64,000 bases of DNA from a virus, in IMG/VR virus record IMGVR_UViG_3300037493_003022, positions 49,046 through 113,045 of that record; one strand, given 5' to 3'. Both the position numbers and the translations under genes were made by a program. Below, one piece after another: positions 1 to 64,000 of the stretch; within the stretch, counting starts at the first letter, position 1; each line of letters starts with the position of its first letter. The notes beneath the pieces were generated by a model. The model was not told where the DNA came from and did no database searches. It was given only the letters and a program-made list of their open reading frames with translations.

Positions 1-5
1 TCGAC

Positions 6-431
6 TCATGGGTCACGATGGCCCTGGATCGTATTGGCGAGAACTACCACCATGAGGAAATGCGTAGACACTTGTCCTGTAGCTTGTACTTTTTCAATTT
101 TGTATCTGCGGTTAAACCAAGCCACCTCACCATCGGTCGATACCCACTCTCCGTCAGCAGCAGAAGGAAAGCGCCGGATAAGTTCTCTCCTGGAGAACAG
201 GAAAGCAACTTCATAGCGTTCTCCGTTTCCAATAACGGAAATCTGTTCAGGAGTGGGTCTGTGGATAGCTCTTCCGCGTATCGTAACTGGTGTTCCGAAG
301 GTCTTTGTTCTTTGTTTGTAGATGTCTACGGTATCGCTCACATACGGATGGTAAACGATAGCGGTACTTCTGAACTCGTTAGTCAGTAGTTCGTCGAGCC
401 GTGCGTCGATTGCTGACTCTTGTGAACTCAT
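6..431 (-). CDS. Putative head closure / head-tail joining protein
   Basis: 141 aa, beta-rich, directly downstream of the putative adaptor in the head module; ATGA overlap with the upstream gene. Confidence 0.55.
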   Translation of the reverse strand: MSSQESAIDARLDELLTNEFRSTAIVYHPYVSDTVDIYKQRTKTFGTPVTIRGRAIHRPTPEQISVIGNGERYEVAFLFSRRELIRRFPSAADGEWVSTDGEVAWFNRRYKIEKVQATGQVSTHFLMVVVLANTIQGHRDP

Positions 432-1201
432 ACTACTACCGCCGTCACGATGTTGCTATTCGAGGACAAAACATTTCTGTCGTAAACTCTGATTCGATAA
501 TAGTACGTTCCGACTGCCAGATCTTCATCTATGTATTCGGCTGTGTGGTTATCGGAAATCAGAGCTATCCTTGTCTCGTCTAGCATTGACGCCAGTAGAC
601 CTCTGTAAACCTCGTAACAAGAGAAGGTCTCGTCGTACAGAGGAGTCCATGCGAGTTCTACGTTGCGCACGTCAAGCAACCTGGAAAGAACAACTGCGTC
701 AGGGCCGTTGTCGAGAACACGTCTCTTCCACCCACCTGTGGTCAAAGAGATCCTCTTCAGGATGCCAGTCTCGATCTCCTGAGAGGTTTCTGTCCCGGCG
801 TTTTTTAGTTCCCCGTCGTACTCATCCTGAAGATCCCTGGCGAGTTTGAGCCAGGTGTCTGCAGTAGACTCCGAGGTAGCTGCGGGGTACTCAACGTGAA
901 GGTCTGGAACTTGAATTCGAGAAAAGTCTGGATTAGCTCCTCCAGAACCCATCGATTCTTCTTCCAGATCGTGAGACGCCCTCATATGGCACATCTCGAT
1001 TGTAGCAAGCTTCACGATTAAGAAAACGCGCCTAGTAGGAACGTCATCTACGACCGCGTAGTCTTGGTTCCAATCCGTATTGTACTTTTGGAGGGCGAAG
1101 TCGATGGCATCTTCGTAATAGCCGTCCTCGAAGACTCTTGTCTCTCCGAAATCAGCTATTCTACGACGCACCTTGTCGATGATTTGAGATACAGTGGCCA
1201 C
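428..1201 (-). CDS. Putative head-tail adaptor with C-terminal fibronectin type III-like domain
   Basis: Helical N-terminus (IIDKVRRRIAD) typical of adaptors; C-terminus VELAW...YEVYR...YIDEDL..GTYYYRIRVYD fits the Fn3 pattern; lies after the capsid gene. Confidence 0.6.
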   Translation of the reverse strand: MATVSQIIDKVRRRIADFGETRVFEDGYYEDAIDFALQKYNTDWNQDYAVVDDVPTRRVFLIVKLATIEMCHMRASHDLEEESMGSGGANPDFSRIQVPDLHVEYPAATSESTADTWLKLARDLQDEYDGELKNAGTETSQEIETGILKRISLTTGGWKRRVLDNGPDAVVLSRLLDVRNVELAWTPLYDETFSCYEVYRGLLASMLDETRIALISDNHTAEYIDEDLAVGTYYYRIRVYDRNVLSSNSNIVTAVVV

Positions 1202-1207
1202 ACTCGA

Positions 1208-1537
1208 TTACTCCACAAGTCCGTGAGCCCTCAGATGGGCAATAACGTCCTTTGTATCCAAGATCGTTTTGCCAACCTTCAGTTCGATCCACTTGCCAAC
1301 AAACTTTTTGCAAGTTTTCAAGGCTTTTGCAGAGGCTAGATTCTCAGAAATCGCTGTTGGCAATGCAATCTTTGCTTCTTTTGAAGGAACAATTTTTACA
1401 GGCTCAATTACGATCTCTGGTTCTGGTTCCGGAAACTCTTCTACGAGTTCGTCGCTCATCGGAGTTTCATACGCGCTGGCGTCCACGAATTGCTTCTCCA
1501 ATGTCAAAGACCTCGACAGTTTCTTTCTTACAGCCAT
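1208..1537 (-). CDS. Hypothetical protein (head module)
   Basis: 109 aa, SD-like GAGAGG upstream, between capsid and adaptor genes. Confidence 0.6.
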   Translation of the reverse strand: MAVRKKLSRSLTLEKQFVDASAYETPMSDELVEEFPEPEPEIVIEPVKIVPSKEAKIALPTAISENLASAKALKTCKKFVGKWIELKVGKTILDTKDVIAHLRAHGLVE

Positions 1538-1557
1538 GAAACCTCTCTCTGGACTAA

Positions 1558-1602
1558 ATCCCCTCGAAGAAACTGGAGTAGAAACAGCTCCTCCGAGGGG
1601 AT
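1558..1602 (-). terminator. Long hairpin after the major capsid gene (terminator, attenuator or stabilising stem)
   Basis: ATCCCCTCGGAGGAGCTG-loop-CAGTTTCTTCGAGGGGAT, 18 bp stem with GU pairs on the minus strand; weak U-tract. Confidence 0.55.
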
Positions 1603-1617
1603 AGCCGTGATCCGAAA

Positions 1618-2577
1618 TCAGACGGTCTGGATCCTGACGATGAAGTCGTCTTCCAGAATGGCAGTGCCCATGATGCTGTACCAGGCGAGAGAGTGGCGAC
1701 GGCCGAAGTCTTTCACGCCATCATCGCGCATCTCGACAGGCAGAGCGGTAGCTTTCGCGTAGGCACTGTCCGAGAACAGAACCGCTTCATAGACATCCGC
1801 CGCAGTGCCGCCGACAGCCGAATCGACGAAGGCAGCGAGATAACCAGGATCGGCTGAGCCCACGGCGCCGTTGCGACAGTGAGTCGTGCCGACGAAGACG
1901 ACATCTTCCCAGCGACCCAGCTCGCCGTTGAAGAGGGCGCGAGTCTGGGCGTAGTTCTGAGCGGATACCCAGTCCGGGTCGCGCTTCAGGTAGGCAGCCT
2001 GGTGCGGGTGGAGGAAGCAGACGTAGAAGTCGCCGTTGAACTTCGGCGCGTTCTTGGTCTGGAGAGTTTCCACACCCTGACGGATGCACTCCACGTCGAA
2101 GTAGTCCGTCCCGCCAACGAGGTTGGCGTAGGCAGCGCGGCCACCGGCAAGAACGATCTGCGAACCGGCGACGAGAGCATCGCGGCAAGCGAGGTCGTTG
2201 ACCACCGCGTAATCGCGGCCGAGCTGGATGGCGTATTCTTTCATGAGGTCGTCGAACGAAGCCAGGAGCAGCTTCTCGGAGAGGGACACGGCATTGCCCC
2301 ACTCAGTCACGGTGATCGCCTTCTGAGAAGCACTCATGTTCTTCTCGACCAGGGCGACGTTCTCCGTGAGCTGACCGCCACGAGAGATGTTGTTGTACTT
2401 GTTCATGACGATGGTCTGACCCGGCTGAGCCATCAGCTCAGTCTTCTTGACCGCGAATTCCTCGAAACGCATGATGCCCTGCGCCTCGTGGAGAATGTCC
2501 ATCGAGTGAACGTCAAGAATAGCCTGCGGAATGGCCACATAACTACCGGCCGTTGAAACACCACTGTACGTACCCAT
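1618..2577 (-). CDS. Major capsid protein, N4-gp56-like family
   Basis: 319 aa; motifs PGQTI..KY, ITVTEWGNAV, GELGRWEDVVFV, DFGRRHSLAWY; strong GAGGAGG SD, strongly biased codons, follows the scaffold gene. Confidence 0.9.
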   Translation of the reverse strand: MGTYSGVSTAGSYVAIPQAILDVHSMDILHEAQGIMRFEEFAVKKTELMAQPGQTIVMNKYNNISRGGQLTENVALVEKNMSASQKAITVTEWGNAVSLSEKLLLASFDDLMKEYAIQLGRDYAVVNDLACRDALVAGSQIVLAGGRAAYANLVGGTDYFDVECIRQGVETLQTKNAPKFNGDFYVCFLHPHQAAYLKRDPDWVSAQNYAQTRALFNGELGRWEDVVFVGTTHCRNGAVGSADPGYLAAFVDSAVGGTAADVYEAVLFSDSAYAKATALPVEMRDDGVKDFGRRHSLAWYSIMGTAILEDDFIVRIQTV

Positions 2578-2609
2578 GAATAAACCTCCTCAGGTTTGGT
2601 TACCGGAGA

Positions 2610-3353
2610 TCAAATAGCCCCGGATCTTTGCTTTGCATCGAGCAGGATTTGAGCGCGACGCTTTTCGTATTCTTCGCCCTTTAGTGAGGCAATTGCTTCT
2701 CGAGTCTGAGGAGTCAAACCGAGAGAGGGACCGCGACCTTCGGAACCGTTCGGAGCGAGAGGCCCTGGAAGAGAGTCGGCAACCTTCTTCTGTTGCTCGG
2801 CTTTGTACGCTTCCAGAAGTGACATCTCATCTTTCCTTGCGGATTCGATAGCTGCGTCAATTTCTTGCTCAGAGTTTCCAGTAACCAACTTCTCAAGCTT
2901 GACACCGGACTCCCGGATTCGGCGTTCGCGGTAAGCTTTCACCTCGAACTCGCGAATTTGAGCCGCTGCGATGCTGGCCGTCTCTTCGATAGCCTTCTCG
3001 AGCTTTTGGTTGTTCTCTCTGAGAGCCTTCAATTCGTTTGCCACTGACTCAAGTTCCGAAGCCTTGCCCTGCCTAATCGAATCGAGATCGGTCTGCGTAG
3101 CCTTGAGTTTGCTTTCGAGTTCTTTGGCAAGCTCTTCGGCTTTGGCTTTTGCAGTTTTCTGCTCTTCGAGTTTGCCAAACACCTTTGATTTCTCATCGGC
3201 GCGAGCTTTCTCAACGAGAGCGTTTACCTGCTCTTCCGTTAGAACTTTTCCCTGGGCTGGAACTTGGCTCTGAGGTGTCGAGTCGGGTGTCTGTCCAGAA
3301 GTCGATGGCTCCTGAACCTTCTGTGTCGAATTCGTATCTTTGTTGTCGCTCAT
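2610..3353 (-). CDS. Capsid scaffolding protein
   Basis: 247 aa coiled-coil, low-complexity N-terminus, Pro-rich linker, immediately upstream of the capsid gene. Confidence 0.8.
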   Translation of the reverse strand: MSDNKDTNSTQKVQEPSTSGQTPDSTPQSQVPAQGKVLTEEQVNALVEKARADEKSKVFGKLEEQKTAKAKAEELAKELESKLKATQTDLDSIRQGKASELESVANELKALRENNQKLEKAIEETASIAAAQIREFEVKAYRERRIRESGVKLEKLVTGNSEQEIDAAIESARKDEMSLLEAYKAEQQKKVADSLPGPLAPNGSEGRGPSLGLTPQTREAIASLKGEEYEKRRAQILLDAKQRSGAI

Positions 3354-3392
3354 GTGCCCTCCGGTTTGTCTTTGCTATATCTCGTTTGGGTA

Positions 3393-3593
3393 TTACGCCA
3401 AACGGGGATCGCGAACAGTGGTCTTCATATCATCGGGTTTGACGCTGTTGGACTTGCTGGAAGGGGAGCCGCTGACCTTGCCTGTGTTCCGCTGACCCTT
3501 GGTGTAGGGGAACTCCAGAGTGGCGCCGCGACCACCGTTGTCGGTCTTCCCGTTGTTCCCACTGCTGACGTTCCCTGCTGAATTCGTACCCAT
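3393..3593 (-). CDS. Small Gly/Ser/Asn-rich hypothetical protein
   Basis: 66 aa with strong AAGGAGG SD, downstream of a sigma70-like promoter. Confidence 0.6.
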   Translation of the reverse strand: MGTNSAGNVSSGNNGKTDNGGRGATLEFPYTKGQRNTGKVSGSPSSKSNSVKPDDMKTTVRDPRLA

Positions 3594-3627
3594 GAAATCC
3601 TCCTTGGTTTTGTTTAGCCTTCATTAC

Positions 3628-3656
3628 AGTATCGAAAGAACACCTGTCACAGTCAA
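3628..3656 (-). promoter_or_regulatory. Sigma70-like promoter for the scaffold/capsid operon
   Basis: TTGACT-17 nt-GATACT. Confidence 0.55.
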
Positions 3657-3746
3657 GTAACTTCTTGTCGAACTGTTGTCTACTAAGAGATAGACTGCGG
3701 CGAAGTTTTTGGCAAGTTGCGAGGAGTTACGAATTGAACTTAATGG

Positions 3747-5387
3747 TCAGTCGTCGTCGGAAGAGGTTTCAGAAGCAGCTTCAACAGAGGACTTTTTCGG
3801 AGTTTTGAGAGAACCTGCGGCCTGGTCACCCAGGGTGGAAACAATTTTCTCTCCACGGGTTTCATCCGGTCCTCCCTTTGAGAAACCAGAACCTTGTTTT
3901 CGAACGTAGTCAAAGGCGATTCCAGCTTCCATATCTTCGGCAAGGTCCTCTCGGGCCTCTTCGATGATGCTGGAGGTCTCCGACTGCGAGTACCCCATGG
4001 CCTCGAGTTCGAGTCTCCGAGTCGAAATTCCAAGTGCCAACCTCTCGCGAGAGATTTCGAGATTCTTTCTCTTGTCCTGCGGAAGCGGATCTTCAAATAC
4101 CACTTCGTTTCTATACTTATTCCCCTCAAGTTTATCCATCTTTGCTGAGAATGAAGGAGAAGCTAACTCCATATACTTCAGCATGAGTCGGTTGATAAAC
4201 TTTATCCCCTGTCCATACGTAAGAACCTTAACGTCCCTCTTCTGAATCATAGGAAGATACTGCATCTGGAGAGCTACTCCAGAAGGTGACGTTACTGTTT
4301 TCTCGGCTCCCAAGAATTGTTCAGGGGTATTCGACAACTCCAAGAGAGCCCTCTTCAGGTTTTCCCAGTGCAAATTAGCGGCACCTAGGTCACCTTTGAG
4401 TTCAAGATTTTCTACCTTAGCGCCTTCCGGCAAAGCCCACGTTCTATTGGCACCTTTTTCTAGATCTTTAAGCTTTGCTCCGTAGATAATGGTCTGCGGA
4501 GATGCGTGGTAGTTAACAATATCTGAGATGTCCGTTGCCTTCTCGTTCATCTCTCTATTCAAATCCATGATGTCAACTAAGTCAGAGATGCCGTAGTATT
4601 CACCCGAAAGAGGGTAGTTTGGGATATGCACAATCGGAATTTCACCTAGCGGATTCACGCTTTCCGAGATCAAATCCCTGTTTTCGTAGTATCTAACTAT
4701 CGAAGGTCTAATCAGATTCCCAGCCGCGTCGTACACAGGCGACAACCACTCCTCGATTTTCAAAACCATGTTGACAGATGTCATCATGTTCAGGTTTCGC
4801 CTGGCAGAAGGAGCATACGACTCCTGTTTTTCCCGGTAGGTTGGGGTAATCACGATGGCCCGTGTTACCTTTTTTCTATCTACTCCAAAAGGACCACCGA
4901 ATTCAGGAAATACAAGGTGGCTCGGTATGATGTCTACTCTTGGGTAGGGGTCTTCCGTTGGGTCGGAACGCTCCCAGCAAACCCTGGCGAAAACGTCTCC
5001 CGTGACGCCGCCCTGTTGTCCAGCTTCGATGCACCAGAGGTTTTTGTTATTCTTTCTCCAGGCTTCCTCAAGGGCGACACGGACAAACTCCCGGTCTTCT
5101 GATTCGTCCTGCTCTGTTTCAGGGTTGTCAGGGATAACAACGTCAAAACCTTTGCTGAACGTAAAATCGTTGTGCAGGTCTACTATCTTCCTGACGTAGT
5201 TCATAGTGATAACGGGATCTCCCGAATCACGAACATACGACCAGTGTCTGCCTAGATAGTATAGCCAGCACGTTCGATAGAATGCCATCCTTCTGGAGTG
5301 CGTCCGATTTATGTCATCTTGAAAGAAGACTTCGAATGCGTCAGATAAGGAAACTGTTACGTTCGGACTCGGTTGTTGATACGCCAT
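3747..5387 (-). CDS. Portal protein (SPP1 gp6-like)
   Basis: 546 aa; YYLGRH, NYVRKIVD, NPLGEIPIVHIPN, GISDL, SGVAL motifs; between terminase and scaffold. Confidence 0.9.
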   Translation of the reverse strand: MAYQQPSPNVTVSLSDAFEVFFQDDINRTHSRRMAFYRTCWLYYLGRHWSYVRDSGDPVITMNYVRKIVDLHNDFTFSKGFDVVIPDNPETEQDESEDREFVRVALEEAWRKNNKNLWCIEAGQQGGVTGDVFARVCWERSDPTEDPYPRVDIIPSHLVFPEFGGPFGVDRKKVTRAIVITPTYREKQESYAPSARRNLNMMTSVNMVLKIEEWLSPVYDAAGNLIRPSIVRYYENRDLISESVNPLGEIPIVHIPNYPLSGEYYGISDLVDIMDLNREMNEKATDISDIVNYHASPQTIIYGAKLKDLEKGANRTWALPEGAKVENLELKGDLGAANLHWENLKRALLELSNTPEQFLGAEKTVTSPSGVALQMQYLPMIQKRDVKVLTYGQGIKFINRLMLKYMELASPSFSAKMDKLEGNKYRNEVVFEDPLPQDKRKNLEISRERLALGISTRRLELEAMGYSQSETSSIIEEAREDLAEDMEAGIAFDYVRKQGSGFSKGGPDETRGEKIVSTLGDQAAGSLKTPKKSSVEAASETSSDDD

Positions 5388-5632
5388 TACCTCTTCTCCT
5401 GTAACGCATTATTCTGTGTGTCTTGTCGTGTCTGCGTCTCATTCTCTTTTACACCAAGATCCCCATACGTCCTAACGACGACATTCTTGCCGGAACCTTC
5501 TGCAAAAGCATCCCTCATAAGATCAATTTTTGTCTTCGGAGGTGTCGGTGGAACTTTTCTAGTCTCATGAAAAAGTTTCATTGACTCCGAAATCTTCCTT
5601 CTAGTTTCGTCTGATCGCTGCATTAGTCCCAT
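5387..5632 (-). CDS. Small protein with NUMOD3-like motif
   Basis: RSDETRRKISESMK resembles the NUMOD3 DNA-binding repeat; overlaps both neighbouring genes. Confidence 0.5.
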   Translation of the reverse strand: MGLMQRSDETRRKISESMKLFHETRKVPPTPPKTKIDLMRDAFAEGSGKNVVVRTYGDLGVKENETQTRQDTQNNALQEKR

Positions 5633-8600
5633 CTCCCATTGTGCCCCGGCCTGCTAGGACGCCTTGATTTGGGCTCAAACACCTTTCGGAATAAGGCCCC
5701 GGCTTCCCTCATATGACTCGCGGCTGTCCATCGGGCTTGTCTTCCAATGAACGGGTTGTCGGTCTCTTCTACTTCCATTGTGCCCTGAACATTGATTGCC
5801 CAGCAAAGAAGCATGGCCGAATCTGGGAAGTCGTCGTAGCAGTTGTCGCCGTCCTTGGGCTTGTGAACAACCATCTGCTGGCCACGCCACTCTTTTTCAA
5901 GGTCGTGCATCTGATTTACGAACTTCTGCCACTTCAAGAGTCGCGTGGCCTGAGCGCCAGCCGGGAAGGTGAAACGCTTCGAACTGATCTCCTGGGAGAA
6001 CACTTTGTAGCCAACATCCTTGGATGCCGCCGTGAAAATGAATGGTTCGACATGAATGTTGTACTCCATAAGATCCGCTGCGAGTCGGGAGTACACAGGA
6101 TCGCCCTTACCAGTTGCGTCGATTACAACTTGGCTTATTTGGTAGTTCTTCAGGAACTCAAGGATTTGAGGGTGCTGAGCTTCATGGTTGTCTCCATGAA
6201 GTTCGAGCCAATTTAGGATGTGGATAGGATACCTGCTTGCCCCGCCAACATCGATTGGAGAATCCCAGAACGCTTTTCCAACAGTAACAACGGTAGAGTT
6301 CGCGCGTCCAACGTCGATGGCTGCGATGATATTTTCCGTCTTATTATCGTAGGTGACTACGTTTGGAGCCCTCTCAAAGTGAACAATCTTCTTGTTCTTG
6401 CCTTTTCCGATCTCAATAGTTAGTCGGTTGTCCTTGTCTTTTATTCCGCACTCGTCGAACAGCTCTGGGTTTACGAACATACCCCGGTCGAGGAGCCAAT
6501 GAAGTCGATACTTCAGTCTGAAATCGTCAGAATCCTCTCCAAGTCGCTCTATTTCTTTCAGAATATACTTACGATAACGAGGATTGTACTTCTGTCCAAC
6601 TGTGTAATCGTACTCGTAATGCCTTCTGTAGCGAGAACGAACAGACCCATCGCTAACATCAGCTCGTTTATTACGACGACAGGCTTCATAAAAGTCAGAT
6701 CTAACTCTGTTACAGGTGCCAATTTTTACGAGAGTACCGGCTGTGTTATGTACGACTATATTATTGGCAATGAAATTGTGCGCCGGATCTGGCATCTCTA
6801 TATCATAAACCTGCTGTTTGCCAGATGATTCAATCGACACAACCCGTTCCCAAACTAAGTCGTTGTCTAACTCCTTTGCGTATCTTTTAGATCCAGATCC
6901 AACTATAATTGACGCTCGTCTCTTATTTCCTCTGAATTCCAAAACTTTTTCTGCGATGACAATCGAGTTACGCTTTCTTTCAACTAGCAGTGGTATGTTT
7001 TTGCAGAAAGCTAGTACGCTATCTTTATCTGAAGTATCTAACTTATAATAGATGCTCCCCTTTTCTGCGTAGCCTTTTCCATTAGAAATAGCTTCGTAGA
7101 TAGAACTCTGTATTCCAAACTTAATTAGAAGATGAGATACTTCTTCAAGAATAACTCTGTTTGCCTGCGATAGTGAGATTGTTACTTTTCGTTCAGTAAC
7201 TCCTATTGTTCCGTCTGTATCGTATAGTCCTCCTAGGAACGCAGCTACTTCCTCTTTTTTGCACTCCCAGATATTAGACGGAACCCTCTTTTTATCCTTT
7301 GTCTGACCGTAGATGTTGGCGGCTCTCAGGAGATTTATCGCTGGGTTTTTACCTTTTTTTGAGCCCTCGACTGAACTAATGCAGCGGACTTCTTTGTACT
7401 CTCTTCTTGCCGAAGTTGTATGGCCTCGTTCTTCTCGACAAGATCCGAGTTGCCTAACCATCCAATCGCCAAGGAAGTCATGTAGCTCTTTGTCTTCTCC
7501 AGAAAAAGCTGGGCTGCAATCCTTGTGGTACGACCCGTCCCCTACAAGCATTCCTAGAACCCTGGCCTCCTCGACACCTATGGAATTTGTTCCAAAGAAA
7601 GGAACAGCTCTCGGAACTGCTATCTGATAACCAACTTTTATATTCTGGAGCGTTTCCCATTTCGGTAGTCTCGGATACGCCCTCGGTTTCCAGATGACTG
7701 GGTGGTCTAAAGTCCCTGTTATCTTCTTTCCTGAATTCAAAGTCATCGTAAGACATTCTTGAATTCCGCTATCTATCTTCCTTATAGGAGTTCCTCTCAT
7801 GAAATGCAGCGTCTCGGAGAAGCACCCGGTCTCCTTTATTGGCATGTCGTCAAGACGAACAATCCTACCGTTTGCCAGTGGAATTAAAGAGTCGCCTGTG
7901 ATACACGCCGCTGCCATCGGATGGATAGACGCGCGAATCTGGCTGGAAGGAATGTCCTGCGACTCTTCCAGAAGGATCAAGTGGTAGGTCTTTCCTTCAA
8001 TCTTCGATTGGGGAGAGGCAGTACCGCAGTCAACGAAGGAACCGTTTGGCAAGACCATGTTCTCTCGAACATCGGTCAGATCCATGTCTACGTCGGGGTC
8101 TAGGAGGGCAGTTTTAGACTCCTTGGAGTACATTCGGGCCTTCATGCGATTCCACATGATTCCGGCCTGAAGGTAGTTGGGAGCATAAATGCCTATCCAA
8201 ACTCCTCTTTCGAACTTCTTTATTCTCTCATCGTGAGGAAGATTTTTGGCTAGGATTGGAAGGAGTACAGATAACCCGCATACAGTTACGGCTACCGTTT
8301 CAGTGTTGTGAGTTACTGTTCCATCTTCAAGCAAGAAACGCTTATTTCCGTCCAACACGAAACCAAAATAGCTCCCGTTACCAGCTTTTGTTATTGAAAA
8401 ACAATACTTGTCTAAGCCGTTAGAGGATCTTATACCTCTAAAAAGATGCTCTTTCCCTAATACTTCCTGTATATGAACGTCCCTGACACTGTTTTCTGAG
8501 ACATCGAACAGGGTAAGTATGTGACTTTCATTTACGGTGTACCTACTGTACCTGGAGTCGTCTGGGGAGATCGTCAGGAGTTTCCCGTATCCGTCTGCGA

Positions 8601-8991
8601 TGGACAATACATTTCTAGCTGTCGAATCATCGCCCATCAGCTTGTCGCCAACCCTCACCTCTTCGACTGGCTTTACGGTTCCGTCGAACATGAGAATTGG
8701 TGTGCCTTTTGCCAGGCACTTTCCCATCTGACGGGCGAACAATGCGGTAATTTCTTCTGCATCTTCGCAAAGCAATGAATAGACAATTCGCCATCCAAAC
8801 TCTAACTCATAGGGGTACAGCTCCACCCCAGTCATATCCTGGGAGTAGGCCATAACCATATCAGCTAGTTTGGATAACTCATCTTTCGTAAGATCCCTTT
8901 GAGGAATCCCGCTGACGTTATCCGCCACTGCTTTTTCGTAGTCGATTGGCTGCTTCTGTGTCTTTGGCGTGTCTTTCATGTCCACGACCAT
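5623..8991 (-). CDS. terL: Terminase large subunit with two inteins (about 597 aa after splicing)
   Basis: Spliced Walker A ARQMGK/T, Walker B LILLEESQ, nuclease motifs AAIDVG, IDATGKG, DDFPDS. Confidence 0.92.
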   Translation of the reverse strand: MVVDMKDTPKTQKQPIDYEKAVADNVSGIPQRDLTKDELSKLADMVMAYSQDMTGVELYPYELEFGWRIVYSLLCEDAEEITALFARQMGKCLAKGTPILMFDGTVKPVEEVRVGDKLMGDDSTARNVLSIADGYGKLLTISPDDSRYSRYTVNESHILTLFDVSENSVRDVHIQEVLGKEHLFRGIRSSNGLDKYCFSITKAGNGSYFGFVLDGNKRFLLEDGTVTHNTETVAVTVCGLSVLLPILAKNLPHDERIKKFERGVWIGIYAPNYLQAGIMWNRMKARMYSKESKTALLDPDVDMDLTDVRENMVLPNGSFVDCGTASPQSKIEGKTYHLILLEESQDIPSSQIRASIHPMAAACITGDSLIPLANGRIVRLDDMPIKETGCFSETLHFMRGTPIRKIDSGIQECLTMTLNSGKKITGTLDHPVIWKPRAYPRLPKWETLQNIKVGYQIAVPRAVPFFGTNSIGVEEARVLGMLVGDGSYHKDCSPAFSGEDKELHDFLGDWMVRQLGSCREERGHTTSARREYKEVRCISSVEGSKKGKNPAINLLRAANIYGQTKDKKRVPSNIWECKKEEVAAFLGGLYDTDGTIGVTERKVTISLSQANRVILEEVSHLLIKFGIQSSIYEAISNGKGYAEKGSIYYKLDTSDKDSVLAFCKNIPLLVERKRNSIVIAEKVLEFRGNKRRASIIVGSGSKRYAKELDNDLVWERVVSIESSGKQQVYDIEMPDPAHNFIANNIVVHNTAGTLVKIGTCNRVRSDFYEACRRNKRADVSDGSVRSRYRRHYEYDYTVGQKYNPRYRKYILKEIERLGEDSDDFRLKYRLHWLLDRGMFVNPELFDECGIKDKDNRLTIEIGKGKNKKIVHFERAPNVVTYDNKTENIIAAIDVGRANSTVVTVGKAFWDSPIDVGGASRYPIHILNWLELHGDNHEAQHPQILEFLKNYQISQVVIDATGKGDPVYSRLAADLMEYNIHVEPFIFTAASKDVGYKVFSQEISSKRFTFPAGAQATRLLKWQKFVNQMHDLEKEWRGQQMVVHKPKDGDNCYDDFPDSAMLLCWAINVQGTMEVEETDNPFIGRQARWTAASHMREAGALFRKVFEPKSRRPSRPGHNGRWD
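6745..7905 (-). mobile_element. Intein (387 aa) with LAGLIDADG homing endonuclease in terminase
   Basis: AAA|CITGDSLI...NNIVVHN|T; LGMLVGDGS and FLGGLYDTDG motifs. Confidence 0.92.
8305..8718 (-). mobile_element. Mini-intein (138 aa) in terminase Walker A
   Basis: GK|CLAKGTPILMFDG...FLLEDGTVTHN|T; no endonuclease motif. Confidence 0.92.
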
Positions 8992-9005
8992 AGCACAATT
9001 TAGGC

Positions 9006-9050
9006 AATAAAAAACCCCTGGAGCGTAGGAAGGATTACGCTCCAGAGGTT
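9006..9050 (-). terminator. Rho-independent terminator
   Basis: CTGGAGCGTA-loop-TACGCTCCAG followed by GGGTTTTTTATT on the minus strand. Confidence 0.8.
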
Positions 9051-9089
9051 AAAGAAAAACAGAGGACTAAATCGAGGGGCCTGGCAGGA

Positions 9090-9794
9090 TCAATTCTGAA
9101 CAATTTGCCAGTATCCGTCAATCTTCTTGACGCGGTCTTCTACGTCCTTGGACGTGAGACCCAGGACTCTGGCGTAGGACAACGCTTCTTTCTTAGAAGC
9201 GAACTTCTGAACCTTTGATGTTTCCTCCGTGGGAACCTCTTCATCGTCAGAAGCTTCATAGTATTTGAACGTCGGAGGGTCAACAGTGTTCACTGTTTCC
9301 TCGCTCGGCGCGAAAACCTTCTTCTCTCTGGTTTTGCGAACAGCCTTCTCTTTCGGCTCTTTCTTGACTTTTTCGGCCCTCTTTGTTTTCTCGGGTTCCG
9401 CCGGGGCCTCGACCATCACGATCGCGCGCTGAACGCGCACATCCTCGTGGTCCACGTAGGGAACAGTCCCACTGGCGAGAGCCTTCGAGCGGTCGACACC
9501 GCGAGCTTCCTGGAGAAACCAAGTGACGAGCCCGGTTCCGTCCTCCTCGCCGTACTTCGCGCGTTCGGGAGTCCCCTCCTTGTACTGCACGAAGATCGCG
9601 CCGAGAGGTACGCCGACTGTCTCTCGGAATCGCTTCACGGTGATGCTCCCATTGAAGGGGTTCTCCACCGCGTAGTAGCGGAATTCCCCCGAGAGGTCCT
9701 TCTTCGCCCTCTCCTTCTTCTCAGTGGGAGCGACGGTAGGCTCCGTGCCAGGGATTTCAGTTTGGATGTTTTGAGCTTCTTGTGTCGTTTCCAT
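9090..9794 (-). CDS. Hypothetical Lys/Glu-rich protein
   Basis: 234 aa, AAGGAG SD, biased codons, own promoter and terminator. Confidence 0.75.
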   Translation of the reverse strand: METTQEAQNIQTEIPGTEPTVAPTEKKERAKKDLSGEFRYYAVENPFNGSITVKRFRETVGVPLGAIFVQYKEGTPERAKYGEEDGTGLVTWFLQEARGVDRSKALASGTVPYVDHEDVRVQRAIVMVEAPAEPEKTKRAEKVKKEPKEKAVRKTREKKVFAPSEETVNTVDPPTFKYYEASDDEEVPTEETSKVQKFASKKEALSYARVLGLTSKDVEDRVKKIDGYWQIVQN

Positions 9795-9837
9795 TTGTGC
9801 TCCTTTGCACCACCTAGTTAATGGTGGTGTTTGTTTT

Positions 9838-9861
9838 CATGTATTGAGTATATACACAGCT
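9838..9861 (-). promoter_or_regulatory. Repeated promoter element (-10 / 6 nt / ATG class)
   Basis: AGCTgtgta-TATACT-caatac-ATGAAAACAAACACC. Confidence 0.7.
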
Positions 9862-9871
9862 TCGATTAGCT

Positions 9872-10855
9872 TCAAGATGTTTTGTGAAGCTGTGTTTTTA
9901 TTATGTCAACCATGTTTCTAACCACCACGGAACTTCTAAAGTTCTCTACTGAGTTACTAGGACATTCATACTTACCACTATACGCATCGGATACTTTCCT
10001 CTGTGCATCTCCGATAACATATTGAGGGTACATGTACTCTTCTGATAGATACTCGGAGAAGGGAAGCATGTTAGGAACTACAGGAACAGCTCCAGCCATA
10101 ATTCCCTCTACCACAGAAGTATTAAGAGTGTCTCTCATTGATGCGTTAAATATGACTCTCGCGCGTCTCATTAGGGTATAATAAGACTCGCCTTGCAGAT
10201 ATTTAACACAGAATCCGGCTTGCGTGATTGTGTTTAGATACTCATGCTCCGGTCCATTGGAGTTATGGATAGGAGTATTGTATCCTGCTGCAAACACAAC
10301 TACATCTTTGAACGGAGCAAGTATCTGCATGGCAACCATAGGAAGTCGGTCGTTAGCCAACCTTCCAGATACGACTATCAATTCTTTACTGCTAGCGCAG
10401 GGTTTGGAAAATTTCTTCTCGTCAACAGGAAACCCTATTACGTGCATCGTATCCATGTTGCACGAATGGTAAAACATCCAAAAACTACGCAGAGAATGGG
10501 CAGTATTAAAGAAGATTCCTGCAAATCTCTCTCTGTCAAGGTCTCTCCCAAACTCCTCGTAGAACTCTTTCTGCTGTGGCCAGTCGTAGAAACCAAATAG
10601 CTCCGGTCCTCCGTGGTGATGCGCGAAGACAGGCTCGTGTCGTGACTCCGCGAAATCGAGCCACTTCTTGTACCCGTAATCGGTGTCTCCCATCATCAAC
10701 CAGAAATCCACTGGAAGACAGGTTAGGTGGTCGGGTTTCTCGGCGGGGAATACAGATACCTGATGTCCCAGCTTCAACAACTCCGATACTACGTTGTGGA
10801 AGTACGAGAACGTCCACGTACCCTCGAGTGGTTCCCCAATAAATCCGATGTGCAT
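9872..10855 (-). CDS. Glycosyltransferase, GT-B (GT4-like)
   Basis: MHIGFI start, LLKLGHQVSVF, SGRL, DTLNTSVVEGIMAGAVPVV (E-x7-E-like motif). Confidence 0.75.
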   Translation of the reverse strand: MHIGFIGEPLEGTWTFSYFHNVVSELLKLGHQVSVFPAEKPDHLTCLPVDFWLMMGDTDYGYKKWLDFAESRHEPVFAHHHGGPELFGFYDWPQQKEFYEEFGRDLDRERFAGIFFNTAHSLRSFWMFYHSCNMDTMHVIGFPVDEKKFSKPCASSKELIVVSGRLANDRLPMVAMQILAPFKDVVVFAAGYNTPIHNSNGPEHEYLNTITQAGFCVKYLQGESYYTLMRRARVIFNASMRDTLNTSVVEGIMAGAVPVVPNMLPFSEYLSEEYMYPQYVIGDAQRKVSDAYSGKYECPSNSVENFRSSVVVRNMVDIIKTQLHKTS

Positions 10856-10865
10856 GGTGTTTCCT

Positions 10866-11486
10866 TTAAAGTGGGTCGATACAATCTGGCGTTGAACCCG
10901 GCACGTTTACGCACTTCTGCCATCCCATGCAATACGTATTTGTTCTTTCAACAGATTTTCCGTTTAAGCAGACACTCTCACACTTAATCTCAGTCCTATC
11001 GCAACCACAGTAACCTGAGCTATCGCACTCTTGGCAGGCCCCGTTAATAATATCCCACTGACCAAAACGATCACAAGTGTATAGAGCGTTGTCGTAACAC
11101 AAAAAATCACCTTGTCTATAGCAAGGGTTGTTACGAGGATTGCTATCTGTTTCTACGAAGGTATCCGTCGATTCGGTTTGCGTATCGCTTGTTTCCGAGG
11201 AGGTAGAACTTGTTGGGATTTCAGTCTCTGTCTGAGTTCCCGGTGAAACCGTATCGATGCTCGTGTCTGAAGATACCGGAGTCTCAGTTTCCACGGAAGA
11301 TTCTGTAGTTTGCGAAGAGCTGGAAGAGCTGTCGTTGTCAGTAGCAGTATCAGAGCCACTGGGATCAGTATCAGCACTCCCTGTAGAAGTATCTCCAGAA
11401 TCTGCATCGAGATCTCCTTCTGCTTTCTCAGACACCATTGCTGAGCATCCACACACTGCGAACAAAACGATGAGCAACTTCTTCAT
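10866..11486 (-). CDS. Predicted lipoprotein with Ser/Thr/Asp-rich linker and Cys-rich C-terminal domain
   Basis: MKKLLIVLFAVCGC signal/lipobox-like start; long S/T/D/E tract; 12 Cys in the last ~86 aa. Confidence 0.65.
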   Translation of the reverse strand: MKKLLIVLFAVCGCSAMVSEKAEGDLDADSGDTSTGSADTDPSGSDTATDNDSSSSSSQTTESSVETETPVSSDTSIDTVSPGTQTETEIPTSSTSSETSDTQTESTDTFVETDSNPRNNPCYRQGDFLCYDNALYTCDRFGQWDIINGACQECDSSGYCGCDRTEIKCESVCLNGKSVERTNTYCMGWQKCVNVPGSTPDCIDPL

Positions 11487-11519
11487 AATACACCTCTTCT
11501 GGTTGTTTGAAACCTTTGG

Positions 11520-11825
11520 TTATTCGAGATTTAAACGCTTCTTCAAGGCATTCGAGGATAACTTAGTGCTATCCGTTCTAGTTACGTACACGCGGTATGA
11601 AGTTCCGTCTGTCATGTAGATGTTTATACTGTCATCGTCCGCACCTGATCTTTCTATAGACTTTATCACAGTCTGTGTTTTAGAAAGTTCGTTTGCAGCC
11701 ATATTCAGGTCTTCTGAAGCAGACCTATCCTTTGACCAGTTATCCATAGCTTCCAGAGACAGAAACACAACTTCTGCTAAGTCAACACGAGTCTTCGCTC
11801 GGACAATGCGTCTTTGTTCGCTCAT
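11520..11825 (-). CDS. Hypothetical protein
   Basis: Probable start MSEQ overlapping the methyltransferase stop (ATGA). Confidence 0.5.
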   Translation of the reverse strand: MSEQRRIVRAKTRVDLAEVVFLSLEAMDNWSKDRSASEDLNMAANELSKTQTVIKSIERSGADDDSINIYMTDGTSYRVYVTRTDSTKLSSNALKKRLNLE

Positions 11826-12424
11826 GGCTTCTGGTACGCCCTGTAGATGCAAGTGTTCAGCTCTACTTCTTTGATTCGTCGATTGTAGACTTCGAGTCTC
11901 ACTACCGCCTCGAATACCGTCTTCGCGTCCCAAAGTTCCGCTGGAAAGGGAAGTTGGCTACACATGCCTTGTAGAATCCCGGTCACGAGCAAGAGGCCAC
12001 CGGGGTTAACGAACCCGTGGTAGAACTTCTCACAGGCCAGGATGTTCTCTTCGGGGTCCGCGTTTCGCTCGAAGAAATCGGAGACGACGCAGAGGTCAAC
12101 CGGCCCAGGCAGCTTCTTCCACCCCTCTTCGTCGAGAGCATCAGCCACTCGAACCGGCGTCTGGCAGCGATGAAAAGCGTCCCTTGCCGGGCGTTCGCTG
12201 ATTTCAACTGCGTAGCTCCCGCCAGCTCGAGGGAGCATTGTGCTCTCCAGGTGGCGAAGCAACCCGCCTTCACCGCAGCCGATTTCGCAGAAGTTTCCAA
12301 TCCGGTCATACATGAGCTGCTGGGCAATTCCGGCCGTCAAAGGCCATCGATTCCTAACGCGATACCCGAACGGATCTTCCACTTGATACAGTTCATCCAT
12401 CTCTGCTTTGATGTCTCTTGTCAT
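11822..12424 (-). CDS. Class I SAM-dependent methyltransferase (NodS-like)
   Basis: EDPFGY, motif I EIGCGEG, AVEIS, VADAL, VNPGGLLLV. Confidence 0.8.
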   Translation of the reverse strand: MTRDIKAEMDELYQVEDPFGYRVRNRWPLTAGIAQQLMYDRIGNFCEIGCGEGGLLRHLESTMLPRAGGSYAVEISERPARDAFHRCQTPVRVADALDEEGWKKLPGPVDLCVVSDFFERNADPEENILACEKFYHGFVNPGGLLLVTGILQGMCSQLPFPAELWDAKTVFEAVVRLEVYNRRIKEVELNTCIYRAYQKP

Positions 12425-12427
12425 GAC

Positions 12428-12730
12428 TTACTCCATTAGTAGGTTCACACCTGTGCGTTTAAAGAAATCATGACACTCAGAACCGGACATGGCAACTCTC
12501 CCGTTATAGACACGAATCCCGGTAGTCCCTGGTGTGAGAGCCAAGACAGTAATTTTATCCGATGACGGTTGATAGAGGAGACTGAATTCCTTGTACCCGC
12601 CTAGTTGATTCAAAATCAACTTTGCATGAATGCAGTACGCGGCATAAGAGATCTCTCTAGTTCCAACAGAGTCCTTTTCAAAATGGATTGAAAACGTCTC
12701 ACCGTTAACAATCATCTTCGCCGATTTCAT
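12428..12730 (-). CDS. Hypothetical protein
   Basis: GGAGG SD, tight packing with neighbours. Confidence 0.55.
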   Translation of the reverse strand: MKSAKMIVNGETFSIHFEKDSVGTREISYAAYCIHAKLILNQLGGYKEFSLLYQPSSDKITVLALTPGTTGIRVYNGRVAMSGSECHDFFKRTGVNLLME

Positions 12731-13077
12731 TTCGGTTCCTCCACAGCACAGAGCACTTTGACGTGCTCTTTAATCAGGTACTCGACTAGGTTGCAGCCAT
12801 GACCTTTAACATCTGCCCACAGGTTGTTGCTTCCGTCGATGCGGACAGGAATGACAAACTTGCTACCATCCTCACGTTCGCACCAGAACCACCAAGGAAA
12901 GCCGGGGCGAACCCTGGAGAACATGGCCACGAAGCGTTTCGATATTTCTTCGAACTTAACCCTGTGTGCCTGCATCTCCGGTGGGACATCGGAGTCATCC
13001 CAGATGAAGTTCTTCCGCATTCGAGCGATGCGTTCTTCCTTGCTCTCCGTGTCCTCAGGTTCAAACACGCCGCTCAT
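12727..13077 (-). CDS. Hypothetical protein
   Basis: Probable start MSGVFEP; stop overlaps next ATG. Confidence 0.5.
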   Translation of the reverse strand: MSGVFEPEDTESKEERIARMRKNFIWDDSDVPPEMQAHRVKFEEISKRFVAMFSRVRPGFPWWFWCEREDGSKFVIPVRIDGSNNLWADVKGHGCNLVEYLIKEHVKVLCAVEEPK

Positions 13078-13210
13078 GACATCAACCCCTGTACGGTAAA
13101 AGTAAAACCCAGCCCATCGAGTTCCTGGCAGCACGCCACAAACGACATGCTGTTGACATACGCCGGAACGCGGAAGTTCATCTCGGTCTCTCCAGTATGT
13201 TGGCTCTCTG

Positions 13211-13567
13211 TCATCCCTCGCAACTGCATCCCGAATCCGACCGCCTGCCGGTAGCAGCAGAGGTCATCGAGTGCATTCGAGAATGCGAGTCGGTACTGCT
13301 TCCCACTGACATCTTGAAGAACGCCCACACGGCAAGTGTCCCGGTTAAAGCCATCAAACACACGGCGCATACGTAGGGCAGTCTCCATTGAAACTCCTTC
13401 TCAGGTTGGACCTCAAGGGTCATGGGTTGAGGTTGCACAGGAAACATAGAGGGTCCTTGAGCAGCCATTTCGGCTCTGACAGATTTCAGTGAAGCCATCC
13501 TGGAGAGATGCAGGTTCATGGGATGGGCAGAAGAAAGAGGATGTTGGTTTGTTTGGTGTGTTTTCAT
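13211..13567 (-). CDS. Hypothetical membrane protein, probably leaderless
   Basis: One hydrophobic segment; ATG 6 nt after TATAAT. Confidence 0.5.
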   Translation of the reverse strand: MKTHQTNQHPLSSAHPMNLHLSRMASLKSVRAEMAAQGPSMFPVQPQPMTLEVQPEKEFQWRLPYVCAVCLMALTGTLAVWAFFKMSVGSSTDSHSRMHSMTSAATGRRSDSGCSCEG

Positions 13568-13589
13568 ATTAAGATTATAAGAGGTAGCT
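13565..13589 (-). promoter_or_regulatory. Repeated promoter element (-10 / 6 nt / ATG class)
   Basis: AGCTacctct-TATAAT-cttaat-ATGAAAACACACCAAACAAACC. Confidence 0.75.
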
Positions 13590-13869
13590 TTAGTTAAAGA
13601 TAGTAGTTTATGACATCTTTATTTAGTCTCATGCCTTGCAGACTGTTTATTAGATTCTCAATGTTAAAATTCGCGGGGTTCCTCGTTCTACACCTGGAAG
13701 GTGCTGTTGGCTTGTTTTGGCTTATTTGGGCTTGTTGTCTTTGTTAACCCTATTTGTAAACTGCTAACCCTATTTGCTAATTAGTTATAGCTTGGTGGTG
13801 GGGTGTGGGTGGGCAGACTTAACTAGCTTAACGTGGATGCAAGTAACCAAAATTTGTACGAGGGATTAA

Positions 13870-13923
13870 TAAGACCCGTAGAGTATCGATTTCGTAATCC
13901 AGAATGGCTAAGACCCGTAGAGT
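13870..13923. repeat. 15 bp direct repeat TAAGACCCGTAGAGT x2
   Basis: Copies at 13870-13884 and 13909-13923. Confidence 0.85.
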
Positions 13924-14020
13924 GACGAGAGCTAGGACCCCGAGCCATCTGGTCGGCGATTGAGGTCAAACCCATCGTCGACCGTTTGGCACGATTCGTG
14001 CTAAGGGAAAGGGCAGGGTG

Positions 14021-14569
14021 TTAGTCCCCTGCGGCCCGTGCCGCTTTTGCTACCTGCCTAGCGGCAATCGCAGCGGCTTTGACGGCCAGGATTGCGGCGC
14101 GCTCATCGGATTCAGCGTAATGCCAAGCACGGGAGATACGGGTGCGGACAGTGGCGTCTTGCGGCACAGCGGCCGACACAGACACATCAACCACAACTAC
14201 GTCGCTTGAATTGCTAGCGGTTTTGCCGGTGATTGGGTTAACCCAACCGGAATTGATCTTGTTCATGTGGCGGATAGCGTGTTTGTGATCGTTAGTGAAA
14301 CCGAGGCAATAGCGCCCATCGGGACCGTCACCCACCCACGCCCACGCACAGACCTTGCTGGCCGATACCATCTTCGTGAACACACGGCCCGTGGTTGGGT
14401 CGTTAGCTACCATGTAGACCATACCATCGGGGGCAGCGACGGGGGCGACAGGGGCGAGGTCGGTTCCCTCTTCGATCGCGTCCACGAGCAAAGCCAACTC
14501 CTCGCGATTCATGATAGCATTCTCGGGATTGGCCAACTCGACGATAGCTGTTTTCTTGTTCCTTGCCAT
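14021..14569 (-). CDS. Hypothetical protein (Ala-rich C-terminus)
   Basis: 182 aa, AAGAGGA SD, TTGACT-type promoter upstream near 14660-14690. Confidence 0.65.
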   Translation of the reverse strand: MARNKKTAIVELANPENAIMNREELALLVDAIEEGTDLAPVAPVAAPDGMVYMVANDPTTGRVFTKMVSASKVCAWAWVGDGPDGRYCLGFTNDHKHAIRHMNKINSGWVNPITGKTASNSSDVVVVDVSVSAAVPQDATVRTRISRAWHYAESDERAAILAVKAAAIAARQVAKAARAAGD

Positions 14570-15143
14570 TGTGAATCCTCTTTTGAGCGCGTGACTTGTT
14601 CGCGCTCTGTAGTGGCGAGTTGTTTGTGTCTCGCCGTTTCAATCAACCATCAACCATCTACATAATGACACAACGGCAGAAGGAGTCAATAACTTTTCTC
14701 TGCTATTTTTAACTTGGACTAACTTATTTTCGGCATACTCTTTGCAAGTATATCTTTATCTATGGCAAGATTACCTAACCTTTTGTAACCCTAGGAAATC
14801 ACTTGTCTTTTAGGAGTATGGAATTTGTGGTTATAGAAAACATGGAAGATGAGAAAGTGACGGACTAAAAGTAAAGTCGCTCTATGCTCGGTAAATTGTC
14901 GGGGCATACTAGCCTAGCCATAACCCTATGACGCGGCAGGAATAGGCGATTAGATGCTTTCTCGTGAATTCATAGGCTAACGTGCGCAATGGATAAGATT
15001 GACGAGCATAAAAAAGCGAGGAGATAGTAAAAAGCGCTTGCCATACTGAAAAAACGGAGTTACAGACTAATTAACTCAAATGAGAGTCACCAAACACCCG
15101 GCTCCGCGAACTACCCACGCGGGCCACAACGAAAGGATTAAAC

Positions 15144-15422
15144 ATGACACTCTCCGAAAATTGCGTAACGACTCGCAAGGTCATACTCCGCGACAGGGGC
15201 GAACGGTTGGAGTACATCAGAAACGCCAGCACGAGTCACGCAGAGGAAAGGCTGGACGTGGCAACGGTACAAGATTGGATAGTGGACGTGTTGGCTATGT
15301 CTACCGACGACACCGAGCATAACGAGCGCATGGCCTATGCCCGAGCGGAATTGCTAGCGGGAAGTGACAAGCAATGGGATGAGTGCGTAAACCTCTGGTC
15401 GCTGGAAAGCGAGGGGATGTAA
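15144..15422 (+). CDS. Hypothetical protein
   Basis: AAAGGA SD; first of a short plus-strand gene run. Confidence 0.55.
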   Translation: MTLSENCVTTRKVILRDRGERLEYIRNASTSHAEERLDVATVQDWIVDVLAMSTDDTEHNERMAYARAELLAGSDKQWDECVNLWSLESEGM

Positions 15423-15491
15423 CATGCAAGCCCTATTCACCCTCGCCGCTATCCTGTCCCCCATGCTCGCGCTCGTTTTACGGGTGTCGTT

Positions 15492-15785
15492 ATGAGGTCA
15501 CGCCTACTTGTCATCGGTTTCTTGATTGCCAGTGCTTATGCCTGGCATTGCTCCGCAAGCAATTTCAGCGACTTTCATCGTACCCGCGCGCAACTCGCGA
15601 TAGCTGAAAGACTCCTGTCCAGTGGCGCGACTGACACGGATACCCTTGCGATTGAGAATGCTTGGCGAAATGCTGCCGCTATGGCCCGCAATCTCACAGG
15701 CGCACAACACTCCTCTCTGCTCCGCGACTTTCCCAAAGCGACCGACCTCGGCTGCGGTTCATTCTTCGCGCTTTGCCCCCGATAG
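15492..15785 (+). CDS. Hypothetical secreted/membrane protein
   Basis: Signal-like N-terminus MRSRLLVIGFLIASAYA. Confidence 0.45.
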   Translation: MRSRLLVIGFLIASAYAWHCSASNFSDFHRTRAQLAIAERLLSSGATDTDTLAIENAWRNAAAMARNLTGAQHSSLLRDFPKATDLGCGSFFALCPR

Positions 15786-15922
15786 GCTCAAAAGTTAACC
15801 CTCGTTTTTGCCCCTCTCTTTTGACTCCCCTGTCCCCTAGTCCCTCAGTCGCTTGAAAAACAGGGGTTAAAACCCTCGTTTTTGACGCCAAATCACCCGG
15901 TTTTGACGGCAATCAATAGACA

Positions 15923-15980
15923 ACGGGTTTTTTCAGTAGCAATAAACGAGCCAACAACAGACGACGGGTTTTTTCAGTAG
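15923..15980. repeat. 17 bp direct repeat ACGGGTTTTTTCAGTAG x2
   Basis: Copies at 15923-15939 and 15964-15980. Confidence 0.85.
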
Positions 15981-17121
15981 TGGCAGAATTACAGTGCGCT
16001 TGGACGAAATTACAGGCAGCTTGGAAACTTGTCCTAAAGAGACTATAAAAATAAAACCGAGTAACCATTTTGGCTGTGAAAAAATTCTTTCCCGCTGCGC
16101 CTGGCTGTTAAGCCCTACCGCACCGAATAAACCAAGGGCTGGGTCCAAACCATCCGTTTCACTTTTTCTGCCGGGGTCTTTTTCGACCGAAAGAGCCTCA
16201 CCCAACCCTACCGACACGACCGAATCGGCTTAAAGCTGGGTTCCAAGGGAGCTTTTCACTTTTTCTGCTCGAAAACCTCAAAAGTTAACCCCTGTTTTTC
16301 GAAGTCTCGTGGGCAAGGGCCTTGATGACCTCCGTGAGATGAGCTTTTTTGGGCCTTAACTTTTCCACTTTTGAGGCTTGTTTGACCCCTCAAACACACC
16401 GAATCGGCCTAAGTCTTAGTTTCTTCAGCATGTATCGCTTTTTCTGCTCGAGGAACCATGCCTCTTTTAGAGCTGAAACCCTCAAACATGGAATCTATAG
16501 GCACTTTTGGGCTCAAAATGAGGCCATTTATCACCTAGTCTGCATAAAGCTGTGACCCAATGATTCCAAGCACTTAGGAGTTTTTGGTTCAACTTTCCCC
16601 CTAGGGCTGAAAGAATTAAACTGCATAAAAAGATGCGCTTTGGAAGATTGACTGCATATCTATAGAAAAGGCATCTGGAAAGGAGCTTTTTGGCTCAAAG
16701 TTGGCTTTTTCCGATACAAACGGGTGACTGTAGCTTCGTGTGCTGGCCGGTATATACCGATACACTTGAACCTAAAAGCTCAATGATCTCAAACATCTAG
16801 GCTACATGAACACTCACCCTAGGAAAGAGACCAGAAAAAGGGGTATTGGAGAGGTAGTTACTATGTATTACTCTCTAGTTATGATCATAGTTAATAGAGA
16901 GAATCTTAGAGGTTTTGGAGGTATTGAGAGGTCTGGAGGATGAAATCCTCAATGATTTCACATACATTCGGAGGTTTCTATCGCCGCGAATTTTTGTAAA
17001 TTTTAGGTAGGTTCAGAGACCATACAGATAGTGACACTACCTGTATGTCAGTATCACTTTGATATCTTTGAATGCAGCTCTTTGAAGGATTTCATAGGGG
17101 CAGAACCCAGGAGGGTTCATC

Positions 17122-17709
17122 TTACCCGTGAAATTTTTCGACTTCGCGAAGATGCTCATCTACGAAGGCATTCAGCCTATCAGGGAGGGTACTCGTATCT
17201 CCCATCTCCCCGGTGTATCCCAACCTCCTGAATGCCTCACACACCGCAAACACGATGTCACTGTAGGCTGTAGCCTTTGCCCACCAGTGCTGGACAGAGT
17301 TGCCCTTGTAGATGTTCTTATCAGCCAGATCCTCAATCTGTTGTTCGAGGTGCCCTATCTTCTCCCCGAGAGCTAGCTCCCTGAAGATTGCAGACACTCT
17401 TTCAGACTCAGCCTTATCCCTGGCTTCCTCTAGTTCTGAAGAACTGATCGTGATTGTGGCCTCGACATTGGAGAGGTGCTTGTCCATGCAGTCTCCTATG
17501 AGGAACATGGGAATGGTCGTGTCACTGCGCATACAGAAACACGTCTCCAGTGGAGTTGAGTCCCCTATCCCAAAGAGAACGTACTTCCCATCCTTGTTCT
17601 TTCTACAGTGCATGGGGAAGGGCTTTGCATGGATGTACCCTGTACTCTTCACATAGTAGTGCCCCTCTTTCTGAGGGATTTCAGTTGTCCACTTCATCTT
17701 CTTCCTCAT
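17122..17709 (-). CDS. Hypothetical protein
   Basis: WTTEIPQKEGHYY N-terminus typical of phage accessory proteins; coiled-coil middle. Confidence 0.55.
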   Translation of the reverse strand: MRKKMKWTTEIPQKEGHYYVKSTGYIHAKPFPMHCRKNKDGKYVLFGIGDSTPLETCFCMRSDTTIPMFLIGDCMDKHLSNVEATITISSSELEEARDKAESERVSAIFRELALGEKIGHLEQQIEDLADKNIYKGNSVQHWWAKATAYSDIVFAVCEAFRRLGYTGEMGDTSTLPDRLNAFVDEHLREVEKFHG

Positions 17710-18061
17710 CCTTGGCGGAAATCTCTGTTGCCACTCCGCGCCGTGACTGCTGCAACTCCCACTGGATAGCTGTCAACTCCTGGAGAGTGCCGTGTAGCAC
17801 CAACTGACCTCGCCTGTTCTTGTTATAGTTGTCTGCGATGGTAATCCTCAGCTTATCGATCGCTGCGCTCCATCCAGCCCGAAAAGTCTGCGCCAAGAAG
17901 TCCATCTGCTCCTCGGTGGTGTTGGTGAGCACGGACTCATGAGAAGTCAGATACTCTCCAGCCGCTCGCTTTGAAGCCATCGCAACTGTGTAGCTGATTC
18001 CTTGCGATTCATCTGCGTTTAATACCCAACGAACATCTTCTGGCGTCATAACCTTACTCAT
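17681..18061 (-). CDS. Hypothetical protein
   Basis: GGAGG SD, 126 aa. Confidence 0.55.
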   Translation of the reverse strand: MSKVMTPEDVRWVLNADESQGISYTVAMASKRAAGEYLTSHESVLTNTTEEQMDFLAQTFRAGWSAAIDKLRITIADNYNKNRRGQLVLHGTLQELTAIQWELQQSRRGVATEISAKDEEEDEVDN

Positions 18062-18079
18062 CTTCTTCCTCCGCGAATT

Positions 18080-18295
18080 TTATTGATCACCGTAATTAGA
18101 AGGATGCCCTGGATGAAAGTAGTCTCCGTGATCGTCATCCGACTCCCACCCACTCCCAGGATCATCCCAATTTGGCCTGGTGCATCGACAGGCTGGATAC
18201 CTCGAACATCCCCAGAATTCATGGCCATCGGACATCCGAGATCGATGAACCATTGGTGCATTACACCTACTGCAATTTGGAACAGGAGTATCCAT
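18080..18295 (-). CDS. Stand-alone topoisomerase-type C4 zinc ribbon protein
   Basis: CSRCNAPMVHRSRMSDGHEFWGCSRYPAC matches the zf-C4_Topoisom pattern; start at MDTP after GGAG-rich SD. Confidence 0.65.
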   Translation of the reverse strand: MDTPVPNCSRCNAPMVHRSRMSDGHEFWGCSRYPACRCTRPNWDDPGSGWESDDDHGDYFHPGHPSNYGDQ

Positions 18296-19271
18296 TGGCT
18301 TCTCCCTCTCCGCGAATTTCTTTAGAGGCGACCTCTCTTCATGACATTGGTTGTTCGAGCATTCCAACCGGCGAGATAACCATCGAGGTAGAGTCTGACG
18401 GATGCAAAGTCTGCCCTGGAGCAATCAACACTGCGCATTCCGTCAACAGTGGGATGGATGAAAACTGTGACAGAAGGAAAGCGTGTCTTCAACCTCAAGG
18501 AGATGTCTTCAGCCTCTTCTACGGTGAGACTGCCTACATAGGACTTGTTACTATCACTCGGATAGTTCTTGCGGAGGAAGATGTCCATCTTGTCTTCGGA
18601 TAGGCCGTTCATCGTTCAACCCTCCTTGGGGATGTCTGATTGAAAGAAGTACCCACAGGCTTCCTTGTCACCGGAATTTTCGACTCCCTTTTGTGGGATT
18701 TCACAACAGATTTGCCAGGCTTCATCCCTGTGGCAGCAGTTACCGCCGAAGTGGTGACACCTCTTGTCACAGACAAAAGGGTCTACCCCGTTGGTCCTCC
18801 AGAAGAGAAGCAGTGCTTCTAGGAAGCCCATCATGTCGGCCTCTGGGGATTTGAGGAGTTCTTCCCACATACCTGTCTGGGGAAGGAGCATGAAGATGCG
18901 CTCGTACTTCTGCCCTTCAACAGCATGGCGCTGTATAGAACCGTCTTCGAGGTCAGCGACGAGCATGCCGGTGGTGTTTTTGTCACAGTCCGTGAAGAGG
19001 AATGTCGCGGTTTTCATCAGAGCACCTCGTTCGCATTGAAGTTCATGCCGAAGAGGTAATCCTGAGCGGCCTGAAGTCCTTCGGGAGTTTCGTAGTCGTG
19101 TATCCACCGCATTGAGATTGGGTCGAGTACGTACTCAACCTTGAAGAACTCTTGTACGAGTCGGAGGTTCTCACGAGTGGACACATAATGCCGATTGGGA
19201 GTGGTATTCATCTTGAGCTCCTGACACAGTTCAAAATTGCGTGATTGCAAATTTTGTTGGTAGTTGTGTGT

Positions 19272-19295
19272 CATGCAAAGAGTATAGTGGTTACT
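19272..19295 (-). promoter_or_regulatory. Repeated promoter element (-10 / 6 nt / ATG class)
   Basis: AGTaaccac-TATACT-ctttgc-ATGACACACAACTACCAAC. Confidence 0.65.
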
Positions 19296-19716
19296 CATGA
19301 ATGATGGAAGATGGTAAGTTAGTTCTTCAGAAGTTTTCTCTTACCCGCGAAATCTATTCTTGCTGTGACTTGAGAACTCTTGGATGAATAACACCCTGAG
19401 ATTTAGCTGCTAACTCATGGATAGCCCACCCAGTTACCTCTTCACACAGAAGATCTTCTGGACCCTCTCCTTGCGGAAGATAGAAGTAACAATCGCTCTT
19501 AGGATGCCACCATAGATTGTACTCAGTCATAGCGTGCCCTCCTATATGGACCTGTTACAGAGCCATCCTCATGCACGGCGTAGACCTTGTAAGAGATATC
19601 TGTATCTCTGAAAGCCTCATAAGCCACGTCATGGGCTTCATCTTCTCCTTTAATATTGCTCTCCCAACATGGACCACCGGGAACACGTACTTCATAGAAA
19701 CAAATCTTACTCATGG

Positions 19717-20304
19717 TCAGTCTGTCTCCTCTGAACAATCACAGAGGTTAGCATCATCTGGAATCTTGTACCCTGTGATGACGTTCCCATATTTCTTCTT
19801 CTTACACCCGCAGGCGTAAAGGTCTCCATTCCAGTTCATCCAGATGCCTGGACAGGCGCATCCCTTGGTAGCTCCCGAGATGTCCTTTCCTCTACCCTGC
19901 TTGCAAATCCTTTCCCCTGTCCTATGCTCTAAATCCTCAAAGGCACATTGCACCCTGTCGGATACCATCCAGGATTCATGGTAGCGAGTCCGGGAGAGAG
20001 CCACGTAGAAGACATCACTGAGTCTGGAGAGGAAGATGGCTTCCCTCTCGTTGCTCCCGTTTGTGATTACTCCTGATCCCTCCATCTCGACATTCGAGTA
20101 GAGAATCTGAGTCACGAAGGATAGGAATGCAGGATGGTCTGTTGGTTCCCCTCCTCCAAGGAAAACACCTTTTCCCAAGTCCTCAGCCAGCTTCACTCCA
20201 GCCGCGAAAACATTCTCGGCCCTATAGTGCCTACCTCTTGGTGAGGCGTTTGCACAACAATGAGCGCACTGCATCTTGCAGTGGTTCGTTAGAAAGAAGT
20301 ACAT
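19717..20304 (-). CDS. Small radical SAM protein
   Basis: CKMQCAHC (CxxxCxxC), GGGEP, ITNG; Cys-rich tail CACPG...YACGC. Confidence 0.85.
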   Translation of the reverse strand: MYFFLTNHCKMQCAHCCANASPRGRHYRAENVFAAGVKLAEDLGKGVFLGGGEPTDHPAFLSFVTQILYSNVEMEGSGVITNGSNEREAIFLSRLSDVFYVALSRTRYHESWMVSDRVQCAFEDLEHRTGERICKQGRGKDISGATKGCACPGIWMNWNGDLYACGCKKKKYGNVITGYKIPDDANLCDCSEETD

Positions 20305-21479
20305 CTTACATCATCCTGCATCCAGTGAACTGCTCCAGAGCACCGATGGCTTTGAAGCAAGCGTCAACCAGGGTCATTCCCGTCGCTTCAAACATGCCTT
20401 TATGCTTTCCTACGGTACCTTCAAGGGTGACTATCCAACCCTTGTCACTGCGGTTGATCTGAACAAACTCATTCATTCGGATGGTCCTCAGAATCACTTC
20501 TTCATCAGTCATGACTGACCTCCAAAGTTATCAACATCACACATAGCTGCTAGGTCTAGTTCAGACCTTTCCTCCCTTACCCTCTTTTCTGCCTGCTCTA
20601 TTTGATCAAGAATCTCAAAGGGTTCTCTCAGTTCTTCATGGTCTCTAAAGAAGAGTTCTAACTTCATAGCATGGTAGATTGGAGGGAGTTTATCTTCGTC
20701 GTAATGAACTTTTTCACCTAAGTAACGTCGAGTATTCAATAGATGAATCCGTGACATGTTCTTCACGGGAATCTCCTCACCGCTCTTTGTTTTCCAGGTG
20801 TAGTTCTTCATTTTGGAAGTCCTTGACTGCAAATATGAGCAGCTTCTAAAGCCGCTGTCTTCTCAGAAAGGCAGTCTGGGCAGAGAGCTACGGTGATGTC
20901 GATGACATCGTTCCATATCTCATGTCTCTCTATCTCCAGCTTTCTTCCGCATCTACAAAACGCTCTGAGATCTTTCTTCTTTGCCCTGGCTCACTCCTCT
21001 CCGAATTCTTCTCTTACGAGTTTTCTATTCTCCTCTATCCGTAATCGACACTGATTATCTAGCTTATGCGTCATCATAAAGGAAGCTATATCTATAGGGT
21101 AATCAAGAAGCTCATTATAGCAGTTTTGGCAGATGTACCCGTACTTAGGAGAATACTTCTCACAGAGGATAGCTTGGCAACCTCTTCTATTACAGGGCAT
21201 GATTCCCATGTTAGTCCTCCAAGATTTGTACGCCGTGATGAAAGGTTTGAATCTCAATAAGATCGCAACGAGGACATCTGAACTGAAACCCGTTTTCTTC
21301 CCGCAAACTCTGAAGGAAGAGTCCGCAGATGGATGGACCCTCGTCAGGAGTAACGACGAACCGGCAGTCACTACCTGACGACGTTGAGCAGATATTCCCC
21401 TCTGCTATATCAAGAACAACTTTAACCTTGAGTTCCATTAGTAGCTCCGTTTGTTGTTCGAAGTTTGTGTGTTGTGTTT

Positions 21480-21505
21480 CATCAAGAAGATCATAGCAGA
21501 AAACT
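21480..21505 (-). promoter_or_regulatory. Repeated promoter element (7 nt spacer variant)
   Basis: AGTTttctgc-TATGAT-cttcttg-ATGAAACACAACACACAAAC. Confidence 0.65.
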
Positions 21506-21812
21506 ATGACGAATGGGAGTTAATTAAGCTAGCTTCAAACTAGAATCTGCTGATTTTGAAGTTCCCATCCTTATCCTGAAAGAGATCTGCTCCTGGAATG
21601 AACTGGAGCTTCTGCTACTTGGTTGCCTTGCTGAGTTGAAACTTGGACGAGTACGCCTAACCCTTTGATGGTCATGACCTTCGTACTCTTCATCCAGCCG
21701 CCTTCTTTCGAAGAAGCTTTCCCAATGCAAACCCACGCTCCTGGATCTCCGTGAACTCGGACATCGGAAACCTTCTCTTTCAACTCTTCCATGTTCGTAA
21801 CGGTTAGGTCTT

Positions 21813-22070
21813 TCACTCAGATACCTCCTCGTAAGTCATCTGGAAAATGTCATCCTTACAGGGATAGAGTTCTCCTTTGACGCCTCGGATGATCCACTCC
21901 CCTATACCAGCTTTCATTGCGCCTTCGAGGGTTTTAATCTCGATGGTTCGGTCTATTGGATTGTAAATTACACCCCGAACATGCTCTGGATTTGGATGCG
22001 TAGCGTCGAAGGTAGAATCCGTGATCTGTACTGCCTCAATGACTACTGGCTTCTTTCTGAACTTCTTCAT
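21813..22070 (-). CDS. Conserved phage protein (KKPVVIEAVQ...GELYPCK family)
   Basis: Recognisable widespread phage family of unknown function. Confidence 0.75.
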   Translation of the reverse strand: MKKFRKKPVVIEAVQITDSTFDATHPNPEHVRGVIYNPIDRTIEIKTLEGAMKAGIGEWIIRGVKGELYPCKDDIFQMTYEEVSE

Positions 22071-25000
22071 ATTATCCTCTTTGTTCTTTCGAGCATGTTT
22101 TCGATTGAGTTTTGAATACCTCTTTAGTTACGTTTACTCCATCTACAATAGACCTACACCAGCAATCTGGTGTGTCGCAGGAGAGTTTTCTTGCTGCGGC
22201 TTCTTTATGGCGAGTAATGATAGTGTCAATCGAAGCTACACCGACTATATCATTGTGATGAAACCACCTTCGAGATAAGCCGTGACCTTCACAATGGTAA
22301 ACGACGTTACCCTGGTAATTCTCATCGACTTCGAAAACTCTGAATTCTCCGTAACCTTTGACTGTTACTATATCTCCTACCCTGAAGTCTCTAGTAGTCA
22401 TGGCTTCCACTTTTTGGCAGCTGCGCACACAGATTTAATCGCTGCTCCATCCCACCCCTTCCACCCTAACTTCCTAGACGCGGCATCCTGGAGAGCGAAC
22501 ACATCAGCATCTCTAATGGGGTCTCCCTCCATAGCTACAATATAGCCGGCGACAGTTAGGTAGTGCCTTCCACAAGAGAAACCCCAATCAACTAACGGCT
22601 TCTCTTTATTCTGATTCCCAAAACTTACGTTATCGACCCACTTGGTGCATGTCGCGCACATCTCTGTCTGGCAGCTTGCGCAGCCAACTGATTCTTTGGT
22701 TTCGTCGGTCATGTCACCGATCCCTTGAGCAGAGTAGGAATATACTGATTACTGTACCCTTCATGTTACCTCCCAGTAAAAAAGAACGTCCACACTGGAG
22801 CTGACGGATGTGCTAGCGACCAAATGAGGTACTTAACTAAAACGATCGCTGCTATAAATACAGCTACGGCTAGGACAATCATAAACTCCTTCATATCACT
22901 TCTCTAGCTCCCAGTTTGGTTCAAAGTTATGGATTAAATTCCCTACCTCTTTCGGGGTAAGCACACCTTTCTCTATGAGAAGCATGAGCAGACCTGGAAC
23001 TATACCCTCGAGAGATCTAAAGCACGAGGTCTCTATCTCTCTATCGAGATGAACTTCTCGGTGTCCCCATGCGTCATGTTCTACTATCCTCATCTGTCGC
23101 GAATCCTTTCGTAGTATCCTTGGACGATGGCGTCGTTCTTGTACTGTCTCGCAGCAGAAGAGTCTTCGAAGCCCTCTTTCTCCATCTGCCACGCTCTGAA
23201 ACGAACCTTCACTCTATCCATGAGTACGTTGTAGGTTTCTTGATTCTTTAGATCGAGAGTTCCATCTGGAGAAGACTCCATCATCTTCTTCGCTTCTTGG
23301 CCGAAGATTTCTGAGAAGCGATCGGCTTCTTCTTGAGTCTCTATGACTGCGATAGTCATACTCCTGCCTCGTTATGACGATCCTCTGTAGAGTTCAACAG
23401 CGAGAGATAGTAGTCCTCGGAGATGATAACTACCTTTTGTCGTGCGAAAAATCCGCAGCTAGAAAGAACTGGCCGAAGGTCATTCCAATTCTCAGCTCTA
23501 ATGGAAAGGGTGTTGTTATAGGACTGCGACGGTACAATCAACGCATCACACACTACAGGCTTCATTTTGATTCTTCTCCGTTGGCTGTTTGGGTCTCATA
23601 GACCGAACATGTAAAACTCTTCAACCATATTTGGCTTTACCATCTCGGACCCAGCTTCTCATCCCGATCGCGAATTTCTATGAGATAACCGATGGCACTC
23701 TTTAACCCGTGGATAGCAATCAGATTCATCAAATCTGTAAACATCAACCGAGTCTTCAGCTCACCGATCTTAGATACGAGCTTTGGCCTCGTGAGAGCAC
23801 GAAGAGAGGTCATGGCCTCATACCAAGCCTCTGCTGACTTTCTATCGATTATGTCCACTACTGGACTCTCCAGACTTGATAGATACCTTTGCTACCTGAG
23901 AGGTTGAATTCCGAATAGGTAAACTGACCTACTTCCAATGCTGCGGGGAAGACGATTCCTTTGTTACCACTGGGAAGGTAGTGCGCGTAACTCCGAAGAT
24001 ACACATTACCTTCATCGATAACTCCTATGAGACCTGGAGTTAGGAACCCGCCTTCCTCATCCCTTGGAGGATTTCCGTCATTGGCATCCCACAGGATGAA
24101 CTTCTTTATCGCGATACCTTTTGCCATTTTGCAGGAGTTCTCACATGCGAGAGCTTTCTCGGCTGATTTGTACCTCGTGTTACAAAGCTCGCAAACGAAC
24201 CTGTGGATAACTACTTCTTCGATCGTCTCTTTCATTGGTGATCATTCCTTACTCGCTCTCTTTCGAGGAAAGCTAGTGCTCGGTACTTAGTGAGAGCATC
24301 AATCAGGGCATCTGCTGATTCTGGTGTGATATGCCATGAGATAGGTTCCTCATTGTCGCATAGGGCGAGAGAAGAGATCTTCACATGGGGACCTTCACAC
24401 TTGAATAGAAGTGCCCCATCCTTGTGATAAATCTCAAAGCACGGTTGAACTTTAGCTTCGGTCATTCTCCACCTCTTTCTCGAATCTTGTTTCTGAGTTC
24501 TTTGACTCTAAGTTTGTAATCAAGATCCTTACCGTAGTTCATAGTATGCGTCGTCAGGTAGTCTATCCAATGCTCAAGGGCGAGTTCTACTTCCTTCCAC
24601 TCCCATACAGTTAAGTCATCTATGGGGAGAGCTTCTTTCATTCTAAAATTAATACAAGTAGCTACTAGATTACCTTGATGTTCATACTTTGAGAAAACTT
24701 CACAATGCAATCTACTATAGCATACTGAACATAGATGTTCTGTCATGGTTTCACCTTAAATCGCAGTCATCGAATCTAGGACATCTGGCCTCATCCAACA
24801 ACTGCTTGAGATGGATGATTCCCTCTTCTGCTGATTTTAACTTACCTCGGAGTTCCTGATTCTCATTATAAAGAGCGACAGTAGCGTAAGTCTGAGCTTT
24901 CAATTCATCTACTAATGTATCCTTAGACTCAGATCTATCCTTGCACCCTAAATAAGAGCAAGATGGGCACTCTATCCAAGCTCGAATAACCGTACCATCA

Positions 25001-25947
25001 GGAACTTCATTAGAAACAATGGAGCCGCAGTTACAGCAACGAATTCTCATCTCCACACCACCCTTCCAGTAACCACCCTGCCGATTTTGATTCCAGGAAT
25101 CTGGAGAAGGAGACGCTCGTAGATGCCGATGCCTACCCTATCAAGCCCGGAATAGGACTCGCTTTGGGAAAGAGCTGCCAAGGTTTTGAAACCACCTCCA
25201 AGAGCAGGCATCATCCTTGCTGCGGCTTTTCTATCAGCGTCCGTGAACTTATCGTCAGCATCCGGGTGGAGCGAATGGGAGAGCATGGGACCGGACAGGA
25301 CGTGCTTGATGAAAGCTCCTTCGTCTGCTTCATCAGCATCATAGACGAGAGCGTTTTCTTCAGCGTTTTCCACATATCCTTCCAGGGTTCCACCCGAGGA
25401 CGAGCAATCTCTTGCTGAAGCGTGCCATCCAGCAAGTCCTCTACCAAGACACGTCCATTTGGTGTCGTAGGGCATCAGTCTTCCTCCTCTTCTCCATGTA
25501 GCGCTTTCGGCATTTTCTTTTCGAAAAGATCTGCGAGCTTTTGCATAGTTTCGGAGATCTCGAAATCATTCTTATCGTCGAGTTCTTGAGCTTCAGGATA
25601 AGCTCCGATGGTCAGTTCGAGCATTTCAAAAGCCCGAAAGAGCATCGAGCATTTACCACTATTCGCAGTCTCTTTTTGCCATACAAACACGAGTCACCTC
25701 CGTTTGTTGTTCAGAGTCTGGGCATGTTCTCCATCTTCGATCTTCGTAACTCACGATAGTCCATCTCTTCGATGATGAGAGAGATTCTACGTTTGGCGGC
25801 TTTGAATTGTGATTCCATCTCACCCATGTAGAGTTCGGCGTCAGTCAACTCATCGTCGAGTTGCTGATCCGTCATCTTCTCTACTTTGGCATCATTGTCC
25901 GGGTCGTAGGTCATTTCAGACTCCTCGTTGTTGTTTCGAGTTGTTTT

Positions 25948-25972
25948 CATGAATCAATTATACAAGATAGCT
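25948..25972 (-). promoter_or_regulatory. Repeated promoter element (-10 / 6 nt / ATG class)
   Basis: AGCTatcttg-TATAAT-tgattc-ATGAAAACAACTCGAAACAACAAC. Confidence 0.75.
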
Positions 25973-26682
25973 GTAGATAAGAGAAGATAAAAGAGAAGTC
26001 TACAAAGATTAACTAAGGTCACACATTATCCCAAGCCCTCTTATCCCCGTATCCAAGTTGAGCACCTTCAACAAGAAATACATCACTACGGCTATCGCCT
26101 GGGTTAAGACAAGCTTCTTCAGGTTCACCGAGTTCACACTCAAAATCTTGCCGCTGGATAGCTCCTGCGATGGAGTATTCGAATGGCCAGTGCGGCTGGC
26201 TCATGATTCGAACATCAGCATCATCGTTGGCACCGTCGTCAGAGATCTCTTCTAAAAGCTCAATCAAAGCTCTGAGTTTCATTTCATACCTCCATATATA
26301 CCCATGGTCTTACTGTTTCAGTTGAGACTCTGTGAAACTTAACAGCGGTATATCCTGGAACAATATCTTCCCTTTTACCTCCGCGTGTTTCTAGGCGGCG
26401 AGAATATTCTAGCGGAAAGTAGCGAGGAACTTCATGTTCATCCTCAAAGCCATCTTTCCAGAAGAATTTAACTCTGACGTAGCTAGAGTTACTCATACTT
26501 CCTCCAGATGTTCGCAACAGTCTTCGAGGTCGCCGTTTTGTTCGAAGTCACAGTCCTGGGGAACATTCGTATTCCACGGCTTCCTATTCCAAGATGGCGC
26601 TAGAGGACAACCTCCCATCATACCTTTTCGATGATGGGTACAGACGACCTTCTTACCCTTGAGAACGCCCCCGTCTTTCCAG

Positions 26683-26844
26683 TCAACTTTCTCCATCTGA
26701 AACCTCCTCGTATCTATTGCAGGCGGGAGAATCTTCATCTTTTGCGAGATAGAACTTCAAACAACCTGTTTTATAGCGAAAATACTCGCATGAAGCACAA
26801 GTGGGAGCTTCGTTTTGTTCATTTTCGTTTTGATTGTTTGGCAT
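26683..26844 (-). CDS. 53 aa Cys-motif protein, leaderless (absent from the ORF track)
   Basis: MPNNQNENEQNEAPTCASCEYFRYKTGCLKFYLAKDEDSPACNRYEEVSDGES; starts at the promoter ATG. Confidence 0.55.
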   Translation of the reverse strand: MPNNQNENEQNEAPTCASCEYFRYKTGCLKFYLAKDEDSPACNRYEEVSDGES

Positions 26845-26866
26845 GAGTCAATTGTAGCAAACAACT
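26842..26866 (-). promoter_or_regulatory. Repeated promoter element (-10 / 6 nt / ATG class)
   Basis: AGTTgtttgc-TACAAT-tgactc-ATGCCAAACAATCAAAAC. Confidence 0.7.
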
Positions 26867-28251
26867 GAGTTAAAAAGAAGGGAATAAGAAGAGCTGTTTT
26901 TGAAGAAATAGCTGTGAAAACTGGGGGTTCGCTCCGCTCACCATATTCAAGCAGAGGAAAGGAAGAAAGGCAGGACTTAAGAGTGTCATATCCTAGATAG
27001 CATGTCAAGAGAATAAGTTAGACCTATCTACCTAGTGGAAATGATTGGTATTTCGGGAGAAACGATTCTTAGGTGAGAGCTACATTACTCCAGTTTTTCC
27101 AACTTTAGCTCTAGCCTAAATTCGGAGTTCGAATAACAACCTCATTCAGATTGTACTTAGCTACTCCAGCTTCTGTTTCTGAGGGATACTGCATAGCCCA
27201 CTTGTCGCCGAATGTGTGGAGCATCTTCTCTCGGGCTCTATCCCAGCTTCCTTGAATCTTAATGTAGCATCCAGCAAAGACGGGATGACCAACACCAAAC
27301 GTAAAGACCCACTCTCTGATGTCTTCTGTCATGATTTCACCTTGTAGGGAATTGGAGCGTCCTCGTCTACTTCTTCTTCCTTGAAGGAAATTTCGCCAGA
27401 AATAAGAGCTTGCTCAGCTCCCATTACAGAATCGAAATTGCCGCATACTGGACATCGATAACCCATTGCGTCAGGTTCAACTCCGTCTGCTGTGAACTCT
27501 TCACAGATCGTACACCAACCCGCATCGTCCTCCTGGGCAGCGAGGTACTCCTCTTCTAGAATAATCTTCATCGGTCCTCCTAGTCAGTGAATTCGGGAAC
27601 GGCCCCGATAACTTGATACACGAGAGAGTGCTTGATGAGACAGGTACACTCGGCGAGGGACAGTCCGGGCCATAGTTCGCGATACCTGGGATGGTAACAG
27701 TCCATCCGGCTATGAGGAATCTGGTTAAGATTCGGATCTTCCAGAAAGAGTTTCGTCAACTCCTCCTTGGTTCCGAAAATCGTCGTGTTGAGAAAGCTAA
27801 CTCCTGTCATCTTCCTCATATGACAATATTTCTCGAAATACTCCCTGCTTGTCTTACATTTCAGCATTAAACAATCCTTCCGTAAGGGCCGTCATCGGCC
27901 GCATTTGCATCCTGTTGTTGTCGAATCAACTCGCCATAACGACGAGTCACATCGTAAATTAGCGGAGCCTGGAGGAAGGGAAACCACCCGGCTGAGTGAT
28001 CCTTGCACACCCTCTCGATGAGTTCCTGAATTTCGGTAGGGTCGGAATCCTCGGAGAGAAGATCAACCTCTACCGAGTATTCGTAAACGTCCTCTCGCCA
28101 GACATCATCCTTCCTGCGCGCAAAATAGCCCTCGCTATCCAAAGAGGTGACGTAAATACTCTCTAGACATCCGTCCGGGCATTTTCCAGCGTTCAGATTG
28201 CAGGAATTACACTTCATGATCGACCTCCATTGTTTGTTTGGTGGTTGTTTT

Positions 28252-28275
28252 CATGAGTTAATTATAGCAGACGCT
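28252..28275 (-). promoter_or_regulatory. Repeated promoter element (-10 / 6 nt / ATG class)
   Basis: AGCGtctgc-TATAAT-taactc-ATGAAAACAACCACCAAACAAAC. Confidence 0.75.
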
Positions 28276-28316
28276 TAGATAAAGAGGAGGGAAAACAGAG
28301 AGCTTAAAGAAGGAGA

Positions 28317-28436
28317 ATACTACCCGTAATTAGCTAACGGGGGTTAGGCCGCATTAGATTGCCTTGAACGGATAATCCACTGAGCGCAAACGATTGTTCA
28401 TTCGAGTCCCTAGGCGCACCTAATTACGGGTAGCAC
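28317..28436 (-). ncRNA. Candidate structured ncRNA
   Basis: Perfect 14 bp closing inverted repeat CTACCCGTAATTAG (28320-28333 / 28420-28433) enclosing three sub-stems; intergenic. Confidence 0.5.
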
Positions 28437-29088
28437 CGAAGAATTATTCTTCGGAAATCTCCAAAATCACAGTAACCTACTTCTGAGTTTCTCCAAAATT
28501 TTGATGCAACTCTTGCAGGTAACTTTTTCTAAATAAACTGTGAGCTTGTACTTAGACCCCGTATACATGGAAGACCTGGATTCTGCTTTGCATACAGGTG
28601 TCGGTTCGAAGAATCTACCATCTCTAAAGTGAATAACAACAGCTCTATCCCTATTTCTAGTTCTAAGAGAGCTTTCTTCCCCCATCATCGTTCCCATTCT
28701 TTAGGAAGAAACCCGCCCTTAGAAAGCCACTCGTCAAGACCCATAACTAGGGATACAAGACGATCAGCTTTTAACTCAACCTCTCTGCTGGAGAGATAAG
28801 AGCCCGAATCTAACTCTTTCGTTATCTCACGAATCTCTCTAAGATTTTCATTTGGGTCCATCTATAACCTCCAGTATCTGCTTCAAGGAAGCATTGTCGA
28901 AAGATAGGACTTTCATCCACCTGCCAGCTTGATAACGAAATCCAGAACCACAGCACAAGCAAAGAACAAGAGAGTCTTTTGGCCCGGTGTTAGAAGCGCA
29001 TGAGCACCAGGAGTCTCGATAGAGTTCGACGCTTTCCCTGTGAGGGCTTTCACTATCTTCTACCTCCTTGAAGATGATCTCAGTCATT

Positions 29089-29700
29089 TCAATCTTGAGT
29101 GATAGCTTCTATTGAAAGAGGATACTTAGTTGGTTGTTCGCTATCGTACTCCGCATACTTAGTACGCCAGAAGTCACGATCGTCTGAGAGGGCTTTCTTC
29201 TCATTGGCGAGGCAAGCCTTCTCGTATGCTTGCTCACGAACACGGCTTTCCAGCTCTTGAATCCTGACTTTCTTCAGAGTGATCTTCTCCATAAGCTCCT
29301 CGTTCCTTGCGAGCGCAGCTTCATGGAGTTGCTCAAGTCGAACACGAGTAGTCTTCTCCTTGCAGGTCTCCTTGACGGCAAGGTCTCTGATCTCCTCGTA
29401 CTCCTTCAGCTCCTTATTGCGCTGAGCAGCTTTCTTGTGAAGCTGGGTAGTGATCTCTTTGAACTCGTCCTCTTGGTCGTCAAGTGTGGCCATGAGAGCC
29501 CGAATGGCAACCTCAGCGAGTTCCTTGCTCTCTAGGACGACTGTCAGGTTGTACGAGATGCCCGACTTAGTTGTGAGGATCTCGTGTTTCGCATTCGGCC
29601 CGAATGACATCTTGACCTGCTGCTCCGCACGTTCCGCATTCGTCAGAGTTTCTTCGTTCATCTTCGTCTCGTTCATGTCTGTTTCTCCTTGGGTATCCAT
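29089..29700 (-). CDS. Coiled-coil hypothetical protein
   Basis: E/K/L-rich heptads; the stronger SD favours the second Met (MNETK). Confidence 0.6.
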   Translation of the reverse strand: MDTQGETDMNETKMNEETLTNAERAEQQVKMSFGPNAKHEILTTKSGISYNLTVVLESKELAEVAIRALMATLDDQEDEFKEITTQLHKKAAQRNKELKEYEEIRDLAVKETCKEKTTRVRLEQLHEAALARNEELMEKITLKKVRIQELESRVREQAYEKACLANEKKALSDDRDFWRTKYAEYDSEQPTKYPLSIEAITQD

Positions 29701-29970
29701 CGTCTAGTTGCGCGGAATCCATTTTCCGCAAAAATCTGTTTAGTCGGTCAATATCCATCAGGAAATCTTCTTTCCGATGACAGCGAGAACCCTGTATGAG
29801 TCGCGGGGAACCATGTCAAGGGCGTCTGTGATAAGATCGAGCCAGGAATTCTCGATAGTGATGATTTCGGTGACGCCGTCTCTCTTCAACGAAACTGTGA
29901 CAAACCACTTCATTTCAACTCCTTTTGCTACGCTCCTCGTATTGAGTGAGCAGTTTGTTTGATTAGTTGG

Positions 29971-29995
29971 CATGTAGGAATCATATAGCAGAACT
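29971..29995 (-). promoter_or_regulatory. Repeated promoter element (-10 / 6 nt / ATG class)
   Basis: AGTTctgcta-TATGAT-tcctac-ATGCCAACTAATCAAACAAAC. Confidence 0.7.
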
Positions 29996-30618
29996 TGATC
30001 AGTTTCGAGCATTTTAAAACGGCTGTTTATTTTGGTTTCCCGCCGTTTATCGAAATCTTGATATGCTTTCCGTCCTCGTTCGTCTCCGCGTCTTCGTGTA
30101 GAAGCTTCGAAAAGATAGCCCATGATTCCCATTTGTCGGGCTTCTTTTCCTTTGGTTTCTTTCCATAGTTCAATAGGAACTTCGGAGTTATTAACTGGTC
30201 CAGCTCCATAATAGCGTCCATAAATCCGCATAATACAGAGTTCAGAGGACGCCATAGCAGCAAGATCAGCCGCCTGGACACCCGCAGGAACCTCTGCATT
30301 TACGACCGGCGGGAAGTACAGAAGTGGCCCATGATCTCTGAAAGCTTCTTGTCGAAGATCCTGGTGACAGGAAGAAGCATGTTCTTCAACTCCTCCAGGT
30401 CGTTCTCGTCGAGATCGTCCTCGGGAAGACTCCACTGGATAGGAGCCTCCGAAGGGGTAATCTCCAGAGTGATTTGGAAACTCCCGCTCTTCTCCACGGC
30501 TCGAACTTGAAAGCCTCCAGCGATGACACCGAACTTGATATTGTCTGACCTCATGATGACTTCCTTTTGAACACCTTTTCATTTGTTTGCGAAATACGAA
30601 CAAAGTTTGTGATGTGTT

Positions 30619-30643
30619 CATGGGTTAATTATAGGGGATAGCT
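30619..30643 (-). promoter_or_regulatory. Repeated promoter element (-10 / 6 nt / ATG class)
   Basis: AGCTatcccc-TATAAT-taaccc-ATGAACACATCACAAAC. Confidence 0.75.
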
Positions 30644-31454
30644 TGTTGGTTTAATAGTAAAAAAGTTAAACATATCTCAGTTGAAGAGAATTAGTGTGCG
30701 AGGGTATGCACAGATAAAGAAGGGAGATCAGGTAGAGAATTTTACAGAAGATACTTAGGAGAGAACGTGCGAGGAAGAGGGGTGCTCAAGAACTTCTAGT
30801 TCATCACCGGCTTGGAAAGGGAGCGACTCAGTATCGAATCGAATCTCTTCCTTCAGAGGATTGTTTCCACCCGAGGAATACTCTTTCCACATTCGTTTCT
30901 TTTTGAGATCTCCGACAAGGATAACTGCGATTGTCGATCGCTTATTTAAGCGAGGTCTGCCGAGAACAAGCTTTGTGCCAGGGTCGTAATCAGAAGCCTT
31001 CAGGATTACGTAATCCCAAACATTCAACCCGTCATTGAAAGTTCCATCCGGTTGTACTACCCAGCGGTAACCCATGAAACATCTCCAGTCTTCGACTTAC
31101 AGACCGCTAACCACAAAGCTTTTTACTTTTTCGGCTCTATCTCAGTTGTAGAGAATGGGAGCCTTGGAAGTAGGGAATGCGATAACATTGCCCTCATATA
31201 CCATCGGAACAGGCTCATGGAAAGAACTAAGAGACTCTCTAACTAAAGAATCGAACTCGACCGGGGAAATTTGGCAGGCACTTGCGGAATAAACTTTCAT
31301 GCTAATCAGCAGTTGGCCCAGGGCGTCTTTGAATTCTTCTTTCGAGAGCTTCTTGGACATGTGGGTGTGCGACTCGGAGTCACCGTCACAACTCTTTTTG
31401 TACGTGAAGGTAGCGGACAGATCTTCAGATTGAGTATTCTTGCTGCGACAATGC

Positions 31455-32090
31455 TCACACATTCCGTTTCTCTCTTTCTATGTCTGCGATTCGTCGAATC
31501 GTCTCATTGCAGACACCCATTAGTTCCGCAATGGTCTGATGAGTCCAGCCTCGGCTTAGCAGGCGCTGAACTTTCTTTCTATCAGCGTCGCAAAGCTTAA
31601 CCTGAACTTGTTTTTCGATGGATTCTTTTTTGACGGAGTGGACAAGGCGATTCACTTTTGCTCTGGACATGCCAAGAAGAGCTGCAATAGACCTTTCGGA
31701 TTTACCGAAACGCTTCAATTGCCGGGCTTGCTCTATCTCTTCTTCTGTAATGCTGCCTGGAGATCGGCGGGGCTTAGACCAGCCCAGTTGGTCGAGGGTC
31801 TCTACATCGTAGACACCTACTGGGCGTCCGTGGTGGTCTAGTTCAACTGCGACTAAACTATCTTTTCGCCCTTCAATGCCAAAAATAACTACTGGTCCGA
31901 TGTCTTCATGGCGTCTGTGTTCCCCCGGAAAGAAATCTATATGTTTTTTGCCATCCGGGACAAACGTGGTCGAGTTCATCAAATGCCTCCAATAAACACC
32001 AACGAGTCTCTTCTGTCTCGTTATCATAAAGATGGCGAGAAGCCATCGCCACAGCCCAGAGGGCTCGTTCTCTGGAGAGGGCCTTCTCAC
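31455..32090 (-). CDS. DNA-binding protein with two HTH motifs
   Basis: SERSIAALLGMSRAKVNR and THQTIAELMGVCNETIRR; real start probably MNSTT after GGAGG. Confidence 0.7.
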   Translation of the reverse strand: MRRPSPENEPSGLWRWLLAIFMITRQKRLVGVYWRHLMNSTTFVPDGKKHIDFFPGEHRRHEDIGPVVIFGIEGRKDSLVAVELDHHGRPVGVYDVETLDQLGWSKPRRSPGSITEEEIEQARQLKRFGKSERSIAALLGMSRAKVNRLVHSVKKESIEKQVQVKLCDADRKKVQRLLSRGWTHQTIAELMGVCNETIRRIADIEREKRNV

Positions 32091-32108
32091 TGCCTGGAGG
32101 GTTCTGGC

Positions 32109-32717
32109 TCACTTGGAGTATGCTTCCTTCTCAGAAACTAAATCACGAGTGATCGCTCTCGATTCAGAGAATTTATCGCCGTAACGAGCTTGGAGCTTGG
32201 CGATGTTCTTATCGAGAACTTCTTCCACTGTAATGCACATCGCCGCACAGCACAAAAGAACGCTGTCGTAGTAGCCGGAAAGAACGTCGCGAACCAGCTC
32301 ATGGTCCAGCTCTTTCCCATAGAAGATATGGGCCTTAACCATGTCGCAGAAGGTGGAGCTGTAAAGACAGAGCTTCAGGCAGCCGTCCTCCAGAATCATT
32401 TGGCTGATACTCATATCAATGATTTCGGGGGTCTGACCACCAAAGTCAGACATGTCTGCGAATCCGCAAGAGCAAGCGAGATTCAAAAACCAGCAGCAGT
32501 CTCCAAGCTCGGCAACGACTCCCTGGAAGGTCTCGAGAGGCCAGTCGGCCATAGCCTCGAAGCCGACGATCTCCAAAACCTCTCCTGCTTCTGAGGACAT
32601 CCCAAGAGCTGCATGGAGGGTATCAACACTGGAAAAGGAGGACATCCTCTGCTTGATGGCGGGGTAGTCTCCTGCGGCAGTTCGCAATGCGAGAGGGGAA
32701 TACTCTTTCGGTGTCAT
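32109..32717 (-). CDS. mazG: MazG-like nucleotide pyrophosphohydrolase
   Basis: HAALGMSSEAGEV, ELGDCCWF, NIAKLQARY. Confidence 0.8.
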   Translation of the reverse strand: MTPKEYSPLALRTAAGDYPAIKQRMSSFSSVDTLHAALGMSSEAGEVLEIVGFEAMADWPLETFQGVVAELGDCCWFLNLACSCGFADMSDFGGQTPEIIDMSISQMILEDGCLKLCLYSSTFCDMVKAHIFYGKELDHELVRDVLSGYYDSVLLCCAAMCITVEEVLDKNIAKLQARYGDKFSESRAITRDLVSEKEAYSK

Positions 32718-32718
32718 G

Positions 32719-33072
32719 TCATTCTCCTGTTAGTGCGTGGTAAGCGACTTCTGCGGCGCCTTGTCGTTTACTCCGCGGATCGTTTTCGTGATAGGTGGAA
32801 TCCTTAACTGTCCCAATGCCTCTGCATAAACGACAACGATGAACGAATTCCTCCCTTCCAGAAGGAAGCGTCCTAATTACATACGGAAAATTGAATGTCT
32901 TTATGGTGCGGTCGCCCTTCCAGATAGGATAGAATCTTCCCGACCCGCCGCAAACCCTGCACTCGCCTTCAATTTTCTGACTCACAGGATGGACAAATTT
33001 TCCTGTCCCATTGCATTTTTTGCATGGATATGAAAATGCACCCTCTCCATTACATTGCGGACATGTTGCCAC
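32719..33072 (-). CDS. DnaJ-type zinc finger protein
   Basis: Four CxxCxGxG repeats; no J-domain. Confidence 0.75.
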   Translation of the reverse strand: MATCPQCNGEGAFSYPCKKCNGTGKFVHPVSQKIEGECRVCGGSGRFYPIWKGDRTIKTFNFPYVIRTLPSGREEFVHRCRLCRGIGTVKDSTYHENDPRSKRQGAAEVAYHALTGE

Positions 33073-33764
33073 GATTCCTCCTCTACCAAACTTAGTTAAC
33101 GAGTGGAACTACGCCGAAAGGCGCGGGGAAGTTTTCTTGAGCCGCTTCGAGTGAACGGTAATAGAACCGCACACAATGCACATCTCAACATCTATCCCCT
33201 CGGCGAAAGATTCCACTTTCCATTCATAACCACAGGCACACTGAACGGTGTGTCGAGGATCGTGAGTTTTGGTGGCTTCTACTGTCTGTCCGGTTTCGGT
33301 ACTCATTGTGTACCTCCTGCTTTGATAGTAGGCAACCTCTCACGAATTTCAAGGGCTGTCAAACCGTTTTTAACTTCCTGAGAGACAAAACAGACACAAT
33401 CACAGTCTCTACCCGGTGGGAATCTTCGTCAACCCGAGTAACAGAAACCACCTTGTTTGGGTGGAAGCGTTTGACTACGTAAACAGGACTACTTGGATGA
33501 ATTTGAACGCTTTCTCCTACTAGGAACAGGTGCTTCGACAACTTCAACTGCCTTCTCCTTTGGTTTTCGATAGTAGAATCCGAACGAAGACAGAGTTGCT
33601 TTCGTGAGAACGACCGCATTGCTATCGGAAGGCTCTAGGGTAACTAGAAGTCCGTCGTCAGCGATAGTCTGAAGTCCCCAGCCATCAGCAGTTCCTTTCT
33701 TCTTTTTGTATGGAAGAACTTTACGGTCTCCTTGTTTAACAGCTTCAACTCTCATGATGCCTCC

Positions 33765-34094
33765 TTATCTAGTTATAGTCTCAGAAGAGACAATATCGAA
33801 TCCCCGCTCCCAGAAGTGGTTTACGAACACATCGAACTTGGGATCCTCCGAGCAGGAGAAAAAATCGATAAGAGCTTCGTTCTTTTCTGGCCAACTATGG
33901 AGAGTGCTGTGTGATTCTGAAAGCAAAACAGCCGTGGTAAATCCATGCGGGTAGAACTGGTGCTTAGAAACCTGGAGAAGATGCGCTCCAGACTTATGAA
34001 GAGCCTCTATGAGAGTATTCTCCAACAGGAGATTATCGTACATCCTCACTGAATTTCGGCAGGAGACTTTCAAGATCAAATGCTGGTAGCTCAT
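33765..34094 (-). CDS. speD: S-adenosylmethionine decarboxylase proenzyme (pyruvoyl-dependent)
   Basis: HQFYPHGFT..LLSE|SHSTLHSWPE...IDFFSC with the conserved E-S self-cleavage site. Confidence 0.88.
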   Translation of the reverse strand: MSYQHLILKVSCRNSVRMYDNLLLENTLIEALHKSGAHLLQVSKHQFYPHGFTTAVLLSESHSTLHSWPEKNEALIDFFSCSEDPKFDVFVNHFWERGFDIVSSETITR

Positions 34095-34273
34095 TGGTAT
34101 CCTCCTCTCTGATTTTTATAGGAAGCGCACTGGGAGTAGCGAGGGAACAAGTACCTCGAAGTGTAGGAGGACTTCCTAGGTCCCAGTCGGGAGGAAGAAT
34201 ACTGTTCTCGATAGCTCGAAGAGTCTCGATAGACCCCTTGATATCTCGGAGCTTCTGTTTGAAGTTCTTCTTA

Positions 34274-34480
34274 CTAGAAATTTTCCGTCTGCCCATTGTC
34301 TATCACTTCGCCGATGACGAAGGAGCCTCCTATTGTGACAACTTTTTTATTTCTAGCATCTGAGAACAGTCCAACTGCTAGATACAGAATGAACAGAATA
34401 GACGCCATCAGAACTAGAAGTGAGAAGGAATACAGGGGATCTTGATATGCCAGTTTCCTTCTTTGTGGTTGTTGTTTCAT
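34274..34480 (-). CDS. Small membrane protein, leaderless
   Basis: Hydrophobic stretch; ATG 6 nt after TATACT. Confidence 0.5.
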   Translation of the reverse strand: MKQQPQRRKLAYQDPLYSFSLLVLMASILFILYLAVGLFSDARNKKVVTIGGSFVIGEVIDNGQTENF

Positions 34481-34502
34481 GATGAAAGTATATCAAACAA
34501 CC
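34478..34502 (-). promoter_or_regulatory. Repeated promoter element embedded in an inverted repeat
   Basis: GGTTgtttga-TATACT-ttcatc-ATGAAACAACAACCAC; 15 bp arms at 34459-34473 and 34496-34510. Confidence 0.7.
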
Positions 34503-34712
34503 ACAAAGAAAGAAATGGTTATTAGTAATCTGCGGAAGGTAGCTTGGAACACGGATAGTGAATCGAATAGGTATCTCTAATAGAAACTACTGGATCACCA
34601 AGATCGCAATCAACTCTCACATACCGTTTCTCTGACTTCGCATCGAGGGCAATTTTGCTGCCATCTCTTGTGATAGCGAATACGATCTCTTTACCGCATT
34701 CCTTGCAGAGCA

Positions 34713-35099
34713 TCAGGACGCCGGGGTGATGGTGACCTTGTCGTCTTTGAGAGTCACGTTCGACATCTCATTGGCGAAGCGAGTCAGAGCGCTGATAACC
34801 TGCTCCTCGGACACGCCCGGACGCTCGGCGACGATGTGGGCAACCACATCAGCGACCTTCACGTTCTTCTTGCCTTCGAGGTACTTGGCGATGATCGGCT
34901 TGATGCGGAAGCGCTGCGGGCCTTCCTTCTTGATGCCGACCTTCTTGCGCAGGTCCTTCAGCTCCACGTCGATCTGCTCCAGGCGAGCAGCGAGGGTGCT
35001 GCGCTCGGTCTCGAGCGTGCTGAGGGCGAGCTGGCCCTGCTCTTTCCAGGCGTTGTAATCGAAGGTGCTCATGTTCGTGTTCTCGTTGGTCATTTTCAT
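34713..35099 (-). CDS. Coiled-coil plus putative winged-HTH protein
   Basis: AGGAGA SD, strongly biased codons, short coiled coil followed by a helical DNA-binding-like pattern. Confidence 0.6.
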   Translation of the reverse strand: MKMTNENTNMSTFDYNAWKEQGQLALSTLETERSTLAARLEQIDVELKDLRKKVGIKKEGPQRFRIKPIIAKYLEGKKNVKVADVVAHIVAERPGVSEEQVISALTRFANEMSNVTLKDDKVTITPAS

Positions 35100-35131
35100 A
35101 TCTCCTGTTGTGTCGGGAAAGTCCGACGGGT

Positions 35132-35530
35132 TTACATCCAGGACAACGCCAACTGGCGCGTGAGTCCTGTGCCGATCGTGTCGGCTGTTCTACGTGCGTA
35201 AATAGTCCCACCAGCCGGGAGACCTGAAGTCACCGTCTGGAGAGTCCCATTCGTAACCACGACTCCTGTTGCGAACGAGTACCACCGAGTAGCGGCAGCC
35301 ACGTAATTCGCGGGAGTTGCTTCTGCGTCAAGCGTCTCTGCGAGAGCGTACAGAGTAACCGTAAGCGTCTCGGTGCTTGTTCCCAGCAAAGCCAAGATAA
35401 GCTTTGTAGGAACTCGGGTAACCGTATTCTTAAACGAGAAAAAATGATTCGTCAAGATGGTAGTAGGAGCTGCTACGGGATCAACGTCCGCAACACCCTG
35501 ACCGAAAGTACCAAAAGATTGAAGTCGCAT
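35132..35530 (-). CDS. Thr/Ala-rich hypothetical protein (possibly virion-associated)
   Basis: 132 aa, beta-strand-like composition, GAGGAG SD. Confidence 0.55.
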   Translation of the reverse strand: MRLQSFGTFGQGVADVDPVAAPTTILTNHFFSFKNTVTRVPTKLILALLGTSTETLTVTLYALAETLDAEATPANYVAAATRWYSFATGVVVTNGTLQTVTSGLPAGGTIYARRTADTIGTGLTRQLALSWM

Positions 35531-35581
35531 TCTTTTCTCTCCTCGCTGTTTCCAGCTTACAGACTCTATCTTAGCGAAAAA

Positions 35582-38521
35582 TTACTCTTCGTCAAGTGAG
35601 CTGTCGTTCAAATCGGAACTTTTCTTCGTTGAAGGCGTAACATTTATGATCCTGTTAGCCTCTCGCTCAGCCTTTGTATTCCCGGAACCGCTAGTCCCAT
35701 GACCCGTTGGTGCAAACACTGAGGCGAGCATCTTAGAGATGCTTCCAGAAGACGAAGATTTAGCTTGAATTACTAATTCTTCCTGCGCCCTTGGCTGGAA
35801 AATAACTCTCGCTTGCTGCACCATGCCTAGGAATTTCTGCATTTCGTTGGAGACGTTGGCGTCGAGAACACCGCCCTGAGCTTTCTCAAACATCACGCCA
35901 GTCATAACACGACCATACTCAGCCTCCAAGACGACTTGGATAGCTTTGTGAAGATCTGCTGTTGTTTCAAGCCGGATGTTGATGTCGTACCCACAGGGCT
36001 CCTTAGCCTTGTACCGAGGACAACGACCACTCAGAAAGCAGGTGTCGCAGTGGAGAATTTCGTGGGCTCGATCGTCGAACCGAGCATCGTCAACTAGAGC
36101 GAGTCGTCGAGATTCTGCGCGAGCGAGAGACTGCTTGCGGTCAATCAAACCCTCGGTGTTGAACACCTTCGATTTGAGAGTGAGAGCCTGGTCCTTCTCC
36201 TCTGGAGTGAGCCAGTAGCAGTTCTGCACGTTGAAGCGAATCGAATCTGCCCACTGCTTCCAGGCAAGGGCGTTCATCAAGTCTACTTCTTTTCGCTTGT
36301 CGTCCTCGATGTCCTTCCAGACGATTCCGTTTTCTTCAAGTCTGGTTTTGAATCTTCTTCTAACGTCTTTATGAGTATGGTCGTAGTAGCGAATACGACC
36401 GTTTTGGAAGACCATGGTGTTGCCAAATCGCGAACCCCCAACCCAAGTAGTGTTGTGAGCAAGAATCTCGTTTGCAATAAACCGCTCAGCACCCGGAACT
36501 TCTAAGTCATATACTTCCCTTGTTTCCAGGGGCAGGGTCTCTATCTTTATAATTTTAAGATAGTTCAACTCAGATTCATAAACACCTGGATTAAAATACT
36601 TAGTGTAATCAGTTCTTCCGACGAATTCAGTTTCGGAATCCCAAAGATCACCGCTAATCCATCTACCACGACAGTGCGCGAGGGAAGCGGGAATTCTCGA
36701 ATGGTACGGAAGTCTCTTTTCCTTTCTATAAGTGACAACTTTTCTCTTCGTAAAGAAACCTATTTTGGATTCAAACTTTTTCTTAGCTTCATTTGAAGAG
36801 ATTGTAACCCGGTAGTGTTTGGTATTAGACAAACCTTTTGAACAAGGAATGCCCATCAAAAATAAAGCTGCGAAAACTTGGTCAGATAACTCCTCGCTAA
36901 TGGAAGAAGTATACGGCTTATCACCTGCGCTACCATCAGAGCTAAAATAACCCCTCAAAACATGACATGCTTGTTCTTCACTCAAAGACCAGAACCAGCC
37001 TGGAAAGGCTTTATTTGCTGCCCCGGAAGGGAACCCCGCTGCTCGAAGCCATCGAGCAAAAGAGTGGCTTGAAAAAGAAGTGTCTCCTTGTTCATGCTCA
37101 GTTAGAACTCTGTCGAACCGACTAGCAATCAACCTTGCCAACTCGACTGGTTCTTTGTCTAAACCACAAGAGCAATTAATAGAGGTCTCGCTAGAAAAAC
37201 TCCCGTTTCCAACCCAGTAGCCTAGAAACTCTAACATCTCCTTGTCTAACTCGACACAGAGTTTTTCTGTTGGAGAATCATGCCAACGATTGTTCAGATA
37301 AGGAACGCTGTAGGAGAACTCCAACTTCTCCAAGCCCTGTCCAAGCCATTTACCTCGGCTAGGGCATACTATCCAATCACCTTCTTCAAGAAGGGATGGT
37401 TTAGTCTCTAAAAGATCTCCTTCAGGCCCCATTCTAAACAAACTGTGATCGGAAGTAACTTCAAGAGATAAACCACTGGCAACTGTAATCTTTAGGAATT
37501 CCTTCTTTACAGTATGCTTAACGACACTCCTCAAAGGAACCCATTTGGTTACATACTTGCCATCTTCTTCGACAACAGAGAGCGTCTCTGAATCGGGAGT
37601 TGCGACCCTACCCTCGAAACCCACTAATTCTTCGTTGTCCTTAAAACTATTATAGAGATCTTCTATTGAAATTCGTTCTGGGTATGGTCCTTGTTTGAAC
37701 CAAACCTTGCTAGAACCACCTACGGAAGAATCGATCGAGTACCACTTGCCGCGTATAACCACATCGGCAGCGGTAGCACCGAATCCATGAAACACGCATC
37801 CATACTCTCTACCTTTGTTGGTAATCTCGATGATGTCGGCGAGATGTTTTGGATTCCCAATCATAGCGGAACCAATCGCTATGTAAGGATACTTATCGTA
37901 CCAACCCATCTCAACTAACTGGTTCACAGATTCATTCTGAACAACGGGAACGACGGGGACGTTTGATGCAAGGAGATCGTCCTTGAACTCCTCCATTTGA
38001 TACTGAGTAAATTTCGCATGAACGTCAACCTCAGCACACCCAGCAAACAAATGTCCGATCCGTTTAAGCTCCTGATAGTAGTCCTTCGTGTACTCCTCAA
38101 CGTCCATCCCCAAATCCTTACCGCCGTTGATGGCTTGGATCAGAGAGAAACCCCCGGAATCGAGGAAAACGAAATCGAATCTACCTAGGTCTTCTGCGAT
38201 CTCCTGAACAGTTAGTTTCTTGAGCCATTTCCTAGAATAAAAGTACGAGATAAGGATGTTCCTAACACCAATTCGATACAGACCATCTCGATACTCTCGA
38301 CCATCGGCTCCAGCGAAGCAGAGCTTAATACCGAAGCATCTTCTATCCAACTGAAGTGTTCGGTCCCACTTCATGAGAAAAGAATCTAACTTAGGACTTC
38401 GGATAGTTCCCGTAGCAAGCTGCTCATCAGTCTTCCCTTCGTCATCGTTTGGGAGTTCCATATCCTCCGTTGGAATCTTTACGTTTTCAAACTGGTCGAT
38501 AGTATCGAAATCGTCTGACAT
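35582..38521 (-). CDS. TGT-fold (DpdA-like) base-exchange transglycosylase with intein and C-terminal Cys4/helical domain (about 554 aa after splicing)
   Basis: FLDSGGFS, VVPVV, FHGFG and spliced WYSIDS-TTW motifs of the TGT barrel; last gene of the que cluster. Confidence 0.78.
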   Translation of the reverse strand: MSDDFDTIDQFENVKIPTEDMELPNDDEGKTDEQLATGTIRSPKLDSFLMKWDRTLQLDRRCFGIKLCFAGADGREYRDGLYRIGVRNILISYFYSRKWLKKLTVQEIAEDLGRFDFVFLDSGGFSLIQAINGGKDLGMDVEEYTKDYYQELKRIGHLFAGCAEVDVHAKFTQYQMEEFKDDLLASNVPVVPVVQNESVNQLVEMGWYDKYPYIAIGSAMIGNPKHLADIIEITNKGREYGCVFHGFGATAADVVIRGKWYSIDSSVGGSSKVWFKQGPYPERISIEDLYNSFKDNEELVGFEGRVATPDSETLSVVEEDGKYVTKWVPLRSVVKHTVKKEFLKITVASGLSLEVTSDHSLFRMGPEGDLLETKPSLLEEGDWIVCPSRGKWLGQGLEKLEFSYSVPYLNNRWHDSPTEKLCVELDKEMLEFLGYWVGNGSFSSETSINCSCGLDKEPVELARLIASRFDRVLTEHEQGDTSFSSHSFARWLRAAGFPSGAANKAFPGWFWSLSEEQACHVLRGYFSSDGSAGDKPYTSSISEELSDQVFAALFLMGIPCSKGLSNTKHYRVTISSNEAKKKFESKIGFFTKRKVVTYRKEKRLPYHSRIPASLAHCRGRWISGDLWDSETEFVGRTDYTKYFNPGVYESELNYLKIIKIETLPLETREVYDLEVPGAERFIANEILAHNTTWVGGSRFGNTMVFQNGRIRYYDHTHKDVRRRFKTRLEENGIVWKDIEDDKRKEVDLMNALAWKQWADSIRFNVQNCYWLTPEEKDQALTLKSKVFNTEGLIDRKQSLARAESRRLALVDDARFDDRAHEILHCDTCFLSGRCPRYKAKEPCGYDINIRLETTADLHKAIQVVLEAEYGRVMTGVMFEKAQGGVLDANVSNEMQKFLGMVQQARVIFQPRAQEELVIQAKSSSSGSISKMLASVFAPTGHGTSGSGNTKAEREANRIINVTPSTKKSSDLNDSSLDEE
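36452..37726 (-). mobile_element. Ser-initiated intein (425 aa) with LAGLIDADG endonuclease
   Basis: IDS|SVGGSSKV...VTSDHSLF...VYDLEV...FIANEILAHN|T; FLGYWVGNGS and LRGYFSSDGS. Confidence 0.88.
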
Positions 38522-38530
38522 ATCTTCCTC

Positions 38531-39709
38531 TTATATCCCGCGAGTCCTTCCGCGAGCTATGGCGGAACCCATGGTCTCAGTATAAATCTTAACGTAGTTC
38601 TCAACTAATGTTGACCACAGAAACTGTTTTGCGTGCTCGAATAAAACAGTGCGGTCAAAGGGTTCCGCTGAAAGAGCAGCGACAATCTTCTGGAGAGTCT
38701 CGTAGGAGTTCGGGTCTTTCCAGTCGCCCATGGAGATGAGTGGGCCACTCCAGCTATCAGGTTCTGGATTGAAGCAGACTACGTTCTTGCCGAAAGAAAA
38801 AGCGGCGAAGTTGTTGTCATTCCCAATCTTCGAGGGATCGAGAACAAACGAGCAAGTATCCAAGAGATTCTCGAATTCCTTGGATGGCGGGTTAACGAGG
38901 AACTCCCGAACCTTTGGATGAGACTTCTTTATGAGGTCCCTCAGTTTGTGCTCCTTCATCTCATTGAAGGAAGAAAGAACGATCTGAACCCCCATCTCCG
39001 GGTGGAGATTCTGAAGCAGCCGGGGAATAAGCTCCGCTCCCGCGACAGAGGAGGACAGCGAAGGAAGAGAAATCAGAACGAACTTCTCATCCTTGTGCTC
39101 TCTCTTTTCATCAACAGAGTAGACACCCTCGGGCATCGCGTAAGCTGACTTCCCATGCTGCTGGACCTTCTTCGCAAGCTTCTGACTGGCGGCGATTACG
39201 CAGTCTGCGTGCTGCATGGTGAGAATTTCCGCTGTGAACGCAGACCAGGCCAATTCTTTCTTCCTGATAGGAAAGTAGTCGATGGGAGAAAGTCCTTGGC
39301 AAATTTCGGAATCGAAATCGTACGAGCTGCAAGAGACACTATCCACGAAATCCTTTGCGTATCGAACGACAGTGGGGGTTCCACCAACCAACTGCTCGAC
39401 AATCAGAGGGGAACAGTCGCAATCAGCCTGTACGATGTCAGGCTTCAATGGGAGGAGCATCTCGTGAATGAGAGAAGCCCGGTGGTAGTTATCGGATACG
39501 TTCGGCATAAGCAAGACATCGATAGGACCGTATTGATAAGAAAGCGGCTGCTCATCGACAGGCTTGTTCTGGATTGCGATGACGCAGACTTCGTGACCGT
39601 TTTCGCAAAGAGCGTTTGCGAGACCCAAGGTGTACTTTGCGCGAGGATCCTGAACATCATCAGAATTCTCATGGTAAAAAGGCGACTTTGTGAAAAGAAC
39701 GATATTCAT
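38531..39709 (-). CDS. Glycosyltransferase, GT-B (GT4-like, divergent)
   Basis: MNIVLF, LANALCENGHEVCVI, PDIVQ, ADCVIAAS, FLWSTLVENYVKIY. Confidence 0.72.
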   Translation of the reverse strand: MNIVLFTKSPFYHENSDDVQDPRAKYTLGLANALCENGHEVCVIAIQNKPVDEQPLSYQYGPIDVLLMPNVSDNYHRASLIHEMLLPLKPDIVQADCDCSPLIVEQLVGGTPTVVRYAKDFVDSVSCSSYDFDSEICQGLSPIDYFPIRKKELAWSAFTAEILTMQHADCVIAASQKLAKKVQQHGKSAYAMPEGVYSVDEKREHKDEKFVLISLPSLSSSVAGAELIPRLLQNLHPEMGVQIVLSSFNEMKEHKLRDLIKKSHPKVREFLVNPPSKEFENLLDTCSFVLDPSKIGNDNNFAAFSFGKNVVCFNPEPDSWSGPLISMGDWKDPNSYETLQKIVAALSAEPFDRTVLFEHAKQFLWSTLVENYVKIYTETMGSAIARGRTRGI

Positions 39710-40680
39710 TTTGACTCCTTTGTTTGCTGGCCAGTCTTCTCCTCTAGAAGATTGGACATTTTCTCGATAAATTCCGGGTCAAGAGTAGCGAGTTTAACCA
39801 TCACATATGCCAGGTGCTCTCTTCGTCGAGCATCCCAATCGGACATCTTCGTATAGTTGTCATCTTCTTCGCGAACACCACCGGAAGGTGCGGTAACGTG
39901 CCACGAGACACAACCTGTATCAAAGAAGAACTTATATCCAAAGAACTTTGCAATCTGAATCATCCAGACTGCGTCTGCGTGCATGGAACAGTGGCCAATA
40001 TCTTCCCATAGAACCCTGGCGTCAGGCTTCATAAAGAAGTTGGCAGCCGACGCGAGATGGGAATACCGAATCCCCACATCGTTCATGAAGCGAGAAAACT
40101 GACCGGGTTCGAGAACGAGTTCTCCCTTCTCGATGCAGCACTGGGTAATGGGAACACTCTCAGGCCAGGAGATGTACGGGAGACCCTCCGGGCCTGAGTA
40201 GGAAGAACCTGTCTTCTTCATGTACGGAGTCATGGCACTCACAAGGACAGGAGCACCGTGCTTTTGCATCTGCTCATTGCACGCCTTCTTCAGACGCTCC
40301 AGAGTGTCCGGCTGGAGAAGGTGGTCATCATCCGTCTTGTAGAGATATTCGTACCCCTTGAACACAGCCTCAGTGAGAATGAAGTTGACGGCAGCCACTT
40401 CAGATCTCCCCGCGACTTTCACATGCTCATAGAAGCAGTCGTGACCGAGAGCGTTGAGAGTGGAAAGAAACCGCTCAACGGGAGCTTCTAAAATATCGAG
40501 AGGCTCATCACCGGTATCCACGATGAGAACATCGAAGGCTTGCTCAGTCTGGTGAATGAGCGAGGACAAAAGGATGCTCAGATACTCAGGACGATCCCGA
40601 GTAGGAATAGCCACGAGAATCTTCTCATCCTTTGAGAGTAAAGAAATCTCGATATAATTCAATGGCTCTTTCTTTTTCAT
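39706..40680 (-). CDS. Glycosyltransferase, GT-A (GT2)
   Basis: VAIPTRDRPEYL, VLIVD, KTDDD (DxD); start MKKK overlaps the upstream stop. Confidence 0.82.
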   Translation of the reverse strand: MKKKEPLNYIEISLLSKDEKILVAIPTRDRPEYLSILLSSLIHQTEQAFDVLIVDTGDEPLDILEAPVERFLSTLNALGHDCFYEHVKVAGRSEVAAVNFILTEAVFKGYEYLYKTDDDHLLQPDTLERLKKACNEQMQKHGAPVLVSAMTPYMKKTGSSYSGPEGLPYISWPESVPITQCCIEKGELVLEPGQFSRFMNDVGIRYSHLASAANFFMKPDARVLWEDIGHCSMHADAVWMIQIAKFFGYKFFFDTGCVSWHVTAPSGGVREEDDNYTKMSDWDARRREHLAYVMVKLATLDPEFIEKMSNLLEEKTGQQTKESK

Positions 40681-41555
40681 TTGCCTTCTCTCCCTTTTCG
40701 TAGTTCGGCTATCTGCCAAATCAAGAAATAGCCGCTGGTATCCTTTACGTCGTTGTCACTTGGATAAGCTTCTCCGCGAGCAAATCGGGATAGCTTATCA
40801 TCGATTCGAACTTTGATCTGCTCAATCGGATCGGCTTTGCTGAGAATGCGAACTGGATTCAGAGCCGAGTCACCGTACGTTTTGTTCTTAAATAGCAAGA
40901 ACGACTTCATCTCAGCTAGAACTTCGTCTAGATCTTTTTCGAAATCTGTTCTAGTAGGATCAACCCAACCTAAACGTGAATGATCGCAGGAGCACTCTCC
41001 GGTTGAACTCGCAGCTCTAATCTCTGCGTCAGACAACCCTCTAGGATTTTCGTGAGGAGCAACTGGTGTTTTCTCCTCAAATCTACCGGGATATTTTGCC
41101 CCATTTAGCACTACGTTTCCGTCCGCTGTAACCTCGCAAGGAACAGTAAACATATGACAGATGTCGCTATTTTTATGGATTCCTTTTTTACCTTTAGTGC
41201 AATGGTTGTAATCAAAAAAGCAACACGATCCGCAGAGCCTAACAAGAGACATGGCTTCCTCTTCTCCTTTCGTAAAAGGTTTTCCAATGGATTCAAGATA
41301 ATTTCTCAAACAACTTAACTCCTCAGTATTGGGAGTACTCTCATAAAATAAATCGCATTCAAAAATACCATCTGCCATCACATATGTATCTTTGACGCTA
41401 CAGAATTTATCTCTGTAATAGTGGCACTTTGAACACAAACTCATGGTTATCTCCCTTTTATAGAACGAACTGCATTCAGAAGATCCTAGTACGTGAGTGG
41501 TCTGTCGGCCACAAACCGTACCATCTGAACGGACACACTTATCGCATAAACTCAT
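40677..41555 (-). CDS. Cys-repeat protein with C-terminal DUF1599 / nucleotide-modification-associated domain 1
   Basis: KNKTYGDS...RIDDKLSR...D..GY; three N-terminal MSL-CxxC repeats. Confidence 0.75.
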   Translation of the reverse strand: MSLCDKCVRSDGTVCGRQTTHVLGSSECSSFYKREITMSLCSKCHYYRDKFCSVKDTYVMADGIFECDLFYESTPNTEELSCLRNYLESIGKPFTKGEEEAMSLVRLCGSCCFFDYNHCTKGKKGIHKNSDICHMFTVPCEVTADGNVVLNGAKYPGRFEEKTPVAPHENPRGLSDAEIRAASSTGECSCDHSRLGWVDPTRTDFEKDLDEVLAEMKSFLLFKNKTYGDSALNPVRILSKADPIEQIKVRIDDKLSRFARGEAYPSDNDVKDTSGYFLIWQIAELRKGREGK

Positions 41556-41557
41556 AA

Positions 41558-42385
41558 CTACTTTCTCAACATGTTAAGAAAAGCATCAGGATTCTCAAGG
41601 CACGCTTCATGGAGCTTGTAGAACATCGAAGTCCCCCAGTTGCCTCTTTCCGCCTGGGAAGGGTGCTCAAAGTGATGGCAGAGTGCTTTTGAAGTGAAGA
41701 CACCCTCGCCCATCTTCGCGGTCATGTAGGTGTCCTCTCTCGGGAGCCTTCCGAACTCACCAATCTCTGAGCACTCCTTCAAGAAGGAACTCCTGCGGAG
41801 AAGGATGGCTTGCGTACCCGAGCAGGGAATCAGACACTCCAGAGTTTCCGTGTATTGGAAGTATGGAATGAACCACGGGTACTTCTGCGTCCACATTTGA
41901 ACAGACGGATCCGCGATGTCAACTGGAGTATCGCGGTATCCATCTGCCGCAAAACTCGCGGGAACCAAGAGGCAAGTAGGAACAGCCCACGGGGTTTCTT
42001 CTCGGATGATCGCATTGATAAGTCCCTCTGAGCAGTTGGGTTCAAGAACTACGTCATCGTCGATCATGAGAACGAACTCATTGCGAGCTTCCCTAACGAG
42101 TTCGAGTCGGGCAGCTCCGATGCCCTGCTTATTGCGGTTTCGAAGAATCTTGATTCGGACACCCTTTAGAGAAAGGACATCGAGGGCTTGGTTGATGCAG
42201 TAGTTCTCTGAGACCGGCTTCTTTGCCTCGTCAAGAAGAATCACTTCCGTTGGGAGATTCGTTTGGTGAGCAAGCGCCATGAGAACCATAGGGAGAGTTT
42301 CCTCTCTGCCGATGGTAGGAATGGCGGCCGAGTACACACGAACTTTCCCGGCGTCACTTGCAGTTGATTTTTGAATCTTTGCCAT
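41558..42385 (-). CDS. Glycosyltransferase, GT-A (GT2)
   Basis: AAIPTIGR, EVILLD, GIGAAR, MIDDD, RED. Confidence 0.85.
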   Translation of the reverse strand: MAKIQKSTASDAGKVRVYSAAIPTIGREETLPMVLMALAHQTNLPTEVILLDEAKKPVSENYCINQALDVLSLKGVRIKILRNRNKQGIGAARLELVREARNEFVLMIDDDVVLEPNCSEGLINAIIREETPWAVPTCLLVPASFAADGYRDTPVDIADPSVQMWTQKYPWFIPYFQYTETLECLIPCSGTQAILLRRSSFLKECSEIGEFGRLPREDTYMTAKMGEGVFTSKALCHHFEHPSQAERGNWGTSMFYKLHEACLENPDAFLNMLRK

Positions 42386-42728
42386 TTTTCAACTCTCTTT
42401 CTCTCTTTCGACGATATTGCGTTTCCGCATTTTTAAGCTGACCACATTTCTTTCGGGCAGCTTTCTCTTCACTCAAAGGGAATATACACGACTCAGTAAT
42501 GGGTGAACCAAATCCCATAACAAAATGGTCTATTTTAACTCTTGATGAAGTTAAGGTTCCCAAGTGCTCAATCCTAATAGCCACTAATTTAGCTACATGG
42601 ATTGTATAGTTCTTAATCGGAGTTTCTTTCTCATGGCCGCACTCCCCGCAAGCTTCAAATATGTTCGTAGGAACGATCACATAATGAAGTTCTCCGAGAG
42701 TGAATTTAGACTCAATCGTCGTTGGCAT
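42354..42728 (-). CDS. Hypothetical protein
   Basis: Probable start MPTTIESKF; CGECG motif. Confidence 0.5.
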   Translation of the reverse strand: MPTTIESKFTLGELHYVIVPTNIFEACGECGHEKETPIKNYTIHVAKLVAIRIEHLGTLTSSRVKIDHFVMGFGSPITESCIFPLSEEKAARKKCGQLKNAETQYRRKRERELKNGKDSKINCK

Positions 42729-43014
42729 TTGAGGACCGCTTCTCTCTTGCGAGTTTAAGTCTTTCAGACATAGCCAACCGTTGCTCATCTGTAATCGTTC
42801 GAGTGCTATCTTCCTTCAGAACTTGTCCCTTTAGCCGGTGGTTATACTTAGCCCACTCTAAATCAGGGGTTGCCTTTTTATAGGGCATCCACGAGTAAAG
42901 AGGGCAGGCATTGACTCCGCAGTCATCCTTGTCGTCAAAATAATAACCACAGCATTCATGACACTTGGCTAGGATAGCCTCCGAACGAGTTACTCTGTCG
43001 TTTTCTTGAACCAT
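42712..43014 (-). CDS. Conserved Cys-motif phage protein
   Basis: AILAKCHECCG...C...CPLY pattern. Confidence 0.6.
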   Translation of the reverse strand: MVQENDRVTRSEAILAKCHECCGYYFDDKDDCGVNACPLYSWMPYKKATPDLEWAKYNHRLKGQVLKEDSTRTITDEQRLAMSERLKLAREKRSSNANDD

Positions 43015-44054
43015 TGTTGAGCCTCCGGGATCAAGTGACCAATTTGGTCTTCAGTCAGTTCATGTCTAAAGGACTTACGTCCTTCCTCTTGTGTACTACC
43101 CTCTCGGGTTGCTCGCTGGATGGATTCGTAAGCGGGATCCCAAAAACACCCGGCGCACGTAGGTTTTCGGGAAATTACCTCTGCATATTTAATGGCGTTC
43201 GAAGGGATAACCAAGTCGAGAACATGAATCTCAACTGGCAAAGGTTGGTCAACACAGAGCCTGAGCATTCCATCTGCGTCGATGGTAAGCACGCTCTTAT
43301 CGTGGCACTTCCACGACTGCCGCAAGAAATTTTGGGGCCAGAGGTCGAACCAACCCGGCTCGTTGTGCATGAGGAATCGACCACTCTTGGCCATCAAAGA
43401 GAGGGTCGGGGAAACTCCTTCAATCTGCTCTTGGGAGGGGAGGTCGTTCCGATCACCGCTGGAGTAGTCGTACTGGAAGATGGGAGCAGGGCACTGAAGA
43501 GGAGTGCAGATGCTCCAGATACCCTCTTTCGAGAGCATCTTTACGATGTCGGGCATAGAGTCGATGTTATGCTTCGTGACTGTTATGCACGTAACGAGAT
43601 CCCTTATCCCGAAGTTATCTCGGAACATTTTAAGGGCTGACAACCCATTCTGTGACTTCAAAAGGGCTGGCTTATCGGGAGATAGTTTCGGGGTATCACC
43701 ATCAAAGGAAGTGCTCCAGTTGGACAATCCGTGGTCAACTAGATTTTTAGCGTACTCTCTATCTTTTAGAACACGTACAGAGTTAGAGATAACTGCGTGT
43801 TTAACTCCGAGCTTATTACAATGCCCAATGAACATCGGAAGCTCTTCTCTGACAGTCGGTTCACCACCGAAGAAGATAATAGGTGCCCCAGGCCACTGCT
43901 TGGATATAAGCTCGATGGTCTTCATGACCTGATATGTACCCATCTCAGGGTATCTCAGGGAAGATTTGGTAATCTTGCAGTAGCTACAATTGAGCTGACA
44001 TCTCCTTGTAAGGAGGAATTCAACTTTCAGAACAGGGATATTAGAAGCTTCCAT
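42990..44054 (-). CDS. Radical SAM enzyme with putative auxiliary (Twitch/SPASM-like) cluster
   Basis: CQLNCSYC, FGGEP, C...TIDADG...LC...CAGC. Confidence 0.88.
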   Translation of the reverse strand: MEASNIPVLKVEFLLTRRCQLNCSYCKITKSSLRYPEMGTYQVMKTIELISKQWPGAPIIFFGGEPTVREELPMFIGHCNKLGVKHAVISNSVRVLKDREYAKNLVDHGLSNWSTSFDGDTPKLSPDKPALLKSQNGLSALKMFRDNFGIRDLVTCITVTKHNIDSMPDIVKMLSKEGIWSICTPLQCPAPIFQYDYSSGDRNDLPSQEQIEGVSPTLSLMAKSGRFLMHNEPGWFDLWPQNFLRQSWKCHDKSVLTIDADGMLRLCVDQPLPVEIHVLDLVIPSNAIKYAEVISRKPTCAGCFWDPAYESIQRATREGSTQEEGRKSFRHELTEDQIGHLIPEAQQWFKKTTE

Positions 44055-44058
44055 TTGT

Positions 44059-44772
44059 TCACCCTAGAGCGGACAGAATCCGCTTGGTCCTATCCGGGCT
44101 GTACTTTCCTTCAATTGCAGCTTTAACATAGTCACGAGCGACTTTGCTAGAGCGAGGTTCAACATAAAAATCATTAAGGTTAGTATGCACGTCACTTAGG
44201 GTAAATGCAATATAGCGCCTAATACAAGCAGGACAATTACCGCAATGTTGGTAATAAAGAGAGGTCGTCATCCTTGGATGATAACAAGACCACGTTTTCT
44301 TTAACTTAAATGCGGTGCCTCCGTTTTTGAGATACCATCTGAACATGTCTATTTTATCCATGTTAAGAAAAGGAGCAGCAACTCGAATATCCTGTCCCAG
44401 AGTATTAAGCAAATTCTCCATCCCAAATAGAAACTCTGGTTTTCTATCAGGGATAGACAGCTCGTCTTTCTGAACAGTTAGATAGATGGTAGTCTTTCCA
44501 GTAACGTACTTCGCAGCAGCTAGGCATAGAAACGCATTTCTATACCAGATCGTAGCGTCGGGCTCTTCCCACTCACCGAGACCCTCTAGAGCATGAACTA
44601 TCCGAGTGTCTGGAGAAGTCTCTCGGAGAGCCCGCAATTCGCACTCTTTGTACTTGTGCCCAAGATTGAAGTAGATGGAGTCTACTTTAGTCGGATCTCG
44701 CTCCTCTGATAACACCTTATGCAGAGTGATAAACGAATCCGGTCCTCCGCTATAGAGAACGAGATGATTCAT
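44059..44772 (-). CDS. queC: 7-cyano-7-deazaguanine synthase
   Basis: PP-loop SGGPDS, YRNA, TWSCY...HCGNCPACIRR. Confidence 0.9.
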   Translation of the reverse strand: MNHLVLYSGGPDSFITLHKVLSEERDPTKVDSIYFNLGHKYKECELRALRETSPDTRIVHALEGLGEWEEPDATIWYRNAFLCLAAAKYVTGKTTIYLTVQKDELSIPDRKPEFLFGMENLLNTLGQDIRVAAPFLNMDKIDMFRWYLKNGGTAFKLKKTWSCYHPRMTTSLYYQHCGNCPACIRRYIAFTLSDVHTNLNDFYVEPRSSKVARDYVKAAIEGKYSPDRTKRILSALG

Positions 44773-44781
44773 TGGTATCTC

Positions 44782-45162
44782 CTAACCGAGTTGGGAAGTT
44801 TTTTCAAGCTGCGTAAGAAGAGCAGCTCTAATTCCTATTGCATAGGGGTCGAACGGAGAGGGAAAATTCCGGTCGTCTACGTAGACGTGGGCGTAGGGCT
44901 TTCCCATGATCAACTCATCGTAAGCAACCCCGTGCTTATCCAGCCAAGAGATAGTCTTGGTAGTATCTGACACAGGGCGAGCTGTATGAATGATCACATG
45001 GACACCCTTGTTGTGCAACTCCCACATGATGTCGATGACAGCTTGGATGGGATCGCAGTTCTCGTATGCCCAACCTGCGGAATCAGAGTACACGTCTTGA
45101 ATAGTACCCGTGGCAATGACTCCATCCAGGTCGAAACAAATGATGGGGACTCGTGCTTTCAT
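44782..45162 (-). CDS. Small HAD-superfamily phosphatase
   Basis: FDLDG, HTAR, MGKP, YVDD motifs I-IV. Confidence 0.85.
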   Translation of the reverse strand: MKARVPIICFDLDGVIATGTIQDVYSDSAGWAYENCDPIQAVIDIMWELHNKGVHVIIHTARPVSDTTKTISWLDKHGVAYDELIMGKPYAHVYVDDRNFPSPFDPYAIGIRAALLTQLEKTSQLG

Positions 45163-45731
45163 TTTGAATCCGAGCGAACCTTCATCAAATCGAAAAATTC
45201 TTCCTTGGGAATTTCTCCTTTGATGTCGGAGGTGACGGTCACATGATTGGGTTTCTTAACTCCCCGCATCGACATGCACATGTGAGTACCTTCGACAACA
45301 ACGATAACTCCTTGCGGCTTTACTTTCTCGTAAATGAAGTTCGAAATTTGAGAGGTGAACTGCTCTTGTATCTGAGGTCTCTTCGCAAACCAGTCTACGA
45401 TTCGACCAAACTTAGAGAGTCCAACAACTTGGTCATTTGGAATGTACCCAATATGAACCTTGCCGTAAAACGGAACCAAATGATGCTCGCAGATCGAAAA
45501 ATAATTTATGTCGAGCACCGCAATCATTTGATTGCAGTCACCTCTGGAGAACGTAGTTATGACAGGCTCTGGCTCGCGAAGACCTGATGTCAACTCAAAG
45601 TACATCTTGGCGACGCGCCTAGGAGTATCCAAGAGACCTTCCCTGCCCGGGTCTTCTCCAATCGAACCCAACAATGTCAAAATAGAATCTTCAACATTGT
45701 CGATTCGACGTTGGGAAATCTCTTCTGTCAC
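45159..45731 (-). CDS. folE: GTP cyclohydrolase I
   Basis: REGLLDTPRRVAK, CEHHLVPF, GLSK, RPQIQE, HMCMSMRGV. Confidence 0.96.
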   Translation of the reverse strand: MTEEISQRRIDNVEDSILTLLGSIGEDPGREGLLDTPRRVAKMYFELTSGLREPEPVITTFSRGDCNQMIAVLDINYFSICEHHLVPFYGKVHIGYIPNDQVVGLSKFGRIVDWFAKRPQIQEQFTSQISNFIYEKVKPQGVIVVVEGTHMCMSMRGVKKPNHVTVTSDIKGEIPKEEFFDLMKVRSDSK

Positions 45732-46132
45732 TTCTTGGCTCCCGGCATTTGGATAACATTTTTGATCTTTGAAATCTGATCGTTGACCTGAGACTGCGCC
45801 TGAGTTCGGGCCATGTCCATCTTCAACTCGGAGATGGTCATCTTAGCTTGAATCATGCAGCTCACATCTTCGAGCATACTCGAGCACATGTTACGAACTT
45901 CACGAAGAGAAGCAGCGTGGTTCTTCTCAACGGAAGGAAGGTCGGTGATGGCGTCGATCTTACCGTCGTCAAACTGGACGAGAAGGACGGCGGTGATGGT
46001 CTTTCTCGACGTGCCACTCTCCTCGGGAGCTTTCACGGGAAGCTCCTGGGAAACAGGCGGCGCAGCTTCCGGGGAAGCGCCTACGGGTTCACTGTCGTCG
46101 TTACCTTCACGATACGGAGTCTCAGTTGCCAT
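45728..46132 (-). CDS. Hypothetical protein
   Basis: AAGGAG SD; lies within the que operon. Confidence 0.6.
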   Translation of the reverse strand: MATETPYREGNDDSEPVGASPEAAPPVSQELPVKAPEESGTSRKTITAVLLVQFDDGKIDAITDLPSVEKNHAASLREVRNMCSSMLEDVSCMIQAKMTISELKMDMARTQAQSQVNDQISKIKNVIQMPGAKK

Positions 46133-46142
46133 GGCTTCTCCT

Positions 46143-46841
46143 TTATCTCACTCTCATAATGATGTGAGTCTGTGGTATGACTCTCCAGGTTTCCCCGTAG
46201 AGTTGTTTTCTTTTCAGGGAAAAGGCTAACGCCTCATTCACATTCTTCCGCCATTCCCAACCCACAACTCCTCCAGCGGGAGTCTGTGGCTGAACTATCA
46301 GGTTCATCAAGGATGAAGTGGTCAGATTGAGAGCGCAAGTAAGATCACCTTCGTTGAAGTTAACTGGGAATGGAATAAGAACCTTGAAGGAGGTAGCTAA
46401 CTCAAGAACATTAGGCCCTAAAGGAACAACCTTGGGGCTAACAGTAATTTCAGAAAAATATCCAAGACAGTCATCTACTTCTGAAACGTGACTAGAAAGG
46501 ATTCGCTCGGCGGCTAAAGACCCGTTTGTTTCGAGATGCAGCTCCATCCCCAATTCTTTTATCGAGGATAGAATCTGACTATCAACCTGGAGAAGAGGCT
46601 CGCCTCCAGTTATCACGCAAGCGAGACCTCGTGGTCGGATATGCCGGATCTGACAACAGTCCTGTATGTGCTCTAGGATCGTAACTATCGACAAGTCTTC
46701 CCCTGTATCGTGGGGAGTATCGCAGAACTCACAGACAGTATTACACCCAGAGAACCTAACGAAGACAGAGGGTCTGCCAATATGAGAACCTTCACCTTGA
46801 ACAGACAGAAAGATTTCGTTTACTTTATAGGTCTTAGTCAT
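46143..46841 (-). CDS. queE: 7-carboxy-7-deazaguanine synthase (radical SAM)
   Basis: EIFLSVQGEG, FVRFSGCNTVCEFCDT, TGGEP, ETNG, VSPK, QTH. Confidence 0.95.
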   Translation of the reverse strand: MTKTYKVNEIFLSVQGEGSHIGRPSVFVRFSGCNTVCEFCDTPHDTGEDLSIVTILEHIQDCCQIRHIRPRGLACVITGGEPLLQVDSQILSSIKELGMELHLETNGSLAAERILSSHVSEVDDCLGYFSEITVSPKVVPLGPNVLELATSFKVLIPFPVNFNEGDLTCALNLTTSSLMNLIVQPQTPAGGVVGWEWRKNVNEALAFSLKRKQLYGETWRVIPQTHIIMRVR

Positions 46842-47293
46842 CTTACAAGAACCTCATGTTTAGCGAAGGACGTAGGATTCTCCCAAACCTCAACGCTATG
46901 AACCGTTGCGACAATATGATTGTCACTTAGGATTCGAGGAAAAATAGAAAGAGACAGGTATTCAGCCATACCCTCTGCCGTTGGGTTGTATGGCATAGAA
47001 TATGGGAGTTCGATACCGGATATGCTTTCGTTTTTGACGAGGTTCTCAAAATATTCGGTGAGAGGATCATCGATACTCAGAATTAACTTATGGTCCCACT
47101 TTTCGTCAAGCCAAGTCTGAAAGTATCTTTTGATAACACCGAAATCTAGCGAAATTTTGCGTGCATCAAGGGATCGTGTCGAGAGAGTGACAAAAACTTG
47201 ATAGTGGTGACCGTGGATATTAGCGCACTTACCTTCGTATCGGTACAGGCGATGCGCAGCGTCAAAAGTTAGTTTCTTTGTTACGGAAATCAT
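46838..47293 (-). CDS. queD: 6-carboxy-5,6,7,8-tetrahydropterin synthase
   Basis: FDAAHRL, CANIHGH, LDFG, WDH, NPTAE, VWE. Confidence 0.95.
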   Translation of the reverse strand: MISVTKKLTFDAAHRLYRYEGKCANIHGHHYQVFVTLSTRSLDARKISLDFGVIKRYFQTWLDEKWDHKLILSIDDPLTEYFENLVKNESISGIELPYSMPYNPTAEGMAEYLSLSIFPRILSDNHIVATVHSVEVWENPTSFAKHEVLVR

Positions 47294-47580
47294 CTTTTCA
47301 CCACGATTAGTCTGATTGCAGTTTTCTTAATTCCGTCAGCTAGTTCGTCAGCAAAACAGGGAATGACTTTCAAATCCCACCCATAAGAGGCACCCATTCC
47401 CCGAGCGATAGCTACAGCCTTCACGGACTGATTTACGGCTCCCGCTCCCATAGAGATAAGTGAAACAGTCTTTCCTTCTTGGATGTACTTGATTACGGCC
47501 CCTGCAACCTTTGAGGCTTGCGAGCCCCCTGCAACTCGAAGTTCCATCTCGTCAACTGTGTCATCGTGCTGTGTCTTCAT
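47290..47580 (-). CDS. spoVS: SpoVS-family protein
   Basis: KVAGAV...MGAGAVNQSVKAVAIARG...IPCF. Confidence 0.88.
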   Translation of the reverse strand: MKTQHDDTVDEMELRVAGGSQASKVAGAVIKYIQEGKTVSLISMGAGAVNQSVKAVAIARGMGASYGWDLKVIPCFADELADGIKKTAIRLIVVKR

Positions 47581-47588
47581 GTCATCTC

Positions 47589-48140
47589 CTAGCGCATGGA
47601 TTTGCGAACAACCTCAACAGCTTCTCGCTGATGATTGTTCGTCAACTCCATGTACCCTAACACAGCACGACCCAATTGAGCTAACCCAAAGGCATCTGCA
47701 TGGTTGTCCGTCTTAAAGGCGATTCCGTACTTCGCCGAGAGAGCAGAGACAACATCTAACTTCTTACAGTTACCTTTGCCAGTAATAAACTTCTTCAAAG
47801 TCGTAGGAGGAACTTCAATAGTTGCATCAGCAAATCCGCAGATTCTATCCCTAAGGATACCTCCGAACTCGCCTAGCGTTACGACAGACGCCCCTTTGGC
47901 CCCAAAGGCATACCCTTCTATCAAGCAAAGCTTAGGAACAGTTATCTTAATAATGTCAACGACGTTGTTCGCCAACTTATTGTATCGCTTGAGTCTACCT
48001 TCGAGAGTCTTATCTGGTTTAGAGGAAAACTCCATATAAGAGTCCCGTCCATCTTCTGTAAGATACACTACTGCCAAACCCGTTAATGATGGGTCAACAG
48101 CTAAAACACCGTGCTTAGGCAGTAGCATATACTCGGTCAT
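47589..48140 (-). CDS. RuvC-like Holliday junction resolvase
   Basis: AVDPSLTG, IEGYAF, PTTLKKFITGKG, NHADAFGLA. Confidence 0.85.
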   Translation of the reverse strand: MTEYMLLPKHGVLAVDPSLTGLAVVYLTEDGRDSYMEFSSKPDKTLEGRLKRYNKLANNVVDIIKITVPKLCLIEGYAFGAKGASVVTLGEFGGILRDRICGFADATIEVPPTTLKKFITGKGNCKKLDVVSALSAKYGIAFKTDNHADAFGLAQLGRAVLGYMELTNNHQREAVEVVRKSMR

Positions 48141-48631
48141 GCTGACCTGAATTTACTTTCTTCGAAGTCAGCGGACCTTCTAGAAATCTCTCTGGAGATG
48201 GTGGAATACTTATTTTCGTAACCTTCAAGAAGAGCTTTGATCATCTTCTTCTCGGCTTCAGTTACGAGAACCTTGGCCTTGATCTCTTGGATGTCCTTCG
48301 ATTGCCCCACGCTAGCTTTGTGCTCAGTGACAGTCTTGTAGTCGCCCTTGGACTTGAAAAGTCTCACCTGTTCTGTAACCGCGAGTTCTGTCGAGAAAGC
48401 GGCGTAATTCGTCTCTGCGATAGCGAGCTGATACCGAGCGTAGCTGGCCCATCCTGACCAGGACGTGAGATGGTAAGCGAGTTCCGTACTTTCAAGGTCG
48501 GCCACATTCTCAGGCCATTCCAGAATTCCGGCAATTGGTCTTGAAGGGATTGGAAGTCCAAGTTCTTCCACGTAGGCCCGCGCCTTTTGAAGTGTTTGGC
48601 TATCTTCGTGGTCATGTTGTTTCTCCGGCAT
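48137..48631 (-). CDS. Helical protein, possibly UvsY-like recombination mediator
   Basis: All-alpha; ISREISRR tail; recombination gene context. Confidence 0.45.
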   Translation of the reverse strand: MPEKQHDHEDSQTLQKARAYVEELGLPIPSRPIAGILEWPENVADLESTELAYHLTSWSGWASYARYQLAIAETNYAAFSTELAVTEQVRLFKSKGDYKTVTEHKASVGQSKDIQEIKAKVLVTEAEKKMIKALLEGYENKYSTISREISRRSADFEESKFRSA

Positions 48632-48639
48632 GTCTGACC

Positions 48640-49524
48640 TCAGTTCTTGAAGAGAGCGAGTTCATCAAAACTCTTCTGACCAAAGCAATGAGAACAGCGA
48701 GAACACTTCTTCGCTGGCTCTTTCAGCATAGAAATACATTCTTCTTTTCTATCAGGAAGAGTGTGATTCCTAATTGCTTCTTCTACTATCCTGGGCTTCT
48801 GAAGTTCCAGTCTTGCGGCCCTAGAGTCTAACTCCAGAAAGAACTCCTTCTCTGCGGAATCATTCTTCTGAATATACAGAAAGATAATTCCCACTGGAAT
48901 AGGAGAAGGGACATCGGACTTATAGTTACGAATCTTGGATTGAACAATAAGTTCCGCGTAGATTTGGGCTTGCAGTTTATGACTCTCGTAGGGTTCATCG
49001 AGAGAACCAAATCCAAAACTATTTATGGTCTTAATTTCAAGAACGTACCATCTGTTTTCGATCAGAATGAGTCCGTCAGAGTGGCCAACCGCAGGGAGTT
49101 CGCAGCCCTCCAGAGGAGATAGAACTGGGACTTCTCGATAGATGAAGTGCCTACTTGAATCAGAACACGCGGGGTTGCTACATGTCTTCGGGGTGAATCC
49201 AAACTGGAAATAGTGGCAATGAGAGCACTCCCAGCGACCCCAAAGAATTCCCATCTTAGACAGGTATTCATTCTGATACCAGGCGTGGAGAGCCGTGCCG
49301 ACATCCCAAATCCTCTCGGTCTTGACATCGATGGACTTGGCTTTCGCTGGTCCAAGAAGCTTATCGAGGACAGAGAGGCGAGGACACATCCCGGCGAACT
49401 GGGAAGGGTGCCAGCCGTCCTCACGGGGCTCTTTGTTGATGGCCCTTTCACGAAGAAATTGAGACAGGGTTGGAACGAGTTTACCTGGACTATGGACTTC
49501 TTTGATGAGATCCTTGAGGCTCAT
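48640..49524 (-). CDS. Cas4-like PD-(D/E)XK exonuclease
   Basis: HPS...CPR, GTALH, GHSDG, EIKT, QAQIY, C-terminal Cys cluster. Confidence 0.82.
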   Translation of the reverse strand: MSLKDLIKEVHSPGKLVPTLSQFLRERAINKEPREDGWHPSQFAGMCPRLSVLDKLLGPAKAKSIDVKTERIWDVGTALHAWYQNEYLSKMGILWGRWECSHCHYFQFGFTPKTCSNPACSDSSRHFIYREVPVLSPLEGCELPAVGHSDGLILIENRWYVLEIKTINSFGFGSLDEPYESHKLQAQIYAELIVQSKIRNYKSDVPSPIPVGIIFLYIQKNDSAEKEFFLELDSRAARLELQKPRIVEEAIRNHTLPDRKEECISMLKEPAKKCSRCSHCFGQKSFDELALFKN

Positions 49525-49562
49525 TCGGTATCTCCTAGTATGTCTGTGCTATGTCTGAAATC

Positions 49563-49590
49563 AGAATACGCTTATCTTTTAGAAATGCAA
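49563..49590 (-). promoter_or_regulatory. Sigma70-like promoter upstream of the nuclease/que operon
   Basis: TTGCAT-16 nt-TATTCT. Confidence 0.4.
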
Positions 49591-49599
49591 GTCCTTTGT

Positions 49600-49806
49600 T
49601 CAAGCCCTGATGGCGTTTGTTAGGTCCAATTCACACTTACATAGTTTGCAAAGAAGCCAAACTACGGACTCGTTACGATTTTTAACAGTGACGGCTGTTT
49701 GCGCGAAACACTCAGGGCATTTCTGCCCGTCATGAACCGTATATGGGCCATCACATTCCTTGCTAAACGAAGGAGTAGCCTTTGTAAATTGTCCAGCTAT
49801 AGTCAT
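49600..49806 (-). CDS. Small zinc-finger protein
   Basis: CPEC...CKLC. Confidence 0.5.
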   Translation of the reverse strand: MTIAGQFTKATPSFSKECDGPYTVHDGQKCPECFAQTAVTVKNRNESVVWLLCKLCKCELDLTNAIRA

Positions 49807-49830
49807 AAGGATTTAGTACCACTTTCTCGG

Positions 49831-49917
49831 CATTCGGGCTAGGAATCGAACCTAGAATCTTCGGGACGAGAAGATTATGGCCCCACTAAGATAATTCTCA
49901 GATGGCCCATCCCGAAT
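49831..49917 (-). ncRNA. tRNA-like RNA (non-canonical)
   Basis: 7 bp acceptor-like stem ATTCGGG/CCCGAAT, canonical T-arm CTAGG-TTCGATT-CCTAG; the other two arms are non-canonical; no encoded CCA. Confidence 0.6.
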
Positions 49918-50001
49918 AAGAAGCCGCCACAAGTAATTCTCACGGACCATCCGTAAGAATTGACCCAAAGACGCATAGACAACCCTGTGGCGGCCCCAAA
50001 A

Positions 50002-51147
50002 TCATTTCTTAGAAACCTTCTCCAAAAGCCCGCCGGCAACTCTCATAATTTCGATCTTTCGCTCGTCGTCGTCAACTTTATTCCCCGCTACCCAGGAGAT
50101 AGCGTTCGACATACGCCACACGGAATTACCCGGAGGAAGAGCAACGACATCGGGTGTGTTGTAGCGATCCTTGACGAGTTCCAGCTCTCCCTTATTGAGA
50201 TGCTTGGAAAGGTCTCCAATCATCTTCTTGGGATCGATCTCGGTCTCGTGAGCCTTCTTAATCACATGGCAGAAGGCATCCACTGCGTCTGGAGAGATTC
50301 CCTGCTCGACGACATCCTTGATCTGAGAGGCTGTCGCCTGCGTGTCGAGGGCGTAGGTTTGCTGACTCCACGTCATGTCCTCCGTGAGCCGCTTTCCCAA
50401 GTGAATTTGTCTGAAGCCGACCTCGGTGATCGCGTAGTTGGTACACCAGAGCCTCATGGCGAAAGCACGGATGGTGTGGGCACCGTTGCCATAGTCGGAG
50501 TTCTCCCACATGACGCCGAAGCACATCACCTCGTTGGGAACCGGCTCGAACACCCTGGGAAGGAGCGCCTTGAGGGCGACTTTCGTTTCGCTCCCGTACC
50601 CTTCGATGGGGACGAGCCCGTACTTCTGGCATTCCCCGGTGAACGACTCCAGCAAGGGGCGAGAGTCGAGGCGTCGGTAGCGATCGGAGAGGAAGCCGCG
50701 GAGTCGACCCTCGTAGGAGCGCGTCAGGAACTTGTCTTTCTCATGCCCGTACAGCTCGTTGAGATTTTTCGCGAGAAGACGATGACCCCATCCAGCTTGT
50801 TCTGGCTCTCGCAGGTACTCGGCGAACTTCATGGGAAAGTTTGCGCGAGAACAGACCTGCTGCATTGCGAACTTCTGGATGGAGAGTGGAGAGAACTCCG
50901 TGTTGTCCTGCATCCCAACAAGGATGTCGTTCGGGGAACCTGTGGGACGCTCGTCGATGTTGCCGTCAAACATAAGACGACTACCTTTGACGAGATGGTC
51001 AGTGGGAACCTCCGTCATAACCCGGTTGATGATGGCAGCGCCCTTGTTCCGGCCGTTTTCGAACTTCTCCTCCATGATGCGACGAGCGTTGTCGGCCGCT
51101 GCGGAAGCAGCTTCGTTGTAGTTCTGTGAACTGTGATGAACGAGCAT
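50002..51147 (-). CDS. DUF932-like protein
   Basis: RGFLSDRYRRLD, NSDYGNGA, RLWCTN, IHLG, SVWRMSNAIS. Confidence 0.7.
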   Translation of the reverse strand: MLVHHSSQNYNEAASAAADNARRIMEEKFENGRNKGAAIINRVMTEVPTDHLVKGSRLMFDGNIDERPTGSPNDILVGMQDNTEFSPLSIQKFAMQQVCSRANFPMKFAEYLREPEQAGWGHRLLAKNLNELYGHEKDKFLTRSYEGRLRGFLSDRYRRLDSRPLLESFTGECQKYGLVPIEGYGSETKVALKALLPRVFEPVPNEVMCFGVMWENSDYGNGAHTIRAFAMRLWCTNYAITEVGFRQIHLGKRLTEDMTWSQQTYALDTQATASQIKDVVEQGISPDAVDAFCHVIKKAHETEIDPKKMIGDLSKHLNKGELELVKDRYNTPDVVALPPGNSVWRMSNAISWVAGNKVDDDERKIEIMRVAGGLLEKVSKK

Positions 51148-51233
51148 TGGTATCTCCTATGTTTGCCGACAACTCGTCCCCAACCCATTTGGGAAGTAAG
51201 CGTCAGCTATTCTTTTTTTCGGGAATCTACGAA

Positions 51234-52328
51234 CTAGGCTTTGACGAAGAATCCTTCCATCGCTTCCTCAGCGACGGAATAGGTGACCTTGGCACGTTTG
51301 CCAGTCCCCTGAGCCTTTTCAACAGCGAGCTCCCTGGCGTGAGCGCCTACAGCTTGAGTCAGCCAGTTGCGGAAAACAGGAGACTCGATGTTCAAAGAGA
51401 ACTTCGATTTCTCATTTCCGAGACCTTCCACGACGGAGATGATCTCCTCGGAAGCTTTCTCATTCATGTCGATGTCGTCGGGAACGAGGTCCGCGAGGGA
51501 AGAATAGAGATTGGTGATCTCTGTGAGGTCAGCCGGGTCGAGCTTGCGATAGTCGACAGCCTTCAGGCGATCGATTTTCTCGGCGTCGTACCCAAGACCC
51601 GCTCCTATAACCACGGTGCTCTTCGTGATGACACGGACAAGCTCCGTAATGCTCGCGGGATCGACTTCCTTGGGCTCTTTGGGAGCCTTCTCAGTCTCCT
51701 CGATCTTCTTTTGGAGCTTCTCCAGCTCCTTGTTGACGAGAGTCTCCAGCTTCTTCGAAGACAGCTCCTCGGCGATCTCGAGGAACTTTCCCTGCTTCTC
51801 GCGGGGGAGACGATCGATCTCCATCGCTGCGGAGATAGTGATGCGACCGTCGTGGACGGCTTCCCGGACGATGTCCTGGAGCTTCAGAAGAGCGAACCGC
51901 TTCTCGATGCGGCGAATCTTCACGCCAAGGGCAACAGCAATGTCCTGGGTGGACATCTGGTGATCCTGCTGGAGACGAGCGTAGGCGTTGGCTTCGTCGA
52001 TGGGGTTGAGGTCTTCCCGTTGCACGTTCTCAGTGATGTTGACCAGCAGCATCTGCTTCTTGGTAACGTCACGGCGCTTGACGACGATCACCGGAACAGT
52101 TGCCAACCCTGCGATTTTTGCGGCCTCAAGACGCCGGAAACCTGCGTAGATTTCGACGCCATCTTCAGGGTTCTCCTTGCTCTTGCCGAGGAGGGGCTCC
52201 TTGATGCCGATAGCCTTGACGCTCTCGACGAGTTCTTCCAGATCACCGAGTCCCTTCTGACGGGTATTGAACTCCGCGTCAGCAATGACTTTCTCGATCG
52301 GAAGATACATCAATTCTCCATTTGCCAT
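51234..52328 (-). CDS. ParB/Spo0J-family protein
   Basis: LVESVKAIGIKEPL, AGFRRLEAAK, ENVQREDLNPIDEA, then HTH. Confidence 0.9.
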   Translation of the reverse strand: MANGELMYLPIEKVIADAEFNTRQKGLGDLEELVESVKAIGIKEPLLGKSKENPEDGVEIYAGFRRLEAAKIAGLATVPVIVVKRRDVTKKQMLLVNITENVQREDLNPIDEANAYARLQQDHQMSTQDIAVALGVKIRRIEKRFALLKLQDIVREAVHDGRITISAAMEIDRLPREKQGKFLEIAEELSSKKLETLVNKELEKLQKKIEETEKAPKEPKEVDPASITELVRVITKSTVVIGAGLGYDAEKIDRLKAVDYRKLDPADLTEITNLYSSLADLVPDDIDMNEKASEEIISVVEGLGNEKSKFSLNIESPVFRNWLTQAVGAHARELAVEKAQGTGKRAKVTYSVAEEAMEGFFVKA

Positions 52329-52330
52329 GT

Positions 52331-53368
52331 TTACTCCTTTAGTTGAGTGCAGGTTTCGGCACTCTTGTCAGATCGTAGTCTAACGAATTGGGGATGCCTG
52401 ATAGCTCCCTTTTCAGTCAGACCATTTCCTGAAACTTCTACCACGATACCTAGTAGTTTGTCTTTGTTCATCGTGAACCATGCGCGAGATCCTTCTGGTT
52501 GAACAGAAGAATAGGGTTCGATCCAACTACCTGATCGATTAGGTTGACCCGGTGCTCCGTGGTCAGTTACCCATTCTACGTTTCCATCAACCATACCCGA
52601 ACATTTGCCAACTTTAGTTAGTTTTCCGTTTTTGTAAATACCGAAATTGACTGCCCCTACCATATTTCGGAATTTACCTCTGGGTTTCCCATCCTTAAAT
52701 CCCATGACAACTACATCATAGGTAGCTGCCTTCTTCTTTTTAGTCCAGGCTTTCCCATAGTGTGCAGAGGGATCTTTAAGAATCAGCCCCTCGCCACCGT
52801 CTTTAAGTATCTCATCGTACCAATTTTGAATTTCATCCTTATTCGAGGTCAGCTTAAAGGGATTAAACTTAATGAACGGAGAATCAAGATCCTCAACGAC
52901 TTCGTGAAGCATCTTCTTTCGGCTATACAGAGACATCCCCCGAACATCCCGGCCATTGACAAAGAGAATATCGAACGCTCTAAAAGCAGCGAATCCGAAT
53001 TCCCTCTGCCAAGCGATAGCTTGGTTGGGAAGAGCGCCCGTTACCGATTGCACAGCTTCAAAAGGATGACCCGGAACAATCAACTCCCCGTCGAGAATGG
53101 TAAAATTTAACTGCCTAACTCGCATAGTTTCGGCCGCTGCGGTCATGATCTGAGGGACGTTCAACCCGTTCTCTGCATACTTTCCAGTCTTCTTGGAAAT
53201 TCGCCTGGAAGTGAGATACGGCCTCTCGAACTGACAGTGCATGTGAAGGAGGGCTCTATGACCGTCGAGCTTCTCCTCTGCCATGACAATAAGCGAAGAT
53301 TCAACTTTTGTAGGGTCGGGACAACGACCATCACAAGCACCTGGTTCGATTTCAAGACGCTCGAACAT
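52331..53368 (-). CDS. ATP-dependent DNA ligase
   Basis: EEKLDGHR, LDGEL, FDIL, EGLILKD, RHPQFVRLRSDK; start MFER after GGAGGAG. Confidence 0.93.
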   Translation of the reverse strand: MFERLEIEPGACDGRCPDPTKVESSLIVMAEEKLDGHRALLHMHCQFERPYLTSRRISKKTGKYAENGLNVPQIMTAAAETMRVRQLNFTILDGELIVPGHPFEAVQSVTGALPNQAIAWQREFGFAAFRAFDILFVNGRDVRGMSLYSRKKMLHEVVEDLDSPFIKFNPFKLTSNKDEIQNWYDEILKDGGEGLILKDPSAHYGKAWTKKKKAATYDVVVMGFKDGKPRGKFRNMVGAVNFGIYKNGKLTKVGKCSGMVDGNVEWVTDHGAPGQPNRSGSWIEPYSSVQPEGSRAWFTMNKDKLLGIVVEVSGNGLTEKGAIRHPQFVRLRSDKSAETCTQLKE

Positions 53369-53381
53369 GACTCCTCCTAAT

Positions 53382-53999
53382 TCAGATTTTGACGCCGAAT
53401 TGTTCGGCTTCTTTGATGGTGAGCGGGCGGGTCCAGTTGACTCTCCCGAAGATGGCTTCGATTCGTTCGCGGACGTGGGTCGCAACCCAACAGGGCCTTC
53501 CTTCGACATCTTTCAGCGGGGGGTCTTCCTTGGGATTGATTCCGAGCTTCTCGGCATCCTGCTTTTCGAGAACTGGGATGAGAAGCAGCTCGCCGAATTC
53601 GGAGTGGGCAACATCGACACCTTCAGGCATTCCCACGTTCTTGGCTTTGATGTCCCACTTGGGACTGACCCACGTTGCGAGGAAGATACGCTGTCCAATC
53701 AGGCACTCGCCGTTTTCGAGCTTCCTGGGAAGGATCTCTGAGTTGTATTTCCATTGGACAAAGGAAGCGAGCGCTTTCCTACCTGCGAGTTTCATGCTTC
53801 GTTCGCGAGATTCCTTCTTTTCCAATCTCTTTTGGTCGTCATACCACCCGAGAGGCTTTCCAGGAACCGCTTTTGTTTTTTCCAGTCCCAGGCTAAACCC
53901 GAGACCTTCTCCCATCATGTTCGGTCGTGTTTCTCTTTTTGCACCTTGCAGGGGGTCGGTGTTCCAGTTGGGGCCACGCGGTTTCGAATCATTGGGCAT
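53382..53999 (-). CDS. Hypothetical protein
   Basis: AAGGAG SD at MPND; in-frame leaderless ATG at 54047. Confidence 0.6.
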   Translation of the reverse strand: MPNDSKPRGPNWNTDPLQGAKRETRPNMMGEGLGFSLGLEKTKAVPGKPLGWYDDQKRLEKKESRERSMKLAGRKALASFVQWKYNSEILPRKLENGECLIGQRIFLATWVSPKWDIKAKNVGMPEGVDVAHSEFGELLLIPVLEKQDAEKLGINPKEDPPLKDVEGRPCWVATHVRERIEAIFGRVNWTRPLTIKEAEQFGVKI

Positions 54000-54044
54000 G
54001 GTGTTTGCTCCTTGTTTGTTCGAATTGAGGCAGGGTGTTTTGTG

Positions 54045-54069
54045 CATAGGAAGATTATAGCAAGAGACA
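54045..54069 (-). promoter_or_regulatory. Repeated promoter element (-10 / 6 nt / ATG class)
   Basis: tgc-TATAAT-cttcct-ATGCACAAAACACC. Confidence 0.65.
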
Positions 54070-54086
54070 AGGGCAGCTTGAAGAGA

Positions 54087-54434
54087 TTAGATAAGTCCGC
54101 GTGATTTTAACTCTATCTTTATGAGTTTTTTATCCTCGATGGGAGTATCTTTGCTCTCAAATTTTTCAACAACCTCCAAGGTATCAAGGAGGCGCGCAGT
54201 TATTAACTTGTAGCCATCCTCTCCGAGGGGGGATAGTCCCAACCAAAACTCACCTAACAGTTGCCTAGGGCTTATCTTCCATTCTTTTTCCTTTATCAAA
54301 GCCTTAAAAGCTTGGAGCAAGAGAAGGATTATGGAATCGCAACCTTCATTAGCTTCTTCCTCTGTTGAGAAAGGAACGCAAATGTGACCCAAAGCTCTGG
54401 CTACAATTGTTCTAGGATCGTCTGAGTCGATCAT
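54087..54434 (-). CDS. Hypothetical protein
   Basis: GAGG SD, 115 aa. Confidence 0.55.
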   Translation of the reverse strand: MIDSDDPRTIVARALGHICVPFSTEEEANEGCDSIILLLLQAFKALIKEKEWKISPRQLLGEFWLGLSPLGEDGYKLITARLLDTLEVVEKFESKDTPIEDKKLIKIELKSRGLI

Positions 54435-54457
54435 GAGGAACCTCTTTGGAAGGAAAA

Positions 54458-54847
54458 CTACTCGTTGATGAGATTGTTAAAAACTTCGAGGGGAACAGCA
54501 ACCCACTCCTTGGGGATAGGATCAGGAATGCCGTACATGGAGATTACTAATGCGGGGTCTTTACCTGTGGTAGACGCCTCTCGATAAATCTTTCCAAGGA
54601 CATCTGGAGTGACATTGAAGCGGTCCTTCTCTGTCTCCTTGCATTCGAAAACAAAGTCCTTGGTGACTCCATCTCCCTTGCGGGAAGGCCACGCTTGGTT
54701 TCCAGATCCAGGAGTTAGCTTGAACCCGAGTTTCTGTGAAAGACGTTTCTCGTTTCGCAACGATTTGGTCTTCACGTCCTCTGGTTCCTGCTCATCCCAC
54801 ATCTTCGGAGTCGGTTTCCTCGGAGGAAGGTTCTTTGGAGCTTTCAT
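54458..54847 (-). CDS. PD-(D/E)XK nuclease, Hjc/resolvase-like
   Basis: E...PGSG...KGD...FECK. Confidence 0.7.
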   Translation of the reverse strand: MKAPKNLPPRKPTPKMWDEQEPEDVKTKSLRNEKRLSQKLGFKLTPGSGNQAWPSRKGDGVTKDFVFECKETEKDRFNVTPDVLGKIYREASTTGKDPALVISMYGIPDPIPKEWVAVPLEVFNNLINE

Positions 54848-57287
54848 TCGGTCTTTCCAGTCCCTCTTCTTGCCACATGAGTTCTCGAGAACGAACCCTA
54901 TCCATGAGGTCCTTCATGAGAACAGGATTCTGGCTGAGGAGGATTCCTGCCTTCTCGTCACCTTGAACCTTGGACCCATCAGGCATGGTCAGCCACCCGG
55001 CTCCTGCTCTCTGGATGATTCCCCAGTAGGAAGCAGCTCGAATGACTTGGACAGCAGTATCCGTGTCACCGACTCGATGAGCGCCTCTCTGAGCGACAAA
55101 GTAGAGGGCGAATTGGCCACCTTCAGTGACAGGGTAGGTCTTGTTCTTCTTAACGACGAACTCGACCTGCACTCCAATTGGACGACCCGAACCCTTGTCT
55201 ACGATCTCCTCGGACTTCTTGAGACGCAGCTCGACGGATTGGTAGAAGTCGGGAGCCTTCCCACCGGGAGAAGTCACTGTAGGGTGGTAACCTCCTAGGG
55301 CCAATCGAAGCTGATTGACCATAAAGATCGTACACCTCGTCTCCGAGAGAAGTCCGAATGAGTTTAGACCGGAGGTCCATTTGCGGAACGCCTTTCCTAG
55401 CAGGCGTGCCATCACGCCTACCTGCCATTTCTCCGCGCTTTCTTCCACCTCAATACCCGGAGTAAGGGCTGCAATCGAATCCACAATGAGAAGATCACAC
55501 TCCCTACTACGGATACATTGGTCAGCGACATCTATTGCTTGCTCCGCGTACTCTGTTTGGATGACAAGAAGGTCTTCTACACAGACGCCCCACTTAGCAA
55601 CCCAGGTAGGATCGAATGAGTTATGAATTATCAACCCTTCGGATAGAAAATTCTGCTCATCGAAATCGATTTCTTCTAAAGACACATCGAAGGTTCGGTG
55701 CTTCTCAGGAAGCTCGGTGACTGATAAAATCTCCAGCTTAATGTAATTTTTGTAATACTCCCTCCGATCGCTGGATTTAATGGAGGCCACAGCTTTTTCA
55801 AGCCTCTCACGTTTGTACGAATAAATAGGAAATGAAGATAAAAATGACTCTATATCTTCGAGTCCTTGGATACTCACTTTCCAATTAATACAATAGCCAT
55901 CTTTTTCCGATGGGCTTAGCGAAGAGTAAATTCCAAACTGCAAAAGAGCAGACTGGATATCCAGAGCTAACAACCTGCTGGTGGTAGAAAAGTGTGCGGA
56001 AGCTCTTTTCTGGTACGCGGGGTCTACGCTGCTACCATCAGCCATAAAAATTCCTGCTAGAACTTGAGATAGCTGACTACGAGACAGACCCTTTGGCAAC
56101 CTCCGATCAACCGAAAACTTACCAAAACATTCGAATTGCTCAAGCCACAGGTGAACTTTGTTTTTTCTACCCTTGAAAAACTTTGGATCTGCTGAGAAAT
56201 TCTTTGGGGGTCTCTCTAGTTTGAGCCGAGAAGCTCTGCTTCTTCTCTCGAAGGACGAACAGATTGAAAACTTCTCTAAATAGTCTACGATCGTATCTCT
56301 CCCGCAGCCAACTAAATCTGCAATCTCAGATACGTATAAGTTGGAATTCCAAAGCCCAAGCAAAGAGTCTCTATCTAAATTATACTCCTCTCTCGTAGAG
56401 ACTATATTTACGTTGGCGCTACTTACATTAACTCTGCAATCAAGAGGTGATACAATAGCCTCAATGTCCTCAATTATGCAGGTGTCTATGTTAGAGATGG
56501 ACGCCTTATCGTGCAAACCATCTCCAATATGGAGACCTAACAACCGATACAGAGAATTGGATTCCCCTGGGATTGATAGCTCTATCTTCTTAGGAGTGTA
56601 TACAATATCCCCTGGAACCAACTCACTAACCTCAGAATACCCGCAGGAAGTAAGAACCTTATGATTCCCAGTAAGCTTTATCGATCTTCCTCCTCTTGTC
56701 TGAACTTCATAAACGGAACGGACGCCTGAGTCTGATACGATAGCGTTAGTTTCTTTGAAGTTACCTTCTTTATCGAAAGATAGGGTCTTAAAAGAAACTC
56801 CCAAAGGTAGAGTGTCTACCGGAACGTATCTACCTTCTGAAGACTCATATACTAAAGTCCCTTCCGCTAGGCAGTGCTCGGCATCGAGAACGACGACTCT
56901 CATTGGAGAGCGTTTTCCACACTTACAGTCGATGTCAGTAACTTCTCCGGTAAGGTCATCGACAATCTCAAAAGCTTTCCCGCAGAAACGACAGTGCCTC
57001 TGTGCGTTTGCAGCAGTCTTGTAAGTAATTCCCGACTTACCCGTGGAGAAATCACCTTTGACAATCGTGATTCGACCACGAGGAATGCCTCCTCCGATCT
57101 TCATGTCGAGGTCAAAGATGCCCGTGGGAATTCGGTCAACGACTAACGAGATAGCTTCTGAAGCTGGAAGAATAGTTCCGGGACCATAATTCGCGTTGAT
57201 GGATGCAAGAAGACTCTTCAGGTCGCCCCTCTTGGGCTGACCCTTTTTCTCGGGCTTCTCAGAGTCTTCTTTTTTCTGACGTGCCAT
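54792..57287 (-). CDS. recA: RecA recombinase with intein (about 413 aa after splicing)
   Basis: TGIFDLD..GGGIPRGRI, GDFSTGKS, DAEH, IVDSIAAL, NQLR, PGGKA. Confidence 0.93.
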   Translation of the reverse strand: MARQKKEDSEKPEKKGQPKRGDLKSLLASINANYGPGTILPASEAISLVVDRIPTGIFDLDMKIGGGIPRGRITIVKGDFSTGKSGITYKTAANAQRHCRFCGKAFEIVDDLTGEVTDIDCKCGKRSPMRVVVLDAEHCLAEGTLVYESSEGRYVPVDTLPLGVSFKTLSFDKEGNFKETNAIVSDSGVRSVYEVQTRGGRSIKLTGNHKVLTSCGYSEVSELVPGDIVYTPKKIELSIPGESNSLYRLLGLHIGDGLHDKASISNIDTCIIEDIEAIVSPLDCRVNVSSANVNIVSTREEYNLDRDSLLGLWNSNLYVSEIADLVGCGRDTIVDYLEKFSICSSFERRSRASRLKLERPPKNFSADPKFFKGRKNKVHLWLEQFECFGKFSVDRRLPKGLSRSQLSQVLAGIFMADGSSVDPAYQKRASAHFSTTSRLLALDIQSALLQFGIYSSLSPSEKDGYCINWKVSIQGLEDIESFLSSFPIYSYKRERLEKAVASIKSSDRREYYKNYIKLEILSVTELPEKHRTFDVSLEEIDFDEQNFLSEGLIIHNSFDPTWVAKWGVCVEDLLVIQTEYAEQAIDVADQCIRSRECDLLIVDSIAALTPGIEVEESAEKWQVGVMARLLGKAFRKWTSGLNSFGLLSETRCTIFMVNQLRLALGGYHPTVTSPGGKAPDFYQSVELRLKKSEEIVDKGSGRPIGVQVEFVVKKNKTYPVTEGGQFALYFVAQRGAHRVGDTDTAVQVIRAASYWGIIQRAGAGWLTMPDGSKVQGDEKAGILLSQNPVLMKDLMDRVRSRELMWQEEGLERPNESSKEPSSEETDSEDVG
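55620..56873 (-). mobile_element. Intein (418 aa) with LAGLIDADG endonuclease in RecA
   Basis: DAEH|CLAEGT...TGNHKVL...GLIIHN|S; LLGLHIGDG and LAGIFMADGS. Confidence 0.92.
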
Positions 57288-57670
57288 CAGCGACCTAAAG
57301 TCCTTCTGCGAGAAGCGATCAACTTCTCTTCGTACCCATCTTTGTCAGGGTCTTCCTTACCCTTGACGATCCTCTGCTGGCGAGACACCTCGTCCTCCGC
57401 GAGCTTCTGGGCGACAGACAGAGCTTCGGGAATCTCTTCGACGTAGCAGGGAAGAGTCACAGAGACATCACACTTGACGCTCTCGTAGTTCCCCATGTTG
57501 ATAGTGAGACCAAAAGATGCGCGAACATAAGCAGGCTCGACTTGAAAAGTCATAACCTCAAGTTGGTTGGATTCGTTCTCTTCTGGCTTCGAAGGTTTCC
57601 CCAGCTTTGTGAATTGGCGACTTACAAACATCTTTGCCTCCACTGTTTCAGTCTTCTGTGATTTTGACAT
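57287..57670 (-). CDS. Hypothetical protein
   Basis: GLTINMGNYES motif; translationally coupled to recA. Confidence 0.65.
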   Translation of the reverse strand: MSKSQKTETVEAKMFVSRQFTKLGKPSKPEENESNQLEVMTFQVEPAYVRASFGLTINMGNYESVKCDVSVTLPCYVEEIPEALSVAQKLAEDEVSRQQRIVKGKEDPDKDGYEEKLIASRRRTLGR

Positions 57671-58262
57671 ATCCTGGTCCTTCCAGTTCTTCTACCCCGT
57701 ATGGATAGTTGGCCCACAATTGAAAAGTCTTCTTAAAGAACTTTGTTCTTGATAACTTAAATCTGGCAACCTGCTGACCATAACTATGCTCAACGCTAGC
57801 GTAGTATTTCGCCATCTCGCGAACCTGGAAAGCAGTATACAGTCTCCAACCTCTAAGGTCACGATACATGGCCTTTGGAAGAGCGCCCGTTTTCTCCCAC
57901 ATAAAGATAGTTTGAGCCTTCCTGTCAAGGCGCATAGCTAACTGCCCGGTGGTATACATCTCTGTTTCGATCTCTCGCCCATCGGGAAGACAGACCTTAA
58001 ACAGAGTTGGAGTTTCGTATCGAAGATTCTGTTCTTTTAATCGAGCACGCTTCTCTTGAGATTGCTTCTTTTTAGCTTCTCTTGCACGTCGAAGAACTTC
58101 TTCTCGATACTCGGGATCTTCAAGATAGCGCTTCTTTCGCGCTTCTATGATGGCAGTTTTATTCTTCTCGTAATAAGTCGAATTGTGCTTCGACCTATTT
58201 TTCTTGCGCTCTTCCTCTTCCTCTTTAGGAATAGGTTCGCCGAGTTTTCTGAGTTCCGCCAT
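57648..58262 (-). CDS. MerR-like HTH DNA-binding protein
   Basis: YTTGQLA..LDRK..TI..WEK.G.LP...GWRLYT. Confidence 0.7.
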   Translation of the reverse strand: MAELRKLGEPIPKEEEEERKKNRSKHNSTYYEKNKTAIIEARKKRYLEDPEYREEVLRRAREAKKKQSQEKRARLKEQNLRYETPTLFKVCLPDGREIETEMYTTGQLAMRLDRKAQTIFMWEKTGALPKAMYRDLRGWRLYTAFQVREMAKYYASVEHSYGQQVARFKLSRTKFFKKTFQLWANYPYGVEELEGPGYVKITED

Positions 58263-58263
58263 G

Positions 58264-58785
58264 TTACTTGCTCTTGAGTGTCTTGGGGATGAGGGCGATA
58301 ACTTCGGAAGGCTTCTTAACAATGAGAGCAAAGGTCGGAGCACCTATGCTGGAACAGGCTTTGATCTCCGCAGGGGAGATCTCGCCAAGCGCAACGAGCG
58401 CCTCGACCTTGGCTTCATCGACAACCTTGGTCATGATCTTCTCGATGTCGAAGTTGCGCTCAACGAGCAACCCTTTGAGAATTTTCACGTCGAGAGACGT
58501 TTTCCCGGACTTCTTCTGCTGCGTGATGGTGCCATCCGACATGGGCGGCTGATACTCGAAGTGACCCTTGGGGGTCAAGGAACCCTTCGATTCCGCGAGT
58601 TCCATGAGATACTTGCGGAGCTGATCCTTGCGAGCACCAACAACCTCCTTGTCGATGAGGTCAAGGACAGACCAGGCTGCGAGAACCTCCTCGTCAGACA
58701 TGTCCTCCGGGGGAGTCTTCAACAGCTTCTCTGACTTCAGAAGATTGGCAGTTTCACGAAGGATCAGCTTTTCGTTTTGTGTCAT
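58264..58785 (-). CDS. Hypothetical protein
   Basis: AAGGAG SD, biased codons; promoter TTCCAT-17-TATTCT upstream. Confidence 0.65.
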   Translation of the reverse strand: MTQNEKLILRETANLLKSEKLLKTPPEDMSDEEVLAAWSVLDLIDKEVVGARKDQLRKYLMELAESKGSLTPKGHFEYQPPMSDGTITQQKKSGKTSLDVKILKGLLVERNFDIEKIMTKVVDEAKVEALVALGEISPAEIKACSSIGAPTFALIVKKPSEVIALIPKTLKSK

Positions 58786-58870
58786 GGCGATGACTCCTTT
58801 TGTTTTGGTTGTTTGTGTTTTAACAGAGTACAGAATAGCAAAAATCCTAATTAAATGGAAGAGAAATTAT

Positions 58871-60271
58871 TTATCCGTGAACAGTATACCTTAATTTTTT
58901 ATACTGTCGGCGACGGAATTCCATCCCACCTTCAAAGGGATTCGATAAGTCAACGTCGTACAGATCTTCTGCCCCCTCTTTAAGAAGAACCAGCTCCATT
59001 TTTTCATCGAAGAAGTCTAAAACGACAGGGGCACCCTTTCCCTCAAAGATACGAAGAATTCTTCCAACCGTCTGTTGAATCGAATTCTGAGGGGTAGCCA
59101 TGATAAGAGTATCCAAATCAGGGATATTCAAACCTTCGCTGGCCATCTGGTAGGTGGAAAGAATGATCGACTTCTGTGCGGCTATATCGAGTTTCGCTTG
59201 TTTTGTGCCTCCCACATAGAAACCAACTTCGTCCGCTCCCATTCCTTCCGTTGCGAGGCGTTGTGAAAAATAATCAAGCTGCGCGCGCCTCTCCGATATG
59301 ACCAGAACTTTACGGCCTGCGTTATACGCCCGAATAATGTAACGAAGAACAGCTTCATTTCTACCTACATGACTAGCTAGGGCAGTTACGAGAACTGCTC
59401 GTTGAGCTTTCTTATCCAGCCAGGGTTTGTACCAAACTTTTTGAGGAATCTTAACGTCGGTCTTGATAACGTAAACGTCTGGGGTGAGCGTGCTAGCCTC
59501 CAGAACAGGCCCACTGGAGGAAATGTGCTTCGTGATTACTTTCCAGAGTCCGTCTTGTCTACTCGGGGTTGCTGTGAGGCCGAGTCGATATCTCGCTGGA
59601 AATCGGGTGATGGCCTTTTGCCAGAGGGCGGCTCCGTAGCGATGAACTTCATCGCAAATGATAAGACCAAAAGAATCATAGAAAGAATCTCCATAGTCAC
59701 GGCGACTGTTAACCACAGACTGAGTAACAGCAATGACAATATCATGCGTGCGACCCGTGTCAACAACATCTCTTTGCATCCTTCCTACTGTTATCCAGGG
59801 AGCAAGCATCCGAAAGGCTTCTTCCCATTGTTTGGCCAAGAATTCCTTATGCACAAGTATGCAGGTGGATACGCCTATTTTGAGTGCTATCTCTGCACCC
59901 ATCACAGTCTTCCCGGTTCCGCAAGCTGCGATAAGGAGACTCCCTCCTTCGCTATGGATAGTCTGTAAAGTATCTCTGATAGCTATGTCTTGACCATCTC
60001 TAGCTTTGAATAACGAGTTCTCTGTATGGTCAAGATGCCTGCCATCCGAAGTCATGTCATAAACAGTGTCTCCAATAAACGAAGTAGCGTAGCAACGAGG
60101 AATACAGACTTCTCCAAACTCCTCGTTGTATTCGTAAATCTCAAAAGTCTCTCCGTCCTTCTCTAGTTTCAATTCGTCGAGAATTTCAGGAAGCTTAGGA
60201 TGGTTTTCAGGTACGCGAAGAAACCCATCCATATCGATTCGAGTTCGTTTACTTGGCAGTTGATCTGACAT
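58871..60271 (-). CDS. Superfamily 2 DNA helicase (UvsW/SSL2-like)
   Basis: ACGTGKT, DEVH, LTAT, EGLNIP, QTVGRILR. Confidence 0.92.
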   Translation of the reverse strand: MSDQLPSKRTRIDMDGFLRVPENHPKLPEILDELKLEKDGETFEIYEYNEEFGEVCIPRCYATSFIGDTVYDMTSDGRHLDHTENSLFKARDGQDIAIRDTLQTIHSEGGSLLIAACGTGKTVMGAEIALKIGVSTCILVHKEFLAKQWEEAFRMLAPWITVGRMQRDVVDTGRTHDIVIAVTQSVVNSRRDYGDSFYDSFGLIICDEVHRYGAALWQKAITRFPARYRLGLTATPSRQDGLWKVITKHISSSGPVLEASTLTPDVYVIKTDVKIPQKVWYKPWLDKKAQRAVLVTALASHVGRNEAVLRYIIRAYNAGRKVLVISERRAQLDYFSQRLATEGMGADEVGFYVGGTKQAKLDIAAQKSIILSTYQMASEGLNIPDLDTLIMATPQNSIQQTVGRILRIFEGKGAPVVLDFFDEKMELVLLKEGAEDLYDVDLSNPFEGGMEFRRRQYKKLRYTVHG

Positions 60272-63029
60272 AGGCTTTCTCCCTTACTTTGCCATCACTC
60301 TTTGCGGAGTTCCAGTTGTCACCAATACCTGGAACAGCAGTCATTGGAGCGCGAAGAGCAACGGCATGTTCCATATGGCGTTGAACATCAGAAGCAGCCT
60401 CTTCAATAAAATCCTCAGTGGCTTCAAAAATAAGTTCGTCGTGAACCTGGGACAGAAGCTTAGCTTTCCCTTTACCCGTGTAGTAGTCATATAACACATC
60501 TCGAGAAAGCCACTCTTGATACAGATTCCTCATGGCGATTTTGATAACGTCAGAAACACTACCTTGGTCGGGAGTATTGCTAGCTTCATGTTGAGCTAGC
60601 ATTCGCTTATATGAGTTCTTATTACGTATGTCCTCGATGTAGCGAATCCGCCCGGTGATAGTCCTAACGTACCCGTGCTGTTCTGCGTACTTGTGCATCC
60701 TCTCATGGTATTTTCTAACGAGTGGATAAGTTCTATGCCAGGCATCCCAAAGTCGCTGTGCCTCTTTTTCAGAGACTCCAACGATTTTTCCTTCTTTGTT
60801 TTTCGTGTCTTTAAGTTGTCCCTGAAGAGTTTTCGTTCCCATCTCATAGATGAGTCCAAGATTAATGACCTTTCCAGTAGGACGATCGCATTTACAATTT
60901 TCAGCGGTAAGACTGTGTAGGTCAAGACCCTCGTTGTACGCTTTCAGTAGCATGGGATCTTGGGAAAGATGGGCCATCATAACAAGGTCTGCTTGGGAAT
61001 AGTCAGCGACTCCCATCTTCCAACCTTTGGAAGCTATAAACGCATTTCTTATCTTATGGCCTTCTTCTGACTTCTGAGGAATATTTTGCAGGTTAGGGTC
61101 TGAGGAATTATGATTTATGAAACCTTGGGCTACATAGGAATGATCTTCTTCTACTTCGATGTCATAGACTTCCATTGTTCCCAAAGAGAAGATTGAAGCA
61201 ATCCTATTCGCTTTTGGTGTAATCTCTGGTGACCAGCCAGAGAGCACAATGCAAGGTTGTCTAACTCGTTGTTCAATGGATTCTCGTCTATGTGATGAAC
61301 TACTAAGGAGCTTGGAAGATTCTCCGGGGAAATCTTCAGTGCCTGCGACATAACTATCCGATGAACAAAGTAGCGGACATCTCCTACTAGAGCTGTCAGA
61401 TATCCCTTGCAATCCGAGCAAACGCCCTTCCAATTGTGATGGTTCTCTCCTAGCTTCCCCTTCATGGGATTCTGATCTCCCATCTTGCTCCTGGAGTACC
61501 TCAGTTGTTTCTCCAATACCATCCGTTCTGGATCTACATTCTGCTGGAGAATGGCAACAACTGTATGGTAAGTTGTTTTTAACCGGGAACGTATCTGTTG
61601 TATCGTTGGCTTCTCTGGATCTACTAAATACTGTTCCAACACCATCTTCACTGAAACAGGGTCGTTCAGGACCTTCTTCGACACAGACATTAAACACCTC
61701 TTCTCCTGAGGAGAGTTCGCCCAAAGAACACCAACCATCTGGAGTGAGAAATCTGTGCTCTTTGGTACAGTCTATTCTGCACCCAGACTCTAAAACGACC
61801 CGGAACATTGTGTCAAGACCTTTGAGAATCTTCCTGACTATAGGTCGATATCTTCCTCGATGAGTTAGAATTTCGTCGCCTTTTATGACTTCATACTCGG
61901 AAATCTTAAAGTCTCCGCGAGTGGTTTTAAGAAGAGTATCTCCAGATACACATGCGAGACGTCCGGTACGAGTTCCACATTGATTAAAATCACCCCGTAG
62001 TCTTTCGTCCTCGTAAAGTTTACAATGCTCAATTAAAGGAAGGGTGTAGGTACTACAGAGCTTATCTAACCGTTGGAATCTAGACTTGAGTTCGTATGCC
62101 CTATAAGCGTCAGTGTCTTTAGAAATTGCATTTCCGACTCGTTCGAGGTGCCCGGCATCGACAGAATAGAATCCTGATTTGCCACGCTCAAACTTGAGCT
62201 GCTCGGCTGGCCACCATTGGAGGTCTTCATACAATCGTCGTGACACTGCTTGAGAACTTGAGATAGAGACGCCAACCAAGGCTTCAAACTGTCGGCGAAC
62301 TTCTTCAAGCTCTGTTCGGAATTCGGTGTCAAGGTCATCCAGATACTCCATGTCGATGTTGAAGCCGGATTCTTTCATGTGAACGAGAACTGGAATGAAA
62401 GGCATCTCCAAGTCGGTAAACACCTTGGTCAACTGTAGCTCTTCAAGTTCAGGCAACCAAAGATCAGCAAGACGAAGACACTGGAGAGCATCGTCGGCGC
62501 AATACTTGGTCATCGTGTCGATTGGAACATGGAACGCCTTGGAACGAGAGTTCATCACCTCTTCCCAGGTAGTCATGTTGTACTTCAAGTATTCTTTCAC
62601 GGCGGCTTTTAATTTAAGTCCACCCGCACCCTGAAGTTTCTTACCGAGAAGATATTGAAGAACCATTGAGTCGCGGATTTTATACTTAGGTTTAATGCGC
62701 AAAGTGCGAGAAACCATATACTCGAACTTGGCATTGTGAGCCCAGATTTCTTTAGTATGGTCAGTGAGTACGTTCTCAAGTATCGTCATGACTCGTTGAC
62801 GATTGGCATTGATACCGCTCGCGTGCATCATGGGAACGTAACAAGACTCTCCATCTGGGAAAGCGAATCCAGCCCCAACGACTTCTATTTTGTCGTGTTC
62901 AAGGGCAGCTTTTTCGTTGCTGGAAAAGCTAGCTGTTTCGTAATCGAGTCCTATTGAGTCAGCGGCAGCTAATTTCTCTGCCAACTTAGACAACTCTGAT
63001 GTTGTGGCTACGGTGTAGGCTTCTGACAT
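60249..63029 (-). CDS. polA: Family A DNA polymerase with 3'-5' exonuclease and intein (about 644 aa after splicing)
   Basis: DYET, HNAKFE, YCADD; TGRLA/SSDPNLQNIP, DYSQ, K..NLGLIY, QVHDEL. Confidence 0.95.
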   Translation of the reverse strand: MSEAYTVATTSELSKLAEKLAAADSIGLDYETASFSSNEKAALEHDKIEVVGAGFAFPDGESCYVPMMHASGINANRQRVMTILENVLTDHTKEIWAHNAKFEYMVSRTLRIKPKYKIRDSMVLQYLLGKKLQGAGGLKLKAAVKEYLKYNMTTWEEVMNSRSKAFHVPIDTMTKYCADDALQCLRLADLWLPELEELQLTKVFTDLEMPFIPVLVHMKESGFNIDMEYLDDLDTEFRTELEEVRRQFEALVGVSISSSQAVSRRLYEDLQWWPAEQLKFERGKSGFYSVDAGHLERVGNAISKDTDAYRAYELKSRFQRLDKLCSTYTLPLIEHCKLYEDERLRGDFNQCGTRTGRLACVSGDTLLKTTRGDFKISEYEVIKGDEILTHRGRYRPIVRKILKGLDTMFRVVLESGCRIDCTKEHRFLTPDGWCSLGELSSGEEVFNVCVEEGPERPCFSEDGVGTVFSRSREANDTTDTFPVKNNLPYSCCHSPAECRSRTDGIGETTEVLQEQDGRSESHEGEARREPSQLEGRLLGLQGISDSSSRRCPLLCSSDSYVAGTEDFPGESSKLLSSSSHRRESIEQRVRQPCIVLSGWSPEITPKANRIASIFSLGTMEVYDIEVEEDHSYVAQGFINHNSSDPNLQNIPQKSEEGHKIRNAFIASKGWKMGVADYSQADLVMMAHLSQDPMLLKAYNEGLDLHSLTAENCKCDRPTGKVINLGLIYEMGTKTLQGQLKDTKNKEGKIVGVSEKEAQRLWDAWHRTYPLVRKYHERMHKYAEQHGYVRTITGRIRYIEDIRNKNSYKRMLAQHEASNTPDQGSVSDVIKIAMRNLYQEWLSRDVLYDYYTGKGKAKLLSQVHDELIFEATEDFIEEAASDVQRHMEHAVALRAPMTAVPGIGDNWNSAKSDGKVREKAYVRSTAK
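61107..61952 (-). mobile_element. Intein (282 aa) in DNA polymerase
   Basis: GRLA|CVSGDTLL...CTKEHRFL...VYDIEVEEDHSY..QGFINHN|S. Confidence 0.92.
61151..61690 (-). CDS. HNH homing endonuclease nested out of frame inside the polymerase intein (179 aa)
   Basis: Own SD AGGAGAAGAGGTG; GENHHNWKG, KGY, VHRIVM, VVHHIDENPLNNELDNL, HQRLH. Confidence 0.85.
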   Translation of the reverse strand: MSVSKKVLNDPVSVKMVLEQYLVDPEKPTIQQIRSRLKTTYHTVVAILQQNVDPERMVLEKQLRYSRSKMGDQNPMKGKLGENHHNWKGVCSDCKGYLTALVGDVRYFVHRIVMSQALKISPENLPSSLVVHHIDENPLNNELDNLALCSLAGHQRLHQKRIGLLQSSLWEQWKSMTSK

Positions 63030-63048
63030 GGAGTTCCTTTGTTCAATG

Positions 63049-63080
63049 AAAATGGCCAGGAGATAATTCTCCTGACCGTT
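63049..63080 (-). terminator. Probable terminator between ssb and polA
   Basis: GGTCAGGAGA-ATTA-TCTCCTGGCC followed by ATTTT. Confidence 0.55.
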
Positions 63081-63104
63081 TCCATATGAGAGGGGTTTTA
63101 GAAA

Positions 63105-63803
63105 TCAGAACTTGACGTTGTCTTCTACCTCTCCCTCAACTTCAGTGTTGACAGGAGTGGCATCGTCTTCGTCGTAGCCAACGGGCTCCATGACGCCAGA
63201 GAGAATCTTGACGATCTCCTCTTTGGTCTTCGGGGCAAAAAGTTCCGCGTAGTCGAGCGGAAGAACATCGAGAGGGAGTTCCGTCTTCTCCTCCCAATCG
63301 AAGGTGTCCCCGGTATTGGGACTCTCATCGGTGGCACGGGAAACGTCTACTCGCCAACCCCTCAGACCCTTTTTCTTGTCGGCAGCTTTCTGAAGAATTT
63401 TGCCGACCTTGGTCTTGCATACGAAGAGGCGGATCTCATCCTTGTGGGTCTTCTTGTCAGCCTTGGACTCCCATTCGGAGTGGTCGATCACCGTGTACGC
63501 GCGGGCGAGGTAGGGCTTGTTGTTTCCCTCGCAAAGAGGACAACCCCGGCCGAGGCAGGTAAACCAGTTCTTCCAGTCGTCGTTGATCTTGATCTGATGC
63601 TCCATGAACGCGAACGGGAGGTCATACCCCTTTGGGTGAGTCATTCCGTCAACGAAGGTCAGGATCTTGTTTTTGTCAGCCTTCATCCAGATGCGGGGAA
63701 CCTTACCACCAGCCTCACGGCGCTTCTTCTGCTTCTCCAGTTCAGCATCGAGAGCTTTGTTCGCGCGATCACCTGTGTAGGCCCAACTTGGTGCGTTACC
63801 CAT
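63105..63803 (-). CDS. Single-stranded DNA-binding protein (gp32-like)
   Basis: H...TCLGRGCPLC Zn site, acidic tail ending in F, upstream of the polymerase. Confidence 0.75.
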   Translation of the reverse strand: MGNAPSWAYTGDRANKALDAELEKQKKRREAGGKVPRIWMKADKNKILTFVDGMTHPKGYDLPFAFMEHQIKINDDWKNWFTCLGRGCPLCEGNNKPYLARAYTVIDHSEWESKADKKTHKDEIRLFVCKTKVGKILQKAADKKKGLRGWRVDVSRATDESPNTGDTFDWEEKTELPLDVLPLDYAELFAPKTKEEIVKILSGVMEPVGYDEDDATPVNTEVEGEVEDNVKF

Positions 63804-63873
63804 TCGAGGCTCCTTTTTCTATGTCGCGGTGGACATTTTGGTTACCCGTATTTTTAACAATCAAAAATTTGGG

Positions 63874-63898
63874 CATGAAAAGAGTGTATATGAGAACT
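63874..63898 (-). promoter_or_regulatory. Repeated promoter element (-10 / 6 nt / ATG class)
   Basis: AGTTctcata-TACACT-cttttc-ATGCCC. Confidence 0.6.
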
Positions 63899-64000
63899 TA
63901 ATCAAAGGAAAGATAATTTAATGGGAATTATTCGACTTACAATGCGGAAACATGTCGTTGTAGGGGCCGCCCATTCTTCGAACATGAAAGGCTAAAACCT

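Follow-up and report, generated by a model that had tools for sequence, protein, structure and literature searches.

The window analysed here is a stretch of 64,000 nucleotides from an IMG/VR virus record (IMGVR_UViG_3300037493_003022). Its minus strand carries the precursor gene of a family-A DNA polymerase (polA). The gene encodes a 3'-5' exonuclease domain and a polymerase domain, the latter interrupted by a putative intein (Pfam matches: DNA_pol_A, 2.3e-83; DNA_pol_A_exo1, 6.9e-15; Intein_splicing, 8e-10). A second gene, predicted to encode an HNH homing endonuclease, is nested within the intein on the same strand, in the +1 frame. The features of the locus are the following:

60249..63029, minus strand: family-A DNA polymerase (polA) precursor ORF, 926 aa, open throughout

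61953..63029, minus strand: N-extein, polA residues 1-359, with the C-terminal end ...GTRTGRLA, delimited by alignment to polA proteins

61107..61952, minus strand: putative class 1 intein, 282 aa (Cys1 ... His-Asn, +1 Ser), matched by Pfam Intein_splicing

61680..61952, minus strand: N-terminal splicing (HINT) half, intein residues 1-91, predicted as beta strands (AF2 pLDDT 90-96)

61233..61679, minus strand: intein residues 92-240, the nested gene read through in the intein frame, predicted to be a disordered linker

61107..61232, minus strand: C-terminal splicing half (blocks F and G), intein residues 241-282, predicted as beta strands (pLDDT 75-97)

61695..61707, minus strand: purine-rich Shine-Dalgarno-like motif AGGAGAAGAGGTG, 4 nt upstream of the ATG at 61690

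61151..61690, minus strand: putative HNH homing-endonuclease gene, +1 frame, 179 aa and TAG, spanning intein codons 88-268

61493..61678, minus strand: predicted helical HTH-like N-terminal domain, HNH residues 5-66, five helices (pLDDT ~90)

61217..61300, minus strand: HNH catalytic motif, HNH residues 131-158 (VHHIDENPLNNELDNL...GHQRLH), aligned to the I-HmuI HNH domain

60249..61106, minus strand: C-extein, polA residues 642-926, with the N-terminal start SSDPNLQNIP

The intein scores 42.3 bits against the Pfam Intein_splicing cut-off of 35.8. The polymerase frame stays open through all 282 residues and carries normal splicing blocks, as the original prediction had it. The intein begins with Cys1, carries DCTKEH as block B and VYDIEVEEDHSY as block F, and closes with VYDIEVEEDHSY...FINHN, followed by the serine of the C-extein. 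Among 14 aligned inteins, C1, T63, H66 (block B), H281 and N282 are invariant, as are residues D264, E266, V267 and D270-Y273 of block F. The catalytic residues, the Pfam profile and the predicted HINT fold all point to a class 1 intein. The intein is probably competent for splicing, since its catalytic residues are intact and polA has an essential role. The N-extein can be aligned with intein-containing and mini-intein polA proteins as far as the invariant TGR motif. A fractured gene, or split intein with a free-standing homing endonuclease (HEN), is ruled out: the host gene is a single continuous ORF of 926 aa.

Inteins are usually taught as fusions of a splicing domain and an endonuclease domain in a single frame. 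In the polymerase frame of this intein, residues 92-240 are modeled by AF2 with a pLDDT of 28-40 and without secondary structure. The central part of the intein had been described as off-frame sequence of about 180 residues; its off-frame nature stands and is joined by a predicted lack of structure, but its extent is reduced to 149 residues. A Ser/Arg/Gly-rich segment of ~150 aa is present in metagenomic polA intein proteins, and is best regarded as a translation shadow of the nested gene rather than a domain.

Read in the +1 frame, the HNH gene has its coding part at 61690-61154 and its stop codon at 61153-61151; this TAG falls within the GTA-GAA codons (V267-E268) of intein block F. The nested protein reaches 31.9 bits with Pfam HNH_3 (cut-off 24.8) and matches PHROG 7545, 'HNH endonuclease' (E = 6e-17), in agreement with the earlier reading of an intact 179-aa HNH nuclease. 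Intein_splicing and HNH_3 each exceed their cut-off, each in its own frame. Gene callers overlook the nested gene entirely. Across 16 sequences, the HNH residues H132, H133, D135, N140, N141, N145, L146 and H158 are invariant. The AF2 model of the HNH protein has a pLDDT of 84, and its top PDB match is I-HmuI (1u3e; VIA-align: Z 6.8, rmsd 2.6, 70 residues, 26% identity), a match of middling strength (Z below 8) and confined to the catalytic core. Foldseek against the PDB returned I-PpoI and I-HmuI in its top two rows (I-HmuI, E = 0.47) and none at E ≤ 0.001, and a sequence-profile search of the PDB with the HNH alignment gave no match at E ≤ 0.01. The HTH-like domain shows weak matches to the HTH domains of sigma region 4, Lrp and DeoR (Z 5-5.7). 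It is N-terminal in the nested HNH, unlike in I-HmuI (1U3E), where the helix-turn-helix lies at the C-terminus.

Four nucleotides upstream of the HNH ATG, GGAGAAGAGGTG is found. The earlier statements that the gene has its own Shine-Dalgarno (SD) sequence before the ATG and a stop inside block F are both correct as descriptions of the sequence. The bases of the SD-like motif double as codons for the G-E-E-V motif of the intein. An SD-like match of at least 5 nt to AAGGAGGTG, at a spacing of 3-13 nt, is present in 11 of 16 family members versus 6.6% of background positions, an enrichment that may reflect protein conservation rather than ribosome binding because the motif coincides with conserved intein G-D/E-E-V codons. 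One member (L003) has no SD-like match. Every member with an available 5' end has an HNH start codon (ATG, GTG or TTG, the last in two members), followed by SVSK, at an equivalent position, 81-90 codons after Cys1. An in-frame ATG further upstream, at 61738, would yield a protein of 195 aa; the relatives conserve 61690 instead. The conserved start and the SD-like motif suggest that the HNH is translated separately, from its own start.

Relatives on viral contigs were found by an alignment-based scan. A scan of viral contigs using a single intein sequence gave no confirmed relative, and a blastn search of 50,697 phage records with the polA gene gave no match. The layout of a +1 HNH gene and an open polymerase frame is present in 17 of 17 non-redundant viral or MAG contigs with readable DNA, that is 16 non-redundant IMG/VR contigs, the window included, and one MAG contig. 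In these contigs, which come from different samples, the HNH frame is uninterrupted over 160-193 codons in every copy, and the third frame of the nested region is full of stops. The HNH protein of the window is 38-52% identical, over its full length, to the ORF at the same position in the 16 other contigs; the HNH proteins of the contigs are 38-77% identical among themselves. Among database proteins, about 146 independently predicted ones bear the frame-0 shadow of the insert, and 321 representatives match at E ≤ 1e-30. For the ~130 shadow proteins without DNA, the +1 HNH is presumed from this shadow, and the count at the DNA level is 17. At least 146 proteins with the signature and 17 non-redundant, DNA-confirmed members indicate that a dual-coded design can be both stable and successful.

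The closest relative (P0004) has an intein identity of 59%. The nearest polA relatives include mini-intein alleles that lack residues about 98-248 (P0007 and P0009). Together with the 17 contigs, these alleles without the insert support the original proposal of an HNH gene lying out of frame in a mini-intein-type splicing domain. Across the family, the splicing halves have a mean identity of 49% and the HNH of 45%, versus only 27% for the host exteins, a difference in favour of mobility of the element. Extein identity and element identity do, however, rise together (rho about 0.49), and the greater similarity of the intein could partly reflect differing evolutionary rates rather than transfer.

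Because most pairs are saturated, selection was measured by codon-phase divergence and by counts of silent sites rather than by a formal dN/dS with an overlapping-gene model. In the core of the overlap, divergence at HNH codon positions 1, 2 and 3 is 0.47, 0.37 and 0.63, and for close pairs 0.25, 0.11 and 0.59. The third codon position of the intein frame is the least variable in the core. In the three closest pairs, 47-57% of the differences are silent in the HNH frame versus 9-16% in the intein frame, and amino acid identity in the core is 45% in the HNH frame versus 21% in the intein frame. Over block F and the C-terminal splicing half, divergence follows the codon phase of the intein frame instead. 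In the core, then, the HNH frame is under purifying selection and the intein frame is not; the selection that the original prediction had looked for in the +1 frame of homologues is thus present.

The polymerase frame is nevertheless kept free of stops. None is found in 16 of 16 viral-contig sequences, compared with 10-26 in the equivalent frame of eight intron-borne homologues. A free-standing member of the embedded clade has 12. When the HNH gene of the window was shuffled among synonymous codons, the polymerase frame acquired a mean of 9.1 stops, and zero stops never occurred in 1000 trials; across the family, the mean number of stops after such shuffles is 2.7-11.6. The open polymerase frame is far beyond chance. 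The probability of roughly 2e-4 initially estimated for it is consistent with the shuffles, and the idea that selection keeps the intein frame stop-free is upheld by the comparison with the intron-borne genes.

The explanation preferred here, with a probability of about 0.8, is a dual-coded non-canonical intein, made of a HINT mini-intein, an unstructured shadow linker and a separately translated +1 I-HmuI-like HNH as homing enzyme. The polymerase frame encodes a mini-intein-type HINT domain (residues 1-91 and 241-282), the halves of which are joined by ~150 amino acids predicted to be unstructured, the off-frame read-through of the nested gene. The +1 frame encodes the I-HmuI-like HNH, which would be translated from its own conserved start behind the SD-like motif. 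This protein, most likely a nickase, would act as the homing enzyme of the element: during co-infection, polA alleles without the intein would be cut in the conserved stretch that encodes TGRLSS-PNLQNIP, and repair after the cut would copy intein and nuclease together. The polymerase itself would be unharmed, because protein splicing would remove the intein with its junk linker. Selection favours the HNH reading in the core and the intein reading at both ends, and it disfavours every stop in the polymerase frame.

The nested HNH could also be a silent relic in an immobile mini-intein, in which a long linker is tolerated and nothing but the polymerase frame counts. Decay of a homing endonuclease once it is fixed is common (homing-cycle model, cited in 10.64898/2026.09.14.751524), mini-intein alleles do exist, and in one member (L023) the N-terminal splicing region is truncated. 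Such a relic is nonetheless improbable: the 17 non-redundant DNA copies, without exception, keep an open HNH frame with invariant catalytic residues, and the substitutions track the HNH codon phase, where a relic would show the opposite.

Slightly less credible still is the production of the HNH by programmed +1 ribosomal frameshifting, by which an N-extein/N-intein/HNH fusion would be made and the polymerase yield reduced in proportion. Ribosomes on polA do pass through the site, and the HNH frame is open upstream of its start, over 27 codons in the window and up to 36 in some members. However, in one member (L006) a TAA in the HNH frame directly precedes the ATG, and in several others the open frame extends upstream by just 1-6 codons, so the shift would need to fall within a few codons, in which no conserved slippery motif was seen. 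The fixed position of the start codon, the SVSK after it and the SD-like motifs before it speak against a frameshift as well, as does the fact that the intron-borne HNH homologues are stand-alone proteins of the same length.

The insert might instead be removed at the RNA level, as a group I intron with an HNH gene and with intein-like ends by coincidence. The closest phage relatives of the HNH are indeed annotated inside polA introns at nearly the same position (PMC3428280), but this possibility is very unlikely for the present family. All its members keep the polymerase frame open across the insert, in contrast to the intron-borne homologues with their many stops; the ends of the insert carry all class 1 intein blocks, above the Pfam cut-off, and are predicted to fold as a HINT domain with a pLDDT above 90. 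An Rfam scan of 60800-62300 found no group I intron or other family near the gathering score, which is weak evidence since the scan also missed introns at four related phage loci.

An artefact of assembly or sequencing, in which two compensating indels fake the overlap of an HNH that is truly in frame, can be dismissed even though the record is a metagenomic, uncultivated viral genome and two one-base changes, one close to the AAAA run that precedes block F and one close to the start of the HNH, would suffice to fuse the frames, because the layout is conserved across the family: sixteen further non-redundant contigs share the +1 relation and the start position, the frame-0 translation recurs in the independently predicted proteins, sequencing errors cannot create stop avoidance, and, as weak evidence, no in-frame fusion of the nested HNH was found among longer proteins (315-2000 aa).

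With the dual-coded intein as the preferred reading, its nuclease can be compared with the intron-borne ones. All eight phage HNH homologues inspected lie within split or intron-annotated polA genes, in which exon 1 ends with ...SS.P(NL). Phage phiL7 P45 is a direct tblastn match to the nested HNH (~40% identity), the other intron-borne members are 38-43% identical to it over most of the length, and the intron-borne HNHs form one clade (SH-aLRT 99). PhiL7 P45 has been listed together with I-HmuI and I-PfoP3I, two enzymes known for site-specific nicking of the element-free allele (PMC3428280). An Rfam scan of four phage loci with intron-annotated or split polA detected no intron, so the intron status of the homologues rests on record annotation and on that publication. 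The intein site lies ~21 nt (about 7 codons) upstream of the classical intron insertion site. Given this offset, and as the recognition site of I-PfoP3I is located around the intron insertion site (PMC3428280), insertion of the intein may not disrupt the nuclease target.

The nuclease was probably derived from HNH genes of group I introns at almost the same polA position. A broader scenario is tentative, and we consider it rather less probable than its opposite: a polA-specific HNH lineage may have made a single switch of carrier, between a group I intron and an intein that lie ~21 nt apart within one conserved polymerase motif, after which the dual-coded intein would have become a long-lived, horizontally spreading element in hundreds of divergent phage polymerases, with the translation of the nuclease uncoupled from polymerase synthesis and splicing. 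If true, this carrier switch would lend direct support from nature to the model 'splicing element first, endonuclease invades later', and to an exchange of homing genes between splicing elements acting at the RNA level and at the protein level.

The general arrangement is known, and the original view that it is uncharacterised does not hold: out-of-frame intein endonucleases have already been described in two bioRxiv preprints and were called rare when first reported, in 2025-2026 (10.1101/2025.01.02.630785; 10.64898/2026.09.14.751524). Both preprints cite Gorbalenya 1998, who, according to the second, was the first to suggest such an endonuclease. The nucleases and the host genes of the published cases differ from those of the present family.

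The non-canonical inteins of actinobacteriophages (Gosselin, Arsenault and Gogarten, 10.1101/2025.01.02.630785) likewise have a separate HEN ORF in the endonuclease slot, in another reading frame or on the other strand, and an open extein frame; there too, the slot read in frame shows no recognisable structure and the HEN frame folds. Several features of such inteins are found here as well, namely an out-of-frame HEN ORF, an open frame, purifying selection in the HEN frame and a relaxed intein frame. They propose that the intein was invaded by a free-standing HEN, with signs of continuing transfer. Their same-strand out-of-frame HEN is endonuclease VII-like and in 'frame 3', the HNH HENs they reported are all in frame, and the hosts are actinobacteriophage genes for terminase, a minor capsid protein, ThyX and a DNA polymerase. 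The present case, from uncultivated phages, differs by an I-HmuI-like HNH_3 nuclease placed +1 relative to the intein of a family-A polymerase, by its conserved SD-like motif, and by its well over a hundred diverged members.

In the cyanobacterial dnaX intein (Phillips, DeSimone and Gogarten, 10.64898/2026.09.14.751524), as here, the overlapping ORF is under purifying selection and the extein-frame overlap is unconstrained. Mini-intein and intein-free alleles coexist, and the authors favour secondary invasion of a mini-intein. That case concerns a cellular gene (DNA polymerase III gamma/tau) and a LAGLIDADG enzyme in a '+2' ORF, whereas here a phage polA carries an HNH of the nickase type in +1. 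The ShiLan domain of phage DNA methylases (Arsenault, Gosselin and Gogarten, Genes 2025, PMC11855218) is also an HNH overprinted on a stop-free insertion, and its in-frame product is a predicted loop. It is without an intein splicing domain and stays in the mature methylase, while the insert described here is flanked by HINT halves and should be spliced out; for ShiLan, no ribosome binding site was detected and leaderless GTG initiation was proposed.

Fractured genes (Dassa et al. 2009, PMC2677866) have a free-standing HEN gene flanked by the N- and C-terminal halves of an intein, and the same model of gene invasion applies. The 3' end of the HEN gene overlaps the C-intein coding region by 6-69 bp. 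The host gene is split into two ORFs, united by trans-splicing, and its HENs are of a GIY-YIG or Vsr-like kind; in the present family, by contrast, one unbroken host ORF overlaps the HEN gene over its full length. As splicing domains that tolerate a disordered insert of 150 aa, inteins of this type may serve as scaffolds for intein engineering.

The same protein family and the same host gene are shared with I-HmuI, I-HmuII, I-BasI, I-TslI, phiL7 gp45 and I-PfoP3I (PMC3428280). There, the introns break the P-N-L/M-Q codons at a point about 7 codons further downstream than the site of this intein. The nuclease genes are housed by group I introns or sit between the halves of a split polA, and they are eliminated from the RNA. 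In the family described here, the carrier is an intein, the gene is dual-coded, and removal would take place at the protein level. The link to the intron-borne I-HmuI/I-PfoP3I group, at a near-identical site, offers a concrete case of inteins acquiring endonucleases.

The source record, an IMG/VR viral entry of 113,045 bp, has direct terminal repeats, and the window makes up its 3' 64 kb. In the window, a family-A DNA polymerase ORF (polA) is interrupted by an intein, whose DNA also encodes a nuclease in another frame:

60249-63029, minus strand: family-A DNA polymerase ORF, 926 aa (polymerase domain 2.3e-83, 3'-5' exonuclease domain 6.9e-15)
61107-61952, minus strand: intein, polymerase residues 360-641, between ...GTRTGRLA and SSDPNLQNIP... 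(the intein-less junction at the insertion point is ...GGTACTCGTACCGGACGTCTCGCA followed by TCCTCAGACCCTAACCTGCAAAATATTCCT...)
61151-61690, minus strand: nested HNH gene, 179 aa, from ATG 61690 to TAG 61153-61151, one base later than the intein frame, Pfam HNH_3

The intein sits at the equivalent of the R668-N678 primer-contact motif of E. coli Pol I. Its first residue is Cys, DCTKEH and VYDIEVEEDHSY occur within it, and HN closes it ahead of a Ser; Pfam Intein_splicing scores 42.3 bits against a cut-off of 35.8. For the nested protein, HNH_3 reaches 31.9 bits (cut-off 24.8), and PHROG 7545 ("HNH endonuclease") matches residues 15-165 (6e-17). The ORF, the intein blocks and the +1 HNH gene were all correctly described in the original prediction, whose observation is confirmed by these matches. 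The nested ORF covers intein codons 88-268, and mini-intein relatives lack about codons 98-248 of the window intein; hence, about 10 codons at the 5' end and about 20 at the 3' end of the HNH gene overwrite conserved splicing-domain sequence. Downstream, a helicase ORF (58871-60271, minus strand; PHROG 16 DNA helicase, 3.6e-46) begins 23 nt ahead of the polA stop, and this overlap (60249-60271) of two replication genes would fit a minus-strand module whose translation is coupled.

In a word-indexed protein search with the intein region, many polA proteins spanned the whole intein, including its odd centre, at 30-59% identity. A central segment of ~180 residues, rich in Ser, Arg, Gly and Glu, is present at the identical insertion site in 19 of the 21 aligned polA proteins. 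In P0007 and P0009, two of the polA proteins nearest to that of the window (56% overall identity), this site holds a mini-intein without residues ~98-248 of the window intein. Their gap coincides precisely with the nested-gene segment, and they are the second-closest polA relatives of the window. An alignment-based scan of IMG/VR gave 79 loci, 21 of which were matched by tblastn with the window HNH near full length (38-52% identity). At all 21, the HNH lies at +1 relative to a polymerase frame open for 440-1200 codons; stops interrupt the third frame every few dozen codons. Scanning prokaryotes, with one genome per species, added one further dual-coded polA intein (L089:1650-4382, NZ_JAVLCA010000054.1, MAG Salibaculum sp.); this 15.8-kb contig from a Rhodobacteraceae MAG bin hints at alphaproteobacterial (Rhodobacteraceae) hosts for part of the intein family. 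Run in full over 1.84 billion cluster representatives, HMMER with the intein alignment as query returned 321 proteins at E ≤ 1e-30. A profile of the central segment only, counting matches that cover at least 110 of ~144 positions, was matched by 120 of the 139 new representatives and by 146 proteins in all. An assembly artefact, in which two compensating indels would have displaced an in-frame HNH, is effectively ruled out: errors in one assembly cannot explain a +1 layout that recurs in 21 IMG/VR loci and in the Salibaculum contig, nor a central segment shared by 146 proteins.

Several intein-family polymerases, among them P0010, P0011 and P0028, have a uracil-DNA-glycosylase-like domain (PF03167) as an N-terminal fusion. 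In the representative search, up to 10 intein-like stretches occur in some long proteins (e.g., P0167, 2788 aa). At one viral locus of the family (L023:1-4470, IMGVR_UViG_3300028388_005983), ~34 residues are missing directly after Cys1 (GRMSC joined to WMPVVRK...) and the block A strands are absent; the polymerase frame and the nested HNH frame are both still open. Possibly this copy can no longer splice; it might also be an unusual variant or misassembled.

For the codon-phase analysis, 16 non-redundant nested HNH proteins were aligned and their DNA was threaded on. Within window HNH residues 5-158, taken as the core, pairwise nucleotide divergence averages 0.47, 0.37 and 0.63 at HNH codon positions 1, 2 and 3; the three closest pairs give 0.25-0.28, 0.11-0.18 and 0.40-0.63. 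HNH position 2 is the third position of the intein frame, so the "wobble" base of the intein frame is the least variable, the reverse of what a selected frame displays. In the same three pairs, 47-57% of the single-base differences are silent in the HNH frame vs. 9-16% in the intein frame, and amino-acid identity over the core of the 16 sequences is 45% vs. 21%. The purifying selection that the original prediction expected on the +1 frame of homologues is therefore seen in the core. At the HNH 3' end, where the final 17 codons run over intein block F, the phase flips to the intein (0.37, 0.29 and 0.46 at intein positions 1, 2 and 3), and identity is higher in the intein frame (50%) than in the HNH frame (43%). 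Judged from these divergence patterns, the element is a selection mosaic, in which the intein frame is under selection at either end and the HNH frame in between.

Across the nested gene, all 16 sequences (174-193 codons each) are free of stops in the polymerase frame. When the synonymous codons of each HNH gene were shuffled, such stops averaged 2.7-11.6; the probability of none was below 0.001 for 14 sequences, 0.005 for one and 0.04 for another. In comparison, eight homologous HNH genes outside inteins have 10-26 stops in the equivalent frame, and a free-standing Erythrobacter gene that branches inside the embedded clade has 12. This purging provides direct evidence for selection keeping the polymerase readable, as had been proposed, and the interpretation given with the original prediction is supported.

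The AlphaFold2 model of the nested HNH protein (16-sequence alignment; mean pLDDT 84) shows an N-terminal helix bundle (residues 5-73) and a beta-beta-alpha core (98-165). Foldseek returned nothing at E ≤ 0.001 with this model, its two top rows being I-PpoI and I-HmuI. On re-alignment with VIA-align, I-HmuI (1u3e) ranked first; the match spans model residues 90-164, with 70 residues aligned at rmsd 2.6 Å (Z 6.8, 26% identity). Resemblance of the N-terminal helices to HTH domains is weak (Z 5-5.7). In the intein-frame model (14 sequences), residues 1-91 and 241-282 form beta strands (pLDDT 75-97), and residues 92-240 are without secondary structure (pLDDT ~30). The polymerase-frame product is thus predicted to be a mini-intein carrying a floppy loop of 149 residues.

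In every member whose 5' end is present, S-V-S-K or a near variant comes directly after the start codon of the nested gene (ATG in 11, GTG in 2, TTG in 3), which lies 81-90 codons past Cys1 of the intein. Its stop lies 8-44 nt ahead of the final intein codon, within blocks F and G. A match of at least 5 nt to AAGGAGGTG is located 3-13 nt upstream of the start in 11 of 16 members vs. 6.6% of positions in the same polymerase genes, and one of at least 4 nt in 15 of 16 vs. 25% of background positions, an enrichment confounded by the conserved intein motif G-D/E-E-V, encoded by the same bases. At one locus (L006), a TAA immediately precedes the ATG in the HNH frame, and at several others this frame closes a few codons upstream of the start. 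These closures argue for internal initiation rather than frameshifting from far upstream.

When the 14 members whose genes are complete are compared in pairs, the exteins (~500 flanking residues) average 27% identity, the splicing halves 49% and the HNH protein 45%. Between the window and L028, another locus of the family, the values are 18%, 53% and 47%. An element twice as conserved as the essential polymerase around it suggests spread by transfer among divergent phages, a difference that may include rate differences; extein and element identities are partly correlated (rho ~0.49). The mini-intein alleles of the nearest relatives fit a cycle of gain, decay and loss.

In 50,697 phage genomes, tblastn with the HNH protein matched 38 records, including phiL7 P45 itself. 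All eight inspected homologues lie inside a family-A polymerase gene: two of them (Providencia PS3, Escherichia PhAPEC7) within a CDS whose annotation bridges an intron, and the remaining six between two "DNA polymerase" ORFs. At the four junctions read, exon 1 ends in ...TGRLSSSNPNL, ...SGRLSASEP, ...FRYSSSSP or ...TGRLSGSRP, and exon 2 resumes with (N)(L/M)QN(I/L/F)P. This places the interruption in the P-N-L/M-Q codons, ~7 codons (~21 nt) downstream of the intein site. The same codons are the classical site of the group I introns carrying I-HmuI, I-HmuII, I-BasI and I-PfoP3I, which are grouped with I-TslI and phiL7 gp45 as nicking HNH enzymes (PMC3428280). The 14-bp recognition site of I-PfoP3I maps around the intron site; the intein site of the window lies upstream of it.

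When 28 HNH proteins were placed in an unrooted maximum-likelihood tree, the ten sequences from introns or split genes grouped together (SH-aLRT 99). One change of context, in either direction, suffices for this tree. No group I intron was identified with Rfam at 60800-62300 of the window nor, at the gathering threshold, in four related phage loci (L081-L084: PS3, PhAPEC7, Dor1 and ABW311), two with the polymerase CDS annotated as joined across an intron and two with the HNH between split polA halves; the intron status of related phage loci is taken from annotation and the literature. Either the model fails on introns this divergent or interrupted, or some loci are split genes that lack a ribozyme. 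The free-standing relative in Erythrobacter litoralis SNB-035 (L090:3001-3504, NZ_SOSI01000001.1), also returned by the prokaryote scan, branches inside the intein-embedded clade; its surroundings on a bacterial contig contain neither polA nor intein sequence, and it may represent an escape from the intein into a prophage or chromosomal site. Of all these findings, the inferred tie of the nested HNH to the intron-borne I-HmuI group is of most interest.

The sequences themselves show the architecture and its conservation, selection specific to the frame, and purged stops; the mechanism proposed from them is as follows. Ribosomes would initiate at ATG 61690 and produce a free HNH protein of ~20.6 kDa. 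In co-infecting phages whose polA lacks the intein, this protein would recognize and nick the DNA encoding the conserved TGRLSS-PNLQNIP, like its intron-borne relatives, and repair would copy the intein together with the HNH gene. In the precursor, the two halves of the splicing (HINT) domain would fold around the disordered loop, splice and discard both.

In the original prediction, this architecture was not known to be characterised, pending a literature check; out-of-frame intein HENs had, however, already been reported (10.1101/2025.01.02.630785; 10.64898/2026.09.14.751524). Gosselin et al. (10.1101/2025.01.02.630785) described actinobacteriophage inteins with in-frame HNH, antisense LAGLIDADG or Vsr-like HENs, as well as a same-strand "frame 3" endonuclease VII-like HEN; they called these architectures rare and proposed that they originate from free-standing HENs invading inteins. 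Phillips et al. (10.64898/2026.09.14.751524) reported that the cyanobacterial dnaX intein contains an out-of-frame LAGLIDADG gene, the nested frame having a low dN/dS; according to these authors, the first suggestion came from Gorbalenya in 1998. Out-of-frame HNH genes without an intein are known in phage methylases (Arsenault et al., PMC11855218), and a split-gene counterpart was presented by Dassa et al. 2009 (PMC2677866). The Gosselin, Phillips and Arsenault papers come from one laboratory. In a full-text literature search, an HNH_3 gene overprinted in a family-A polymerase intein was described in none of these four reports. The out-of-frame intein HEN is a kind of element described only recently, to which the present case adds a new nuclease type, host gene and frame, together with a large family.
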